Below, piece by piece: positions 1 through 64,000 of a stretch of 64,000 nt of DNA; the stretch's first letter is position 1; the number at the start of each line of letters is the position of its first letter. Below the pieces are notes generated by a model. The model saw nothing but the letters and a program-made list of their open reading frames with translations, was not told where the DNA came from and searched no databases. Source of the stretch: Mustelus asterias (lineage: Eukaryota); NCBI RefSeq assembly GCF_964213995.1, contig NC_135825.1:52824001-52888000 (forward strand). Direction: 5' to 3'. The translations under genes and the position numbers were made by a program.

Positions 1-1035
1 AAGGGTCTTTTTCCGGCTGGAGGTCTGTGACCAGTGGTGTTCCGCAGGGCTCTGTACTAGGACCTCTGCTATTTGTGATATATATAAATGATTTGGAAGA
101 AGGTGTAACTGGTGTAATCAGCAAGTTTGCGGATGACACGAAGATGGCTGGAATTGCGGATAGCGAAGAGCATTGTCGGGCAATACAGCAGGATATAGAT
201 AGGCTGGAAAATTGGGCGGAGAGGTGGCAGATGGAATTTAATCTGGATAAATGCGAAGTGATGCATTTTGGAAGAAATAATGTAGGGAGGAGTTATACAA
301 TAAATGGCAGAGTCATCAGGAGTATAGAAACACAGAGGGACCTAGGTGTGCAAGTCCACAAATCCTTGAAGGTGGCAACACAGGTGGAGAAGGTGGTGAA
401 GAAGGCATATGGTATGCTTGCCTTTATAGGACGGGGTATAGAGTATAAAAGCTGGAGTCTGATGATGCAGCTGTATAGAACGCTGGTTAGGCCACATTTG
501 GAGTACTGCGTCCAGTTCTGGTCGCCGCACTACCAGAAGGACGTGGAGGCGTTGGAGAGAGTGCAGAGAAGGTTTACCAGGATGTTGCCTGGTATGGAGG
601 GTCTTAGCTATGAGGAGATATTGGGTAGACTGGGGTTGTTCTCCTTGGAAAGACGGAGAATGAGGGGAGATCTAATAGAGGTGTACAAGATTATGAAGGG
701 TATAGATAGGGTGAACAGTGGGAAGCTTTTTCCCAGGTCGGAGGTGACGATCACGAGGGGTCACGGGCTCAAGCTGAGAGGGGCGAAGTATAACTCAGAC
801 ATCAGAGGGACGTTTTTTACACAGAGGGTGGTGGGGGCCTGGAATGCGCTGCCAAGTAGGGTGGTGGAGGCAGGCACGCTGACATAGTTTAAGACTTACC
901 TGGATAGTCACATGAGCAGCCTGGGAATGGAGGGATACAAACGATTGGTCTAGTTGGACCAAGGAGCGGCACAGGCTTGGAGGGCCGAAGGGCCTGTTTC
1001 CTGTGCTGTACTGTTCTTTGTTCTTTGTTCTTTGT
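1..1035 (+). mobile_element. CR1 LINE 3' part (RT C-terminus, short 3' UTR, (TTCTTTG)n tail)
   Basis: ORF 27-887 contains GVPQGSVLGP, KFADD and RPHLEYCVQFWSP; terminal hairpin GGCCGAAGGGCC followed by TTCTTTG repeats. Confidence 0.95.
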
Positions 1036-2520
1036 ACGGCCTAACCAAAGTTGTATACAATTGAAGCAAAACTTCACTACTCCTGTACTGAAACCCTCTT
1101 GCAATAAAGGCCAACATACCATTCGCCTTCCTAATTGCCAGCTGAAACTGCCTTCAGTGACTTATTGATGAGGACACCCAGGTCCTTTTGTATCTCTATA
1201 AACTCTAACCTCTTACCATTTAATAAATACTCTGCACGTCTATTCCTCCTTCCAAAGTCCAAGTTAATTTGCATTTCTTTCACATTATATTCCATCTGTT
1301 CTTGTCCACTCATTGTGCCCTATTTTACCATTTTAATTCTAAGCGCTGGGCGGACTTGAAACTGGGTGTTTCAAATCCGACTTTTAGACCCGTTCTCAGG
1401 CGTCCCCTTACTCACCCTGCCTGAGACAATATCAGCGATTCTGAATCGCGCTGCACAAGCCTGTGGAGGCCTTCAGCTGCGCACGCGCAGTAAAAAAATA
1501 GAAAAACACTCCCCTGCCACATCTCTCCCAGACTGGATAATGCCTCCCCCCTGATCCCCACAGACATTACTGACCCCCTTCTCCCCCCACCCCCCGCTAC
1601 CCAGACCGATAAAGGGCCCTTGCCCCCCTTTCCCCCCCCCTCACCGATCACACACAGAGTGGCAGCAGACCCCCCTTCCTCCCCCCACTGATCACACACA
1701 GAGTGGCAGCAGAGCCCCCCCGCCCCCCCTCCCCTCACCACCTGCCCCCCCCACCAGAGAGCCATCTGACTTGCCTCCCTCCCCTCTACCACCGATCTGA
1801 GTCAGAGAGCCACCGGAAGCTCTGAACTTACGTCCTCAGAAGCTGGAGCGCCCGAATCAGACCTTTGTGGACCATGTCTGTTTCGCGCCAAATCTGGGCA
1901 GGCGAACACGGTGGTAAAGGGGGAAGTGCCGGTAAGTTTGGGTGTGCAGTCCATTAAGTCAATTTAAATACATGCAAATACATTTAAATTGCCGTCGCAC
2001 CCATTTCGGGCACGGTCCCGATGGCAGCCATTTTCTCTTGGTAAAAGGGGAACGGGCGCAGGCACGCATTGCGCTACTCGCCTCATGCCCGACTTTACCA
2101 AGTTTTCACGCCCAAAAACGGGCGCAACGTGATGATAAAATCGGGCCCATTAAGTCTGTTCAAGTCCACTTGAAGCTGCTTTGCATCTTCCTTACAACAC
2201 ACATTCCCACCTAGCTTTGTATGATCTGCAGACTTGGAAATGTTACATTTGGATCCCACATCCAATTCATATTGTGAACAGCTTGGGCCTGAGTACTGTT
2301 CCCTGCAAAACCCCCTTAGTCACATGTTACCAATGTGAGAATCTATTTCTACTGACTGTTTTCTACCTGTTAACCAATCCTTAACCCATGCCAGTATATT
2401 ACCTCCAATGCAATGTGCTATAATTTTGCTTCCCAGCTACTGTGGGAACTTTAACAAAAGCCTTCTGAAAATCCAAAGTATACTACATCTACTGATCTCC
2501 CTTTATCAATTCTGTCAGTT
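1036..2520 (-). mobile_element. Old degraded CR1 fragment interrupted by a MITE
   Basis: Minus-strand translations (MEYNVK...YLLNGKRL...QKDLGVL) and CR1-like sequence on both sides of 1315-2148. Confidence 0.7.
1315..2148. mobile_element. Non-autonomous DNA transposon (PIF/Harbinger-superfamily-like MITE)
   Basis: Imperfect 17-bp TIRs GTGCCCTATTTTACCAT / ATGATAAAATCGGGCCC, with a 3-bp duplication ATT at 1312-1314 and 2149-2151. Confidence 0.7.
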
Positions 2521-2837
2521 GTTGTTTCTCTTCCCGCACCTAGTGATACGCCAGACAGACTTTAATCTGTCCCCATAGCAAACTTCTTTTTCTAGAACAG
2601 GTTGCTAGCTATTGCCAGAGGCTTAAAACTCAATCGCTCTGGGCACAGTGATGGAATGAAAAGTACATTGGAATGAAACAGCTATTGAACAGGTTCTGAA
2701 ATCTTCAACACTAACCAATTGTGATGAGTTTCAAGCCAGAACATTATGGACCTCACTCAGCAGGCTAGGAATGATCTTGGTGCTGCCAAAGGATTAGACA
2801 CAAATTGTTAAAGCCTTTATTTTTCTGTATAGGTATT

Positions 2838-3137
2838 AAAAGTTTATTCATTAGTCACAAGTAAGGCTTACATTAACACTGCAATGAAGTCACTGTGAAA
2901 TTCCCCTAGTCACCACACTTCGGCACCTGTTCGGGTCAATGCACCCTAACCAGTATGTCTTTCAGATTGTGGGAGGAAACCGGAGCACCCGGAGGAAACC
3001 CACGCAGACACGGGGAAAACGTGCAAACTCCACACAGATAATGATCCAAGCCGGGAATCGAACCCAGGTCCCTGGCGCTGTGAGGCAGCAGTGCTAACCA
3101 CTGTACCACCGTGCCACTCAACTGTGCCACTGTGCCG
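2838..3137 (-). mobile_element. tRNA-derived HE1/V-SINE-type SINE, tail B
   Basis: A/B-box head GGTACAGTGGTTAGCACTG...GGTTCGATTCC, V-like core GGGTTTCCTCCGGGTGCTCCGGTTTCCTCCCAC, tail ...GTAAGCCTTACTTGTGACTAAT. Confidence 0.9.
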
Positions 3138-3594
3138 CTAGATGGATCTGCTCTGCTTGTCTCTATTGCATGAAAATGTTACTCAAGATGAGATTTTGTG
3201 TTCTATCAACTCTCACCTTCTTTCCACCTGGAACACAGGAATGGGAGTAGATCTCCTCCATCTTGTTCTGCCATTCATGAAATTGTGGCTAAACTGACCA
3301 AATTCCATGGATCTGTTTCTTCCCCATATCTCTTCATATCTTTGGCTCACAGAAACCTCACTTCTAAAATTTACAATTTATTTCATATAAATTGCCATTT
3401 GTGCAAAGGCCCAGCTCCAAATTTCTACCACCCTTTGTATGTAGAACTAGTTCCTAACTTCACTTCTGAAAGTCCTGACTCCAATGTTTAGACCACGGGT
3501 GGTATTTCCTGTTCTGGAGACTAAGTCTGGTGGCAGGAGCTGAAGTTAGAATGATTTCCACAGGAGAATGGGATGGCTGAATATGTGGGATCTC

Positions 3595-4078
3595 AAAGAA
3601 CAAAGAACAAAGAACAATACAGCACAGGAACAGGCCCTTCGGCCCTCCAAGCCCGCGCCGCTCCCCGGTCCAGGATTGAATCCTGAATCCAGGATCCCCG
3701 CCCAATTTTCCAGCCTATCTACATACCAATATCCTATCCACCGAGCTGTCCCTCACAGCTACGATGCTTTGTTCATTACAACCTATTAACTCACCCCCAC
3801 CCCCCCATTCCAGGCCATGTAATCTCCAGGGAGAGGCGAAAACCCAGAGTGAAAAACCCCAGGGCCAATATGGGGAAAAGAAAATCTGGGAAATTCCTCT
3901 CCGACCCCCTGAGGCGATCGAAACGAGTCCAGGAGATCACAATGGCCCTGATCGGAAAATGCTTCCCAACCCTAGTCATTTCCACTTCCACGAACACAAT
4001 ATGAATTCCCTGCCCCCGAGACAGGTTCCCAACTATCCGCAGTCTCGCTCTGTACTGGCACCAGCAAGATGATCATAG
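3595..4078 (-). mobile_element. 5'-truncated CR1 consisting only of the extended 3' UTR module
   Basis: Near-identical reverse complement of 14118-14598. Confidence 0.92.
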
Positions 4079-4214
4079 ATCTCGTGCTGTTTGACTCATT
4101 AATTATGCATCCACAAGGAGCATGGTCAATCTCTTGGCAGAGCATGCATGAAATGACCCAACATCTTTCCCACATAGACTCCAAAGTCCGAGCTCCATAT
4201 TTAAATGGCACCCA

Positions 4215-6320
4215 GACAACCATCCAAAGAGCTTCTACGAATACATAAAGGGCAAAAGAGTAACTAGGGAGAGAATAGGGCCTCTTAAGGATCAACAAGG
4301 TCATCTATGTGCGGATCCACACGAGATGGGTGAGATCCTAAGTGAATATTTCTCATCAGTATTTACTTTGAGAAAGGTAGGGATTTTAGAGAACTTGGGG
4401 GAAAAGATAGTGATGTCTTGAGGAGTGTACATATTACAGAGTCTTAAGCACATCAAGGTAGATAAATCCTCAGGACCTGATGAAGTGTATAGATCATAGA
4501 AGATCATAGAAACCCTACAGTGCAGAAGGAGGCCATTCGGCCCATCGAGTCTGTACCGACAACAATCCCACCCCAGGCCTTATCCCCACAACCCCACAGA
4601 TTTACCCCGCTAATCCCTCTAACCTACACATCCCAGGACACTATGGGCAATTTAGCATGGCCAATCAACCTAACCCACACATCTTTAACTGTAGGAGGAA
4701 ACCGGAGCACCCAGAGGAAACCCACGCAGACATGGGGAGAATGTGTAAAGTCCACAAATAGTGACCCAAGCTAGGAATCCAACTCAGGTCCCTGGAGCTG
4801 TGAGGCAGCAGTGCCACCATACCACCCCAGGGCATTGTGGGAGGCTCAGGAGAAAGGTGCGGGTCCCCTAGCAGAGATATTTGAATCATCGATAGTCACA
4901 GGTGAGGTGCCTGTAGATTGGAGGGTAGCAAATGTTGTGCCTTTGTTTAATAAGGAGTGCAGGGAAAAGCCTGGGAACGACAGGCCAGTGAGCCTAACAT
5001 CTGCCGTGGGTAAGTTGTTAAAAGGTATTCTGAGAGACAGGATCTGCAGGCATTTAGAGAGGCAAGAATTGATGAGGAACAGTCAGCACGGCTTTGTGAG
5101 TGGAAAATCATATCTCACGAATTTGATTGAGTTTTTTGAAGAGGTAACTATGAAGGTAGATGAGGGCAATGCAGTCAACTTTGTCTACATGGACTTTAGC
5201 AAGGCCTTTGACAAGGGGCTGCATGGTAGGTTGTTGCATGAGGTTAAATCTCATGGGATCCGGGGTGAGGTAGCCAACTGGATACAAAATTGGCTTGACG
5301 ACAGAAGATAGAGGGTGGTTTTTCAAACTGAAGGCCTGTGATCAGCGGTGTACCTCAGGGATCAGTGCTGGGTCCACTGTTATTTGTCAGGAGGCATGAT
5401 TAGTAAGTTTGAAGATGACACCAAGATTGGTGGCGTAATGGACAGTGAACAGTGAAGAAGGTTATCGAGGATTGCAACGGGATCTTGATCAATTGGGCCA
5501 GTGGGCTGATGAATGGCAGATGGAGTTTAATTTAGATAAATGCGAGGTGATATATTTTGGTAGATAAAACCAGGACAGGACTCAATTAATGGTAGGGCGC
5601 TGGAGAGAGTTATAGAACAAAGAGATCTAGAGGTACAGGTTCATAGCTCCTTGAAAGTGGAGTCACAGGTGAACAGGTTGGTGGAGAAGGCATTCGGCAT
5701 GCTTGGTTTCATTGGTCAGAATGTTGAATACAGGAGTTGGGACATCTTGTTGAAGTTGTACAAGACATTGGTAAGGCCACACTTGGAATACTGTGTACAA
5801 TTCTGGTCGCCCTACTATAGGAAGGATATTATTAAATTAGAAAGAGTGCAGAAAATATTTACTAGAATGCTACCGGGACTTGATGGTTATATGGAAAGGC
5901 TGAATAGACTGGGACTTTTTTCCCTGGAGTGTAGGAGTCTTAGGGGTGATCTTATAGAGGTCTATAAAATAATGAGAGGCATGGATGAAGTAGATAGTCA
6001 ACATCTTTTCCCAAAGGTAGGGGAGTCTAAACTAGAGGGCATAAGTTTAAGGTGAGAGGGGAGAGATACAAAAGGGTCCAGAGGGGCAATTGTTTCACAC
6101 AGAGGGTGGTGAGTGTCTGGAACAAGCTGCCAGAGGTAGTAGTAGAGGCGGGCACAATTTTGTCTCATGAAAAGCACTTAGACAGTTTGATGGGTAAGAT
6201 GGGTATAGAGGGATATGGGCCAAACTCGGGCAATTGGGACATGCTTAGTGGTAAAACCTAGGCGTCATGGACAAGTTGGGCTGAAGGGCCTGTATCCATG
6301 CTGTAAACTTCTATGACTCA
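4215..6320 (+). mobile_element. Degraded CR1 (ORF2 fragments), with a minus-strand SINE nested at ~4493-4825
   Basis: ORFs 4811-5311 and 5651-6055 have CR1 RT motifs (WRVANVVPLF, DFSKAFDK, RPHLEYC); tail CTATGACT. Confidence 0.92.
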
Positions 6321-6769
6321 TTCACTCTTCCACTCTGCTCCTCGACTCCCCCACCACCAACCAACCCCCACAAACCTGTACCCCCACTGTCCCATCCTGC
6401 CACGGTCTCAGCCCTCCCTTGGCACAACTTGTGCTATAGATTGCCGATACCTCTCAGTGATGGTGTGAAAGCAGCATCTACTAGCCTCAAACCCCGGGAA
6501 GATGTCTACCCTACTAGGTGCACGCTACTTGTATACCATCCTGAAAGTGAACGTTCTAAATTCCCGATGGAGGGACACTGAGTCTGGAAGGGGAACCAGA
6601 TTCCGGTGTGGGGGGGCTTCAATGAATATTCATGCGATGTGGGATGGGGCTCCTGACATCGATCCGCAGGACATTCCACTCACCTTTAAGCTGCTGTGAA
6701 AGTTGAGGGACAAAGATTCCAAATTAATTCCCTGCCATTGGGAAATTGATTGTGAACTTCCGGCTGGTT

Positions 6770-7950
6770 CTACCCTCTATCCCCTAGTTCTTACCCAACA
6801 GTAATAGTTTCTCTCTATCCACCCTACCTGTTGCCCTTGATAGCTTGAAATCTTTGATAAAATTGGCCAATAGCCAGCTAAGTTGCATAAAATAAAACAC
6901 CAGATTGTGTTAACACTCTTCACAGTTTAACCTTTGGATTCCGAATTAATCTACGTTGCACTGCCTCAAAAGTCAATATGTCTTTCCTAAGGTATGGTGT
7001 CCTGGGCTGTTCGCCATACTCCAACTGTGGTCTAACTAGGGTTTTCTCTAGTTAGAACATAGAACATAGAACAGTACAGCACAGAACAGGCCCTTCGGCC
7101 CACGATGTTGTGCCGAGCTTTATCTGAAACCAAGATCAAGCTATCCCACTCCCTATCATCCTGGTGTGCTCCATGTGCCTATCCAATAACCGCTTAAATG
7201 TTCCTCAAGTGTCTGACTCCACTATCACTGCAGGCAGTCCATTCCACACCCCAACCACTCTCTGCGTAAAGAACCTACCTCTGATATCCTTCCTATATCT
7301 CCCACCAGGAACCCTATAGTTATGCCCCCTTGTAATAGCTCCATCCACCCGAGGAAATAGTCTTTGAACGTTCACTCTATCTATCCCCTTCATCATTTTA
7401 TAAACCTCTATTAAGTCTCCCCTCAGCCTCCTCCGCTCCAGAGAGAACAGCCCTAGCTCCCTCAACCTTTCCTCATAAGACCTACCCTCCAAACCAGGCA
7501 GCATCCTGGTAAATCTCCTCTAGTTGTAGTAGAACATCAGATCCCTATAATTCTATTCCCCGAGACATAAAGGTCAACATTCTATCAGTCTCTTTAATTA
7601 TTTTTTGTATCTGTCCATTACGTTTTAACAACTTATGCATATGAATCGCTAAGTCTCTTTGGATGTCTACTGTTCCTAGCTTTTCACCACTTAGAAATCT
7701 CTCTCATCTGTCCTCGTAAGATCCAAAGTAGCTGATCCATCCATTTATCAGAGTTTGGCCATGAACCAAATTTATTCATGTATCTCTGCTTCCATCTTCA
7801 CAGCTTACAATGTCACTTTTCTTTGTATCATTGGCAAACTTCAATGTGTGTCTTTCTATACCTTCATCTGAGTCATAAACAAATTTGGTGAATAGCTCAG
7901 CACATCAACACAGATCCTTGTGAAATCTCACTAATCAAACCCTGCCAATG
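6770..7950 (-). mobile_element. Old CR1 with a younger CR1 3' end nested at 7054-7517
   Basis: The nested copy encodes LGLFSLERRRLRGDLIEVYK and is flanked by an 8-bp duplication CTCTAGTT (7046-7053 and 7518-7525). Confidence 0.85.
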
Positions 7951-9136
7951 AGAGTACTTGCCCATTATGCCTACTCTGTGGGCTAGATCTTTAAGGGGTC
8001 ATGGGGCACACCATGGAGGAGTGAAAGTGTCTGCCAGGACCAGATTCCAGGATTCCTGACCCCATTCCTAAGATTTTTGATTTTCAGGAGTACCTTTTTA
8101 AGGGTGTGAAGGTTTGGGTCCCAAGACCACATCCTGCAATCCCAACCTGGCCAGCTCTATTTTGGGGATACACATGTCCTCATTCACAGCAATGTTCATG
8201 GAGTCAGGCCAAGTTTTCATGGAACCCTTTTGAAGGTAAGTTCAAAATGTCCTCCTCATGCCCCCCTATACCAAGGTATGCTCCCCCATCCCTTATGGTT
8301 CTGCATGCCCTCCATGTCAAAATATTCATCCTAACCATTATGCCCATCCCACCAACCCCCTGTAGACCCTCATGTCCTCTTGCCAAGGTTGCTTCCACCC
8401 AACTCCTATAGCCTCTCCTGCCCCTATGTTAGCTATGCTGTCCAACGAGCTCCTATGGCCACTCCATGCCAAGCTGCCAAGCCATGACATTTTAATGACC
8501 TGCTCGCTATACACTGTATTGAACCAATGAACCTCATAGTGACAATAGAATATGTTAAAGAAGCTTTAAAAAGAGTAATTCATTCATAAAATTGCTTTCA
8601 TTACAGGCCAATAAATATTGATCATCCAGAGTCTTTAAAGGATCGATTGCAGAAACTGCAAGCATTTGAAACCACTTGCGTAGATAAACATCGTGAAATT
8701 GACAGAAGAGATCAGAGAGCCAGAGCTATCAATCAAGCAAGTTTCAGTCCTCCAGTGGATTTCTGGGCTTTCAGCCGAGTCTCATTAAGCATTCTTGGCG
8801 GAAAGTCCCAGACATCTATTAAAGGATTGAAACACCTGAGCCCCAGGAAAAACATTACTTGCTTGGCACCTTTTAAACAGCCTGCATTGGCACCCAGCGG
8901 CCCCTGTGGCTGCCTCTCACTTCTTTCCCAGGTCGGCTTGCCCACACCCTCCCCACCCCCACCAACAATGGAAGTCCTTCCTCCTGAGACAGCCGTGCCG
9001 AGCCAGGAACTTTCCTAATTCCTGCTACCCACCTTGATGGTGAAAGTCCAGCCCCCTGCCTCCTACCCCTCAGCCAATTGCCTAACCAGGTCAATAATTT
9101 GCCTTCCATTCTATAAGCTTAACTTTAGCTAACAAA

Positions 9137-10825
9137 TGGACAACACGGTGGCACAGTGGTTAGCACTGCTGCCTCACAGCTCCAGGGAGCCAGGTTCAAT
9201 TCCAGCCTCGGGTCGATGCGGAGTTTGTATATTCTCCCTCTGTCTGTGTGGGTTTCCTCCGGGTGCTCTGGTTTCCTCCCACAGTCTGAAAGACATGCTG
9301 GTTAGGTGAATTGGCCATGCTAAATTCTCCCTCAGTGTCCATAAGACCATAAGACATATATGGATACAAAATTGGCTTCTTGACAGAAGCCAGAGGGTGG
9401 TTGTAGAGGGGTGTTTTTCAAACTGGAGGCCTGTGACCAGCGGTGTGCCTCAGGGATCAGTCCTGGGTCCACTGTTATTTGTCATTTATATTAATGATTT
9501 GGATGAGAATATAGGAGGCATGGTTAGTAAGTTTGCAGATGACACTAAGATTGGTGGCATAGTGGACAGTGAAGAAAGTTATCTCCAATTGCAATGGGAT
9601 CTTGATCAATTGGGCCAGTGGGCTGACGAATGGCAGATTGACTTTAATTTAGACAAATGCGAGGTGATGCATTTTGGTAGATTGAACCAGGGCAGGACTT
9701 ACTCAGTTAATGGTAGAGCGTTGAGAAGAGTTACAGAACAAAGAGATCTCGGGGTACATGTTCATAGCTCCTTGAAAGTGGAGTCACAGGTGGGCAGAGT
9801 GGTGAAGAAGGCATTCGGCATGCTTGGTTTCATCGGTCAGAACATTGAATACAGAAGTTGGAACGTCTTGTTGAAGTTGTACAAGACATTGGTAAGGCCA
9901 CACTTGGAATACTGTGTGCAATTCTGGTCACCCTATTATAGAAAGTATATTATTAAACTAGAAAGAGTGCAGAAAAGATTGACTAGGATGCTACCAGGAC
10001 TTGATGGATTGAGTTATAAGGAGAGGCTGGATAGACTGGGACATTTTCCTCTGGAGCGTAGGAGGCTGAGGAGTGATCTTATAGAGGTCTATAACATAAT
10101 GAGGGGCACAGATCAGCTAGATAGTCAATATCTTTTCCCAAAACTAGAGGGCATAGGTTTAAGGTGAGAGGGGAGAGATACAAAAGTGTCCAGAGGGGCA
10201 ATTTTTTCACCCAGAAAGTGGTGAGTGTCTGGAACAAGCTGCCAGAGGTAGTAGTAGAGGTGGGTACAATTTTGTCTTTTAAAAAGCATTTAGATAGTTA
10301 CATGGATAAGATGGGTATAGAGGGATATGGGCCAAATGCGGGCAATTGGGACTAGCTTAGGGGTTTTAAAAAAAAGGGCGGCATGGACAAGTTGGGTCGA
10401 AGGGCCTGTCTCCATGCTGTAAACCTCTATGACTCTATGAGCAGAATTAGGCCACTCGGCCCATCGAGTCTTCTCTGCCACACAATCATGTCTGTTTTCT
10501 TTTCTCATCCTCATTCTCCTGCCTTTTTCCCATAACACTTGATTAATCAAGAACCTATCTATCTCTGTCTTAAAGACACTCAGTGACCCGGCCTCCACAG
10601 CCTTCTGCGGCAAAGAGTTCCACAGATTCACCACTCTCTGGCTGAAGAAATTCCTCCTCATCCCCGTGTCCCAAGACGTGTAGGTTAGGGGAATTAATGG
10701 GACAGGCGCGTGGGGTTATGGGGATGGGGCAGGGCCTGGTTAGGATGCTCTGCCGGAGAGTCGGTGCAGACTCGATGGGCCAAATGGCCTTCTATGGCAC
10801 TGCAGGGATTCTATGATTCTATTCT
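9137..10825 (+). mobile_element. SINE split by a minus-strand CR1 tail (9341-10662), itself split by a plus-strand CR1 (9359-10440)
   Basis: SINE head/core at 9137-9340 resumes at 10666, with GTGTCC duplicated. ORF 9397-10167 is CR1 RT. Confidence 0.88.
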
Positions 10826-11294
10826 ATCTTATTATTGCTGTTTTAATAATAAATTGGGGGTGTTTGGATAAACTCAATATATGCTGTACAAAACAAGCTG
10901 GGATGTCATTGAGATATGTTGAATATTTAATGGTAGATCTAATTGATTGCCTTCAAATAGGTCAAGAAAGTAGGCCTGAGGCTGTAAATTTAAATGAGTG
11001 AACAGTAAATGTAAACAGATCGTTGGAAGAATTTTGCTAATCAAAAAGCGATGAAAATGTCTAGAAATGTTCGGGAAACTGAAAATGCAGTTGGGCACTA
11101 AAGAGAACAGCATTGAATGAGTGAACTCCAGTGAGCAGAATAACTTGTCCCCGTCCCAGAACTTTCCTCAAATGGAAGCCACATTTAATCAATTAAAAAC
11201 ACCATTTTACAAGTTTAAAAAGCATTCTTAGTGCGCAAGGAAGTGTCCGAAATGTAAACTGCAAATCCTACACTGCCCTATTTCCATAGCAACT

Positions 11295-11606
11295 AAGTTT
11301 AAGTTCGTTATTAGTGTCACAAGTGGGCTTACATTAACACTGTAATGAAGCTACTGTGAAAATCCCCTAGTCGCCACACTCCGGCACCTGTTCAGGTACA
11401 CTGAGGGAGAATTTAGCATGGCCAATGCACCTAACCAGCATGTCTTTCGGACTGTGGGAGGAAACCGGAGCACCCAGGGGAAACCCACGCAGACATGGGG
11501 AGAATGTGCAAACTCCACACAGACGGTGACCCAAGCCGGGAGTCGAACCCGGGTCCCTGGCGCTGGGAGGCAGCAGTGCTAACTGCTGTGCCACTGTGCC
11601 GCCCAA
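11295..11606 (-). mobile_element. HE1/V-SINE-type SINE, tail B
   Basis: Full head, core and tail B. Confidence 0.9.
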
Positions 11607-12157
11607 CTGTCAGTTGTTAAGAACCCAATACCAGGTCGTAACATCAAACGCTTCCTTTAAATTAAAAACTTTCACAGCAGCCTAAGAGTCGGAAAGAAAA
11701 ATATTGTTTTCTCATAAAATATGTTAAATTCTGGTAACTTTCAAGAGCGGGTATTTACCTCAGCGGGGAGTGCGTGCCCCTCGCTCCCTCCCACATAAGC
11801 ACTCAGCTCCTGTCTCAAGACGAAGTGTCAGGTAGCTGCTCTCAATATAGTTATGAATGCTTCTGAGCGCTGTTATAAACTTACCCTGCAAAATATGCAC
11901 AGTGTCACCAGGGGTATTCAGCAGGCTAGAGAAACAGAAATCACACCCATGTCACTGCATTTTAATGTTCTGCAGTGTGGTCCTCACGCAATTCCTTTAA
12001 TTCATCACCAGAAATACACCTCACTCCCGCCAACCTGAAAGCACCAACATCTCACCCTGTAACTCAAAACGCTCTCAACTTTGATCAGAAAAATCAGCAA
12101 TTGTCTCACTAATTCTTTTAAATATGTAAAATCTAGAACCATCCATAAAATGTAAAA

Positions 12158-12287
12158 TAAAAGCAAAATACTGCGGATGCTGGAATCTGAAATCAAAAGA
12201 GAAACTGCTGGAAAATCTCAGCGGGTCTGGCAGCATCTGTAAGGAGAGGAAAGAGCTGACGTTTCGAGTCCAGATGACCCTTCGTCA
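12158..12287 (-). mobile_element. Penelope-like pseudo-LTR fragment with a minimal hammerhead ribozyme motif (continues at 14611-14615)
   Basis: Removing the CR1 and one TSD copy gives minus-strand AGCT-TTGACGA-AGGGTCATCTGGACTC-GAAAC-GTC-AGCT. The same repeat family occurs at 59391-59855 and 61050-61068. Confidence 0.75.
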
Positions 12288-14603
12288 CGAAATGTTCTTG
12301 GCAGACAGGATTAAGGAGAATCCCAAGGCATTTTATTCATACGTTAGGAACAAAAGGGTTGTTAGGGAAAAAATCGGACCTCTCAGGGACAAAAGTGGGG
12401 ACTTATGCTTGGAGCCCAAAGAAGTAGGGGAGATCCTAAATGAATACTTTGCGTCGGTATTCACAAAGGAGAGGGATGTGTTGACTGGGAGTGTCTCGGA
12501 GGGGAGTGTTGAACCGTTGGAGAAAATCTCCATTACAAAGGAGGAAGTGTTAGGTTTGTTAGAGAATATAAAGACTGACAAATCCCCAGGGCCTGATGGA
12601 ATCTATCCAAGGCTGCTCAGGGAGACGAGAGGTGAAATCGTTGGGCCTCTGACGCAAATCTTTGTCTCGTCACTGGACACAGGTGAGGTCCCAGAGGATT
12701 GGAGGATAGCCAATGTGGTCCCGTTATTTAAGAAGGGTAGGAAGGATAACCCGGGTAATTATAGGCCGGTGAACTTGACGTCCGTGGTGGGGAAGTTGTT
12801 GGAGAAGATTCTTAGAGATAGGATGTATGCGCATTTAGAAAGGAATAAACTCATTAACGATAGTCAACATGGTTTTGTGAGAGGGAGGTCATGCCTCACT
12901 AACCTGGTGGTGTTTTTTGAAGAAGTGACCAAAATGGTTGACGAAGGAAGGGCCGTGGATGTTGTCTATATGGACTTTAGTAAAGCGTTTGACAAAGTCC
13001 CTCATGGTAGGCTAGTGAAAAAGGTTGGATCCCATGGGATAAAGGGGGAGGTGGCTAGATGGGTGGAGAACTGGCTTGGTCATAGAAGACAGAGGGTGGT
13101 AGTGGAAGGGTCTTTTTCCGGCTGGAGGCCTGTGACTAGTGGTGTACCGCAGGGCTCTGTATTGGGACCTCTGCTGTTTGTGATTTATATAAATGATCTG
13201 GAAGAAGGAGTAACTGGGGTGATTAGTAAGTTTGCGGACGACACAAAACTGGCAGGACTTGCAGATAGTGAGGAACATTGTCAGAGGCTACAGAAGGATA
13301 TAGATAGGCTGGAAATTTGGGCAAGGAAATGGCAGATGGAGTTCAATCCTGATAAATGCGAAGTGATGCATTTTGGTGGGAATAATGTAGGGAGGAGCTA
13401 CACGATAAATGGAAGAACCATAAAGGGTGTAGAGACGCAGAGGGACCTGGGTGTGCAAGTCCACAGATCCTTGAAGGTGACGTCACAGGTGGAGAAGGTG
13501 GTGAAGAAGGCATATGGCATGCTTGCCTTTATAGGACGGGGCATAGAGTATAAGAGTTGGGGTCTGATGTTGCAGATGTATAGAACGTTGGTTCGGCCGC
13601 ATTTGGAATACTGCGTCCAGTTCTGGTCGCCACACTACCAGAAGGACGTGGAGGCTTTGGAGAGAGTACAGAGGAGGTTTACCAGGATGTTGCCTGTTAT
13701 GGAGGGGCTTGGTTATGAGGAGAGATTGGGGAAACTGGGGTTGTTCTCCTTGGAAAGACAGAGGATGAGGGGAGACTTAATAGAGGTGTATAAAATTATG
13801 AAAGGCATAGATAGGGTGAACGGTGGGAAGCTTTTCCCCGGGTCGGTGGTGATGTTCACGAGGGGTCATAGGTTCAAGGTGAAGGGGGGGAGGTTTAACA
13901 CAGATATCAGAAGGACATATTTCACACAGAGGGTCGTGGGGGCCTGGAATGTGTTGCCGGGCAAGGTGGTGGAGGCAGACACACTGGGAACGTTTAAGAC
14001 TTATCTAGACAGCTATATGAACGGAGTGGGAATGGAGGGATACAAAAGAGTGGTCTAGTTTGGATCAGGGAGCGGCGCGGGCTAATTGTTCCTTGTTTCT
14101 CGTTTCAAGGCTTCATTCTATGATCATCTTGCTGGTGCCAGTACAGAGCGAGACTGCGGATAGTTGGGAACCTGTCTCGGGGGCAGGGAATTCATATGGT
14201 GTTCGTGGAAGTGGAAATGACTAGGGTTGGGAAGCATTTTCCGATCGGGGCCATTGTGATCTCCTGGACTCGTTTCGATCGCCTCAGGGGGTCGGAGAGG
14301 AATTTCCCAGATTTTTTTTTCCCCATATTGGCCCTGGGGTTTTTCACTCTGGGTTTTCGCCTCTCCCTGGAGATCACATGGTCTGGAATGTGGGGGGGTG
14401 GGGGTGAGTTAATAGGTTGTAATGAACAAAGCATCGTAGCTGTGAGGGACAGCTCGGTGGATAGGATATTGGTATGTAGATAGGCTGGAAAATTGGGCGG
14501 GGATCCTGGATTCAGGATTCAATCCTGGACCGGGGAGCGGCGCGGGCTTGGAGGGCCGAAGGGCCTGTTCCTGTGCTGTATTGTTCTTTGTTCTTTGTTG
14601 TTG
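12288..14603 (+). mobile_element. Young 5'-truncated CR1 with an uninterrupted ORF2 RT region and an extended 3' UTR
   Basis: Frame is open to 14058 (~590 aa of RT); (TTCTTTG)n tail; TSD TTCGTCA at 12281-12287 and 14604-14610. Confidence 0.96.
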
Positions 14604-14651
14604 TTCGTCAAAGCTGTCACCTTTTTCTCCATTTTTCATTTCCGTGCCCAT

Positions 14652-15326
14652 AAGAACATAAGAAATAGGAGCAGGAGTCGGCCATCTGGCCCCTCGAGCC
14701 TGCTCCGCCATTCAATAAGATCATGGCTGATCTGATAGTGGATTCAGTTCCACTTACCCGCCCGCTCCCCATAACCCTTAATTCCCTTAATGGTTAAAAA
14801 TCTATCTATCTGTGACTTAAACACATTTAACGAGGTAGCCTCTACTGCTTCATTGGGCAGAGAATTCCAAAGATTCACTACCCTCTGGGAGAAGAAGTTC
14901 CTCCCCAACTCTGTTCTAAGATGACTCCCCCGTATTTTGAGGCTATGCCCTCTAGTTCTTGTTTCCATTGTAAGTGGAAATAACCTCACTGCTTCTACCC
15001 TGTCTAGCCCCTTCATTATCTTATATGTCTCTATAAGATCTCCCCTCAACCTTCTAAACTCCAATGAGTACAGGCCCAGTCCACTCAATCTCTCCTCATA
15101 AGCTAACCCCCTCATCTCCGGAATCAACCTGGTGAACCTTCTCTGTACCCCCTCCAAAGCTAATATATCCTTTCTTAAATAAGGGGACCAAAATTGTACA
15201 CAGTACTCTAGTTGCGGCCTCACCAGTACCCTGTACAGTTGCAGCATGACCTCCCTGCTTTTATACTCCATCCCTCTCGCGATAAAGGCCAACATTCCAT
15301 TTGCCTTCTTGATTACCTGCTGCACC
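14652..15326 (-). mobile_element. CR1 3' fragment (tail (TTCTTATG)n)
   Basis: ORF 14744-15325 is a CR1 ORF2 C-terminus; flanked by a TGCCCAT duplication. Confidence 0.93.
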
Positions 15327-15760
15327 TGCCCATCGTTATCATGGAAACTGTCTGTAAACTCATCACATCATAACTAAACCCTCCACAGTTGGTGGTGCTG
15401 TACTCGGCTATGCCGTCTCATTCTATCAGTCTGGACTACAGAGAAACTACAATTCTCCCAAAGTCCCCAAGTTTTGTGATTTAACTATGAATAGTAGAGA
15501 ATCAATGTATGTCAAATAAAGACATCTAATTTTTGAATAGGGACTGAACTCAATACATACCATAGCAATTAACCCCTCACCTCTGCCTATTTCACCCGAA
15601 GATGGTAATTGGGCTGGAATGCATTGATGTTCTATGGACCACCCCTACTGCCAGGAAGAATGGAGAATTTGGCACAGCCAAAACTCCAGACACAGCTGCA
15701 GGACTGGAGAATCCAACCGTGGGCAAGGTCAGAGAACCCAGCCTTTGATTTTGACACTCT

Positions 15761-15952
15761 GGGCAGGATTTACCAAGCAACAACAACGGGAGGTGGCCTG
15801 CTATTGGCTGGTGGCGGGATCTTCCGGTCCCAGTGTTGTCAACCGGGTTTCCCGTTGAACACGCCCCTCACTACCGTGAAATGCACGGCGAGGGTGTGCT
15901 GTCGGTGGGACTGGAATACCCCACCGACGGGAAGGGCCGGAAAATCTCGCAC
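15761..15952. mobile_element. Short MITE-like repeat (GGGCAGGATTTT...GGAAAATCTCGC); relatives at ~17590-17718, 21104-21250, 34570-34765 and 45003-45128
   Basis: Imperfect GGGCxGxATTTT-type terminal inverted repeats and a shared internal GGATCTTCCGGTCCC motif. Confidence 0.55.
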
Positions 15953-16660
15953 TTTTGTGTGCAATACCACAGGAACTGGTAAATATCTGCAGAGTATTTT
16001 TTAGACTTCCTGGGCACAGTTTTCTGAAAGTGTGCAGCCAGCTAGCTGCCTCGCTGGGTTTTCCCGCTGTATTTTTAAACATTTTGAAATAAAAAAGTGA
16101 AGAGGTGGGTCCCCCAACCCCATGCTGGTGGGCTGGGCTCTGAATGAGCACACTTTGCCAGCAACCTTGGCAGCTGACAGATACCCCCACCTCCCACCAC
16201 CATCGAGGGAACAACCCTCCACTCCAAACCTCCCCAATGGAATATCCCCTCCCATGCCAGGGACGTCCACTCCGAACCTCCCCAATGGAACGCCCTGCCC
16301 CCACAGCAGTATCTCATAGTGGTTCTGTTTTCCTGTTGTCACCTTTTAGTAATTGTGGCATTGGTAAGGTCTACAAGTCAACCTAAGCCAAAAGCTTAGT
16401 CCTACGAATTGCGAATGTCGACACAATGGTACAAAAATCAATCAAATGTTAACCAACTGCCACTGTTGGGAACACCACTTTTACCTTTTCTTACCTTTTG
16501 TAAACCAGTAAAGCAATCAGGTGTGTCCAGAGCAAAGAATGTACTGTAGGGGGAAGGGAGAGAGGGCAGAGGGGGGAGTGGGTGCAGGGAACAGTAACAG
16601 AGAAACATCAACTGTGTGGCAACCGCTAAATTTTGGAAGATGTCCGAATGCCTCACCTTT

Positions 16661-17195
16661 CTAGGCATGATGTAGAATTTCATTTAATTTTTCTTCATAA
16701 AACGTGCTGCTTTCTTGAAGGTCCTCCCAAGGCACGAAAGCTTCCCCCTCATTGTCGACGTAGGTGTTCCAGCAGTAGTTATACTCTGGCGCCTTCATGA
16801 TTCTCAATCGACAACCGGCCCCATGCAGCTTCCGCAGGCCCTGCTGGATCTCAGCCTCTTCCCACATGTACAGGCGGGCCACGAAGATGGTAAGCTGGAC
16901 ATTGGGGCACTTGCCCAGGTACTCAGCCAGTTTGGCAGCACACACCGCGCAAGGGCTGGAGGACACGTACCAAATGACGGAGTAGCTTAGGCTGCCATCA
17001 CACTCTGTGAAGATATCCGTGAAGAAGGCATTTTCTGCGTGTGTGCCTGCATGCTCATCCTCCACGTATCCCTCTGACCTCTCACAATCCGTGCCCTGTT
17101 TCTCCACTGAGTAGCACAAGAAGGTTTTGTGTCGTCCCGAAGAATATTCTACATTTTTGAACTGGAATTTGAAGAAAAGGGATGGCATGCGCTGT
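16661..17195 (-). CDS. APOBEC2: APOBEC2 coding exon 2 (zinc-dependent deaminase-fold domain)
   Basis: Acceptor ttttccag|A. Translation QRMPSLFFKFQFKNVEYSSGRHKTFLCY...DEHAGTHAENAFF...WYVSSSPCAVC...LYMWEEAEIQ...PWEDLQESSTFYEEKLNEIL matches APOBEC2-specific motifs (FFKFQFxNVEYSSGR, HAE, SSSPCxxC, YEEKL). Spliced CDS is 669 nt = 222 aa + stop. Confidence 0.97.
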
Positions 17196-17304
17196 CTGGA
17201 AAAGAAAGAAGCAGATGTTATTGGATATAGCAAGAAAATAAAATAGTTCTGTCTCATCAATAGCGCGTTTAGATAAAATATACAATGGTCAGAAACACCT
17301 TTAC

Positions 17305-17960
17305 ATGAAAGCAACTTGCATTTGTAAATAGAGTATCTTTATCATATTAAAAAGTCCCAAGGCACTTCATGAGGAATTTTCATAGAATCATAGAATCCTA
17401 CAGTGCAGAAGGAGGCCATTCAGCCCATCGAGTCTGCACTAACAACAATCCCACCCAGGCCCTATTCCCATAACTCCACATACTTACCCTGCTAATCCCC
17501 CTGAAACTAAAGGGCAATTTAACATGGCCAATCTACCTAACCCGCACATCTTTTGACCATGGGTATTACCATAAAGAAATTGACACAGAGGGCGGGATTT
17601 TTCAGCCACGCTCGCCCCAAAACCGGAAAATCCCACCCGAGGTCAATGGTCTGTTTCTCCCACCCTGCCAGCTACAATTCCGATGGCGGGCGCGACGGGA
17701 AAACTCCCCCCCCCCCCCAAAGTCACAGAAGGAGGTCTTAGGGAAGATGATCGAAGGTTTGGTCAGAGGTAGGTCTAAGGAGCATTTTTTTAAAAAGGAA
17801 AGAAGCAGAGAGATTTGAGGAGGGGATTCCCCAGTTTAAGCCTTGGGCTGAAGGCAAGGCTGCCAATGATGGAGGGATAAAAATTGGGCAGTGCAAGTCG
17901 TCAGATCACGAGGAGCACAGAGGTCTCTGAGGGCTGTTGCACCGGAGGATGTGACAGAAA
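17305..17960 (-). mobile_element. Old L2-type LINE 3' end with a nested SINE tail (17381-17555) and a MITE
   Basis: Tail signature CAACTTGCATTT...GTCCCAAGGCACTTCA on the plus strand, followed by degenerate 3' coding sequence. Confidence 0.6.
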
Positions 17961-18055
17961 TTGGTATAATGTAAATATCACTACTCCTAATGCTTTACAG
18001 CTGATATATTCCAGGTGACCTCCTTCCGGTTATTTAATCTTGTTCTAAACTGTGC

Positions 18056-18715
18056 GTCAGCCATGTTCAGATGGTAGCTCCCTGAAGTCTGAGTAAGAAG
18101 GTTGTATGTTCAAACTCCAAGACTTGACTGTATAATCCCAGCCTTCGCTCCAATGCAGTAATGAAGAAATGGCAAATGGATGAGGGTTACCCTCCAGATT
18201 CGGGACAGAGATAAAGGTCACGGAGCTTTGTTCCGATGGCTTCTTGTAACACTAACTTGAATTTATATAGGACCTTATCACGTCTGTAAGAAAGACCTTA
18301 ATGCACTTCACAAAAATTGCTTCTGGAGTAGATGATCACTACTGTTACGTGGTAAATGGAAGAGTCAATGCACAGAATCTACGGGCTTTTGCATGGTTCG
18401 CCCAACCCGCCACTAGGGAACCCATCGCACCAGGGTCAACTGTGGCAGGACCAGGAGGTTGTGCCACCTGGAAGGGTCAGAGGTCCCCCACAAAGAACAA
18501 TAAGGAATGTTTGTCGAAGGATGAAGCTTGCACAGGATCTTTACCTGAATGGACAAGACACCCCGTGCCTTGGTTTCATCTGAAGAATGGCACCTCTGAC
18601 AATGCAGCATTCCATTGGTATTGCCTGTCTGGGTTATGCGCTGAAGCACGAGAATGGGCCTGAACCCACACTCTCCTGAACCCAAAACCAAGGCGGCAGA
18701 AATAAATCCAACCAC
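18056..18715. mobile_element. Two degraded DeuSINE-like relics (+ at ~18056-18230; - at ~18550-18715)
   Basis: Minus-strand TGCTGCATTGTCAGAGGTGCCATTCTTCAGATGA resembles the Deu-domain core; tRNA-like heads with GGGTTCA/GTTCAAA B-box remnants. Confidence 0.5.
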
Positions 18716-18856
18716 ACTGCAGTCTTGTGGCATTCTTCAGAGAGAAACCCGGCAATATTTACCCCTCAAACAACATGAAAACAGGTTAATTAGCCGTAAT
18801 CAAATGACTGATTGTGAGATACTGCGATGTATGTGATGGCTGTCAATAAAAATGTC

Positions 18857-18980
18857 ATGATGTGGAGATGCCGGCGTTGGACTGGGGTAAACACAGTAAG
18901 AAGTTTAACAACACCAGGTTAAAGTCCAACAGGTTTATTTGGTAGCAAAAGCCACACAAGCTTTCGAGGCTCTGAGGCCC
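18857..18980 (-). mobile_element. Penelope-like pseudo-LTR end (second family) with the 3' half of a hammerhead motif
   Basis: Minus strand reads GGGCCTCAGAGCCTC-GAAA-GCTT-GTG, then AATAAA and a GT-rich stretch. Duplication AAAAATGTC at 18848-18856 and 18984-18992. Confidence 0.6.
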
Positions 18981-20180
18981 ATGAAAAATGTCTGCATACA
19001 TAACTGAAAGAGACGTGTCTTAGAGAACTGTTAAAAGTTCTATATCAATTAAAATTTTTCATTATATGTAATTAAATATTCACACGATATCTGGTCACGG
19101 TGTTCATGCTGCCTTCTAACAAAATTAAATCAGTTTAAAAAGAAAAGTCACTTCCTGGTAGATACTAAGAGCAATAAACTCGATATTAGAAGACAAATTT
19201 CCAATTTCACAGTTCCAACAAGATGTTTGAAGTGTTCCCACCAATTCTGCTCTCATCTAAAGCTCATAGCAGAGTTTCTGTCTCCACTCTACCCCACATC
19301 AAACTGTCCCGTGACGCTGGCGACACATGGGCTTGGATTTGCAGCACTATCTCTGTGAATGGAATTTCCGACTTATTTTTAACTCTCCTTATCTCAGCTG
19401 TGCTGGCAGGAGGAGACACCAGGGGATCAGTAACAATATCCCCCGTCACCACTACCCACCAACCCTCGCACAAGGAGGGACGGCAGCGTTTATAGGGGAA
19501 TCCGCCTGGACCTTTCTCACACAGGAAGACTAATTCAAAGGAACAAGACCATTTTGGCACATTGATCCCATCCTCTCAGAGTACTAGCCTTCCGTAACAC
19601 TGGCAGAGACAATGTATTAGAATTATAGAATCAGTGAACGGAATCTCTGGTCTGGCAGCAGCAGAAAGCTTGGCGGGTGGGGGAACCTAATTTGACCTCA
19701 AACCAAATTTACGGACAGCGGGGTGAAATGTAGGAATTCTGTTCTTGAGACTTTGAAAGTGAGTTAAAGACTGGTCAGGCTTCTTGACAAATGAAATTGG
19801 GAAGCCCCTTAGTGAGCATTAGCATCTCCTGCACTCTCTTTAAAAAGTCACCTCACCAGAATTAATTCCCATCTCCAAATCAAGTTCCCCGTCAGTGAGA
19901 AATTAGAACTTACGCTTTCAGCTCATTATATCGGCGCCCACTCATTAAAAGAACAGCTATGCCCCGTCCCATGTCAAGCTGCACTGTGTTTACACCTCTG
20001 CAGGTCCCTCATCCTTATGTACCGGTTCAAATCCCTTTTAAAATAATCTATGGGATAAGCTTCCAGCAATATTTTGAGCAGTGTTCCAAATCCACACAGT
20101 TCCCAGTGAAATTGTTTCTCCTTGGTTAGATTCATTTTTCCAGATATTTTGCCAATGGTTTTGAACCAATGACATTTGGC

Positions 20181-20481
20181 TAAAGTTTATTTATTAGTCA
20201 CAAGTAGGCTTACATTAACACTGCAATGAAGCTACTGTGAAAATCCCCTAGTCGCCACACTCCAGCGCCTGTTCGGATACACTGAGGGAGAATTTAGCAC
20301 GGCCAATGCACCCTAACCTGCACGTCTTTCAGACTGTGGGAGGAAACCGGAGCACCCGGAGGAAACCCACGCAGACACAGGGAGCTTGTGCAGACTCTGC
20401 ACAGACAGTGACCCAAGCCGGGAATCGAACCCGGGCCTCTAACGCTGTGAGGCAGCAGTGCGAACCCACTGTGCCACCGTG
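20181..20481 (-). mobile_element. HE1/V-SINE-type SINE, tail B
   Basis: Full head, core and tail B. Confidence 0.9.
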
Positions 20482-20504
20482 GTTACTGACCCATGGCTTT
20501 TTTT

Positions 20505-21908
20505 GAATGGCTTTTCCCTGCTAATGTAATCAAAATCTTTCATCATCTTGAAAAACTGCGTCAGGTCATCCTTCACCTTTGTTGTTGCAAAGGGAATGAT
20601 TTCCAACCTCTCTTCATCCTCCCTCGGTGACATCTTGGCAAGTTCCTTTAAAGGCCTTCTAAGGCCCTTAAATAGTTCCTGAAGCATAATGCCCAGAATT
20701 GTCCACAAGAGTCCAGTCATTTATTAAGAGCTAGCGTGATTTACTATTCCCCTCTCAACCCAAGTAACTCACATGGTTTTCAGAACTCCTTATCAACTTG
20801 TCCTGCCACCTTTAGAATTTGTGTACATGAAAAGCAAGGATCTCTGCTCATTGCACTTTGAACAATTGTGACATTTATTAGCTGCTGTTGTTTTCCATAT
20901 TAGATCTTCCAAAGTGCATCACTTCACACTCCTCCATCTTGAATTTTATCTGCTATGCCCATTTCACCATCCTGTCTACATCTTCCTGAAGTCTACAACT
21001 ATCCCCATCACCACCTACTCCTTTGCCAGTTTTTGTATCATCTGCCAGTCATGTTATGCTGCTCCCTACACTCAGCGAGAGTCTAGATAACTTTTAAATG
21101 GAAGGCTGAATTTTCCAGCCCTTCCTGCCAGCAGGATCTTCCAGTCCCACTGATAGCCACCCCCCGCGGCGGGTTCCTCAATAGCACAGCTGGCCAACAA
21201 TGCAAAATGCAGTAGACCTCGGCAGGACTGGAAGATCCCACCAGCGACCAATGGCGATGTGTCTCTGCTGCAGAAAAGTCCAGCTCAGAGTAACGGACAC
21301 AAGATTGATCCATGGGCACCGCCACCCTGAATCACCCCCCCAGTCTGAAAAACATCCATCTATTACAGCCCTATGTCTCCTGTCACTAATCCAGGTCTTC
21401 ATTCATACCCTCACTTCCCCCTTTGTTCCACCGGCTTCCCTGAACCGATTAATGGTTTCCTGTAACTTCCCCATGAGCAACGTTAGACTGACTGATCTGT
21501 ATTTTCCCAGTGCATCCCTCTCCCATTTCTGGAATTGTGCTTTAACAATAGCAACCGTGGTCCTCTGGGACTATTCTCGAATCCAATGAGAATTGAAAGA
21601 TTGTGACCATTGCTTCCACTATAAGACCATAAGACAGAGCAGAATTAGGCCACTCGGCCCATCGAGTCTGCTCTGCCATTCAATTATGGCTGATACTTTT
21701 CTCATTCCCATTCTCCTGCCTTTTCCTCATAACCCCTGATCCCCTTAGTAATCAAGAACCTATCTATCTCTGTCTTAAAGACACTCAATGACCTGGCCTC
21801 CACAGCCTTCTGCGGCAAAGAGTTCCACAGATTCACCACTCTCTGGCTGAAGAAATTCCTCCTCATCTCTGTTTTAAAGGATCGTCTCTTCAGCCTGAGG
21901 TTGTGCCC
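20505..21908 (-). mobile_element. Old CR1 fragments plus a younger CR1 tail (21620-21908)
   Basis: Degenerate CR1 ORF2 translations; (TCTTATGG)n tail family. Confidence 0.75.
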
Positions 21909-22326
21909 AATTAGTGTGCACTATTTATACCTTTGCTTCCTTTAGCAACCTTGAGTGAATTCTATCTAGACCAAGTGACTTACCAACTTTCAGTCTTGCT
22001 AATATTTTTACTACATACTCTATTACTTTCCTGCCCATAACTCCTCTTTTAGTGCCACCTTCACACCATCTGCTTGCTATGTGAAAGATTCAAAATAATC
22101 AGTGGGTAATGGGCTGATTTTGCTTTTATGCTGCATCACATTGAAAGAAGGATCATCAGCTGAAGACAAGATTGGAGGCAAAAGTAGCTCAGGAATTACT
22201 ACAGAATGCAGCAATACTGTAATTCACAGTATCCACATTTCACAATGTATTCACAACTGTGACCAGCGTTGAGTAACAGGTTTGAAAGGTCGAAATAGCT
22301 CCGTAATTTTAGGAAAGTCATGATCT

Positions 22327-22680
22327 GGGTGGCACAGCGGTTACATCGCTATCTCACAGTGCCAGGGACCCCAGCTTCAATCCTGACCTACTGTCTGTGT
22401 GGAGTTTGCACGTTCGTTCTGTGTCTGTGCAGGTTTCTTCCGGGTGCTCCGGTTTCCTTCCCAGACTCCAAAAATGTGCAGGTTAAGCTGATTGGCCAGG
22501 TCAAATTGCCCCTTAGTGTCCAAAGATGTGCAGATTAAGTGGATTAGCCATGGTAAATATGTGGGGTTGAGGGGATGGAGCGGAGGACAGGGCCTGGGTG
22601 GCCTGCTCTTTTGGACAGTCGGTGCAGACTCAATGGGTTGAATGGTCTCTTCCTGCACTCTTGGGAAGCTATGGTTCTAT
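22327..22680 (+). mobile_element. Diverged HE1/V-SINE-type SINE
   Basis: Head, core and CR1-type tail are recognisable. Confidence 0.85.
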
Positions 22681-23467
22681 TCCACAGAGATATAGTTCGT
22701 CTGAATCTTAAATCTAAGTTCCCACTGACCTATATTTAACATCTTTGGACTGATTTGGAAAAATCTGGGGTTGGACAAAATTGTTTGCTTTTATTATTGG
22801 AAGATTGTTCACTAATGCCTTAGAAAAGTCATTGATCATAATATAGCATTCCATGTTTACTTCACAACCTGTACATTCGCTCTTTGGTCACCAGCCCTCT
22901 GCACTCATCACCTAAACAAGGTTTACACAGTCGCTCACCAACCACCCTACCTTATTATAAACAATAGAATCATCCTTCTAAAAAGGGATCATAATTTGAT
23001 TAAATGGTGATAGATTCATCGCAGTCTGAGAATGCACAGTCCCTCCAGCTGAATCACTTCTCTCTCCTACAGCCTATACCTCTCTCTCTGTAGGTCGATG
23101 GACTCAATTCCCCGTTCAAACAATTGAAGAAGACGCTGAACCCAATAAATAACAGAGGAGGAAAGACTAGACCAGAACCAGTGTGAGAGATTTATTCAAA
23201 CATCTGGACACACATGAATCACAAAAATAGTGAGCCTTGCTCAAAGAGATTGTAAATCTGAGAAAGGGCCACCCGATAGTAGTGCCGAATATCTGACACG
23301 CATTTCCTCCAAACCAGCCTGGGGATCATTGAAATTCTCCTATTGTATGTGTATCTATTGTCTATAACTTCCAGCTGTTATACTCCAGAACGCCAAGTAA
23401 AGAAGAGCAGAACTGAAGCCAAATCTTTACACTTTGATAAGTATTTATCATAATTTATTATTAAGTA

Positions 23468-23838
23468 TTTTTTCTCTGGAGTGTAGAAGGCCGAGGGGTG
23501 ATCTTATAGAGGTCTATAAAATAATGAGGGGCACAGATCAGCTAGATAGTCAATATCAAGGTAGGGGAGTCTAGAGGGCATAGGTTTAAGGTGAGAGGGG
23601 AGAGATACAAAAGTGTCCAGAGGGGCAATTTTTTTCACACAGAGGGTGGTGAGTGTCTGGAACAAGTTGCCAGAGGTAGTGGTAGAGGCGGGTACAATTT
23701 TATCTTTTAAAAAGCATTTTAGACAGTTACATGGGTAAGATGGATATAGAGGGATATGGGCCAAACGCGGTCAAAAGGGTGGCATGGACAAGTTGGGCCG
23801 AAGGGCCTGTTTCCATGCTGTAAACCTCTATGACTCTA
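23468..23838 (+). mobile_element. CR1 3' fragment
   Basis: Near-identical to the 3' end of 9359-10440. Confidence 0.9.
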
Positions 23839-24889
23839 TTAACAGAAATACTCATCGCAAACAGACACCTCCTCACCCAAAGGAGCGCCATTTCAGTCAT
23901 TTCCTATTCATGGGAGCACAAGTGAATTTATAGTTGATGCTCACTAACTGCATTCGTTTAAATACAGTCAATAGCCAATTAGCAATGGGTAGCCTTCTGG
24001 TGGTGTTTGATATACATATCGTTCGTGTAAAACTGAATATTACAATGTAGAAAGAGGTCTTGTATCTATAGAGCACCCTATGGTAATTCTTCCCTCAAAG
24101 TGCTTCAGATAGAATTAATTACTTTTTAGGAAACACATTCACATCTATATTTCATACACGTACAAACCCATTTTCATATGTTTGTGTATGTACAATACTG
24201 GCACGTTCCTGTGAACTTATTTAACACAGTGACTGAGGGTCACTTTCCCTTATTGTTTATTCCACAATCTTCTACTGGCAGTTCCAGCCAGAACATTCTG
24301 TGTGCTGTCTATCACAGACTGGCCAGGTCTGGGGTACATGCCGAAAGGCTCCTGGAGTGGGCTGGTGGCAGGGCTGGCTCTGTACTGGGCGAGTGAACTT
24401 GGAAAGCCAGACCAACACTCACCTTGCAACACCTGCTCACAAAACTCCGACGCACAGGCTTATAAATCCAGAGATAACTGTTGGTGATATCAGTGAACAA
24501 ATGCTTCAGGCAACTCTGAGCCTGCTGATCATAACTGGATTAATTCCTGCACTGAAACAGTCAGCAAGTCAATCCCGGTGGAATGTATAGAAAAATACAT
24601 TCATTCACTAATATCACTTGTATATGGTGCATATCAGTGTTTTTAACTTGGGCTCCCGTTTAAATTCAATAAATCACTTTCTTTCTCACAAGGATATTTC
24701 TTACTGCACTTGTCAAATTAAAACCGTGTCTGGCACATCTTGATCAATGGTAAAAGTTCCTTCTACATGATGCATTAGCATGGTAGATAGGTCGGGTTTT
24801 ACTCCCAGATGAAAAATAGTTTGTCAAATTCCTAACTAACTTTTCCTTCCTTCCTGACACAGCATCAATGGAAGAGGTTCGACACTCAC

Positions 24890-25023
24890 CCTATAATTGT
24901 TTCAAAGGGCCCCAGTTCGGGGAGTTCTAATTTCTCTCCGTCAGCCTCTCCATCTGTTTCACCTTCCGCAGGTTTCTCAATTGCAGCCGCCTTGTTATTT
25001 TCCTCGGTCTCCTTTTCAGCCAT
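24890..25023 (-). CDS. APOBEC2: APOBEC2 coding exon 1 (MAEKETEENNKAAAIEKPAEGETDGEADGEKLELPELGPFETII-G), not in the ORF track
   Basis: ATG at 25023 (context GCAATGG). The acidic N-terminus ends LPELGPFETIIG, similar to human APOBEC2 LIELPPFEIVTG. Donor GG|gtgagt follows 24890; its phase 2 matches the exon 2 acceptor. Confidence 0.93.
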
Positions 25024-25260
25024 TGCGGACAGAATCCCGACAGCTCGGTGCACCGTGATCAGACTGAGGGCAGCTCTGCACTGAGCAAGCCAGCCGACCC
25101 TGTCATATTAATCCACTCACACTAAATAAGGGAGCGAAGGAGGAGGCAAGGTCCTCCGGCCCAAAATAAACCGCAGTCAAGTCACCGTCATCCATTCCAT
25201 CAGTCACAGGCAGCTCTCCCCAGGCCACACATTCTTCCAGTGTTTTCTTTCCAACACAGT
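25024..25260 (-). promoter_or_regulatory. APOBEC2 5' UTR and proximal promoter
   Basis: Unique sequence between the ATG and the first SINE. Contains TATA-like TTAATAT (~25105-25111, minus) and CArG-like CCTTATTTAG (25122-25131, minus; one mismatch from CC(A/T)6GG). Confidence 0.55.
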
Positions 25261-26165
25261 TTAAGGTTTATTTATCAGGCTTACATTAACCCTGCAATGA
25301 AGTTACTGTGAAAATCCCCTAGTCGCCACACTCCGGGAGCACCTGTTCGGGTACACTGAGTGAGAATTTAGCACGGCCAATCCACCCTAACCAGCACTTT
25401 TTTTGGACTGTGGGAGGAAACCGGAGCACCCGGAGGAAACCCACGCAGACACAGGGAGAATGTGCAGAAATCATAGAAATCATAGAAACCCTACAGTACA
25501 GAAAGAGGCCATTCGGCCCATCGAGTCTGCACCGGCCACAATCCCACCCAGGCCCCACCCCCACATCCCCACATACCCACATATTTTACCCGCCAATCCC
25601 TCTAATCTACCCATCTCAGGACACTAAGGGGCAATTTTAGCACGGCCAATCAACCTAACCCGCACATCTTTGGACTGTGGGAGGAAACCGGAGCACCCGA
25701 AGGAAACCCATGCAGACACAAGGAGAATGTGCAGACTCCACATAGACAGTGACCCAGGCCGGGAATTGAACACGGGTCCCAGGAGTTGTAAGCCAGCAGT
25801 GCTAATCACTGTGCCTCCGGCATTGTTGCAAGTAGGCTTACATTAACACTGCAATGAAGTTACTGTGAAAATCCCTTAGTCGCCACACTCCGGCACCTGT
25901 TCGGGTACACTGAGGGAGAATTTAGCACGGCCAATGCACCCTAACCAGCATGTCTTTCAGACTATGGGAGAAAACCGGAGCATCCGGAGGAAACCCACGC
26001 AGACACGAGGAGAACGTGCAGACTCCGCATAGACAGTGACCCAAGCCGGGAATCGAACCTGTGTCCCTGGCGCTGTGAGACAGCAGTGCTGACCACTGTG
26101 CCACTGTACCACTGTACCACTGTGCCACTGTGCCACTGTACCACTGTACCACTGTGCCACTGTGC
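25261..26165 (-). mobile_element. Stack of three SINEs (tail B, tail A, tail B); the last has a tandemly amplified 8-nt head unit (CCACTGTR)n
   Basis: Repeated core GGGAGGAAACCGGAGCACCCG at ~25412, ~25679 and ~25966; 8-mer repeats at 26093-26164. Confidence 0.9.
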
Positions 26166-26793
26166 TGTCCACAGTTGTTCCTGCCCGTCATCCTTCACTT
26201 TGCTTTTAGCCTTTGCTTGAATATTTTACCAAAAAAACTTCTTCACAAATGTCTGCTTCTGAAAAGAATAACAAATCATTCCTTTAATCTGGTTCTGTGT
26301 GGGGTACAACTCCATAGCTAGTAGTTGGCATCTTGCCCAAGTGACTGTTCTTCAAATGCAAGCATAGGCAATACAGATGTATAAATTTATTCCATCACAT
26401 CCCCTGCCAGATCCTGTTCTTACTCAGTTCTCATGCGCTAACCAGGAGGAGCTAGAATCCCGATTGACATTTTCCTCTCTTCAGTGTAGACTCTTTGAGA
26501 CCAATTGCAGCACCCTGACCCATTCCAGTTGGCAATCTTCCTCTGGGTTAGTTTGTCAACACTGAACCTAAGGGTGTTCTAGTGTCATGTGTATGTTTCA
26601 TTCCCTGCCTCTTCCTCCTCCTCACTTTTTCACTACAATATTACAATAAAACATTTTATTGACACAATTTGGGCTCCTCTGAGTTTTAAAGGTTATGGTG
26701 CGACTCAGAACAAAGTGATAAAATTACAACAAAGCCACTCAGAGGTGATTTCAGGATTTCACCAAAGGTAGCGGAAATCTGAAACACAAAACT

Positions 26794-28975
26794 AGGGCGG
26801 CAGGGTGGCACAGTGGTTAGAACTGCTGCTCTATGGCTCCAGAGACCCGGGTTCAGTTCCAGCCTTGGCTCACTGTCTGTTGGAGGTTGCATGTTCTCTC
26901 TCCTTTATATATTTTCAATATATAAAAGGTAAGAGAGAGACAAAAATAGCCATTGGACCACTGAAAAATGAGGCTGGAGAAGTAATAATAGGAAACAAAG
27001 CAATGGCAGAGGAACTGAATAGTTACTTTGCATCAGTCTTCACGGTGGAAGACACCAGTGGGAAGCCAGAGCTCCAGGAGAGTCGGGGGGCATAGGTGAG
27101 TGTAGTGGCCATCACTAAGGAGTAGGTTCTGGGGAAACTGAAAGGTCTGAAGGTGGATAAATCACCTGGACTGGATGGACTACACCCCAGGATTCTAAAA
27201 GAGATAGCTGAAGAAATTGTGGAGGCATTGGTGGTGATCTTTCAGGAATCACTGGAGGCAGGGAGGGTACCAGAGGACTGGAAAGTAGCTAATGTAACAC
27301 TGCTGTTTAAGAAGGGAGGGAGGCAGCAGATGGGAAATTATAGGCCGGTGAGCCTGACTTTGGTCATTGGCAAGATTTTGGAGTCCATCATTAAAGATGA
27401 GATCGCAGAGTACTTGGAAGTGCATGATAAAATAGGACTGAGTCAGCACGGCTTCGTCAAGGGGAGGTCATGTCTGACAAATCTGTTAGAGTTCTTTGAG
27501 GAGGTGACAAGGAAGTTAGATAAAGGAGAGCCAGTGGATGTGATTTATTTAGATTTCCAGAAGGCCTTTGACAAGGTGCCGCATAGGAGACTGTTAAATA
27601 AGTTAAGAGCCCATGGTGTTAAGGGTAAGATCCTGGCATGGATAGAGGATTGGTTGTCTGGCAGAAGGCAGAGAGTGGGGATAAAGGGGTCTTTTTCAGG
27701 ATGGCAGCAGGTGACTAGTGGTGTGCCTCAGGGGTCGGTGCTGGGACCACAACTTTTCACAATATACATTAACGCTTTGGAGGAAGTAACTGAAGGCACT
27801 GTTGCTAAGTTTGCAAATGATACAAAGATATGTAGAGGGACAGGTAGTATTGAGGAAGCAGGGAGGCTGCAGAAGGACTTGGACAGGTTAGGAGACACAT
27901 TAGAAGTGGCAGATGGAATACAATGTGGAAAAGTGTGAGGCTATGCACTTTGGAAGGAGGAATGGAGGCATAGGCTATTTTCTGAATGAGAAAATGCTTA
28001 GGAAATCAGAAACACAAAGGGACTTGGGAGTCCTTGTTCAAGACTCTCTTAATGTTAGTGTGCAGGTTCAGTCGGCATTTAGGAAGGCAAATGCAATGTT
28101 AGCATTCATGTCGAGAGGGCTAGAATACAAGAGCAGGGATGTACTTCTGAGGCTGTATAAGGCTCAGATCCCATTTGGAGTATTGTGAGCAGTTTTGGGC
28201 CCCGTATCTAAGGAAGAATGTGTTGGCCTTGGAAAGGGTCCAGAGGAGGTTCATAAGAATGATCCCTGGAATGAAGAGCTTGTCGTATGAGGAATGGTTG
28301 AGGACTCTGGATCTGTACTCATTGGAGTTTAGAAGGATGAGGGGGGGATCTGACTGAAACTTACAGGATACTGTGAGGCCTGGATAGAGTGGATGTGGAG
28401 AGGATATTTCCACTAGTAGGAAAAGCTAGAACCAGAGGGCACAACCTCAGACTAAAGAGACAATCCTTTAAAACAGAGATGAGGAGGAATTTCTTCAGAC
28501 AGAGAGTGGTGAATCTGTGGAATTCTTTGCCGCAGAAGGCTGTGGAGGCCGGGTCATTGAGTGTCTTTAAGACAGAGATAGATAGGTTCTTGATTAATAT
28601 GGGGATCAGGGGTTATGGGGAAAAGGCAGGAGAATGGGGATGAGAAAAATATCAGCCATGATTGAATGGCGGAGCAGACTCAATGGGCCGAGTGGCCTAA
28701 TTCTGCTTCTATGTCTTATGGTCTTATGGTCTTATGGTGTCTGTGTGGGTTTGCTCTGGTTTCCTTCCACACTCCAAAGGTGAGCAGATTAGGTTGATTG
28801 GCCATGCTAAATTGCCCCTTAGTGTCCAAAGATGTGTAAATTAGGGAGATGAGCCATGGTAAGTGTGTGGGGTTACGGGGCTAGGGTGGGGGAGAGGGCC
28901 TGGGTAAGATTCTCTGTCACAGAGTTGGTGCAGCATTGATGGGCTGAATGGCCTCCTTTTACACTGTAGGGATTC
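26794..28975 (+). mobile_element. SINE split by a CR1 insertion (26904-28737)
   Basis: SINE head ends at ~26903 and the core resumes at ~28738. CR1 ORFs at 27153-27938, 27913-28188 and 28389-28643; (TCTTATGG)n tail. Confidence 0.92.
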
Positions 28976-29549
28976 GGTGATAGGGGTCAATTGAAAAGTT
29001 CACAACTGAGATTGATTTTTTATTAGGTAAGAAGATTAAGAAATATGAAACAAAGATGAGTAGATGGAATCAGCCATTGGTCAATGATTTTAATAATTTG
29101 TTTATGATTTTAATAATTTGTTTGTGGGATTAATGAACCAGCATTGAGGTCTGTTCACTGTTCCTGTGGGTTCTCTATATTCCGATAATGACACCACCAA
29201 ACTTATCGATTATTCTAAGAGGCAGAAGTTCGAAATCCGTCAGTTACTCACATTGTTCCTTTTCTTGACAGGCCTTCTCTGTAGGCCCGATGATTTAGAT
29301 GTTTGTCCTTGAGTGGTATATCCCAGGAATGTCCAGCTCACTCCCTATAGTCTGGGCAGTATCAGCTTATATTAACAAAAGGAGTGCCACAGCGATGGTA
29401 CAGTGGGAGTCGGACTCCTGGTGTCAGAATGTTCTTTACACCTGATTGTTATGTAGTGGTCTGAAGAGATAGTGGATGAGGACTAGGTCAAGCCTGAGTG
29501 AAGATGTCCTCCACAATAAAGAGCAGATTGGCTTCTAACATTATGTATG

Positions 29550-29979
29550 TGTGGTGAACCATAGATGGTTATCACTATGGGTACTTGTACATATGTTACT
29601 CTTGTTACTGTTGGGGTTAGGGTTGGGGTGTTCCACCTGTTGGTATTGTTCTGTGGTACACTCCGGTTGGCTCCGCCTACCTGTAGGAGTATAAAGGTCA
29701 CTGCACTGCCTGGTGACCCTTTAGTCTGGGATTGTATTGTTAAGCAGTATGCTCCATTCTTGTTACTAATAAAAGCCTTTATTTCCCGGGTACGATCCAG
29801 CCTCCCGAGTGAATTAATCGCGCATCAATTTTATTAGTAACAATTTTGGTTGAAAAAAAAAACCATGGAGCAAATGTTAAAACCCGATCGGCTTACCTTA
29901 GATCCGCGTGCCGCTGGAGCGTCGAACACTTTCGACCATTGGTACAATCCAGCCTCCCGAGTGAATTAATCGCGCGTCA
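29550..29979 (+). mobile_element. Internally deleted Gypsy (Mag-type) LTR element: 5' LTR 29550-29827, gag start 29865-29942, end of 3' LTR 29941-29979
   Basis: TG...CA ends; 5-bp TSD GTATG; TATAAA at 29690 and AATAAA at 29768. Gag start MEQMLKPDRLTLDPRAAGASNTFDHW is homologous to the gag starting at 40671. Confidence 0.93.
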
Positions 29980-30014
29980 GTATGTTTCTGGTAGATAGAT
30001 TCCTATGTTTCTGA

Positions 30015-30100
30015 TTTTTTGATTTGATTTATTATTGTCGCATGTATTAGTATACAGTGAAAAGTATTGTTTCTTGCGCACTATACAGACGAAGCATACC
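30015..30100 (-). mobile_element. Rex1/Babar LINE tail fragment
   Basis: Matches 48006-48095. Confidence 0.8.
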
Positions 30101-30840
30101 GATCCTTCCACTTTTCTCTTTCTGCTTTTCTACTCTTCTCTCTACTTTCTATTTATTTCCCCATTTGGTTCTGACCTTTTCATTTATATGACACTTTCCT
30201 CTCCCGAAGTATTTCCTCTCCAGTCCTGCATGGTTTCCCTTGTATATTGTCCACAGTAACAGCTGAACAAGCACATTTTCTCGATTTACTAAGTGCACTT
30301 TTAATCCACCGACAGCTGCCTTTATTGTGCAAAATCCAACTGGCAAGTCAAGACGGATATCTCGGCCAGTGGTGAATTGATCTCAGATTTAGGGTGTAGC
30401 CATTAAAACGGTTTCACGACATTACAGGACATGCAGTACCTGCACACTGACACTCAAACCTGCACAGTCTAATGCGCGGCTTAGAGTGCTGTGTACAGAT
30501 ACTTTTAATAGCTTTTCTTTTAGTAATTGGGACTGTGGCAAAGCTGAGAAAAAAACAGGGTGGGAAGTTGCTGAGTGCCAGCCCAATGAACCAAACCTTT
30601 GTGTTTGCCTTCAAACGGGGAAATGTGACATTTCTGCCTCGCAATAATGGAAAGGTTTCAGGAAGAATTAATTTCTCTTAAACTAGAATTACGTGAGGTG
30701 ATGATACCCAACTGGGAGTGTGATTGAACCTCAGGTCATGTGAGGACATTAATTGTATCTGAAATTCGCTATTTCCTGGCTTGTCAAGTGAGTAGCAGCC
30801 ATATCTCCTTGTGGCTGCTGCTGGCTTTGCAAAAAAGCTA

Positions 30841-31137
30841 TACGGTGGCACAGTGGTTAGCACTGCTGCGTCACAGCGCCAGGGACCTGGGTTCGATTCC
30901 CAGCTTGGATCACTGTCTGTGTGGAGTTTGCACATTCTCCTCGTGTCTGCGTGGGTTTCTTCTGGTTTCCTCCCACAGTCTGAAAGACGTGCTGGTTAGG
31001 GTGCTTTGGCCATGCTAAATTCTCCCTCAGTGTAGCCGAACAGGTGGTGGAGTGGTGGCGACGAGGGGATTTTCACAGTAACTTCATCGCAGTGTTAATT
31101 TAAGCCTATTTGTGTGACACTAATAAATAAACTTTAA
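30841..31137 (+). mobile_element. HE1/V-SINE-type SINE, tail B
   Basis: Full head, core and tail B. Confidence 0.9.
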
Positions 31138-31467
31138 ACCTTAAGATGGGGGGTGGCTAATGCCTTGTCCTAGCTGAAAGGCAGAACCATAATGGACTTT
31201 TGCACAGTCAGTGCAAAGCTAGGGGAGCGAAACCAATGGTGTTGGTCAGAGTGAAACAACTTGGAGCAAGGAAGGAACCAGAGTTCTTACTCCTGGCCAT
31301 TATCCAACAATGGAAATAGATTTTCTGTGGGTGTGACTGCGGGATATGCAATTATGCTCCAGCTTTGGGTGAGTTGTGCCTGTAGTACTGGGTTTGCAAG
31401 GGTTAATGTGTGGCATTGCTTATAGAGCACCTCCCAGAGTGAAAATGTGAGGGAAGTCATGAAGAGT

Positions 31468-32150
31468 CAAAGAACAAAGAACAATACAGCACAGGAACAG
31501 GCCCTTCGGCCCTCCAAGCCCGCGCCGCTCCCCGGTCCAGGATTGAATCCTGAATCCAGGATCCCCACCCAATTTTCCAGCCTATCTACATCCTAATATC
31601 CTATCCACCGAGCTGTCCCTCACAGCTACGATGCTTTGTTCATCACAACCTATTAACTCACCCCCACCCCCCCATTCCAGACCATGTGATCTCCAGGGAG
31701 AGGCGAAAACCCAGAGTGAAAACCCCAGGGCCAATATGGGGAAAAAAAATCTGGGAAATTCCTCTCCGACCCCCTGAGGCGATCGAAACGAGTCCAGGAG
31801 ATCACACTGGCCCTGATCAGAAAATGCTTCCCAACCCTATTCATTTCCACTTCTGCTTTACGAACACCATCTGAATTCCCTGCCCCCGAGACAGGTTCCC
31901 AACTATCCGCAGTCTCGCTCTGTACTGGCACCAGCAAGATGATCATAGAATGAAGCCTTGAAACGAGCAACAAAGAACAATTATCCCGCGCCGCTCCCTG
32001 GTCCAAACTCGACCACTCTTTTGTATCCCTCCATTCCCACTCCGTTCATATAGCTGTCTAGATAAGTCTTAAACGTTCCCAGTGTGTCCGCCTCCACCAC
32101 CTTGCCCGGCAACACATTCCAGGCCCCCACGACCCTCTGTGTAAAATATG
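31468..32150 (-). mobile_element. 5'-truncated CR1 with the extended 3' UTR module (third copy)
   Basis: Reverse complement of ~13915-14598. Confidence 0.94.
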
Positions 32151-32409
32151 TAATGGAGAGAATGTTCACCTCTGCAGTGTAACACCTAGATGTGTATTGC
32201 TGTACACAGTTCAGTTGTAGCTAAGGAACCAGTTGCTGTTTAGATATACCAATGCCTCAGCGATCTTTCCTCAGCTAGACTAACCAACATGCAGCAGTGT
32301 CCACTTGGAAAATGTGCTGAAGGGTATTCGATACTTTCGAACTCTTACCCAGCAAGGGGTCAGAAGAGAAGGATGCCAAATTCTGATGCTGCTTATGAAG
32401 CTTCAGCGC

Positions 32410-32895
32410 AATACAGCAAAGGTTTACCAGGCTGATTCCTGGGATGGCAGGACTGTCATATAAGGACAGTTAGAATTATATTCACTGGAGTTTAGAAGAG
32501 TGAGAGGGGATCTCATAGAAACTTATAAAATTCTAACCGGGTTAGACAGGGTAGATTCAGAAAGAATGTTCCCAATGGTGGGGGGAGTCCAGAACTAGGG
32601 GTCATAGTTTGAGGATAAGAGGTAAACCTTTTAGAACTGAGGTGAGGAGAAATTTCTTCACCCAGAGGGTGATGAATGTGTGGAATTCACTCCCACAGAA
32701 AGTAGTTGAGGCCAAAACATTGTCTGATTTCAAGAAGAAATTAGATATAGCTCTTGGGGCTAAAGGGGTCAAAGGATATGGGAGGAAGGGGGGATCAGGA
32801 TATTGAATTCAATGATCAGCCATGATCAAAATGAATGAGAGAGCAGGATCGAAGGGCCAAGTGGCCTACTCCTGCTTCTAGTTTCTATGTTTCTA
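32410..32895 (+). mobile_element. CR1 3' fragment
   Basis: FRTEVRRNFFTQRVMNVWNSLP; tail TTTCTATG. Confidence 0.9.
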
Positions 32896-33304
32896 CCGTA
32901 GGGTTAACTGAGCTGCCATCTTGTTGGTGCACATTGACTGTGACCATAATGAACCAACCCATCAGTGAACGCTATTGGGTCTATAGGCCTGATTGTGGTC
33001 TCCTCTTCTATTTTAGCCCAGTGATCCTGTTCCATTTTTAGAAACGCTGTCTGCGGCGATCAGATCAGTGGCATGGCCTGAGCCATAAACTTTCATTGCC
33101 AGTGAAACTCTATCGACGGCCAATTCTGATCTGCCTCGTCATCAAAATGTGACTTCACTTTGGCAAGTCTAATCCAGGAATCCTTCGAGACTGGAGCAAG
33201 GAGCAGGTACAACCACTGAACTGAAATCATCTGAGAGCAGAAAGATAATAATTATACTGAAAGGGTGAAAACAGACACAAAACCAGTGCTTTGATAAGAC
33301 ATTT

Positions 33305-33603
33305 AAGATTTATTTATTAGTGTCATAAGTGGGCTTACATGAACACTGCAATGAAGTTACTGTGAAACTCCCCAAGTCGCCACACTCCGGCACCTGTTCG
33401 GGTACACGGAGGGAGAATTTAGCTCGGCCAATGCACCTAACCAGCACGTCTTTCAGACTGTGGGAGGAAACCGGAGCCCCCGGAGGAAACCCACGCAGAC
33501 ACGGGGAGAATGTGCAAACTCAACACAGACCCAAGCCGGGAATCGAACCTGGGTCCCTGGCGCTGTGAAGCAGCAGTGTTAACCACTGTGCTACCATGCC
33601 GCA
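33305..33603 (-). mobile_element. HE1/V-SINE-type SINE, tail B
   Basis: Full head, core and tail B. Confidence 0.9.
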
Positions 33604-33907
33604 ACACATTATCCGAAAGTTTGGTTTCCACATATAATTTGCTGATTACCATAAGTTGAATTTGCCTGGAGGCTATGAACAGAAAACTGAAGATTTAACA
33701 CTCAAGCACTGATTAAAAGCAATATTGATGGAGCATTTGAGGTTGCCAATCTTCCCAGTTTGGCCAGAAGTCTCCAGGGATTGAACATCAATCTCCAGGA
33801 CCCTGCTGTGTGGAGAAAACTCATCAGGACATTAAAAAAAAAGATTTTTTTTGGTCATTTTCTTTGAACATGTTTCTTTATCAGGTGTAAAATATTGAAA
33901 ATAGTGG

Positions 33908-34025
33908 GGAGGCGCGGGGGGGTGGTGGTTGTGGGGTGGGGGGGTGGGAGGGTGTGGGGGGGGGCGGTGGTTGTGGGGCGGGGGGGTGGGGGAGAGTGTC
34001 GGGGGGGGGGGCGGTGGCGGGGGCT
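33908..34025 (+). repeat. G-rich low-complexity tract (G-quadruplex-forming potential)
   Basis: Many consecutive runs of 4-9 G. Confidence 0.8.
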
Positions 34026-35605
34026 TATTGGCCGACAGTCAAGCATCATCCAATGAGTCTTCTTGCTTTCTAATTGGTGTAGGAAGGCAATGCGTCACAA
34101 GGATGGACGTGTTGGCTGAATAATGGCTGGAGTGTGGGGCAGGCCATGACCATTTAATCACATTTAGCAACTGAGGAGCAGTAAATGAGGGCTCCACGCC
34201 CACTAACGGTTTGGAGTGGGCTAGCTGACGCACAACGACTGACCTCTGGTGAGAAGGCACAGAGGTTTTCGGACACAAGCCCAGGAGCAGGAAGGACAGG
34301 AAAGGAGGGGTGCCCTGTAGTTGCAGAGGAAGAACAGTCTACCTCACCCTCCTTTCCCTGCAACAGCTGGCGACAGCCTACTTTGCCTCACGTCCTCCTT
34401 CCTTCCCCCCTGAAGACTCTGGCAAGATGGCAATAATTAAGGGCTCCATTACTCCTGGTGACTCCTATAAGGTGTCCAATCAGGTGGAGTTGTACAATAC
34501 TTTTTAAGTGAAGCCCTCAGAGAATTTCCAGAATAAAAGTTACACTAATGTTGTTGAAGCCTTGACAAAGGGGCTGAATTCTCCGGCTGTTCCTGCGGGT
34601 GGGGTCTTCTGGTCCCCGCTGACAGTGCACCCCGCAGCCTGGGGTGCAGTCGATGTGAAATCCCACTGACAATGGCAGGACCAGAAAAATCCCGCAGCGG
34701 CAAATGGTGCGTCATCTCTGGCTGTGAGAAACGTGCTTTGGGGAGGATGGCGAATCTCCTCCCCAGAGTCCCAGAGAGTCTCCCAATCTGTCCCTGTCTC
34801 CCAATGCCATCTTCAAACATTCCTCTGTGATAGGTGAGTGCTTGTGTCTTGATATGTGACCAGTCTGATCGATGCCTCAGGCTTTCCGTAGTCATTGGAC
34901 TATGCCATGAGGCTGCCTCTGGAGGCAGACATCTTAAGTTCCGTCCAATAAAAGCCTCTTGCAGAAACACACTGAAGCTATACAGCTGTCCTCGCAACAG
35001 TGAGTGTGCCTTTAAATAGCATTCAAAATCCACAACAACAACAACTTGTTTATTCCTGGTTAGCTGGTCTCTGTTTGGAGATGGGGCAGTCAGATTGGCA
35101 CTATCCAGAAAAACGCCACGCACTGGCACTCAGGGGAGCTGATAGGCAATTTAAATGACAATGAGCTGCTTAACCATCACCTGGCAGGCTGCTCCTCGGA
35201 AGCTCTTTACCAAGATGGCATCTTGTGCTAAACATAGGCTAAACCAGCATTTCAGCTCAGGCCCATGGATTGGCCACCTCTTTAGTGCCTGCAGGAGCAA
35301 GGGAAAACCAGGTTTCAGGTTCAATACTCACACAGTTCCTCATGTGCAAGTGTGGCAGTTCCATCACCACAATAGGCCTCGGCCCCTCATGAGCCAGGAA
35401 GATCTAATCATAGACCCAGCTACTGATCCATTTATTCCCTCTGGAAAGCTATGGGTGTGATAAAGGGAGAGAGCAGCACTGAAGAAAAATACTAAAAATA
35501 CTAAAACGCTAAACATTTACAAGAATGATATCAGAAATGAAAGGATATAATATCAGGAAAGATTAAACATGGTTCCTGTATCTAGAAAGAAAAAAGGTAT
35601 CCTAG

Positions 35606-35933
35606 TGTGGTGAACCATCGTTGGTTCCCACTAGATAGTACTGAGCCAGGGTCTGGCCAGTACTACAAGTATGTATATATGTTGCTGTTGGGGTTAGGGA
35701 TGGGTTGTTCTACTTGTTGATGTTGGGGTTAGGGTTGGGCTGTTACACCTTGTATTATAGTTATTGTGGTACATCCCAGTCGGGCTCCGCCTCCTGGGAG
35801 AGGTATAAAGGTCTCTGCTCTGTCTGGGACCCCTCAGTCTGGGATCGTGTATATAATTAGTAGCTGCCTTGTTACAGCAAATAAAAGCCTTTATTTCCTG
35901 AGCATCAAGCCTCGTGTGTGATAACGCGCATCA
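35606..35933 (+). mobile_element. Solo LTR of the same Gypsy lineage
   Basis: TGTGGTGAACC...GCGCATCA ends as at 29550-29827; 5-bp TSD CCTAG; GGTATAAAGG and AATAAAAGCCTTTATTTCC. Confidence 0.93.
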
Positions 35934-35938
35934 CCTAG

Positions 35939-36470
35939 CAACGCCTCTACTTTCTCAGGAGGCTAAGGAAATTCTGCCATGACACAACAACTTTTACAGA
36001 TGCGCCATAGAAAGCATTCTTTCTGGTTGTATCACAGCTTGGTCTGGGGCTCCTGCTCTGCCCAATGCCGCAAGGAACTACAAAAGGTTGTGAATGTAGC
36101 CCAATCCATCACGCAAACCAGCCTCCCATCCATTGCCGCTGCCTCGGCAAAGCAGCCAGCATAATCAATGGCCCCACACACCCCGGACATTCTCTCTTCC
36201 ACCTTCTTCCGTCGGGAACAAGATACAAAAGTCTGAGGTCACGTACCAACCGACTCAAGAACAGCTTCTTCCCTGCTGCTGTCAGACTTTTGAATGGACT
36301 TACCTCGCATTAAGTTGATCTTTCTCTACACCCTAGATATGACTATAATACCAAACCCTGCAGCCTCTCCTTTCCTTCTCTCCAATGTACTCTATGAAAG
36401 GTATGCTTTATCTGTATAGCGCACAAGAAACAATATTTTTCACTGTATCCCAACACAATAATAAATCAAA
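35939..36470 (+). mobile_element. Rex1/Babar LINE 3' fragment
   Basis: QRLYFLRRLRK and HPGHSLFHLLPSGTRYKSLRSRTNRLKNSFFPAAVRLLN; tail AATAATAAATCAAA. Confidence 0.88.
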
Positions 36471-36543
36471 TTTTAAAATTATAAAATAATTATCTATCGT
36501 CTCTTGCTCAATGCCACACTGCCTCTGGGTCTGGGTCATGTGG

Positions 36544-39500
36544 TGATACGCTATCAATCGAGCCGAGACTAGTTGTGAGCAAGACAAATAGGCTTTTATT
36601 AGCAAGAACTTGGAGCCCTCCCTGTCGGAGATCTGGTCTGTACTGAAGGCTAGGGGGAGGAGCCACCGCCTTGATACCCAGACCAGGGGGAGGAGACTTG
36701 GGCGGAACCGACAGGGATGTGCCACATATACAGGTACTGAGAAATACTAACTATGGTGGTTAACCACCACAGATAACATATAACAGTGGTTTACCACATT
36801 CACCCCCTGTTTAAAAAAAAAGTCCGTCGGGGGTGAAGCAGAGTGAACAATATTTACAATATTTACAGATTTAGTCTATCCGGAGGCTTGCTCTTCCGCT
36901 GCGATCGCCGTAGTACCGGTTCCAACGTGGTTTCAGGTCGCGGTGTCGTTTCGAGCGCCAGAACGTAGCTGTCATCCGTGGTTTCATCCGACCCTCGGGT
37001 GCGTGGTGACGACTCCTGGGGCTCAGGCGAGCTGTACACGGGGGTGAGAGGAGTGAGTCGTGGTTCTGACATGGTAGGGACAAAGTCGGGGGTTGGGGGT
37101 GAGGGGTTGGGGGCTATAGAGGTCCCTGAGTCACCTGCGGGCGCTAGGTCACGGATAGATACTGTGTCCTCCTGCCCATCGGGGTACTGCACGTAGGCGT
37201 ACTGGGGGTTGGCGTGGAGGAGTTGTACCCTCTCGACCAGGGGGTCAGACTTACGGGTCCTGGCATGCTTCCGAAGCAGGACAGGGCCCGGGTATGCGAG
37301 CCATGACGGTAGTGAAGTCCCTGAGGAAGACTTCCTGGGGAACACCAACACCCATTCGTGGGGGGTGGCATTGGTTGCTGTGCACAGGACCGTCCTAATG
37401 GAGTGTAGTGCCTCCGGTAGGACCTCTTGCCAGCGGGTGACTGGAAGGCCTTTAGATCATAGCGCTAGTAAAACGGTCTTCCAGACAGTGGCGTTCTCTC
37501 TCTCCACCTGTCCGTTACCCCGGGGGTTGTAGCTGGTAGTCCTACTTGAGGCTATGCCTTTGGAGAGCAGGTACCGTCGCAGTTCATCACCCATGAAGGA
37601 GGATCCCCGGTCGCTATGGATATAGCTGGGGTAACCAAACAGGGTGAAGAGGCTGCGCGGGGCCCTAATGACTGTGGCCGAGGACATATCTGGGCAGGGA
37701 ACTGCAATGGGGAAACGTGAGTACTCGTCAATGACATTGAGGAAATATATGTTGTGATCAGATGAGGGGAGGGGGCCTTTGAAGTCGATGCTGAGGCGTT
37801 CAAAGGGGCGGGTGGCTTTTATGAGATGTGCCCTGTCTGGCCGGTAGAAGTGCGGGTTGCATTCCGCGCAGACCTGGCAATTCCAAGTTACGGATCTGAC
37901 ATCCTCAACTGAGTAGGGCAGGTTTCGGGCTTTAATAAAGTGGAAAAACCTGGTGACCCCCTGGCGGCAGAGGTCATTGTGGAGAGCCCGTAACCGGTCC
38001 ACCTGTGCACTGGCGCATGTTCCACGGGACAGGGCGTCAGGTGGCTCATTGAGCTTCCCGGGCCAATACAAGATATGGTAATTGTAGGTGGAGAGTTCGA
38101 TCCTCCACCGTAATATCTTGTCGTTCTTGATCTTGCCCCGCTGCGTGTTGTTGAACATGAAGGCAACGGATCGTTGGTCCGTGAGTAGGGTGAACCATTT
38201 ACCAGCTAAATAGTGGCGTCAGTGCTGTACAGCTTCCACTATGGCTTGGGCTTCCTTTTGGACAGAGGCGTGTCGAGTTTCGGGGCCTTGGCGGGTTCGT
38301 GAAAAGAAGGCCACGGGTCTGCCCGCCTGGTTAAGGGTGGCGGCTAGGGCGAAATCAGATGCATCGCTCTCCACCTGGAACGGGATGGATTTGTCTATAG
38401 CGTGCATCGTGGCCTTCGCGATGTCTGCTTTGATGCGGTCGAAGGCCAGTCGGGCCTCCAAAAAGGGTGGATTTTATGAGCGGACGGGCTTTATCCGCAG
38501 AGTTGGGGACCCACTGTGCATAGTACGAGAAGAAGCCCAGGCATCTTCTCAGTGCTTTGAGGCTAGTGGGGAGGGGAAGTTCCAGGAGGGGACGCATACG
38601 GTTGGGATTGGGGCTGATGACCCCATCCTCCACTACATACCCGAGGATGGCGAGGCGGTGTGTACGGAACACGCACTTCTCCTTATTGTAGGTCAGGTTA
38701 AGGAGACTAGCCGTGTGCAGGGATCTGTGGAGGTTGGCATCGTGGTCCTGCTGGTCATGGCCGCAGATGGTGGCGTTATCCAGGTACGGGAAGGTGGCCC
38801 GCAGCCCGTTCTGGTCTACCATTCGGTCCATTTCACGCTGGAAAACCGAGACCCCATTGGTGACGCCAAAGGGGACCCTGAGGAAGTGGTAAAGGCGACC
38901 ATCCGCCTCGAAAGCCGTATATTGGCGGTCCTCCGGGCGGATAGGGAGCTGGTGGTACGCCGACTTCAAGTCAATGATGGAGAACACCCGATATTCTGCA
39001 ATCTGATTGACCATGTCAGATATGCGGGGAAGAGGGTACGCGTCCAGCTGCGTGTAATCGGTTAATGGTCTGACTGTAGTCAATGACCATTCTGTGTTTT
39101 TCCCCAGACTTAACGAATACCACTTGTGCTCTCCAGGGGCTGGTACTGGCCTCGATGATCCCTACCCCGAGGAGCCGCTGGACTTCGGACCTGATAAAGG
39201 CCCTGTCTCCAGCACTATACCACCTGCTCTTGGTGGCGATGGGCTTGCAGTCGGGAGTGACATTCGCAAACAAGGAGGGAGGGGCGATCTTAAGAGTCGA
39301 GAGACTGCAGGTGGTGCGCGGTGGGCAATTTAGACGCTGCTGATTGCAGACAGAGAGCGGGGGAAAAGGCCCATTATACTGTATAGTGACACTCTTCAGG
39401 TGGGTCATGAAATCTAGCCCCAGGAGTATGGAAGCGCAGAGGTGTGGCAGCATGAGGAGCCTGAAGTTATCGTATACTGTGCCCCGCACCTTCAGGGTCA

Positions 39501-40957
39501 CCACGCAGCAGCCGAGGACATTTACAGAGCGGGATTGTGACGCCATGGAGATCGTCTGCTGGACGGGCCACACGGAAAAGGTGTATCGGCGCACCGTATC
39601 AGGGTGAATGAAGCTCTCCGTACTCCCACTGTCAAATAAACAATGCTCCCTATGCCCATTTACCTCAATGTCCATCATGGACTCGGCGAGACGATGAGGC
39701 TTCGTCTGATCTAGGGTCACCGATGCCACTGTTGAATCCTGCAGATAGCTGTAGGGGGCTGATGAGGTAGGAGATGGCGGCCCCTGCTGGTCACTCGCGA
39801 CCGTTGTCGGCCAAGATGGCGGCCCCCGCGGGTCGCCGATGACCGATGACGTCATCCAAGATGGTGGCCCCCGCGGGTCGCACGTGGCGCTTGTGGATTT
39901 GGGGGTAGACTTATGGCAGGCCTTGGCGTAGTGCCCCTTCTTCCCACACGTGGAGCAGAATGACTCCCTCACCGGGCAGCATTGTCGGGGGTGCTTACCC
40001 AGGCCGCAGAAGTAGCATTTCGAGCCTCCACAGGTTGCAGTAGTGGTCAGGTCTCTGGTGAGGCGTGGGGCGGCGTAGGTCTGTGGCCCTCCCGGTAGCA
40101 ACGGCCGCGGTGTCCACGATGCGCCCACGTGGTCAGGTGAGTAGGCTTCGAGGTATTGTGAGGTCACTTCTAGGGACACAGCCAGTCGCACTGTTTTCTT
40201 CAATTCCAGCGCACCCTGTTCCAGCAGCCGTTGCCGGATATAAGTAGTTCCGATGCCCGTGACAAAGGCCTCCCGGATTAAGTTGTCTGTATATAGGGCG
40301 GCAGTCACAGACCTACAGTTACAGTTCCGAGCAAGCAGTCGCAACGCGCGCAGGAACTGGTCGACTGATTCACCTGGCTGCCGTCTGCGCGTGGCGAGGA
40401 GGTGTCTCGCGTAGACCTCATGAGGCCGTTTATTATACAGGCCTTTTAACAGTTCGATAGCGGCCGTATAATTTTCCGCGTCTCGGATCGTAGCATATAC
40501 TACGTCGCTTACCCGGCCGCGGAGCACCCGTAGTTTATCAGCATCTGTACCGATGGCAGCGGAGGCTTCGATGTAATCTTTGAAGCATTGCAGCCAGTGA
40601 TCAAACGTGTTGGATGCTCCAGCAGCTTGCGGGTCCAGATTCAGCCTTTCGGGTTTCAGTAGCTGCTCCATTCTTCAAAAAAAAAACTTGCCAATAAAAT
40701 TGATGCGCTATCAATCGAGCCGAGACTAGTTGTGAGCAAGACAAACAGGCTTTTATTAGCAAGGACTTGGAGCCATCCCTGTCGGAGATCTGGTCTGTAC
40801 TGAGAGCAAGGGGGGGAGGAGCCACTGCCTTTATACCCAGACCAGGGGGAGGAGACTTGGGCGGAACCGACAGGGATGTGCCACATATACAGGTACTGAG
40901 AAATACTAACTCCGGTGGTTAACCACCACAGATAACAGATAACAGTGGATTACCACA
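36544..40957 (-). mobile_element. Full-length Ty3/Gypsy (Mag-type) LTR retrotransposon with disabled gag-pol
   Basis: LTRs at 40701-40957 (5') and 36544-36798 (3'), about 5% divergent; TSD TGTGG at 36539-36543 and 40958-40962; PPT CAGGGGGTGAA; domain order gag (two CCHC)-PR (LFDSGS)-RT-RH (ESDAS)-IN. Confidence 0.97.
36863..40671 (-). pseudogene. Gypsy gag-pol broken into frames 39016-40671, 38355-39083, 38219-38461, 37457-38158 and 36863-37351
   Basis: CYFCGLGKH...CSTCGKKGHYAKAC knuckles, protease DSG, RT DLKSAYHQ/PFGV/YLDN, integrase IDFKGP/SDRG/NGQVER; frameshifts and stops between the pieces. Confidence 0.93.
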
Positions 40958-41327
40958 TGTGGCTTCCTACATCATTGTGTGGGCAGTGCTTTATGCCATC
41001 CCACATTAACCCTGTATGTACCCGACCCTACTACAAATTCTATGTAAATAAGGTTAATCTTTGTTCTGATGCCCACTCTCCCTCCACTCCCCCGACTCCC
41101 ATTCACCCCTACACCTACAATGCTCAAATAACCCTCTAAGACTCATTGCCCAGGCCCACAGCAGAGGTTAGTCAGCGGAATGGGGCAGCCAACAGTCATG
41201 GAACATCAATCACCTCAGTGGAATTTAGCGCTTCCGGGAAAGGAAAGGAGAACGCTGGGGAGAAAAGATACTCGTGCTTCTTCAATACTAGGCTAACGTT
41301 GTGGGAGAATCACGTGTATGGTGATCT

Positions 41328-42095
41328 GGGCGGCACGGTGGCACAGTGGTCAGCACTGCTGCCTCACAGCTCCAGGGTCCCGAGTTCAATTCCCGGCTAG
41401 GGTCACTGTCTGTGTGGAGTTTGTACATTCTCCTCGTGTCTGTGTGCCTCTCCGGGTGCTCCAGTTTCCTCCCACAGTCTAAAAATGTGCGAGTTAGGTT
41501 GATTGGCCATGCTAACTTGCCCCTTAGGGTCCTGGGATTCATAGGTTAAAGGGATTAGTGGGGTAAATATGTGGGGTTACGGGGATGCGGCCCTGGGTGG
41601 GATTGTTATCAGTGCAGACTTGATGGGCTGAATAGCCTCCTTCTGCACTGTAGGGATTTAATGACCTGGATAGACTGGGACTTTTTTCTCTGGATCGTAG
41701 GAGGCTGAGGGATGATCTTATAGAGGTCTATAAAATAATGAGGAGCACAGATAAGCTAGATAGTCAATATCTTTTCCCAAAGGTAGGGGAGTCTAAAACT
41801 AGAGGGCATAGGTTTAAGGTGAGAGGGGAGAGATACAAAAGTGTCCAGAGGGGCAATTTTTTCCACAGAGAGGGTGATGAGTGTCTGGAACAAGCTGCCA
41901 GAGGTAGTAGGAGAGGTGGGTACAATTTTGTCTTTTAAAAAGCATTTAGATAGTTACATGGGTACGATGGGTATAGAGGGATATGGGCCAAATGCGGGCA
42001 ATTGGGACTAGCTTAGGGGTTTTTAAAAAAAAAGGGCGGCATGTACAAATTGAGCCGAAGGGCCTGTTTCCATGCTGTAAACCTCTATGACTCTA
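41328..42095 (+). mobile_element. SINE (41328-41662) followed by a CR1 3' fragment (41665-42095)
   Basis: Identity to other copies in the window. Confidence 0.9.
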
Positions 42096-42339
42096 ATGAC
42101 CTGAGCTTGATAGGGCTTCCAAATAAAAGTCCACTTGTGTAATGTCTGAAAAAGAACAAGTTGGACGACCAAGTCCCCAGTGGTTGTCACTCCTTTAAGA
42201 TAAACCCTTGAAGTAATGTATGTATCTTAGAAAAAGCACAAATTCATCGCCCTCACAATCTGAAGTCACTGTCTTTGCTCCGGGAAATCCCTGTTTAACA
42301 ATGATAGAGTACCGTGACTCCATCATTGCTGCATGTTCA

Positions 42340-42540
42340 CTGTGTATACCTTTCTAAAAATAGCCACAACCAGTAGTCACCTCCTAAAAGTAAAATAAAC
42401 ATTGTAATCTGTCTAATTCCGTCGTTTAAAAGAGCGTTGAACATGGAACAGCAGCTGTTGCCAGATCACGTTTAGAATTTTCTGACCATAATGCCTCAGT
42501 GAACAATCGCACTCTTCTGAAATAGCGACCATGACTCATT
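42340..42540. promoter_or_regulatory. Candidate muscle enhancer (MEF2 site + MRF E-box)
   Basis: Perfect MEF2 site CTAAAAATAG at 42354-42363, E-box CAGCTG at 42452-42457 in a GCAGCTGTTG context, and AP-1 TGACTCA at 42532-42538, in non-repeat sequence. Confidence 0.45.
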
Positions 42541-42850
42541 GAATCTCCACAGTACAGAAGGAGGCCATTCGGCCCATTGAGTCTGCACCAACCACAATCC
42601 CACCCAGGCCCCATTCCCGTAACCCCACTTCTTTACCCTGCTAATCCCCTGACACTAAGGGGCAATTTAGCATGGCCAATCAACCGAATCCGCACATCTT
42701 TGGAGTGTGGGAGGGAACCGGAGCACCCGGAGGAAACCCACGCAGAGACGGGGAGAATGTGCAAGCTCCGCACAGACAGTGACCCAAGCCGGGAATCGAA
42801 CCCTGGTCCCTGGCGCTATGAGGCAGCAGTGCTAACCACTGCGCCACCCC
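42537..42850 (-). mobile_element. SINE, tail A; further minus-strand copies at 44010-44320, 44820-44980, 46715-47010 and 63785-64000
   Basis: Conserved head/core and GGCCATTCGGCCCAT...GAGTCTG tail. Confidence 0.9.
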
Positions 42851-44419
42851 TGTGGATACACCCGCGAGCAGCATTATGGAGGGAAAGCATTGCAATCTTA
42901 GCGACAAACATGCCTTTTGTGTACCAAATTAAACAGGAACACTTGGATAGCTAACTGAGTGTGGAGAGATATTGCAAGGTGCTTTACAGAAAGGTGATTG
43001 AAATAAAGGCGATGCCCAATTTATTTTTTTACCTCTTATTGGCCCTGCAGGAGCCTCTTCCCATAATTGCAATACGTTTCTGTCCTACCCAAAGCCAGAA
43101 ACATCTTCCAGAGCAGGATTGCAGCCTGGAGACAGAATCATCTGTATTCGCTCCACCTGGACTTTTGTGCCAAATATAAAGAACTCAGCAAAAGAATCTT
43201 CATTGGCAGCTGAGCTGTTGGAGGGTATTATCTCAGGCAACGGGTTCGGTTGTGTGCCGGGAGTTAATTACCCGAAAGGTAGTTTCACTCATAGGTTTCC
43301 TTAGGTGCAGGAGTGGGGCGGGGGGCATTGACGACATTCCCTCTGATTTTTTTTGGCTTGCGCTGTCAAACAGGAGGCTGAAAATGTCGCCACTGTTCCA
43401 GCAGGGACTGAGACACACTCCACAAGTATCTAAAAACACATCCATTGTCTCAACAGATTAAAGGGATCAATTCCAGAGGGTTAAGGATTTGCTGTCGGTT
43501 CTATTGAGGCCTACGGAGGGATTCAGGGATAGGATCTCCAAGGGAAGCTGTCGAACCTTCTCGTCACACTCCCTTGGGGGACAGACAGAACATTTTGCTC
43601 CCAGCCCTCTCCCTTTCTGGGATTTAAAGGGTTACTGCAAACGGAGAGGAAACTCCCAGCCCCCTGAGGAGAAACCCTTGCTTTCAACCGACCCGGGAAT
43701 GTCGGGGCCAATCCTTTGATTGTTAATGGAAAGAGGTACTTCACACAATTGTGCTAACTCAATGTTTACTAACTGCACACTCTCTAGAAGCCTAAGATGA
43801 GGCATTTAATGGCCATGCATTACACCAACTCACCATTAGACAGCTTGGTGGTATTAACTCCCTGATTCAAGTATCACGACACACTGTTAAACAAGTCAAG
43901 CTTGAGGTAACTCACATCTTCGCAAGGATTTCCGATCAACTGAAGATCTTAATTTAAAAAATCTCCATTATCAGTATTCCCTAAAACAAATCAGGTCACC
44001 TCTCAACAACATAGAATCACTACAGTACAGAAGGAGGCCATTCGGCCCATTGAGTCAGTACCCACTACCATTCCACCCAGGCCCTATTCCCATAACTCAG
44101 CACATTTACTCTGCTAATCCCCCTGACACTAGGGGCAATTTTAGCGTGGCCAATCAACCTAACCCCACATCTTTGGAATGTGGGAGGAAACCGGAGCACC
44201 CGGAGGAAACCCAGACAGACACGGGGAGAACGTGCAAACCCCACACAGACAGTGACCCAAGCCGGGAATCGGGCGCGGGTCCCTGGAGCTGTGAGGCAGC
44301 AGTGTTAACCACCGTGCCAGCCATACAGCCAGGAACATCCTGCCTCTTCCTATTCATCTGTTTCAATAATGTAGGGTTGACAATGAGGGCTGTGAAACGT
44401 TTACTGGATAAAGGCTAGC

Positions 44420-46402
44420 TGGTACTCCAACTCTGCATCTTGCTCTTGCGCCCACAAGTCTGTCCTTGGCCTTCTGCGATGCCTCAGTGAAGCCCAGCGC
44501 AAGCTGGAAGAGCAGCATCTCATCTCCCGACGGGCAGTTGCAGTCCCCAGGACTCAATGTTGAGTTTGGCAGCTTTAGATTGTGACCTTCCTCCTCCATC
44601 TTAAACCATTTTTCCTCTTTTTTTAAACTATTCTGTATATTACCTCAATGCACCCCCCCCAACCACCGCCTCCCCCCCCACCCCCCCCCCCCCCCCCCAA
44701 CCCACCCTCCTCTCCACTCACACCAGGCCATCCCCCCCGCCGCCCCCCCGCCCCCCACCACTCACATCAGGGCATCAGTCACTTGTCCTTGTAGTTGCTA
44801 CTTTTTGTTGTGGTTCCTATAGCTCCAACACACTCTCCCTCCTATTTACCCCACTGTCCCCCTAATACTGCAGGGCAATTTAGCATGGCCAATCAACCTA
44901 ACCCGCACACCTTTGGGCTGTGGGAGGAAACCGGAGCACCCGGAGGAAACCCACGCAGACACGGGGAGAACGTGCAAACTTCAGTTCTAATGAAGAGTCT
45001 ATGGGTGGAGTTTTACGGCCTTGTTCGACCTGAGACTGGAAAATCCCACCTGAGCTCAACGGGCATTACCATTGTCCGCCCCTCACCCGCTCTGATTCCG
45101 TGACGGGCAGGGCAGTAGAATTCCGGTGCGTGACGCTAAGCATTAACTCCGTTTCTAAGAACATAAGAACATAAGAAATAGGAGCAGGAGTAGGCCATCT
45201 AGCCCCTCGAGCCTGCCCCGCCATTCAATAAGATCATGGCTGATCTGACGTGGATCAGTACCACTTACCCGCCTGATCCCCATAACCCTTAATTCCCTTA
45301 CCGATCAGGAATCCATCCATCCGCGCTTTAAACATATTCAGCGAGGTAGCCTCCACCACCTCAGTGGGCAGAGAATTCCAGAGATTCACCACCCTCTGGG
45401 AGAAGAAGTTCCTCCTCAACTCTGTCCTAAACCGACCCCCCTTTATTTTGAGGCTGTGTCCTCTAGTTTTAACTTCCTTACTAAGTGGAAAGAATCTCTC
45501 CGCCTCCACCCTATCCAGCCCCCGCATTATCTTATAAGTCTCCATAAGATCCCCCCTCATCCTTCTAAACTCCAACGAGTACAAACCCAATCTCCTCAGC
45601 CTCTCCTCATAATCCAAACCCCTCATCTCCGGTATCAACCTGGTGAACCTTCTCTGCACTCCCTCCAATGCCAATATATCCTTCCTCATATAAGGGGACC
45701 AATACTGCACACAGTATTCCAGCTGCGGCCTCACCAATGCCCTGTACAGGTGCATCAAGACATCCCTGCTTTTATATTCTATCCCCTTCGCAATATAGGC
45801 CAACATCCCATTTGCCTTCTTGATCACCTGTTGTACCTGCAGACTGGGCTTTTGCGTCTCATGCACAAGGACCCCCAGGTCCCTTTGCACGGTAGCATGT
45901 TTTAATTTGTTTCCATTGAGATAGTAATCCCATTTGTTATTATTTCCTCCAAAGTGTATAACCTCGCATTTCTCAACGTTATACTCCATTTGCCATATCC
46001 TCGCCCACTCACTCAGCCTGTCCAAATCTCTCTGCAGATCTTCTCCGTCCTCCACACGATTCACTTTTCCACTTATCTTTGTGTCGTCTGCAAACTTCGT
46101 TACCCTACACTCCGTCCCCTCCTCCAGATCATCTATATAAATGGTAAATAGTTGCGGCCCGAGTACCGATCCCTGCGGCACGCCACTAGTTACCTTCCTC
46201 CAACCGGAAAAACACCCATTTATTCCGACTCTTTGCTTCCTGTCGGATAGCCAGTCCCCAATCCAGTTTAACACACTACCCCCAACTCCGTGTGCCCTAA
46301 TCTTCTTCAGTAGCCTTTTATGGGGCACCTTATCAAACGCCTGGTTCTCTCCTGGTCGATGCTGGCGGACCTGCTGGGATTTTCCAGCGTCCGCTGTCTT
46401 GT
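44420..46402 (+). mobile_element. Penelope-like element 3' region, interrupted by a SINE, a MITE and a minus-strand CR1 (45156-46340)
   Basis: 44460-44585 reads VLGLLRCLSEAQRKLEEQHLI (C-terminal GIY-YIG region). Degenerate hammerhead halves AGTTCTAATGAAGAGTC (44983-44999) and ...TTAACT (45142-45148); GATGCTG..GACCTGCTG..TTTCCAGC at 46358-46388. Confidence 0.65.
45156..46340 (-). mobile_element. Young CR1 3' part with an open RT frame
   Basis: AFDKVPHKRLL...GVPQGSVLGP...KFADD...; tail (TTCTTATG)n. Confidence 0.95.
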
Positions 46403-47729
46403 GCAGTATTGGAGTTTCGCAGCGGGGGGAGGAGAGGGGGTGAATTCTCTGTAATCCGCTCTCTGAGGAAAGAAGATAATCTGTCAGTTCCAGGACAATT
46501 GAATACAAAGCAGCAGATCCAGTCAGGGCTGATAGATGATCCACGGAAAGCTGGGGAGGCAGGAGATGGAATGAACGAGTGATACTGCCGCAGTCGGTAA
46601 CAATGGTCCCATCGTCACTGCGTCAGGATTGCCTGATCGGTGCAGTGCCTTCCTGCTGGCCTAAATCTTTAATTCAGAAACTACGTATAGTACACACCGG
46701 ACTGTCACAGATCATCATAGAGTCCCTCCAGTACAGAAGGAGGCCATTCGGCCCATCGAGTCTGTACCGACGACACCCCACCCAGGCCCTATTCCCGTCA
46801 CCCCACACATTTACCCTGCTAATTCCCCAGACACTAGGGTCAATTTAGCATGGCCAATCAACATAACCCGCACATCTTTGGACTGTGGGTGGAAACCGGA
46901 GGAAACCCACGCAGACACGGGGAGAACGCGCAGACTCCACACAGACAGTGACTCAAGCCGGGGAATCGAACCCGGGTCCGTGGCACTGTGAGGCAGCAAT
47001 GCTACCCCTATGTTACCGAGCTGCCCTATTGCACTGCTGAACAAAAGGCCAATTGCAAACTAAAATGTGTTAACCAGACGGGGCAGCTCTTCAATGGGAC
47101 AAAGGCATCCGCTGAAAGCTCCCGTTCCCCAGGAACTCAGTAACTCACCTGGTGCCACTCCCCTGTCTGCTTCTACCTGTCCTCAGCAGGTACTCAGTGT
47201 CAATGAGCCCTGCAATGACATTGTGGTATTTACTTATTGCTGTTGTCTGGATCTTTCGTGATTCATTTGCAAACACTGTTACTCTGACCTTTTGCTAAGT
47301 TTGGATGAGGTGAATCATCTCGCTGCAGAGTATCAAATCCTACAAGCTGTACCACACCCAGCAGAGTTTGGCCCACTCATCTCCACAACGTGGTAGTTTG
47401 CCTCTTTACAATGAAATGGAGAACAGCAGAGATGCACCAAGTTATGCTATACGTATCAATCTCCCCTCCTATAAATACCGTGTCTATTTCTACAGCCACC
47501 TCCATACAAGATCACCTTCCCATTTTAGCTGGTTGCGAGACACTGGGGCATATTGTGAGTTTATTGATCCACAGTTGGCCTGTGTCTCAGAATCTTCACG
47601 CGACAGCTGAGAATGAAGCTGAGGGCATCTCGCAGGGGGCAGAGTTCAGGGGAAGCTCCACATACCAGCAAGGAACAGCATGTCACACTAGATATGAGTG
47701 TGGTTAGAGACCTGACAACAAAATCACAC

Positions 47730-49030
47730 AGGACATAAGAAGAAAATGAATAGGAGCCGGCATTTCAAGGCTGTTGTGTCTTTCAGTAAGATGTTAGCTG
47801 ATCTGCTTGTGGTCTTAACTGTACATTCCTGTCTGCCCCCAGTAATCCTAGACTCCCACATCGATCAAAATCTGTCTAACTTAGTCTTAAATATATTGCT
47901 CGCTAGGAAGAGAATTCCAAACACTAACGACCTTGGTCAGGGAAGAAATTCCCCCTCATCTTCATCTTAAGTGGGAGTCCCTTAATTTTAAACTATATAC
48001 CTTAGTTTGATTTGATTTGATTTATTATTGCCACATGTATTAGTATACAGTGAAAAGTATTATTTCTTGCGCGCTATACAGACAGAGCATACCGTTCATA
48101 GAGAAGGAGAGGTGCAGAATGTAGCATTACAGTCACATCTAGGGTGTAGAGAACAATCAACTTAATGCGAGGTAAGTCCATTCAAAAGTCTGACAGCAGC
48201 AGGAAGAAGCTGTTCTTGAGTCGGTTGGCACGTGACCTCAGACTTTTGTATCTTTTTCCCAATGGAAGAAGGTGGAAGAGAGAATGTCCGGGGCGCGTTG
48301 GGTCCTTAATTATGTTGGCTGCTTTGCCGAGGCAGCGGGAAGTGTAGACAGGAGTCAATGGATGGGAGGCTGGTTTTCGTGATGGATTGGGCTACATTCA
48401 CGACCTTTTGTAGTTTCTTGCAGCCTCGGGCAGAGCAGGAGCCGTACCAAGCTGTGATACAACCAGAAAGAATGCTTTTGATGGTGCATCTGTAAAAGTT
48501 GGTGAGAGTTGTAGCTGACATGCCAAATTTCCTTAGTCTTCTGAGAAAGTAGAGGCGTTGGTGGGGCTTTCTTAACTATAGTGTCGGCATGGGGGGACCA
48601 GGACAGGTTGTTGGTGATCTGGACACCTAAAAACGTGAAGCTCTCGACCATTTCTACTTCATCCCCATTGATGGAGACAGGGGCATGTTCTCCTTTACGC
48701 TTCCTGAAGTCGATGACAATCTCCTTTGCTTTGTTGACATTGAGGGAGAGATTATTGTTGCCGCACCAGTTCACCAGATTCTCTATCTCGTTCCTGTACT
48801 CTGTCTCGTCATTGTTTGAGATCCGACCCATTACGGTGATGTCATCAGCAAACTTGAAAATCGAGTTGGCGGGGAATTTGGCCACACAGTCATATGTTCC
48901 TCTAGATTCTAGAGGTTCTACATTCCTCTACGAGGGGAAAGATCCTATCGGCATCCATCCCGTCAAACTACCCCCAGGATCTTATATGATCCAATAAGAT
49001 CATTTCTCATTCTTCTCAACTCCAGTGGGT
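47730..49030 (-). mobile_element. Old CR1 3' end with a nested Rex1/Babar LINE (48006-48890)
   Basis: ORF 48355-48885 reads KFADDITVMGRISNNDETEYRNEI...LSLNVNKAKEIVIDFRK (Rex1-type RT); (ATCAA)n tail. Confidence 0.88.
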
Positions 49031-49588
49031 AGAGGCTCCTGGCCTCCCAGGAATCAGCCTATGAGAAGCTGAGAATTCTCAGCTGGGAGAAACAGAGATC
49101 AGTCAAAGTTTCGGGCCCTTCCTCAAGACTAGCAGTTATTATAAAAGGAGCACAACTTAAGAGGGATGTGAGAACTGTATATAAGGCATAAAACAAGGGG
49201 ATGATGGTTCCGGGATCTGCGATACCTGTTTTCCTTCCATGCTTTTCCGTATTGTGTTCCCTGACAATCTTATAGCTGTGTTTATTTTCTCATCCTCTCC
49301 CTATTCCTATGATAAGTGGAGAGGTCATCTAGTCCCAGTTCTCTGCAAATACTCTGCCATGTGCTGGACTATGAGTTACACAGAACATCAGAACATTGTC
49401 CCTTACGCTGAGAATTATATTTCATCAGCAGTTGCTTGCTAATAACTGTGAGGCTAATGACATAATCCATACAACAACATCATACAGGAGGGAAGGGGAA
49501 GACTACAAAAATGTTACTGCCTGAGCTACCCCCGGCTGTTTGCTTTGTGAAAATTGCATTTCCAAGATTGAATGACACAAAAGCTACT

Positions 49589-50563
49589 GGGTGGAATTTT
49601 CCTCAGCGAATTCTAAGTGCCCAACGAGTGGGAAAACGGGGGGTTTTCCTGCCTATCTTTTGTGTGAGCTGTGTTTTGATCATTTACAGCACTCTGTGCA
49701 ATACAGAGGCCATCAGGTGACTCATGCCAGCGGGGGCGGGGTGGGGGGAGGGGAGGGGGGGTGGTGTTGGTGTGTGTCGGTGTCTAATCCTGCTGGAGAG
49801 GCCGGAACCAGAGTGCTCAGGGGGTGATTGTGCATGCGCCAATCTCCCAGTATACTGGGAGGTCAGCTGACTCCTGCGCCCCCACCCCCCCCAGATTGCT
49901 GGCCTCCTGATCACTGCCCCCTCCAACCCTAACCCAACCTTCCCTGCTCTCCCCATCACCAGCCCCGACCCCCTCCCCCGATCGCCAGCCTCCCCCGATC
50001 GCCGGCCCCAACACCTGACCCCCACATCCCCATTGCAGAGTTCCCCCCCCCCCTTCCCTCCCCTCCTATCTCCCTCACCCTGGTCTGACCCCACCACAAG
50101 AGGCCCCACCCCTTGGCACTGCTTGGTGGGCAGTGTCAGGGTGTCAAGTTGGTAATGCCAGGGTATACGGTGGGCAGTGCCAGGGTGCTGCCCAATGGGC
50201 ACTGTGCCTTCCCCACCCTTGACCTCTCAGTTGCCTCAATGGCTTCCGGTCCCACCATCAAGGCCACCACATCAGGTCCCTGTTGCTGGGGACCATCCGT
50301 GATCCCGGTTGGTGTGAACCTCCACCGGTGACCTCGGAAATCCAAGTGAACATGGACAATATTATTCCGGGCTCACTAAATGACCTCATGAATATTAAAA
50401 TCAGCGTCACACCATTCGCCAGCACGATGCTGACTTCATCAATAGCCTGGGAAGATCGGGATTGGCCAGACGCTGGGTACGATTCCCGTTATTGGCCTCC
50501 CACTTACATTCCCCGCCCCGTTACACTACTTGACCAGCGTGGCGTGGCGGGAAAATCACGCCC
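49589..50563. mobile_element. Harbinger-like MITE; related end at ~63391-63780
   Basis: Imperfect TIRs GGGTGGAATTTTCC / GGAAAATCACGCCC; subterminal ATTCTAAG motif shared with 1315-2148. Confidence 0.6.
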
Positions 50564-50664
50564 GCTGTGTTTGCACAATCGGTACAAACGTAACTTCCCC
50601 CAACGAGTTCAGTCTTGTCATTTCAAGTGCCTTTAAACGTTAATTACTGCCAGTTAATTAAAGC

Positions 50665-51039
50665 GGGAGGCGGTGACATCGTGGTAACGTTACCGGGCTA
50701 CTAATCCAGCTGGCTGCTCTGGGGACACGGGTTTGACTCCCACCGTGGCAGCTGGTGGAGTTTAAATTCTGCTGATAAATCTGGAATTAGAAAGTTAACC
50801 TCAGTAATAGTGATCAGAAACCGATTGTCGGAAAAACCCATCTGGTTCACCAATGTCCTTTAGGGAAGGAAATCTGCCGTCCTTACCCGGTCTGGCCTAC
50901 ATGTGACTCCAGAGCCACAGCAATGTGGTTGACTCTCAACTGTCCTGTGAAGTAGACACTCAGTTCAAAGGCAATTTACGATGGGCAACAAATGCTGGCC
51001 CAGCCAGCGATTCCCACATCCCATGAGCGAATAAAGAAA
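50665..51039 (+). mobile_element. Second tRNA-derived SINE family with a tail from the LINE ending at 56905
   Basis: Head GGTGACATCGTGGTA...GGGTTTGACTCC; tail GATGGGCAACAAATGCTGGCCCAGCCAGC...CACATCCCA matches 56841-56903. Confidence 0.8.
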
Positions 51040-51232
51040 ATAGGATGGAGTTGACCCGGAGGCTCTGGACCCCATGAAGTCTCATTGCATCAAGTCAGAC
51101 ATGGGCAACGAAACCCCCTGCTGACTATCACCTGGTGCACTACCCACCCCGCTGCCCACCCCCTCCCTCTGATGAATCAGTGTTCCTCCGTGTTGAACAC
51201 AACTTGGAGGAAGCACTAAGGATGGCAACGGC

Positions 51233-51940
51233 CAACTAGTAGGAAAAACTAGAACTAGAGGGCACAACCTCAGGCTAAAGGGACGATCCTTTAAAACAGA
51301 GATGAGGAGGAATTTCTTCAGCCAGAGAGAGTGGTGAATCTGTGGAACTCTTTGCCGCAGAAGGCTGTGGAGGCCGGGTCACTGAGTGTCTTTAAGACAG
51401 AGATAGATAGGTTCTTGATTAATAAGGGGATCAGGGGTTTTGGGGAAAAGGCAGGAGAATGGGGATGAGAAAAATATCAGCCATGATTGAATGGAGGAGC
51501 AGACTCGATGGGCCGAGTGGCCTAATTCTGCTCCTATGTCTTATGGTCTTATGGTACAGAATGTACTCTGGGTGGGAGACTGCACTATCCGTCACCCAGA
51601 GTGGCTCAGTTGGCGGCACGGTAGCACAGTGGTTAGCACTGCTGCTTCACAGCTCCAGGGTCCCGGGTTCGATTCCTGGCTCGGGTCACTGTCTGTGTGG
51701 AGTTTGCACATTCTCCTCGTGTCTGCGTGGGTTTCCTCCGGGTGCTCCGGTTTCCTCCCACAGTCCAAAGATGTGCAGGTTAGGTTGATTGGCCAGGTTA
51801 AAATTGCCCCTGAGATGCGTAGGTTAGAGGGATTAGCGGGTAAATATGTGGGGGTAGGGCCTGGGTGGGATTGTGGTTGGTGCAGACTCGATGGGGCGAA
51901 TGGCCTCCTTCTGCACTGTAGGGTTTCTATGATTCTATGA
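51233..51940 (+). mobile_element. CR1 tail (51233-51554) and SINE (51611-51940)
   Basis: Identity to other copies. Confidence 0.9.
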
Positions 51941-54822
51941 GTAGCACCACCACAGACCGAGCTGGCCAAGTCCTAAAGGACATTCTTACCAGACTGGGAC
52001 TGCAGTAGGTGGTGAGGGAACAAGAGGGAAAAACACACTCAACCTCATCCTCACCAACCTGCCTGTCAAAGAGGCATCTGCCCATCATGGTATCAGCAGG
52101 AACGAACATGGCACAATTCCTGTGGAGACAAAGTCCCATCTTTACATTGAGGATACTCTCTAACATCTTGTGTGACACTGTCACCGCGCTAAATGCGATA
52201 GATTTTGAACCGATCTCGCAACTCAAAACTGGGCATCCATGAGGAGCTGTGGGCCGTCAGCAGCAGCGGAACTGTACTCCAGCACAATCTGCAACCTCAT
52301 GGCCCGACATATCCCCCACTCAACCATGACCACCAGGCCAGGGGATGAAATCTGTTTCAATGAAGAGTGCAGGAGGGCAGGCCAGGAGCAGCACCAGGCA
52401 TACCTAAAAATTAGGTGTCAACTTTAAAGATACAAAACAGGACTCCTCGTGATCCAAACAGCATGCAATAAATAGAACTAAGCAATCCTACAGCCAATGG
52501 ATTGGATCTAAGTTCTACAGTCCCACCACATCCAGCTGGGAATGGTGGTGGACAATTAAACAACTCACTGGAGGGGAAGGCTTCACAAGTATCCCCATCC
52601 TCAATGATGGAGGAGCCCAGCACATCAGTGCAAAAGATAAGGCTGAAGCATTCGCAGCAATCTTCAGCCAGAAGTGCCGAGTGGATGATCCATCTCGGCC
52701 TCCCCCAGTGGTCCCCAGCATCTCAGATGCCAGTCTCCAGCCAATTCCATTCACTCCACGTGATATCACAAAACAGCTGAAGGCACTGGATACTGCAAAG
52801 ACAAAGGGCTCTGATAGCATTCCGGCAATAGTCCTGAAGACTTGTGCTCCAGAACGTGCTGCGCCCCTAGCCAAGCTCTTCCAGTACAGCTACAACACTG
52901 GCATCTACCCAGCAATGTAGAAAACTGCCCCAGCCTTGTCCTATCCACAAATCCAACCCGGCCAATTAATGCCCCATTAGTCGACTCACAATCATCAGCA
53001 AAGTGATGGAAGGTGTCATCACTTGATGCCAGTGCTATCAAGTGGCACTTACTCAGTCTATAATCTGCTCTGACACTTCATGTTCCAACAGGGCCACCAG
53101 GTCCTGGCCTTATTATAGCCTTAGTGCACACATGGATAAAAGATCAAAATTTAAGAGGTGAGGTGGGTGTGACTGCCCTTGACATCAAGACAGTATTTGA
53201 CAGAGGGTGGCTTCAAGGAGCCCGAGCAAAACTGGATTCAATGGGAATCAGAGGGAAAACTCTATACTGGTTAGAGTCATACCTGGTTGTTGGAGGTCAA
53301 CCATCTCAGTTCTAGGACATCACTGCAGGAGTTCCTCAGGGTAGTGTCCTAGACCCAACCACCTTCAGCTGCTTCATCAATGATTGTGGAGGGAAGATCT
53401 CCAGAGGCAATGAGGTCAGAGGGGGGAGCATGAAAAAGCACTAGCGGGGAGGATTAGGGAGAATTCCAAGATACTCTATAAGTACAATAAGGGGAAGAGG
53501 AGAACCTGGGAAAGTGTAGGGCTTATTAGGGACCAAGGGGGCAATCTGTGCATGGAACATTGGTAGGGTGTTAAATGAATATTTCATATCTATCTTCACT
53601 CGGGAGAAGAAGGATGTCGGTACAGAATTTGAGGAGAGGGACTGTGAAGTTCTTGAACAGTTTGACATAGGGAGTGATGAGGTTTTGGAGGCTCTGGCAG
53701 GCTTAAAAGTGGACAAATTCTCAGCTCTGTGAGAGGCAAGGGAGGAAATTACATGGGCTCTGACCCTCTCTGTCCACAGGGGGAAGCTAATGTGCTTTCA
53801 CTTTTCAGGAAAGGTGGTAAAGATAAACCAGGGAATTACAGTGGGAAGAAAACTATTGGGGAAAATTCTGAAGGAGAGAATTAATCTTCACTTGCAGAGG
53901 CAAGGTTTGATCAGGGATAGTCAGCATGGCTTTGTCAGAGAGAGGTCATGCCTAACGTATTTGATTGAGGTTTTTGAGGAGGTGACCAAGTGTGCAGATG
54001 AGGGAAGTGCAGTTCATGTAGTTTATATAAATTTCAGGAACTACAGGGGATATCAGATAGCAGTGTACTCCGATTGAGGGGAGGGGTTTCATTCAATGAT
54101 TTTTATTGGATTAGAGGACTACCCCTCACACAATGACTGGACTCACCCCAGTGGAATTGTTAACGGATCGGAGGCTTTGGATAAGATTAAACATTCTGTT
54201 CCCAAAACTAGCAGGAGGGTGGAGTCCCATTAAGAGAACCAGAAGAAGAAATATGTGGTCAGACCCCATTTGGAATATTGTGAGCAGTTTTGGGCCCCGT
54301 ATCTAAGGAAGGATGTGCTGGCCTTGGAAAGAGTCCAGAGGAGGTTCACAAGGATGATCCCTGGAATGAAGAGCTTGTCGTATGAGGAACGGTTGAGGAC
54401 TCTGGGTCTGTACTCGTTGGAGTTTAGAAGGATGAGGGAGGATCTTATTGAAACTTACAGGATACTGCGAGGCCTGGATAGAGTGGACGTGGAGAGGATG
54501 TTTCCACTAGTAGGAAAAACTAGAACCAGAGGGCGCAACCTCAGGCTAAAGGGACGATCCTTTAAAACAGAGATGAAGAGGAATTTCTGCAAAGAGTGGT
54601 GAATCTGTGGAACTCTTTGCCACAGAAGGCTGTGGAGGCCAGGTCATTGAGTATCTTTAAGACAGAGATAGATAGGTTCTTGATTAATAAGGGGATCAGG
54701 GGTTATGGGGAAAAGGCAGGAGAATGGGGATGAGAAAAAAATCAGCCATGATTGAATGGAGGAGCAGACTCGATGGGCCGAGTGGCCTAATTCTGCTCCT
54801 ATATCTTATGGTCTTATGGTCT

Positions 54823-55500
54823 TAAAGCACGTTCAAAACCGACGACCACATGAGGAACTTTGGAGATGGTTTCAGTTGTGTCCCTGGGATCATAATGGGA
54901 AAAACGGGCTTGTGTCTTATAAGGACCAAGTGCAGGGCAAAATTGTCAGGAAACACCTGAACCATCTCAGGTGCAGGAAGTCCGTGTCAGTGCAGGACTC
55001 ATTACCAGCCATGGGAACCACCCATTGAGCCATGACTAGCAGTGTCTGTCCCTCCGGGTGACGAGGACACAGATTGCAAGATGGAAATGAAAGAGACTGA
55101 AGCAAGACCTCAGGAACGACCGGTGTCGGTGGATTTATGGCGCTCCCTTTGGAAGCAAAGGTCTCCAATACATTTCACACCCCTGATCCAGTCCTGCCTC
55201 CAATCGATCCCGGGCGATCGCTAAGCAGCAGAATAGCACCCTCCCACCCCACCCCACCCCCCACTCCACATGGTGGGGGTGCTGGGGGAGAAAAGGACTT
55301 GAGAGGGGAGGAATGTTATGATGGGGGATCGTCAATAGATCTCCCTGTGGGTCTTATAGAATCGAGCTCCCCTATTAAGCGAGTGAAGGCTCACCCAATA
55401 GGGAAGATGCAGCAAGGGGGTTTAAAATAAGCTGGCTCCACTCAGGCCGATAGACTGGGGGCTTGACTATATACTGTAGCCACTGAGCAGCTCGTTGAAC
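54823..55500 (+). mobile_element. Gypsy integrase C-terminus, PPT and start of a 3' LTR (relic)
   Basis: RNFGDG...PGII...VSYK..VQGKIVRKHLNHLR; purine tract GAGAGGGGAGGAA immediately followed by TGTTATG at 55314. Confidence 0.6.
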
Positions 55501-55671
55501 ACACTAGGACGCTACAGGGATTTGATGGTTTGAGTTATAAGGAGAGGCTGGATAGACTGGGACTTTTTTCTCTGGAGCGTAGGAGGCTGAGGGGTGATCT
55601 TATAGAGGTCTATAAAATAATGATGGGCACAGATCAGCTTGATAGTCAATATCTTTTCCCAAAGGTAGGGG

Positions 55672-56087
55672 CAGTGCCGGATTTAGCCATAAGCTAAACA
55701 AGCTACAGCTTAGGGCCTCACAATCCGCAGGGGCCTCACAAAATTTCAGAAGGTTTACAATGAAGAGAACATTTAAGAGCGGATACCAGAAAAGAAAAAG
55801 AAAGCATCAGCTTGAAGAACAACTCAAAAAATTACCAAAATCTATGAGAGATCAAGCCAGACAAATGATAAATATGTAATCAGTAAATGCATTCATTTGA
55901 AAATAATTTGTATTTTTCACTTTAAATACCTTGCTATTAAATAATTAAAAGGCATAATTATGTTTTCAATTTTTTTGTGGCGACCCAAGGTCCTGTTTTG
56001 GTACGCACCTTTGTGAGACCTTTTGGTGTAACTTTTTAACAAGGGGCCTCCAAGCTTAGGGCCTCACCAAGTCTAAATCCGGCACTG
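55672..56087 (+). mobile_element. hAT (Tip100-like) internal-deletion derivative / MITE inserted in a CR1
   Basis: Perfect 15-bp TIRs CAGTGCCGGATTTAG; 8-bp TSD GGTAGGGG at 55664-55671 and 56088-56095; subterminal GGGCCTC repeats. Confidence 0.93.
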
Positions 56088-57609
56088 GGTAGGGGAGTCT
56101 AAAACTAGAGGGCATAGGTTTAAGGTGAGAGGGGAGAGATACAAAAGTGTCCAGAGGGGCAATTTTTACACATAGGGTGGTGAGTGTCTGGAACAAGTTG
56201 TCAGAGGGAGTAGGAGAGGCGGGTACAATTTTGTCTTTTAAAAAGCGTTTTAGACAGTTACATGGGTAAGATGGATATAGAGGGATATGGGCCAAATGCG
56301 GGCAAAAGGGTGGCATGGACAAGTTGGGCCGAAGGGCCTGTTTCCATGCTGTAAACCTCTATGACTCTATGACTACATAAAGGTGATTGGTGACTGGCCT
56401 TGGTAAGATTATTACTGGAATGGAATAATCGCCACTTGCCTGGATGGGTGCAGCTCCAACACTCGACAAGCTCGACACCATCCAGGACAAAGCAACCCGC
56501 TTGATAGGCGCCCCATCCACCACCTTCAAGATCTACTCTCTCCACAACTGGCGCAGAGTGGCAGCCGTGTGTATAACCTACAAGATGCACTGCAGCAACT
56601 CACCAAAGCACCTTCGACAGCACCTTCCAAACCTGCAACCATCTAGAAGGACAAGGGCAGCAGATACATGGGAACACCACCATTCCTCTCCAAGCCACAC
56701 ACCATCCTGGAAATACATCGCCATTCCTTCACTGTCACTGGGTATAAATCCTGGAACTCCCTCCCTAACAGCACTGTGGGTGTACCTATGCTACATGGAC
56801 TGCAGCGGTTCAAGAAGTCAGTTCACCACCACCTACTCAAGGGCAATTAGGGATGGGCAATAAATGCTGGCCTAGCCAGCAAAGCCAACATCCCACGAAA
56901 GAAGAAGTTTTAAAAATTAAGTGGTAGAAGCCAGATGAGTGAATATGATCCTGATTCTAGTGCCCCAACAGTCAACTCAGGGCTGGTTTGAGCAGTGTGC
57001 ATGGGACAGGGAGGGCTTTTATTTACATGGGGCTATTGGAAGCCATGCTACCTATCAGTGTATAAGCTGTCCCCAGGCTGCCAGGAATTCAAACGTCTCT
57101 GCCCAACCTTGGATTGTGGTTTGTACAAAACAGACACAATATTATCCTGTTTTCTTTGAGGAGCCTATGAAGTCCCTACCCAAGGTCATCACCTCCTTAT
57201 ACTGGTGTCTCTGTGGGAGTAAGCAGAGGTTTTGATCTACAGCCAGGAACCAGCAGATAGAGGTCCCAGAAGCATTTACAACTCTGTTGGAGGACTCCTG
57301 CCTGTTTCTCTATACGGTAGTCAGGTAAATCCCTTTAAACTTTCCCAGCCTTGAGGTCTACTTACATGCAACCTCCCATCACCCTGAGCAAGGACCCAAC
57401 TCTGGGCCCAGTATAGGACAGAAACTGAACCACACAATGAAACTGAACCTCCAAAAAAAACCAGCAGGGGTCCCCACTCTAACATTCAGGGTGAACAGTA
57501 AATATTTGCCTATTTATTGGGCTCAAGGATAGAAATTTCCAAGTGGCTGTGCAGCTGGTGGTGAGTACTTCAAGAGCGACTTATCGAATTTTATTGCTTC
57601 CTCGAGTCA

Positions 57610-57907
57610 GGGCGACACGGCGGCACAGTGGTTAGCACTGCCGCCTCACAGCGCCAGGAACCCGGGTTCAATTCCCGGCTTGGGTCACTGTCTGTGTGGA
57701 GTCTGCACGTTCTCCCCATGTCCTCGTGGGTTTCCTCCGGATGCTCCAGTTTCCCCCCACAGTCCAAAGATGTGAAGTCGATTGGCCATGTTAAATTGAC
57801 CCTAGTATCACGGGCATTAGCAGGGTAAATATGTGGGGTTACGGGAATAGGGCCTGGGTGGGATTGTAATTGGTGCAGACTCGATGGGCCGAATGGTTCT
57901 ATGATTC
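57610..57907 (+). mobile_element. SINE, tail A; further plus-strand copies at 61853-62185, 62205-62490 and 62757-63045 (tail B)
   Basis: Conserved head/core and tails. Confidence 0.9.
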
Positions 57908-59390
57908 AATCTGAACATTTCCGTGTTTCAACTACCCAGCCCCAGTTGAATATAGACACTGCCCTCTACAGGTAATTACTATACAGTACAACCCAAGGAG
58001 AGATTGGCATTTATTTTAGCACCTTCACAAATCATCAAAACTTTACAACTGACTTTGCTCGAAGGAGTGCAGGAGTGTTGTGTTGACATGTCCTGAGCAG
58101 ATAAAGGGCGTCAAGGTATCAACAACACCCCCTGTGCAAATTACAGCTACTGCCCATTTCTAATTGGCTGCAATCAGGCACAGACTGGCCTGCCCTGATA
58201 CTCTTTTGTTGACACCCATGTGAAGTGTGATTGTTGCCACAACACACCCAAGCTCTGGCAGCTGACCCTCAAGCAGGCCTTGCCCACCACACTGCTGAGT
58301 TCACACTCCAGCACAAACTCAGCATCATTTTGTTCCTATTTGTCTGTAGCTTCCGACCCTTTTCCCTTCTATTCCTGCAGGTGACTCCTCTCGCTGTGAT
58401 GGTCCCTGGGGTGCCAGCCACCCTGTGGCACCCGACACAACTTGTTGCAGAGTTGCTCTGATGTCCAACTCAGGGCAGCTTGGAACAATCCAGTTGACTG
58501 CAGGCAAGAGATAAGGATAAGCCACGTCTGAGCAATGACTCAGCTGGCCCCTGAAGGCAAAGTGATTATGTTATCTGTCAGTGAAAGTACAGACTCGTTT
58601 CGTTATCTCGAAATAAGGTAGTGACTGTAACTGATCTAGAAAGTGGCCTATTTGTTGAAATAAAACACGGCCTGCGCATGGTCCTAGAGTAGGCGTGAGG
58701 GACAACTCAACAGGTTAAAAACGAAACAAAGTAACTTATTGTGAAACAAACTACACACAGAGCAGAGTGATGAATGTGACTTTACTTTCCAACTCAAATG
58801 AGGGACAGCTCACTCCCAGACCCACGCTTCCCATCATGACTGGCCGACCAGGTCCCTCCCACGGGTTTAACTGAGCTGAAGGAGGTAAGGTTTGTTGTGA
58901 CTGGCATCGATCGTAACGCCTGGCCAGATTTTCAATATCCTCATCAAGGCCTGGCCACCGAGTATAATTTCTGACGAGCATCTTCATTTTGGTCTGAGCT
59001 GGATGAACGCAGCGCAATTCCTGCAGCAATGTTCCTCTTGCCGGGGCTGGGATCACTACTCAAGCTCCCCGCAGTGACGCTCCCTCCTCACAGTTCAGTT
59101 TGTCTTTGTGGAGCTGGGACGGGTTGAATTGGTCAGACTTAGCCAAGCGCCATCCATGGAGGAGGATTCGATTTACCCTGGACAGTACTGGCTCTCACTG
59201 AGTCCAATTTCTAACTTGTTTAGGTGATACCAGCAGAGTGTGTAGGATGTTGAGGGCTAGCATTATCTCTTCCGGTATCAGAGACTGCGGCACACTTTGA
59301 GGCAGTGGGAGACGACTTAAGACATCTGTGTTCGAGATTTGGGTGCCTGGTCTGTGCTGGAATATGTAGTTGTAGGCTGCTAGGAGTAAA

Positions 59391-59866
59391 ACCAAAAGAG
59401 AAAATGCTGGAAAATCTCAGCAGGTCTGGCAGCATCTGGAAGGAGAGAAAAGAGCTGATGATTTTGAGTCAAAGGGTCGTCTGGACTCGAAACGTCAGCT
59501 CTTTTCTCCCCTTACAGATGCTGCCAGACCTCATAGAATCATAGAAACCCTACAGTATAGAAAGAGGCCATTCGGTCCATTGAGTCTGCACCGACCACAA
59601 TCCCACCCAGGCCCTATCCCTATATATTTACCTACTAATGCCTCTAACCTACTCATCTCAGGACACTAAGGGCAATTTTTAGCACGACCAACCAACCTAA
59701 CCCGCACATCTTTGGACTGTGGGAGGAAGCCGGAGCACCCGGAGGAAACCCACGCAGACACGAGGAGAATGTGCAAACTCCACACAGACACACCTGCTGA
59801 GATTTTCCAGCATTTTCTCTTTTGGTTTTGGATTCCAGCATCGCAGTAATTTGCTAGGATGTAAAT
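59391..59866. mobile_element. Palindromic (inverted pseudo-LTR) Penelope derivative with a nested SINE (59532-59790)
   Basis: Arm 59391-59470 is the inverted copy of 59485-59531 plus 59792-59830; 10-bp duplication TAGGAGTAAA at 59381-59390 and 59867-59876. Confidence 0.75.
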
Positions 59867-60659
59867 TAGGAGTAAAGCCCCATTGGAGTTTGCATGATAC
59901 AATTGGAGGAATGGACTGTCCTCACAAAATAGACCCAGTATTGGCTTGTGATCGGTGATGATCACAAAGTGACTGCTGCACATGGACTGGTGAGAGATTT
60001 TCACCCATAAATGATGGCTGGGCGTTCCTTCTCGATTTGGGAATATCATCTCTCGGCATCAGTCAAGGTCCATGATGCAAAAGCAACGGGACTTTCCACA
60101 CCATCTTCCATTCTATGAGACAAAACTGCCCCATGCCATAGGGTGAAGCATCACACATCAGGATTATCTTTCTCTTTGGGTCAAAATGCCTTGGCAAGTG
60201 TAAAGCGAGTTTGCCTTTCTCGAAGGCTTCTTTCTGTTGCTCATTCCAATATCGAAGTTGACCTTTCTTTAAAAGCAGATGTAAGGATGTTAGTAATGTT
60301 GAAAGATGAGGTATAAATCATAATTAACCATGCCCAAGTAAGACATCAGCTCTGACGCACTGGTGCTTCTTTGATCCCCCTGACGCTTTCTTCTAGATGG
60401 TGTAGACCCAAATTACTTTGAATTCAAGGTAAGCAACTTCATGATCGTGAAACGTACACTACTTTCTTTTAAGTCCCACTCCCGCATCTTTGAATCTTTT
60501 AGCTACCTCTTTAAGGTTCGCCAAATGTTCTTCTTGGGAAGCTCTTGTGACCTTGGGTATATCTTGCAATAAACTTTCCATACAGCGCTGAAGACACACC
60601 AAAGGGTGGTTGGGTGTGCCAATACAACTCCCTGTGGGTATTATTTTGAAGAATGTTGT

Positions 60660-61068
60660 ATATCCTGAATTCATTGAGGTGGGGACACAAGGGTACAAAG
60701 CTGAGAACAGCACGCTCAGCCTCAGAGAGGGGAAGGTCGGAGGGTATGGTGAAGACACGGCAAGGGCTGGGGCTAAAAGAGATGGGGTTCGAGGGATTGG
60801 GACTGGTGGAGGGCCTGGGATGGGCAGTGTTGTTGATGAGTTGTTGAAGCTTGCGTTCCTTAACACCTGCAAGAAACAGAAAAGGTTTCTTGTTAAGGCG
60901 TCGAATGATACCAAGGATGAAATGAAACTGGGGACAGGGACAGCTTTGAGAGAGAGTAAGACGATGTTGCTGGAGAGAGGTGTTGAGTGTCTTCATGTGG
61001 TGGTGCTTGACACTGAGTGTGGCTTTCAGGATGCGGCGAGAACAGCAATTTTCCAGCATTTTCTCTTT
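60660..61068 (-). mobile_element. Penelope-like ORF N-terminal fragment
   Basis: PCRVFTIPSDLPLSEAERAVLS..FVP precedes the RT in Penelope-type ORFs; abuts the pLTR motif TTTTCCAGCATTTTCTCTTTT. Confidence 0.6.
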
Positions 61069-64000
61069 TAGTCCCTGTGGGTATTAATCGCTACAAACTT
61101 CCTTGAATCCTCATCCAGATTCAATCGCTGATACGCATGGCTCATGTCGAGTTTTGTGTACGTTAGACCTCCTGTTAGCTTTGCATTGAGATCCTCAATG
61201 TTTAGAATTGGATATCTATCCAGCTTGGCAGCTTGGAGGGTCAATTTGTAGTCTCCACAAATTCGGACTGTTTGGTCTGGTTTCACTACGGGTACAATGA
61301 GGGTAGCCCATCCTGAGAACTGTACCAGCCATATTATTTCTAATTCTTCCAAATGTTTAATGCTCCTCAACTCTTTCATGCAAAGCGTATGGCACTGGGC
61401 AAGTCCTGTCAAATCCTGATGTTGAATCTGAATTTACATTGATTTTAGCTTCAACAATACTACTTAATTGTGAAAGACGTTTTAGTGTTTTCTCAAGATT
61501 TCTTGGAAACTGCCATCAGTTTTACTGAAACTCACTGGCCAATTCTGTTTTATTTATGTCCCATAACACTCAGTCCCTGCCCTTTCATTACAATGATTGG
61601 TCGTTGAGCCAATGGTGCTGGCACATTACTGGCACAGATATTGTTCCCAATATTTTTAGCAATTGGCTGGTGTACGTGGCTAATTTAGCTGTTGTACTTG
61701 TTAAATTTAAATGTTGTACTCCACCTTGTAGGTATTTGTATGACTGGTCCCCAACAACTGTAATAAAGCCCCAGCATCTACCTCCATACTGAATAGCTGC
61801 CTATTTATCATGAGTACTATTATGATTGGAGCTGCTTCCCTCATCTTGACATGCGGCACGGTAGCACAGTGGTTAGCACTGCTGCTTCACAGCTCCAGGG
61901 TCCCGGGTTCGATTCCCGGCTCGGGTCACTGTCTGTGTGGAGTTTGCACATTCTCCTCGTGTCTGCGTGGGTTTCCTCCGGGTGCTCCGGTTTCCTCCCA
62001 CAGTCCAAAGATGTGCGGGTTAGGTTGATTGGCCAAGTTAAAAAAAAATTGTCCCTGAGATGTGTAGTTAGAGGGATTAGCGGGTAAATATGTGGGGGTA
62101 GGGCCTGGGTGGGATTGTGGTCGGTGCAGACTCGATGGGCCGAATGGCCTCCTTCTGCACTGTAGGGTTTCTATGATTCTATGATTAGCCAATTTGTATA
62201 GGAGTGGCACGGTGGCACAGTGATTAGCACTGCTGCCACCCAAAGCCAGGGACCCGGTTCAATTCCGGCCTCGTGTCTGTGTGGGTTTCCTCCGAGTGCT
62301 CTGATTTCCTCCCACATTCCAAAGATGTGTGGGTTAGTCTGATTGGCCATACATAATTGACCTTACTGTCAGGGAGATTAGCAGGGTAAGTATGTGGGGA
62401 TACGGGAATAGGGCCTGGGTGGGATTGGGGTTGGTGCAGACTCGATGGGCTGAATGGCCTCCTTCCGCACTGTAGGGATTCTATGATTCTTTATGCGGAT
62501 TTCTCTTCTGAGTCACAATCTAGGTTAAACACTGGGATCAGGTGTTCCTTTTACCTAAGCTGGTCCATTCTTTTTGGCTTGGCATTTAATTTGGATGTGA
62601 CCTCTCCGGCTTAGCCGAACCATATTAAATCATTCAATCTGCAGTTTTCCTGGGGGTGCTCCCCCCACTGCCTGTGTTGCCAGGTAGCTTTCTGCTCTCT
62701 GCCGTCTGTGCCCTCAATCCTGGCACCACGATTCGCAACAATTTCCCGCCATAGCTCGATGGCACAGTTGTTACCACTGCTGCCTCACAGCGCCAGGGAC
62801 CCAGGTTCGATTCCCAGCTTGGGTCACTGTCTGCGCAGAGTCTGCACGTTCTCCCCGTGTCTGCCTGGGTTTCTTCCCGTTTCCTCCCACAGTCTGAAAG
62901 ACGTGTTGGTTAGATGGATTGGCTGTGCTAAATTCTCCCTCAGTGTACCCGAACAAGCGCCGGAGTGTGGCGACTAGGGGATTTTCACAGTAACTTCATT
63001 GCAGTGTTAATGTAAGCCTACTTGTGACACTAATACATAAACTTTAGCGGTTTACCTCACTTGTCTGCAAGCACTGTAACTCATAAGCACCTCTCCCAGA
63101 CTCTCAGTTGCCTATACTATTTCCATGGCTCCAGCTAAGGAAATCTTAGCCTTTGCTGGCAACTTCTCCTCAATATTTAAATTATTAATGCCGTAAACTA
63201 ATCTGTTGCACAGCACGTCATTGAGTAATTACCCACATCCTCCACTAATTACCTTATCCTCGCCAAGAATGCAACAATCAACTCCCCTGAGTCCCTTAAA
63301 GCAGAATTAAATTTATAACGCTGCATAATGATAGGTTATCTGGGATGATAATGTACCTTAACAAATGTTACAGTCTGGTCAAAAGACTTTGGGTGCAATC
63401 TTACGAAAATATTCTAAGTGCCAAACGAGTAAAAACAGGGGAGAGAGTCACGTCATTTTCTGGCAAGCTGTGAGTCACAATCTTATGGCATTTAGTGCAA
63501 ATAATGTGCCAAGATGCGATTCTCGCCAGTAGGGGGAGTGGAGGCTGAGCTCGCCGGTGACACCGGCTGCTGAGCTCTTTGGGCGCCATTGCGCAGGCTT
63601 CCTGATCTCTCAGAGATCTCCTGCTGCCTCCCCCCATCCACCACATAGACCTTGGGACCACCGCCCCATGCCGATCGCCTCCTGAGCAGGACAATCCTCT
63701 GCCCAGCCCCACAGAACTCGGACCGCCTTCCCTTTCATGCCGCAGATCGCCCCCGTACCATTCTAACCCCACACCCACCCCATACATAGAAACATAGAAA
63801 TCATAGAAATCATAGAAACCCTACAGTGCAGAAGGAGGCCATTCGGCCCATCGAGTCTGCACCGACCACAATCCCACCCAGGCCCTACCCCCCACATATT
63901 TACCCGCTAATCCCTCTAACCTACGCATCCCAGGACTCTAAGGGGCAATTTTTTTAACCTGGCCAATCAACCTAACCCGCACATCTTTGGACTGTGGGAG

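Follow-up and report, generated by a model that had tools for sequence, protein, structure and literature searches.

The window, a 64,000-nucleotide stretch of the Mustelus asterias genome, contains a 5′-truncated CR1 LINE copy at 12284–14603 (Table 1). An ORF2 bearing a reverse transcriptase domain and a microsatellite tail lacking poly(A) identify it as a CR1 LINE. About 190 nt past the ORF2 stop and about 220 nt ahead of the (TTCTTTG)n tail lies an RNA element with two U-rich internal loops, which the initial annotation had described as a candidate triple-helix stability element (ENE) in a CR1 3′ UTR. That placement is borne out, as the element sits downstream of the RVT_1-bearing ORF2 fragment and upstream of (TTCTTTG)n. 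So is the statement that CR1 copies end in a microsatellite rather than poly(A), with poly(A) present in 0 of the 29 tails examined (a few duplicates included). The longest A-run in the CR1 UTR, where an A-rich third strand was looked for, is 4, and neither AATAAA nor ATTAAA follows the element there. Elsewhere in the window, a related CR1 copy of the short-UTR form occupies 596–1032 (+) and is 83% identical over the ORF2 end, and an open frame at 16661–17338 (−) matches APOBEC2 (Pfam E 4e-61) and is probably the main coding exon of a host gene.

Table 1. Features of the CR1 copy, its RNA element and related copies; positions refer to the window unless a locus is named.
Feature	Position	Strand	Evidence or remark
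5′-truncated CR1 LINE ORF2, reverse transcriptase to stop codon	12284..14058	+	Open frame; Pfam RVT_1 E 1.2e-36; 5′ edge by alignment to other copies
23-nt direct repeat, first copy, bounding captured block	14061..14083	+	Occurs once in short-UTR sister subfamily
~440-nt block missing from sister subfamily	14084..14525	+	14099–14461 is 85–86% identical to non-CR1 loci of contig C16
23-nt direct repeat, second copy	14526..14548	+	Sequence comparison
Usual CR1 terminal sequence with its (TTCTTTG)n microsatellite tail; poly(A) absent	14549..14603	+	Alignment
Outer stem P1, 5′ arm	14248..14267	+	Pairs with 14367–14384; predicted fold
Side hairpin P2 of three-way junction	14277..14293	+	Stem sequence common to bird-like copies
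Stem P3, 5′ arm	14294..14300	+	Pairs with 14360–14366; 3/7 pairs double-changed, shark versus bird-like
Lower U-rich internal loop, 5′ strand	14301..14305	+	Two invariant A, then U-tract; 3′ strand 14354–14359
Middle 6-bp duplex	14306..14311	+	Pairs with 14348–14353
Upper U-rich internal loop, 5′ strand	14312..14320	+	3′ strand 14340–14347; bird-like copies without upper loop
Apical stem-loop	14321..14339	+	Predicted fold
3′ strands of both loops, middle duplex, P3 and P1	14340..14384	+	Predicted fold
Second element copy in window, another copy of subfamily	31675..31814	−	Pattern and covariance model
Third element copy in window	3808..3949	−	Pattern and covariance model
Very old CR1 ORF2 end ~100 nt upstream of double-loop homolog	L022:1666–1940	−	E 2e-4, 4e-4

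The plus strand of 14245–14390 folds with a minimum free energy of −66.9 kcal/mol (z −4.42), a stability equalled by none of 200 shuffled sequences. Both the minimum free energy and the centroid structures comprise an outer stem, a side hairpin and three nested stems with two U-rich internal loops, and the computed fold reproduces every stem, loop and coordinate that had been proposed for them. The minus strand of the same stretch folds less well (−51.6 kcal/mol, z −3.40), and across the shark copies of the element the plus strand is the better one by 9–15 kcal/mol, with 3–6 G-U pairs. Counts of outer-stem pairs did not discriminate the element from sequences with shuffled flanks; outer-stem energy alone did so, beating more than 99% of flank shuffles in shark. 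A covariance model run over 584 kb (the window and sampled genome) found four young copies and nothing else, so that the fold is not one that arises by chance. As modelled, the fold in the CR1 3′ UTR is real (z −4.4). RNAalifold gave no useful consensus on the shark alignment because of its decayed rows. No Rfam family matches the element region (best E 2.9 in 901 bases) or any of eight related loci. A hammerhead-like string on the minus strand was rejected as a candidate, being absent from the donor loci described below and from basal copies.

A pattern across the arm of the element has 9,569 exact matches in the 3.68-Gb genome and none for the reversed control, while a DNA search returned 21 loci that are 92–100% identical and all continue into the CR1 tail. 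The nearest sister subfamily has the same UTR minus a block of about 440 nt, and the 23-nt sequence that is single in the sister flanks this block as a direct repeat in the carrier subfamily. Without the element, the sister is itself abundant (at least 4,681 exact 36-mer matches), so the element is dispensable for amplification. Among the rows listed, from a set of 73 ORF2 ends in 464 kb, the carrier subfamily alone has a long UTR, and the UTR is short elsewhere. This sets it apart from canonical vertebrate CR1 elements, with which it shares the RT domain, the terminal conserved sequence and a tail without poly(A) as these are given in passages of PMC4316615 and PMC13343379; canonical CR1s lack poly(A) tails according to the latter, and those passages make no mention of such an internal module. 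The CR1 form of the block is also found in contigs from four other organisms.

Relatives of the block lie outside CR1 as well. Older homologs were found with patterns designed to exclude young copies, and the sequence downstream of one of them, used as a query, led to seven further non-CR1 loci (of its 11 matches, three were another common repeat and one was the query itself). The non-CR1 loci, which are low in copy number, share about 600 nt consisting of upstream sequence, the element and then AATAAA with a GU-rich tract. Their closest group to CR1 lies on contig C16, with seven exact pattern matches on one strand, and is partly arranged in 12–14-kb tandem units. The CR1 block stops short of the donor AATAAA, and the sequencing-run contigs cover the block shared with CR1, the donor AATAAA region being outside their coverage. 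The U-rich strand is at once the CR1 sense strand and the AATAAA strand. AATAAA stands 76–160 nt downstream of the element in nine of 14 old homologs, seven of these nine having been found with that very region as the query; the shared AATAAA block is missing from the other 5/14. Some donors are decayed, and several old ones have lost the fold (L081, z 0.14). Six shark and six bird-like frames, searched for a gene upstream of the donors, gave no Pfam match at a useful E value.

All 21 CR1 rows group together (100/99) in a 31-row tree, with nine C16 donors as their sister group. On these comparisons, non-coding host loci are the likely source from which CR1 captured the block, and the direction of the recent transfer was most probably from donor to CR1, since the sister subfamily has no block and the homology of the donors to older loci passes both block ends. 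The alternative that the C16 donors are themselves a CR1 UTR was considered and rejected: an old CR1 remnant does lie upstream of them, but an empty site exists, so the remnant inserted later. As such, the earlier proposal that a young CR1 subfamily gained a double-ENE-like module stands with respect to the gain, which the block-free sister supports, but not with respect to specificity for CR1, as the nearest relatives are non-CR1 sequences. A further old homolog, L022, lies about 100 nt after a decayed CR1 ORF2 end on the same strand; this adjacency may reflect an earlier CR1 carrier or chance neighbours.

The donor comparison also allows constraint on the element to be separated from that on its surroundings. 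Against three donors found via downstream sequence, the element is 94–95% identical and the flanks 81–83% (p 5e-4 to 8e-5). When nine donors are compared with six basal CR1 copies, 30 of 227 columns in the flank and 2 of 137 in the element hold fixed differences (p 4e-5), the two in the element being at unpaired positions. Among the nine donors, whose rows are not independent, mismatches amount to 3.8% in the flank and 1.05% in the element, with the donors retaining letters of their own inside the element. Private changes in six dead CR1 copies, used as a neutral control, reach 0.7% in the flank and 1.5% in the element; dead copies thus mutate the element no less than the flank, and a low mutation rate alone does not explain its conservation. 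All five element changes leading to the youngest copies are unpaired, and two of them add U to the upper loop. The step from basal to youngest CR1 (three element columns against about eight flank events) holds too few changes for a test. Within sharks, covariation involves 12 pairs, which is not above the 8–12 of a slid control. Judged by these sequence comparisons the structure is under constraint, so the conservation and covariation looked for in the initial annotation appear as constraint on the element and not as within-shark covariation above control.

A metagenome scan with a pattern taken from the motif that the initial annotation had placed in amphibian and reptile CR1 UTRs returned four contigs, which we take to be avian from the CR1 end in one of them. 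The copies in these bird-like contigs do not adjoin CR1 ORF2. A search of 17 kb with a covariance model built from 13 shark rows alone recovered all four loci (E 3e-6 to 3e-5), and these copies retain outer stem, side hairpin and lower loop but have no upper loop. The double loop originally described therefore holds for the shark copies and not for the bird-like ones. Two of the four loci were folded with shuffles and gave z values of −3.9 and −2.7. Stem P3 pairs in 56 of 56 cells across shark and bird-like rows, and the three of its seven pairs that changed on both sides come from two lineages, two adjacent ones possibly representing one event. The loci had been chosen by the core pattern, and their outer-stem energy beats 93–99% of flank shuffles, placing that stem moderately beyond chance (2–21 of 250–300 shuffles). 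By sequence and model alike, the bird-like contigs hold a homolog with the same three-way junction and one U-loop.

Within the available DNA, three of the four bird-like loci have neither AATAAA nor ATTAAA. In three bird-like loci another ENE-like stem-loop follows some 170 nt after the first, forming two to three head-to-tail units of about 170 nt (L024:22–84, L026:723–785 and L025 about 700–790, all −), each with an ENE-like stem-loop and the second with longer U-tracts than the first. As a family in the shark genome, the bird-type core is no more frequent than its control (four matches against five, and none for the 3′ strand), although two of the four matches, L029 and L031, are decayed homologs by the model. 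The proposed amphibian and reptile motif found partial backing in the supplement of PMC4316615, where a trimmed row of Xenopus CR1-2_XT keeps a 15-nt match to the 3′ strand, the remaining UTR having been removed by its authors. Viral and prokaryote collections gave 0 pattern matches, and a CR1 relative was not found in viral contigs.

A comparison with known stability elements helps to place this geometry. ENEs are known from viruses, MALAT1/NEAT1-type RNAs and plant and fungal transposons, as passages of PMC13541005 relate, and those of PMC12501189 count about 200 transposon ENE motifs, mostly in plants and fungi. The dENE of rice hAT TWIFB1 and the Evade ENE of Arabidopsis Copia93, as given in the same two papers, sit in 3′ UTRs of intronless transposon RNAs and have two U-rich loops split by a short duplex, with G-C pairs next to these loops. 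The U-tracts and adjacent G-C pairs of Evade are needed to bind A20 (PMC12501189). The element likewise has two U-rich loops and G-C pairs, the loops of the shark copies being split by the 6-bp duplex. U-tracts on both loop strands between short helices are kept in well-preserved donors and bird-like copies. The G-C and C-G pairs flanking the lower loop are invariant in 8/8 rows, and the upper loop is closed by A-U below and C-G above. The 5′ strand of the lower loop has only 3–4 U. A conserved adenosine triad and a 3′-end binding pocket motif mark the TWIFB1-type dENE; the invariant A of the lower loop number two (14301–14302), not three. The element differs from dENE and Evade in belonging to a vertebrate non-LTR element, in its enclosure by a three-way junction that includes a side hairpin and a long outer stem, in having copies without poly(A) signal or tail, and in having single-loop homologs in the bird-like contigs.

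The KSHV PAN ENE, which binds the poly(A) tail, has a single U-rich loop between short stems near a 3′ end (PMC13541005); the form of the bird-like copies and the placement ahead of AATAAA in the donors resemble it. We presume that the 2–3 non-U letters after the 3′ U-tract of the element also resemble the PAN and MALAT1 loops. In contrast to the PAN ENE, the element has no sequence or Rfam match to it, a shorter 5′ U-tract preceded by two A, and a cellular, multi-copy distribution. With MALAT1, MEN-beta and the MALAT1-like loci of lizards and fish it shares a vertebrate U-rich internal loop near a 3′ end, but it has no genome-encoded A-rich tract and its U-tracts are about half as long. Copies of a MALAT1-like module have spread to dozens of loci, as stated in part of PMC10869381. 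A search for a tRNA-like structure found none with ARAGORN in eight loci and none with Rfam in the UTR and the eight loci. A MALAT1-type element was rejected for want of an A-rich tract and a tRNA-like part. The literature searched yielded no ENE in a vertebrate LINE; the survey of transposon ENEs may contain an animal entry.

These features make it reasonably probable that the element is an old conserved three-way-junction RNA which CR1 captured and which would clamp a poly(A) tail in the manner of an ENE. The loops match the ENE definition and the four-U-tract Evade ENE as set out in passages of PMC13541005 and PMC12501189, respectively. At donor loci, polyadenylation at the AATAAA close by would yield a tail that folds back into the loops as U-A-U triples, and its clamping would slow deadenylation; such a clamp would be useful there, given that the element stands just before the poly(A) signal on the U-rich strand. 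CR1 has no AATAAA, no A-run above 4 and no poly(A) tail, so its third strand would come from polyadenylation after read-through to a downstream host site. The clamped tail would stabilise the intronless retrotransposon RNA, while priming of reverse transcription would stay at the microsatellite end and leave the poly(A) uncopied.

More tentatively, and with some doubt, we suggest that an undescribed class of poly(A) clamp, an ENE built into a three-way junction, is common to jawed vertebrates and predates the shark-bird split. Such clamps would precede the poly(A) sites of non-coding host transcripts present in many copies and would have been captured by CR1 LINEs more than once, helping LINE RNAs without a signal of their own to grip a borrowed tail. 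Possible traces of such earlier carriers are the old CR1 remnant at L022 and frog CR1-2_XT. If this is true, ENEs that bind poly(A) would occur in LINEs and host transcripts of vertebrates, and the class would grow by a large new group. Two sister CR1 subfamilies that differ in the presence of the block form a natural experiment on RNA stability versus retrotransposition, which also has a bearing on how 3′ ends are handled by CR1 RNAs, whose insertion proceeds without poly(A).

The same conservation would be expected if the junction served protein binding or trafficking (export, nuclear retention, a U-rich binding protein or ORF2 recruitment) and formed no triples with poly(A). We regard this as unlikely but worth serious weight, in that the U-tracts are no better conserved than the two invariant A, the junction and the side hairpin, and the ENE definition in PMC13541005 includes no such junction. 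Short U-tracts and the lack of an encoded third strand point the same way. Against it, U-tracts on both strands, flanked by G-C pairs and placed just before the donor poly(A) signal, are what an ENE predicts, and ORF2 recruitment in particular is improbable, as the sister moves without the element and non-CR1 loci conserve it.

Another possibility is that the element functions in host donor transcripts only and that its CR1 copy is a passenger from a chance capture. The loss of the poly(A) signal in CR1 and the abundance of the sister as well favour such a passenger, and the basal-to-youngest changes are too few for a test; even so we think it quite improbable, because the block was retained and reached about 9,600 copies, every later CR1 change spares the pairs, and contigs of four other organisms carry the CR1 form. 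In the tree, the long branch (0.078) over which the element was conserved leads to the CR1 clade, which also argues against a passenger, although constraint on this stem branch may predate the capture if the true donor is unsampled. It is highly improbable, finally, that the conservation is a gene-conversion artefact or that the opposite strand is the working one. So many CR1 copies (~9,600) do permit conversion, but donors keep their own letters in the element and conversion does not explain a bird-like homolog. The two strands of the bird-like copies fold within 1–3 kcal/mol of each other, as an opposite-strand function would allow, yet the 9–15 kcal/mol advantage of the shark plus strand and the AATAAA on the U-rich strand argue against it. 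The poly(A) clamp remains the reading we prefer.

The host loci themselves are rich in other repeats. The tandem units at G000:C16:18183000–18240000 (L108–L113), 12–14 kb long and 95–98% identical, each end in the element and AATAAA, contain internal repeated modules of 150–170 nt and no recognised gene; paralogous copies occur on this contig at 6.3, 11.1 and 41.2 Mb. An array of ~61-nt tandem units lies right upstream of the donor element in L076 (1–1400, +) and upstream in L088, its unit matching window 14135–14194 at about 70–75%. Gypsy-like LTR retroelement copies form head-to-tail arrays beside two donors (L092 and L093), and a truncated old homolog on the minus strand of L127 (1495–1617, oriented coordinates) retains the 3′ half of the element only.

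Follow-up and report, generated by a model that had tools for sequence, protein, structure and literature searches.

Why should the LTR of a dead retrotransposon carry an exact complement of the site just behind it, where reverse transcription would be primed? The question arises from a 430-bp element at positions 29550–29979 of the window, the whole stretch of 64,000 nucleotides of Mustelus asterias DNA that was analysed (NC_135825.1, 52,824,001 to 52,888,000, forward strand; coordinates below are those of the window). The inverted repeat could be an accident of one damaged copy, or it could belong to a working RNA structure, and in the latter case its role has to be established. Judged from comparative sequence evidence, the helix that it would form is a real RNA element shared across the clade and most likely acts as a self-primer, with a side role in masking a poly(A) signal.

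The element lies on the forward strand between two copies of the target-site duplication (TSD) GTATG (29545–29549 and 29980–29984). Its 5' LTR is complete (29550–29827; 278 nt, TG...CA), with an end that agrees with a solo LTR at 35606–35933 and with the 3' fragment. This LTR contains a putative TATA box (29690–29695), 85 nt ahead of the arm end, and the sequence TTAGT (29721–29725), which we take to be an initiator-like motif and which would place the transcription start at about 29723. The LTR arm of the repeat, the candidate 3' end of a self-primer, occupies 29760–29774 and includes the AATAAA hexamer at 29768–29773. From the first base past the arm, a second short helix is predicted, in which GCCT pairs with GGGT (29775–29792) and which would stack on the main helix. 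The predicted cut falls at the junction of arm and second helix, between 29774 and 29775. A single spacer A (29828) then separates the LTR end from the candidate primer-binding site (29829–29843), which is complementary to the arm and lacks TGG.

Comparison within the window confirmed that the two 15-mers are a perfect inverted repeat beginning one base past the LTR end, as the first-pass annotation had stated. Over six start positions, a 15-mer match in a 278-nt LTR has a chance expectation of about 2e-6. Moreover, the region is more stably folded than its shuffled versions (z = -2.7), none of 200 shuffles being equally stable. Considered in this single copy, the second helix is weak (P about 0.36), and RNAfold gives an alternative inner fold at its position.

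The remainder of the element consists of the first 26 gag codons (29865–29942, with the ATG at 29865 and codon 26 ending at 29942; nearest Gag in the alignment, P0002) joined to the terminal 39 nt of the 3' LTR (29941–29979), which are identical to the 5' LTR end at 37 of 39 positions. The join shows a 2-nt GG microhomology. The earlier description of a deletion derivative with an intact TSD was therefore accurate. Having lost the PPT and, from the 3' LTR, both U3 and the poly(A) signal, the copy cannot replicate; it is a dead, internally deleted retrotransposon and, in itself, ordinary debris. A mobile non-autonomous derivative was rejected since PPT and U3 are absent, and a TRIM, which has two complete terminal repeats, a primer site and a PPT, was rejected as only 39 nt of the 3' LTR remain and the PPT is gone. 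Deletion after insertion is the simplest account of its origin. The retained 3' LTR piece, starting at 29941 (LTR equivalent 29789), begins 16 nt past the poly(A) hexamer, at the predicted R/U5 border. It may thus be exactly U5, which would hint at an error of reverse transcription over a genomic deletion; this is a post hoc observation, possibly due to chance. Among the pieces listed from the contigs of four sequencing runs, none bridges the 29942 junction. In run X2, summed contig depth is several-fold higher on the LTR than on gag, a value that is not a copy number.

Two further elements of the window belong to the same group. The solo LTR mentioned above (35606–35933, forward strand, TSD CCTAG) represents a sister subfamily and is a third LTR that went unmentioned in the first reading; its arm differs from those of both other copies, with the AATAAAA-GCCT junction unchanged. 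The other is a full-length but broken relative on the reverse strand (36544–40957, TSD CCACA), with gag-PR-RT-RH-IN in gypsy order spread over several frames. Its LTRs (40701–40957 and 36544–36798) are 94% alike, its arm lies at 40751–40763 and its primer site at 40687–40699. In folding, this region does not stand out from its shuffled versions (z = -0.23; 82 of 200 are as stable); the 13-bp helix is nonetheless present, with pair probabilities of 0.95–1.0. Within its gag (39805–39885), a direct duplication of about 25 nt makes the peptide DPRGPPSW appear twice.

In all window LTRs compared, a TATA-like box stands 83–85 nt and an initiator-like T(C/T)AGT 53–54 nt before the arm end, and the LTRs of the small and the big element share 154 identities over 248 aligned columns. 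The common TATA-initiator-arm spacing and these identities indicate that the window LTRs are homologous. Transcription is predicted from the sequence to start 51–52 nt before the arm end in these LTRs, with about 37 nt between the start and the arm. Aligned without gaps, the arms of the two elements differ by two compensated pairs and one G-U wobble; BLAST permits a reading with a 3-nt indel. The joint change of both arms pointed out in the first reading thus corresponds to two compensated pairs, between LTRs that are related to each other.

The protein evidence places these elements within a widespread group. A search with Gag returned 79 proteins, headed by Mustelus asterias itself (86%) and followed by rays, Nematostella, Xenia, Paramuricea, Trichinella, Palaemon and Cherax. 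Using the RT-RH of an intact relative as query, 1233 proteins were found, the best 120 of which add Trichuris, Actinostola, Apostichopus, Styela and Narcine. Hosts of relatives therefore include sharks, rays, cnidarians, nematodes, crustaceans, echinoderms and tunicates. In RT, the metagenome loci are about 46–64% identical to the shark copy over the longer matches, a range across which the helix persists. The closest PDB match is the Ty3 RT (4ol8, E 7e-57), and the order PR-RT-RH-IN between LTRs with a TSD is that of Ty3/gypsy. Two intact polyproteins (loci L009 and L018) run Gag-PR-RT-RH-IN; no Chromo family was detected in them at E <= 0.1, nor any chromodomain in the window integrase tail at E <= 0.001. 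On these sequence features, the element is classed as an env-less, chromodomain-less, non-chromoviral Ty3/gypsy LTR retrotransposon. In the protein atlas it is represented by Gag clusters only, all of them unnamed. In viral contigs, pattern searches gave 6 and 2 candidates, of which none was confirmed as a relative. Rfam covariance models run on L009, L014 and L015 gave two matches, both far under the gathering scores, and no self-cleaving ribozyme was recognised among them.

Among described lineages, the paired CCHC knuckles of this Gag look Mag-like to us. The Mag lineage and further non-chromoviral gypsy clades of metazoans (the A/B/C clades, Cigr-1 and MolGy) are also similar in their small size of about 4.0–4.5 kb with a single ORF, TG...CA ends, 5-bp TSD and broad marine hosts. 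Saci2/lennie was rejected as a match on account of its tRNA primer sites, and Troyka on account of its CG ends and 3-bp TSD. In the available text of the mollusc and annelid clade surveys, the terms PBS and primer have 0 matches (PMC6238403, PMC8556966). Some database labels deserve mention here. This Gag also occurs in two shark gene models that bear host-gene names, P0004 and P0009 (PRKR-interacting protein 1 homolog; lysophosphatidylcholine symporter-like), through either mis-annotation or exonisation. Additionally, P0115 and P0181 are full polyproteins of the clade labelled as bacterial MAG proteins, and are probably animal DNA binned into MAGs.

Whether the helix is a property of the lineage was addressed in metagenome loci. 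Of 138 loci confirmed by the scan, 80 were retained; nine whose match lacked the Gag N-terminus (L041, L046, L049, L069, L071, L073, L076, L078, L079) were left out before counting, and the 71 with a gag start, together with the two window elements, gave 73 sequences. Many loci are redundant, coming from the same host or being the same insertion in several assemblies, and the 73 sequences were grouped into 23 families by computation followed by adjustment by eye. An unanchored helix search placed the best helix at the identical register in most loci. In an anchored test, LTR ends were mapped via the second LTR and set by hand at CA (the 3' LTR of L009 being truncated). The 12-mer from the second base past the LTR end paired with the element's own LTR at 10–12 of 12 positions in all 13 two-LTR elements, which represent seven families; this was equalled by none of 1000 shuffles for 12 elements and by 7 of 1000 for L064. 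The spacer base is A in all 13, and 5-bp TSDs match in nine of them.

A motif-anchored best-match search over the whole set found 10 or more of the 12 pairs in 58 of the 73 sequences, compared with 8 of 2190 shuffles. The remaining 15 fell below 10 of 12 or had no anchor. By family, 20 of 23 reach this level, and three fail or are unscorable: L016 is truncated, L034/L036 is degenerate, and L018 pairs only with a truncated 3' LTR end that has no CA end. In L018, a TGG that lies upstream of gag was weighed as a primer site and dropped, as a stretch nearer gag pairs with the 3' LTR end. Across the lineage the helix measures 12–20 bp, and its polarity fits a primer, the 3' end of the arm pairing with the base closest to U5. 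In several invertebrate families (L008 at 5984–6003, L017, L070 and L080), the primer-site helix reaches or enters the gag ATG, so that it could gate translation as well.

Sequence variation between families was then compared over 19 representatives, selected for having the helix. The LTR end and spacer read CA-A in 18 of them and CT-A in one, and none has a tRNA-type TGG after the LTR end. In these sequences, 223 of 228 pair cells are Watson-Crick, two are wobble and three are mismatched. The first-pass annotation had pointed to covariation in this region, and it is indeed found, with two or more pair types at 10 of the 12 pair positions. Mean pairing is 11.7 of 12 within a family and 7.5 between families. 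Cross-family pairings reach 10 of 12 in 51 of 342 cases, which indicates that a shared motif contributes part of the signal. The second helix, with at least 4 bp from the first base past the arm, is found in 14 of the 19 families against 4.1 expected. Certain families with divergent proteins (L002, L021 and L062, likewise L013 and L017) agree fully or almost fully in their 12-nt primer site; near-identical sites in divergent families suggest that the arm is constrained in sequence beyond pairing and hexamer.

Variation within the shark family was seen in sequencing runs. In run X2, the arm variant 29765 A>G occurs at 196302 of 518637 depth (37 contigs), and the partner variant 29838 T>C at 33656 of 63153 (42 contigs). 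Both are present in run X5, while run X6 has 29838 T>C without 29765 A>G. Another arm variant of run X2, 29766 C>G (178009 of 518637), is without a partner among the variant rows listed. Arm and primer-site variants sit on separate short contigs, so these data describe co-occurrence in runs, not linkage. In the rows listed, family contigs of four runs show no other type of primer site. The expectation that the family would not turn out to carry a normal tRNA primer site is thus borne out, as none of the 19 representatives compared has a tRNA-type site and contigs of the same family contain a compensated variant.

The strength of this evidence depends on where it comes from. The co-change within the window had been taken as independent evidence of a selected pairing. 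The pairing itself is real, family-wide and functional in appearance, but the window families share an ancestor and are therefore weaker independent evidence than the invertebrate families. If the LTR arm acts as the primer, moreover, their co-change would be partly templated: one mutation would yield matched changes in both arms, which would point to priming, not to selection acting on two mutations.

The relation of the helix to polyadenylation requires a similar qualification. In 14 of 19 families a canonical hexamer falls within the arm's final 7 nt, which agrees with the pairing of primer site and poly(A) signal initially proposed; four of 19 families, however, keep the helix without AATAAA or ATTAAA between the arm and the LTR end, so the proposal does not extend to every family. 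In L015 and L029, an A-T to G-C change falls inside the hexamer position and the helix is kept. The arms of L015/L019 and L029 end in AAGA, not AAA, with the primer site altered to match and no canonical hexamer before the LTR end. Since the helix persists without the hexamer in these four families, poly(A) masking is unlikely to be its main reason. By analogy with retroviruses, masking of the 5' poly(A) signal is a plausible second role, since only the 5' LTR is followed by the partner strand and since retroviruses must hold polyadenylation at the 5' LTR in check (PMC3694450). In HIV-1, the AAUAAA of the 5' LTR likewise lies in a stem, that of the polyA hairpin (PMC2645353). The HIV-1 hairpin is local and forms at both RNA ends, whereas here the partner is outside the LTR and a local helix is possible only at the 5' end.

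These observations lead to a model of self-priming. At the DNA level, the lineage has exchanged a tRNA primer site for one complementary to its own R region, and the whole lineage probably starts reverse transcription from its own RNA. Tf1-like priming from the 5' copy of R is the best reading, one that we hold to be quite probable. In this model, the R arm of the transcript would fold onto the primer site as a helix of 12–20 bp, with the second short helix predicted to stack at the next base. The RNA would be cut at the helix junction (arm/RCC), most likely by RNase H as in Tf1, and the new 3'-OH at the arm end would prime minus-strand DNA. From the arm-to-LTR-end distances, strong-stop DNA should measure 23–71 nt, and it could jump by way of the 10–30 nt that separate the cut from the 3' poly(A) site. 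Plus-strand synthesis would copy the primer back into the primer site in each cycle, and such templating of the primer site from the arm would account for their joint changes. With the hexamer usually inside the arm and a primer site following only the 5' LTR, this helix would probably also cover the 5' poly(A) hexamer, whereas the 3' one would stay exposed.

Other explanations have to be set against this model. The rearranged state of the 430-bp copy and the A+T-rich arms might suggest a local rearrangement or a chance match; the recurrence of the same helix and register in 20 of 23 families and 13 of 13 two-LTR elements, together with the uniform type of primer site in the rows listed from family contigs of four runs, refutes this origin, which we consider practically excluded. 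A different possibility is that the helix only hides the 5' poly(A) signal or gates translation, and that a host tRNA fragment or another RNA primes at or near the site. Such a role would suit the position of the hexamer in most arms, the motif common to arms of several families, the helices that reach the gag ATG in several families and the retroviral need for 5' poly(A) suppression (PMC3694450, PMC2645353). Masking, however, does not require a partner fixed one base past the LTR end, nor does it explain a helix kept in families without a canonical hexamer; the site lacks TGG, and it varies with the LTR arm instead of remaining constant as a tRNA would. A helix confined to masking or gating appears unlikely.

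Priming could also involve the 3' copy of R, with the end of the genomic RNA, cut right past the hexamer or trimmed of its tail, folding back or pairing in trans. The 3' LTR has the same arm in identical geometry, and this route would sidestep a long unpaired capped leader. Yet poly(A) cleavage normally occurs 10–30 nt past the hexamer and not adjoining it, and such an RNA end would be missing the second helix, which lies downstream of the arm. As no precedent was met in the literature consulted either, we regard priming from the 3' end as improbable. Self-priming from the 5' copy of R therefore remains the preferred reading.

To our knowledge, self-priming has been shown experimentally only in Tf1 of fission yeast, and it is usually taken as a mark of the Tf1/sushi group. 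Tf1/Tf2 of S. pombe, Tj1 and the Tf1/sushi elements resemble the present clade in Ty3/gypsy domain order and in a primer site complementary to their own LTR, not to a tRNA. In Tf1, the first 11 bases pair with the primer site and RNase H cuts between bases 11 and 12, and priming also requires adjoining RNA structure (PMC7175516). Tj1 of S. japonicus has been proposed to self-prime in the same manner (PMC4600332), and, as far as these two accounts describe them, structure adjoining the predicted cut is a further likeness to Tf1/Tf2 and Tj1 (PMC7175516, PMC4600332). The differences are equally clear. In the two intact polyproteins, this clade has no chromodomain, unlike Tf1/sushi; its helix has 12–20 bp compared with 11 in Tf1; and its arm, which as a rule overlaps the poly(A) hexamer, would by prediction lie about 37 nt inside the shark-LTR transcript, not at base 1. 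Hairpin priming has been attributed to chromoviruses (PMC3601003), which are reported to be absent from cnidarians, molluscs, protostomes and basal deuterostomes (PMC2774666), whereas hosts of the present clade include cnidarians, nematodes, crustaceans, echinoderms and tunicates.

Plants provide another comparison. Neumann et al. call self-priming at complementarity of at least 10 bp starting 0–5 bp past the 5' LTR, and predict it for 12% of plant elements (PMC6317226). The present elements, with own-LTR complementarity of at least 10 bp starting 0–5 nt past the LTR, fall within this definition, as do the plant Tcn1 (gypsy) and TAR (copia) elements, which are predicted self-primers. The latter differ in belonging to another superfamily or to a chromovirus clade and in their plant hosts, and the available description mentions no overlap with a poly(A) signal (PMC6317226).

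The mechanism of self-priming is thus known in itself, and the animal non-chromoviral gypsy form most likely represents a variant of it. A description of the helix for this clade was not encountered in the literature covered, Repbase Reports, GyDB and most subscription journals being outside that coverage. Some animal Gypsy families are said to have received a 'self-primed' label from Repbase curators, which makes an earlier notice possible. A more far-reaching proposal is that this large clade, outside the chromoviruses and ranging from cnidarians to sharks, evolved self-priming independently, using as primer a capped leader of about 50 nt in place of an 11-mer, a cut just past the hexamer at a stacked two-helix junction, and a single helix with two tasks, silencing of the 5' poly(A) signal and priming. 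This is advanced tentatively, as a possibility to which we give somewhat less than even chances.

If self-priming is confirmed, a second and abundant animal gypsy clade would join the known cases, and tRNA-free priming would have arisen repeatedly. It would also explain elements left without a primer site by tRNA-based annotation, and such elements might be immune to silencing by 3'-tRNA fragments. In effect, priming and 5' poly(A) suppression would be joined in one small RNA element, with a cut site predicted to the base.

The surroundings of the 430-bp copy are themselves repetitive. The window (1–64000) is rich in interspersed repeats, with at least 60 direct families, one of which begins at about 30018, some 40 nt to the right of the copy. 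Presumably, judging by their general appearance, these repeats are related to tRNA-derived SINEs and to the 3' ends of LINEs.
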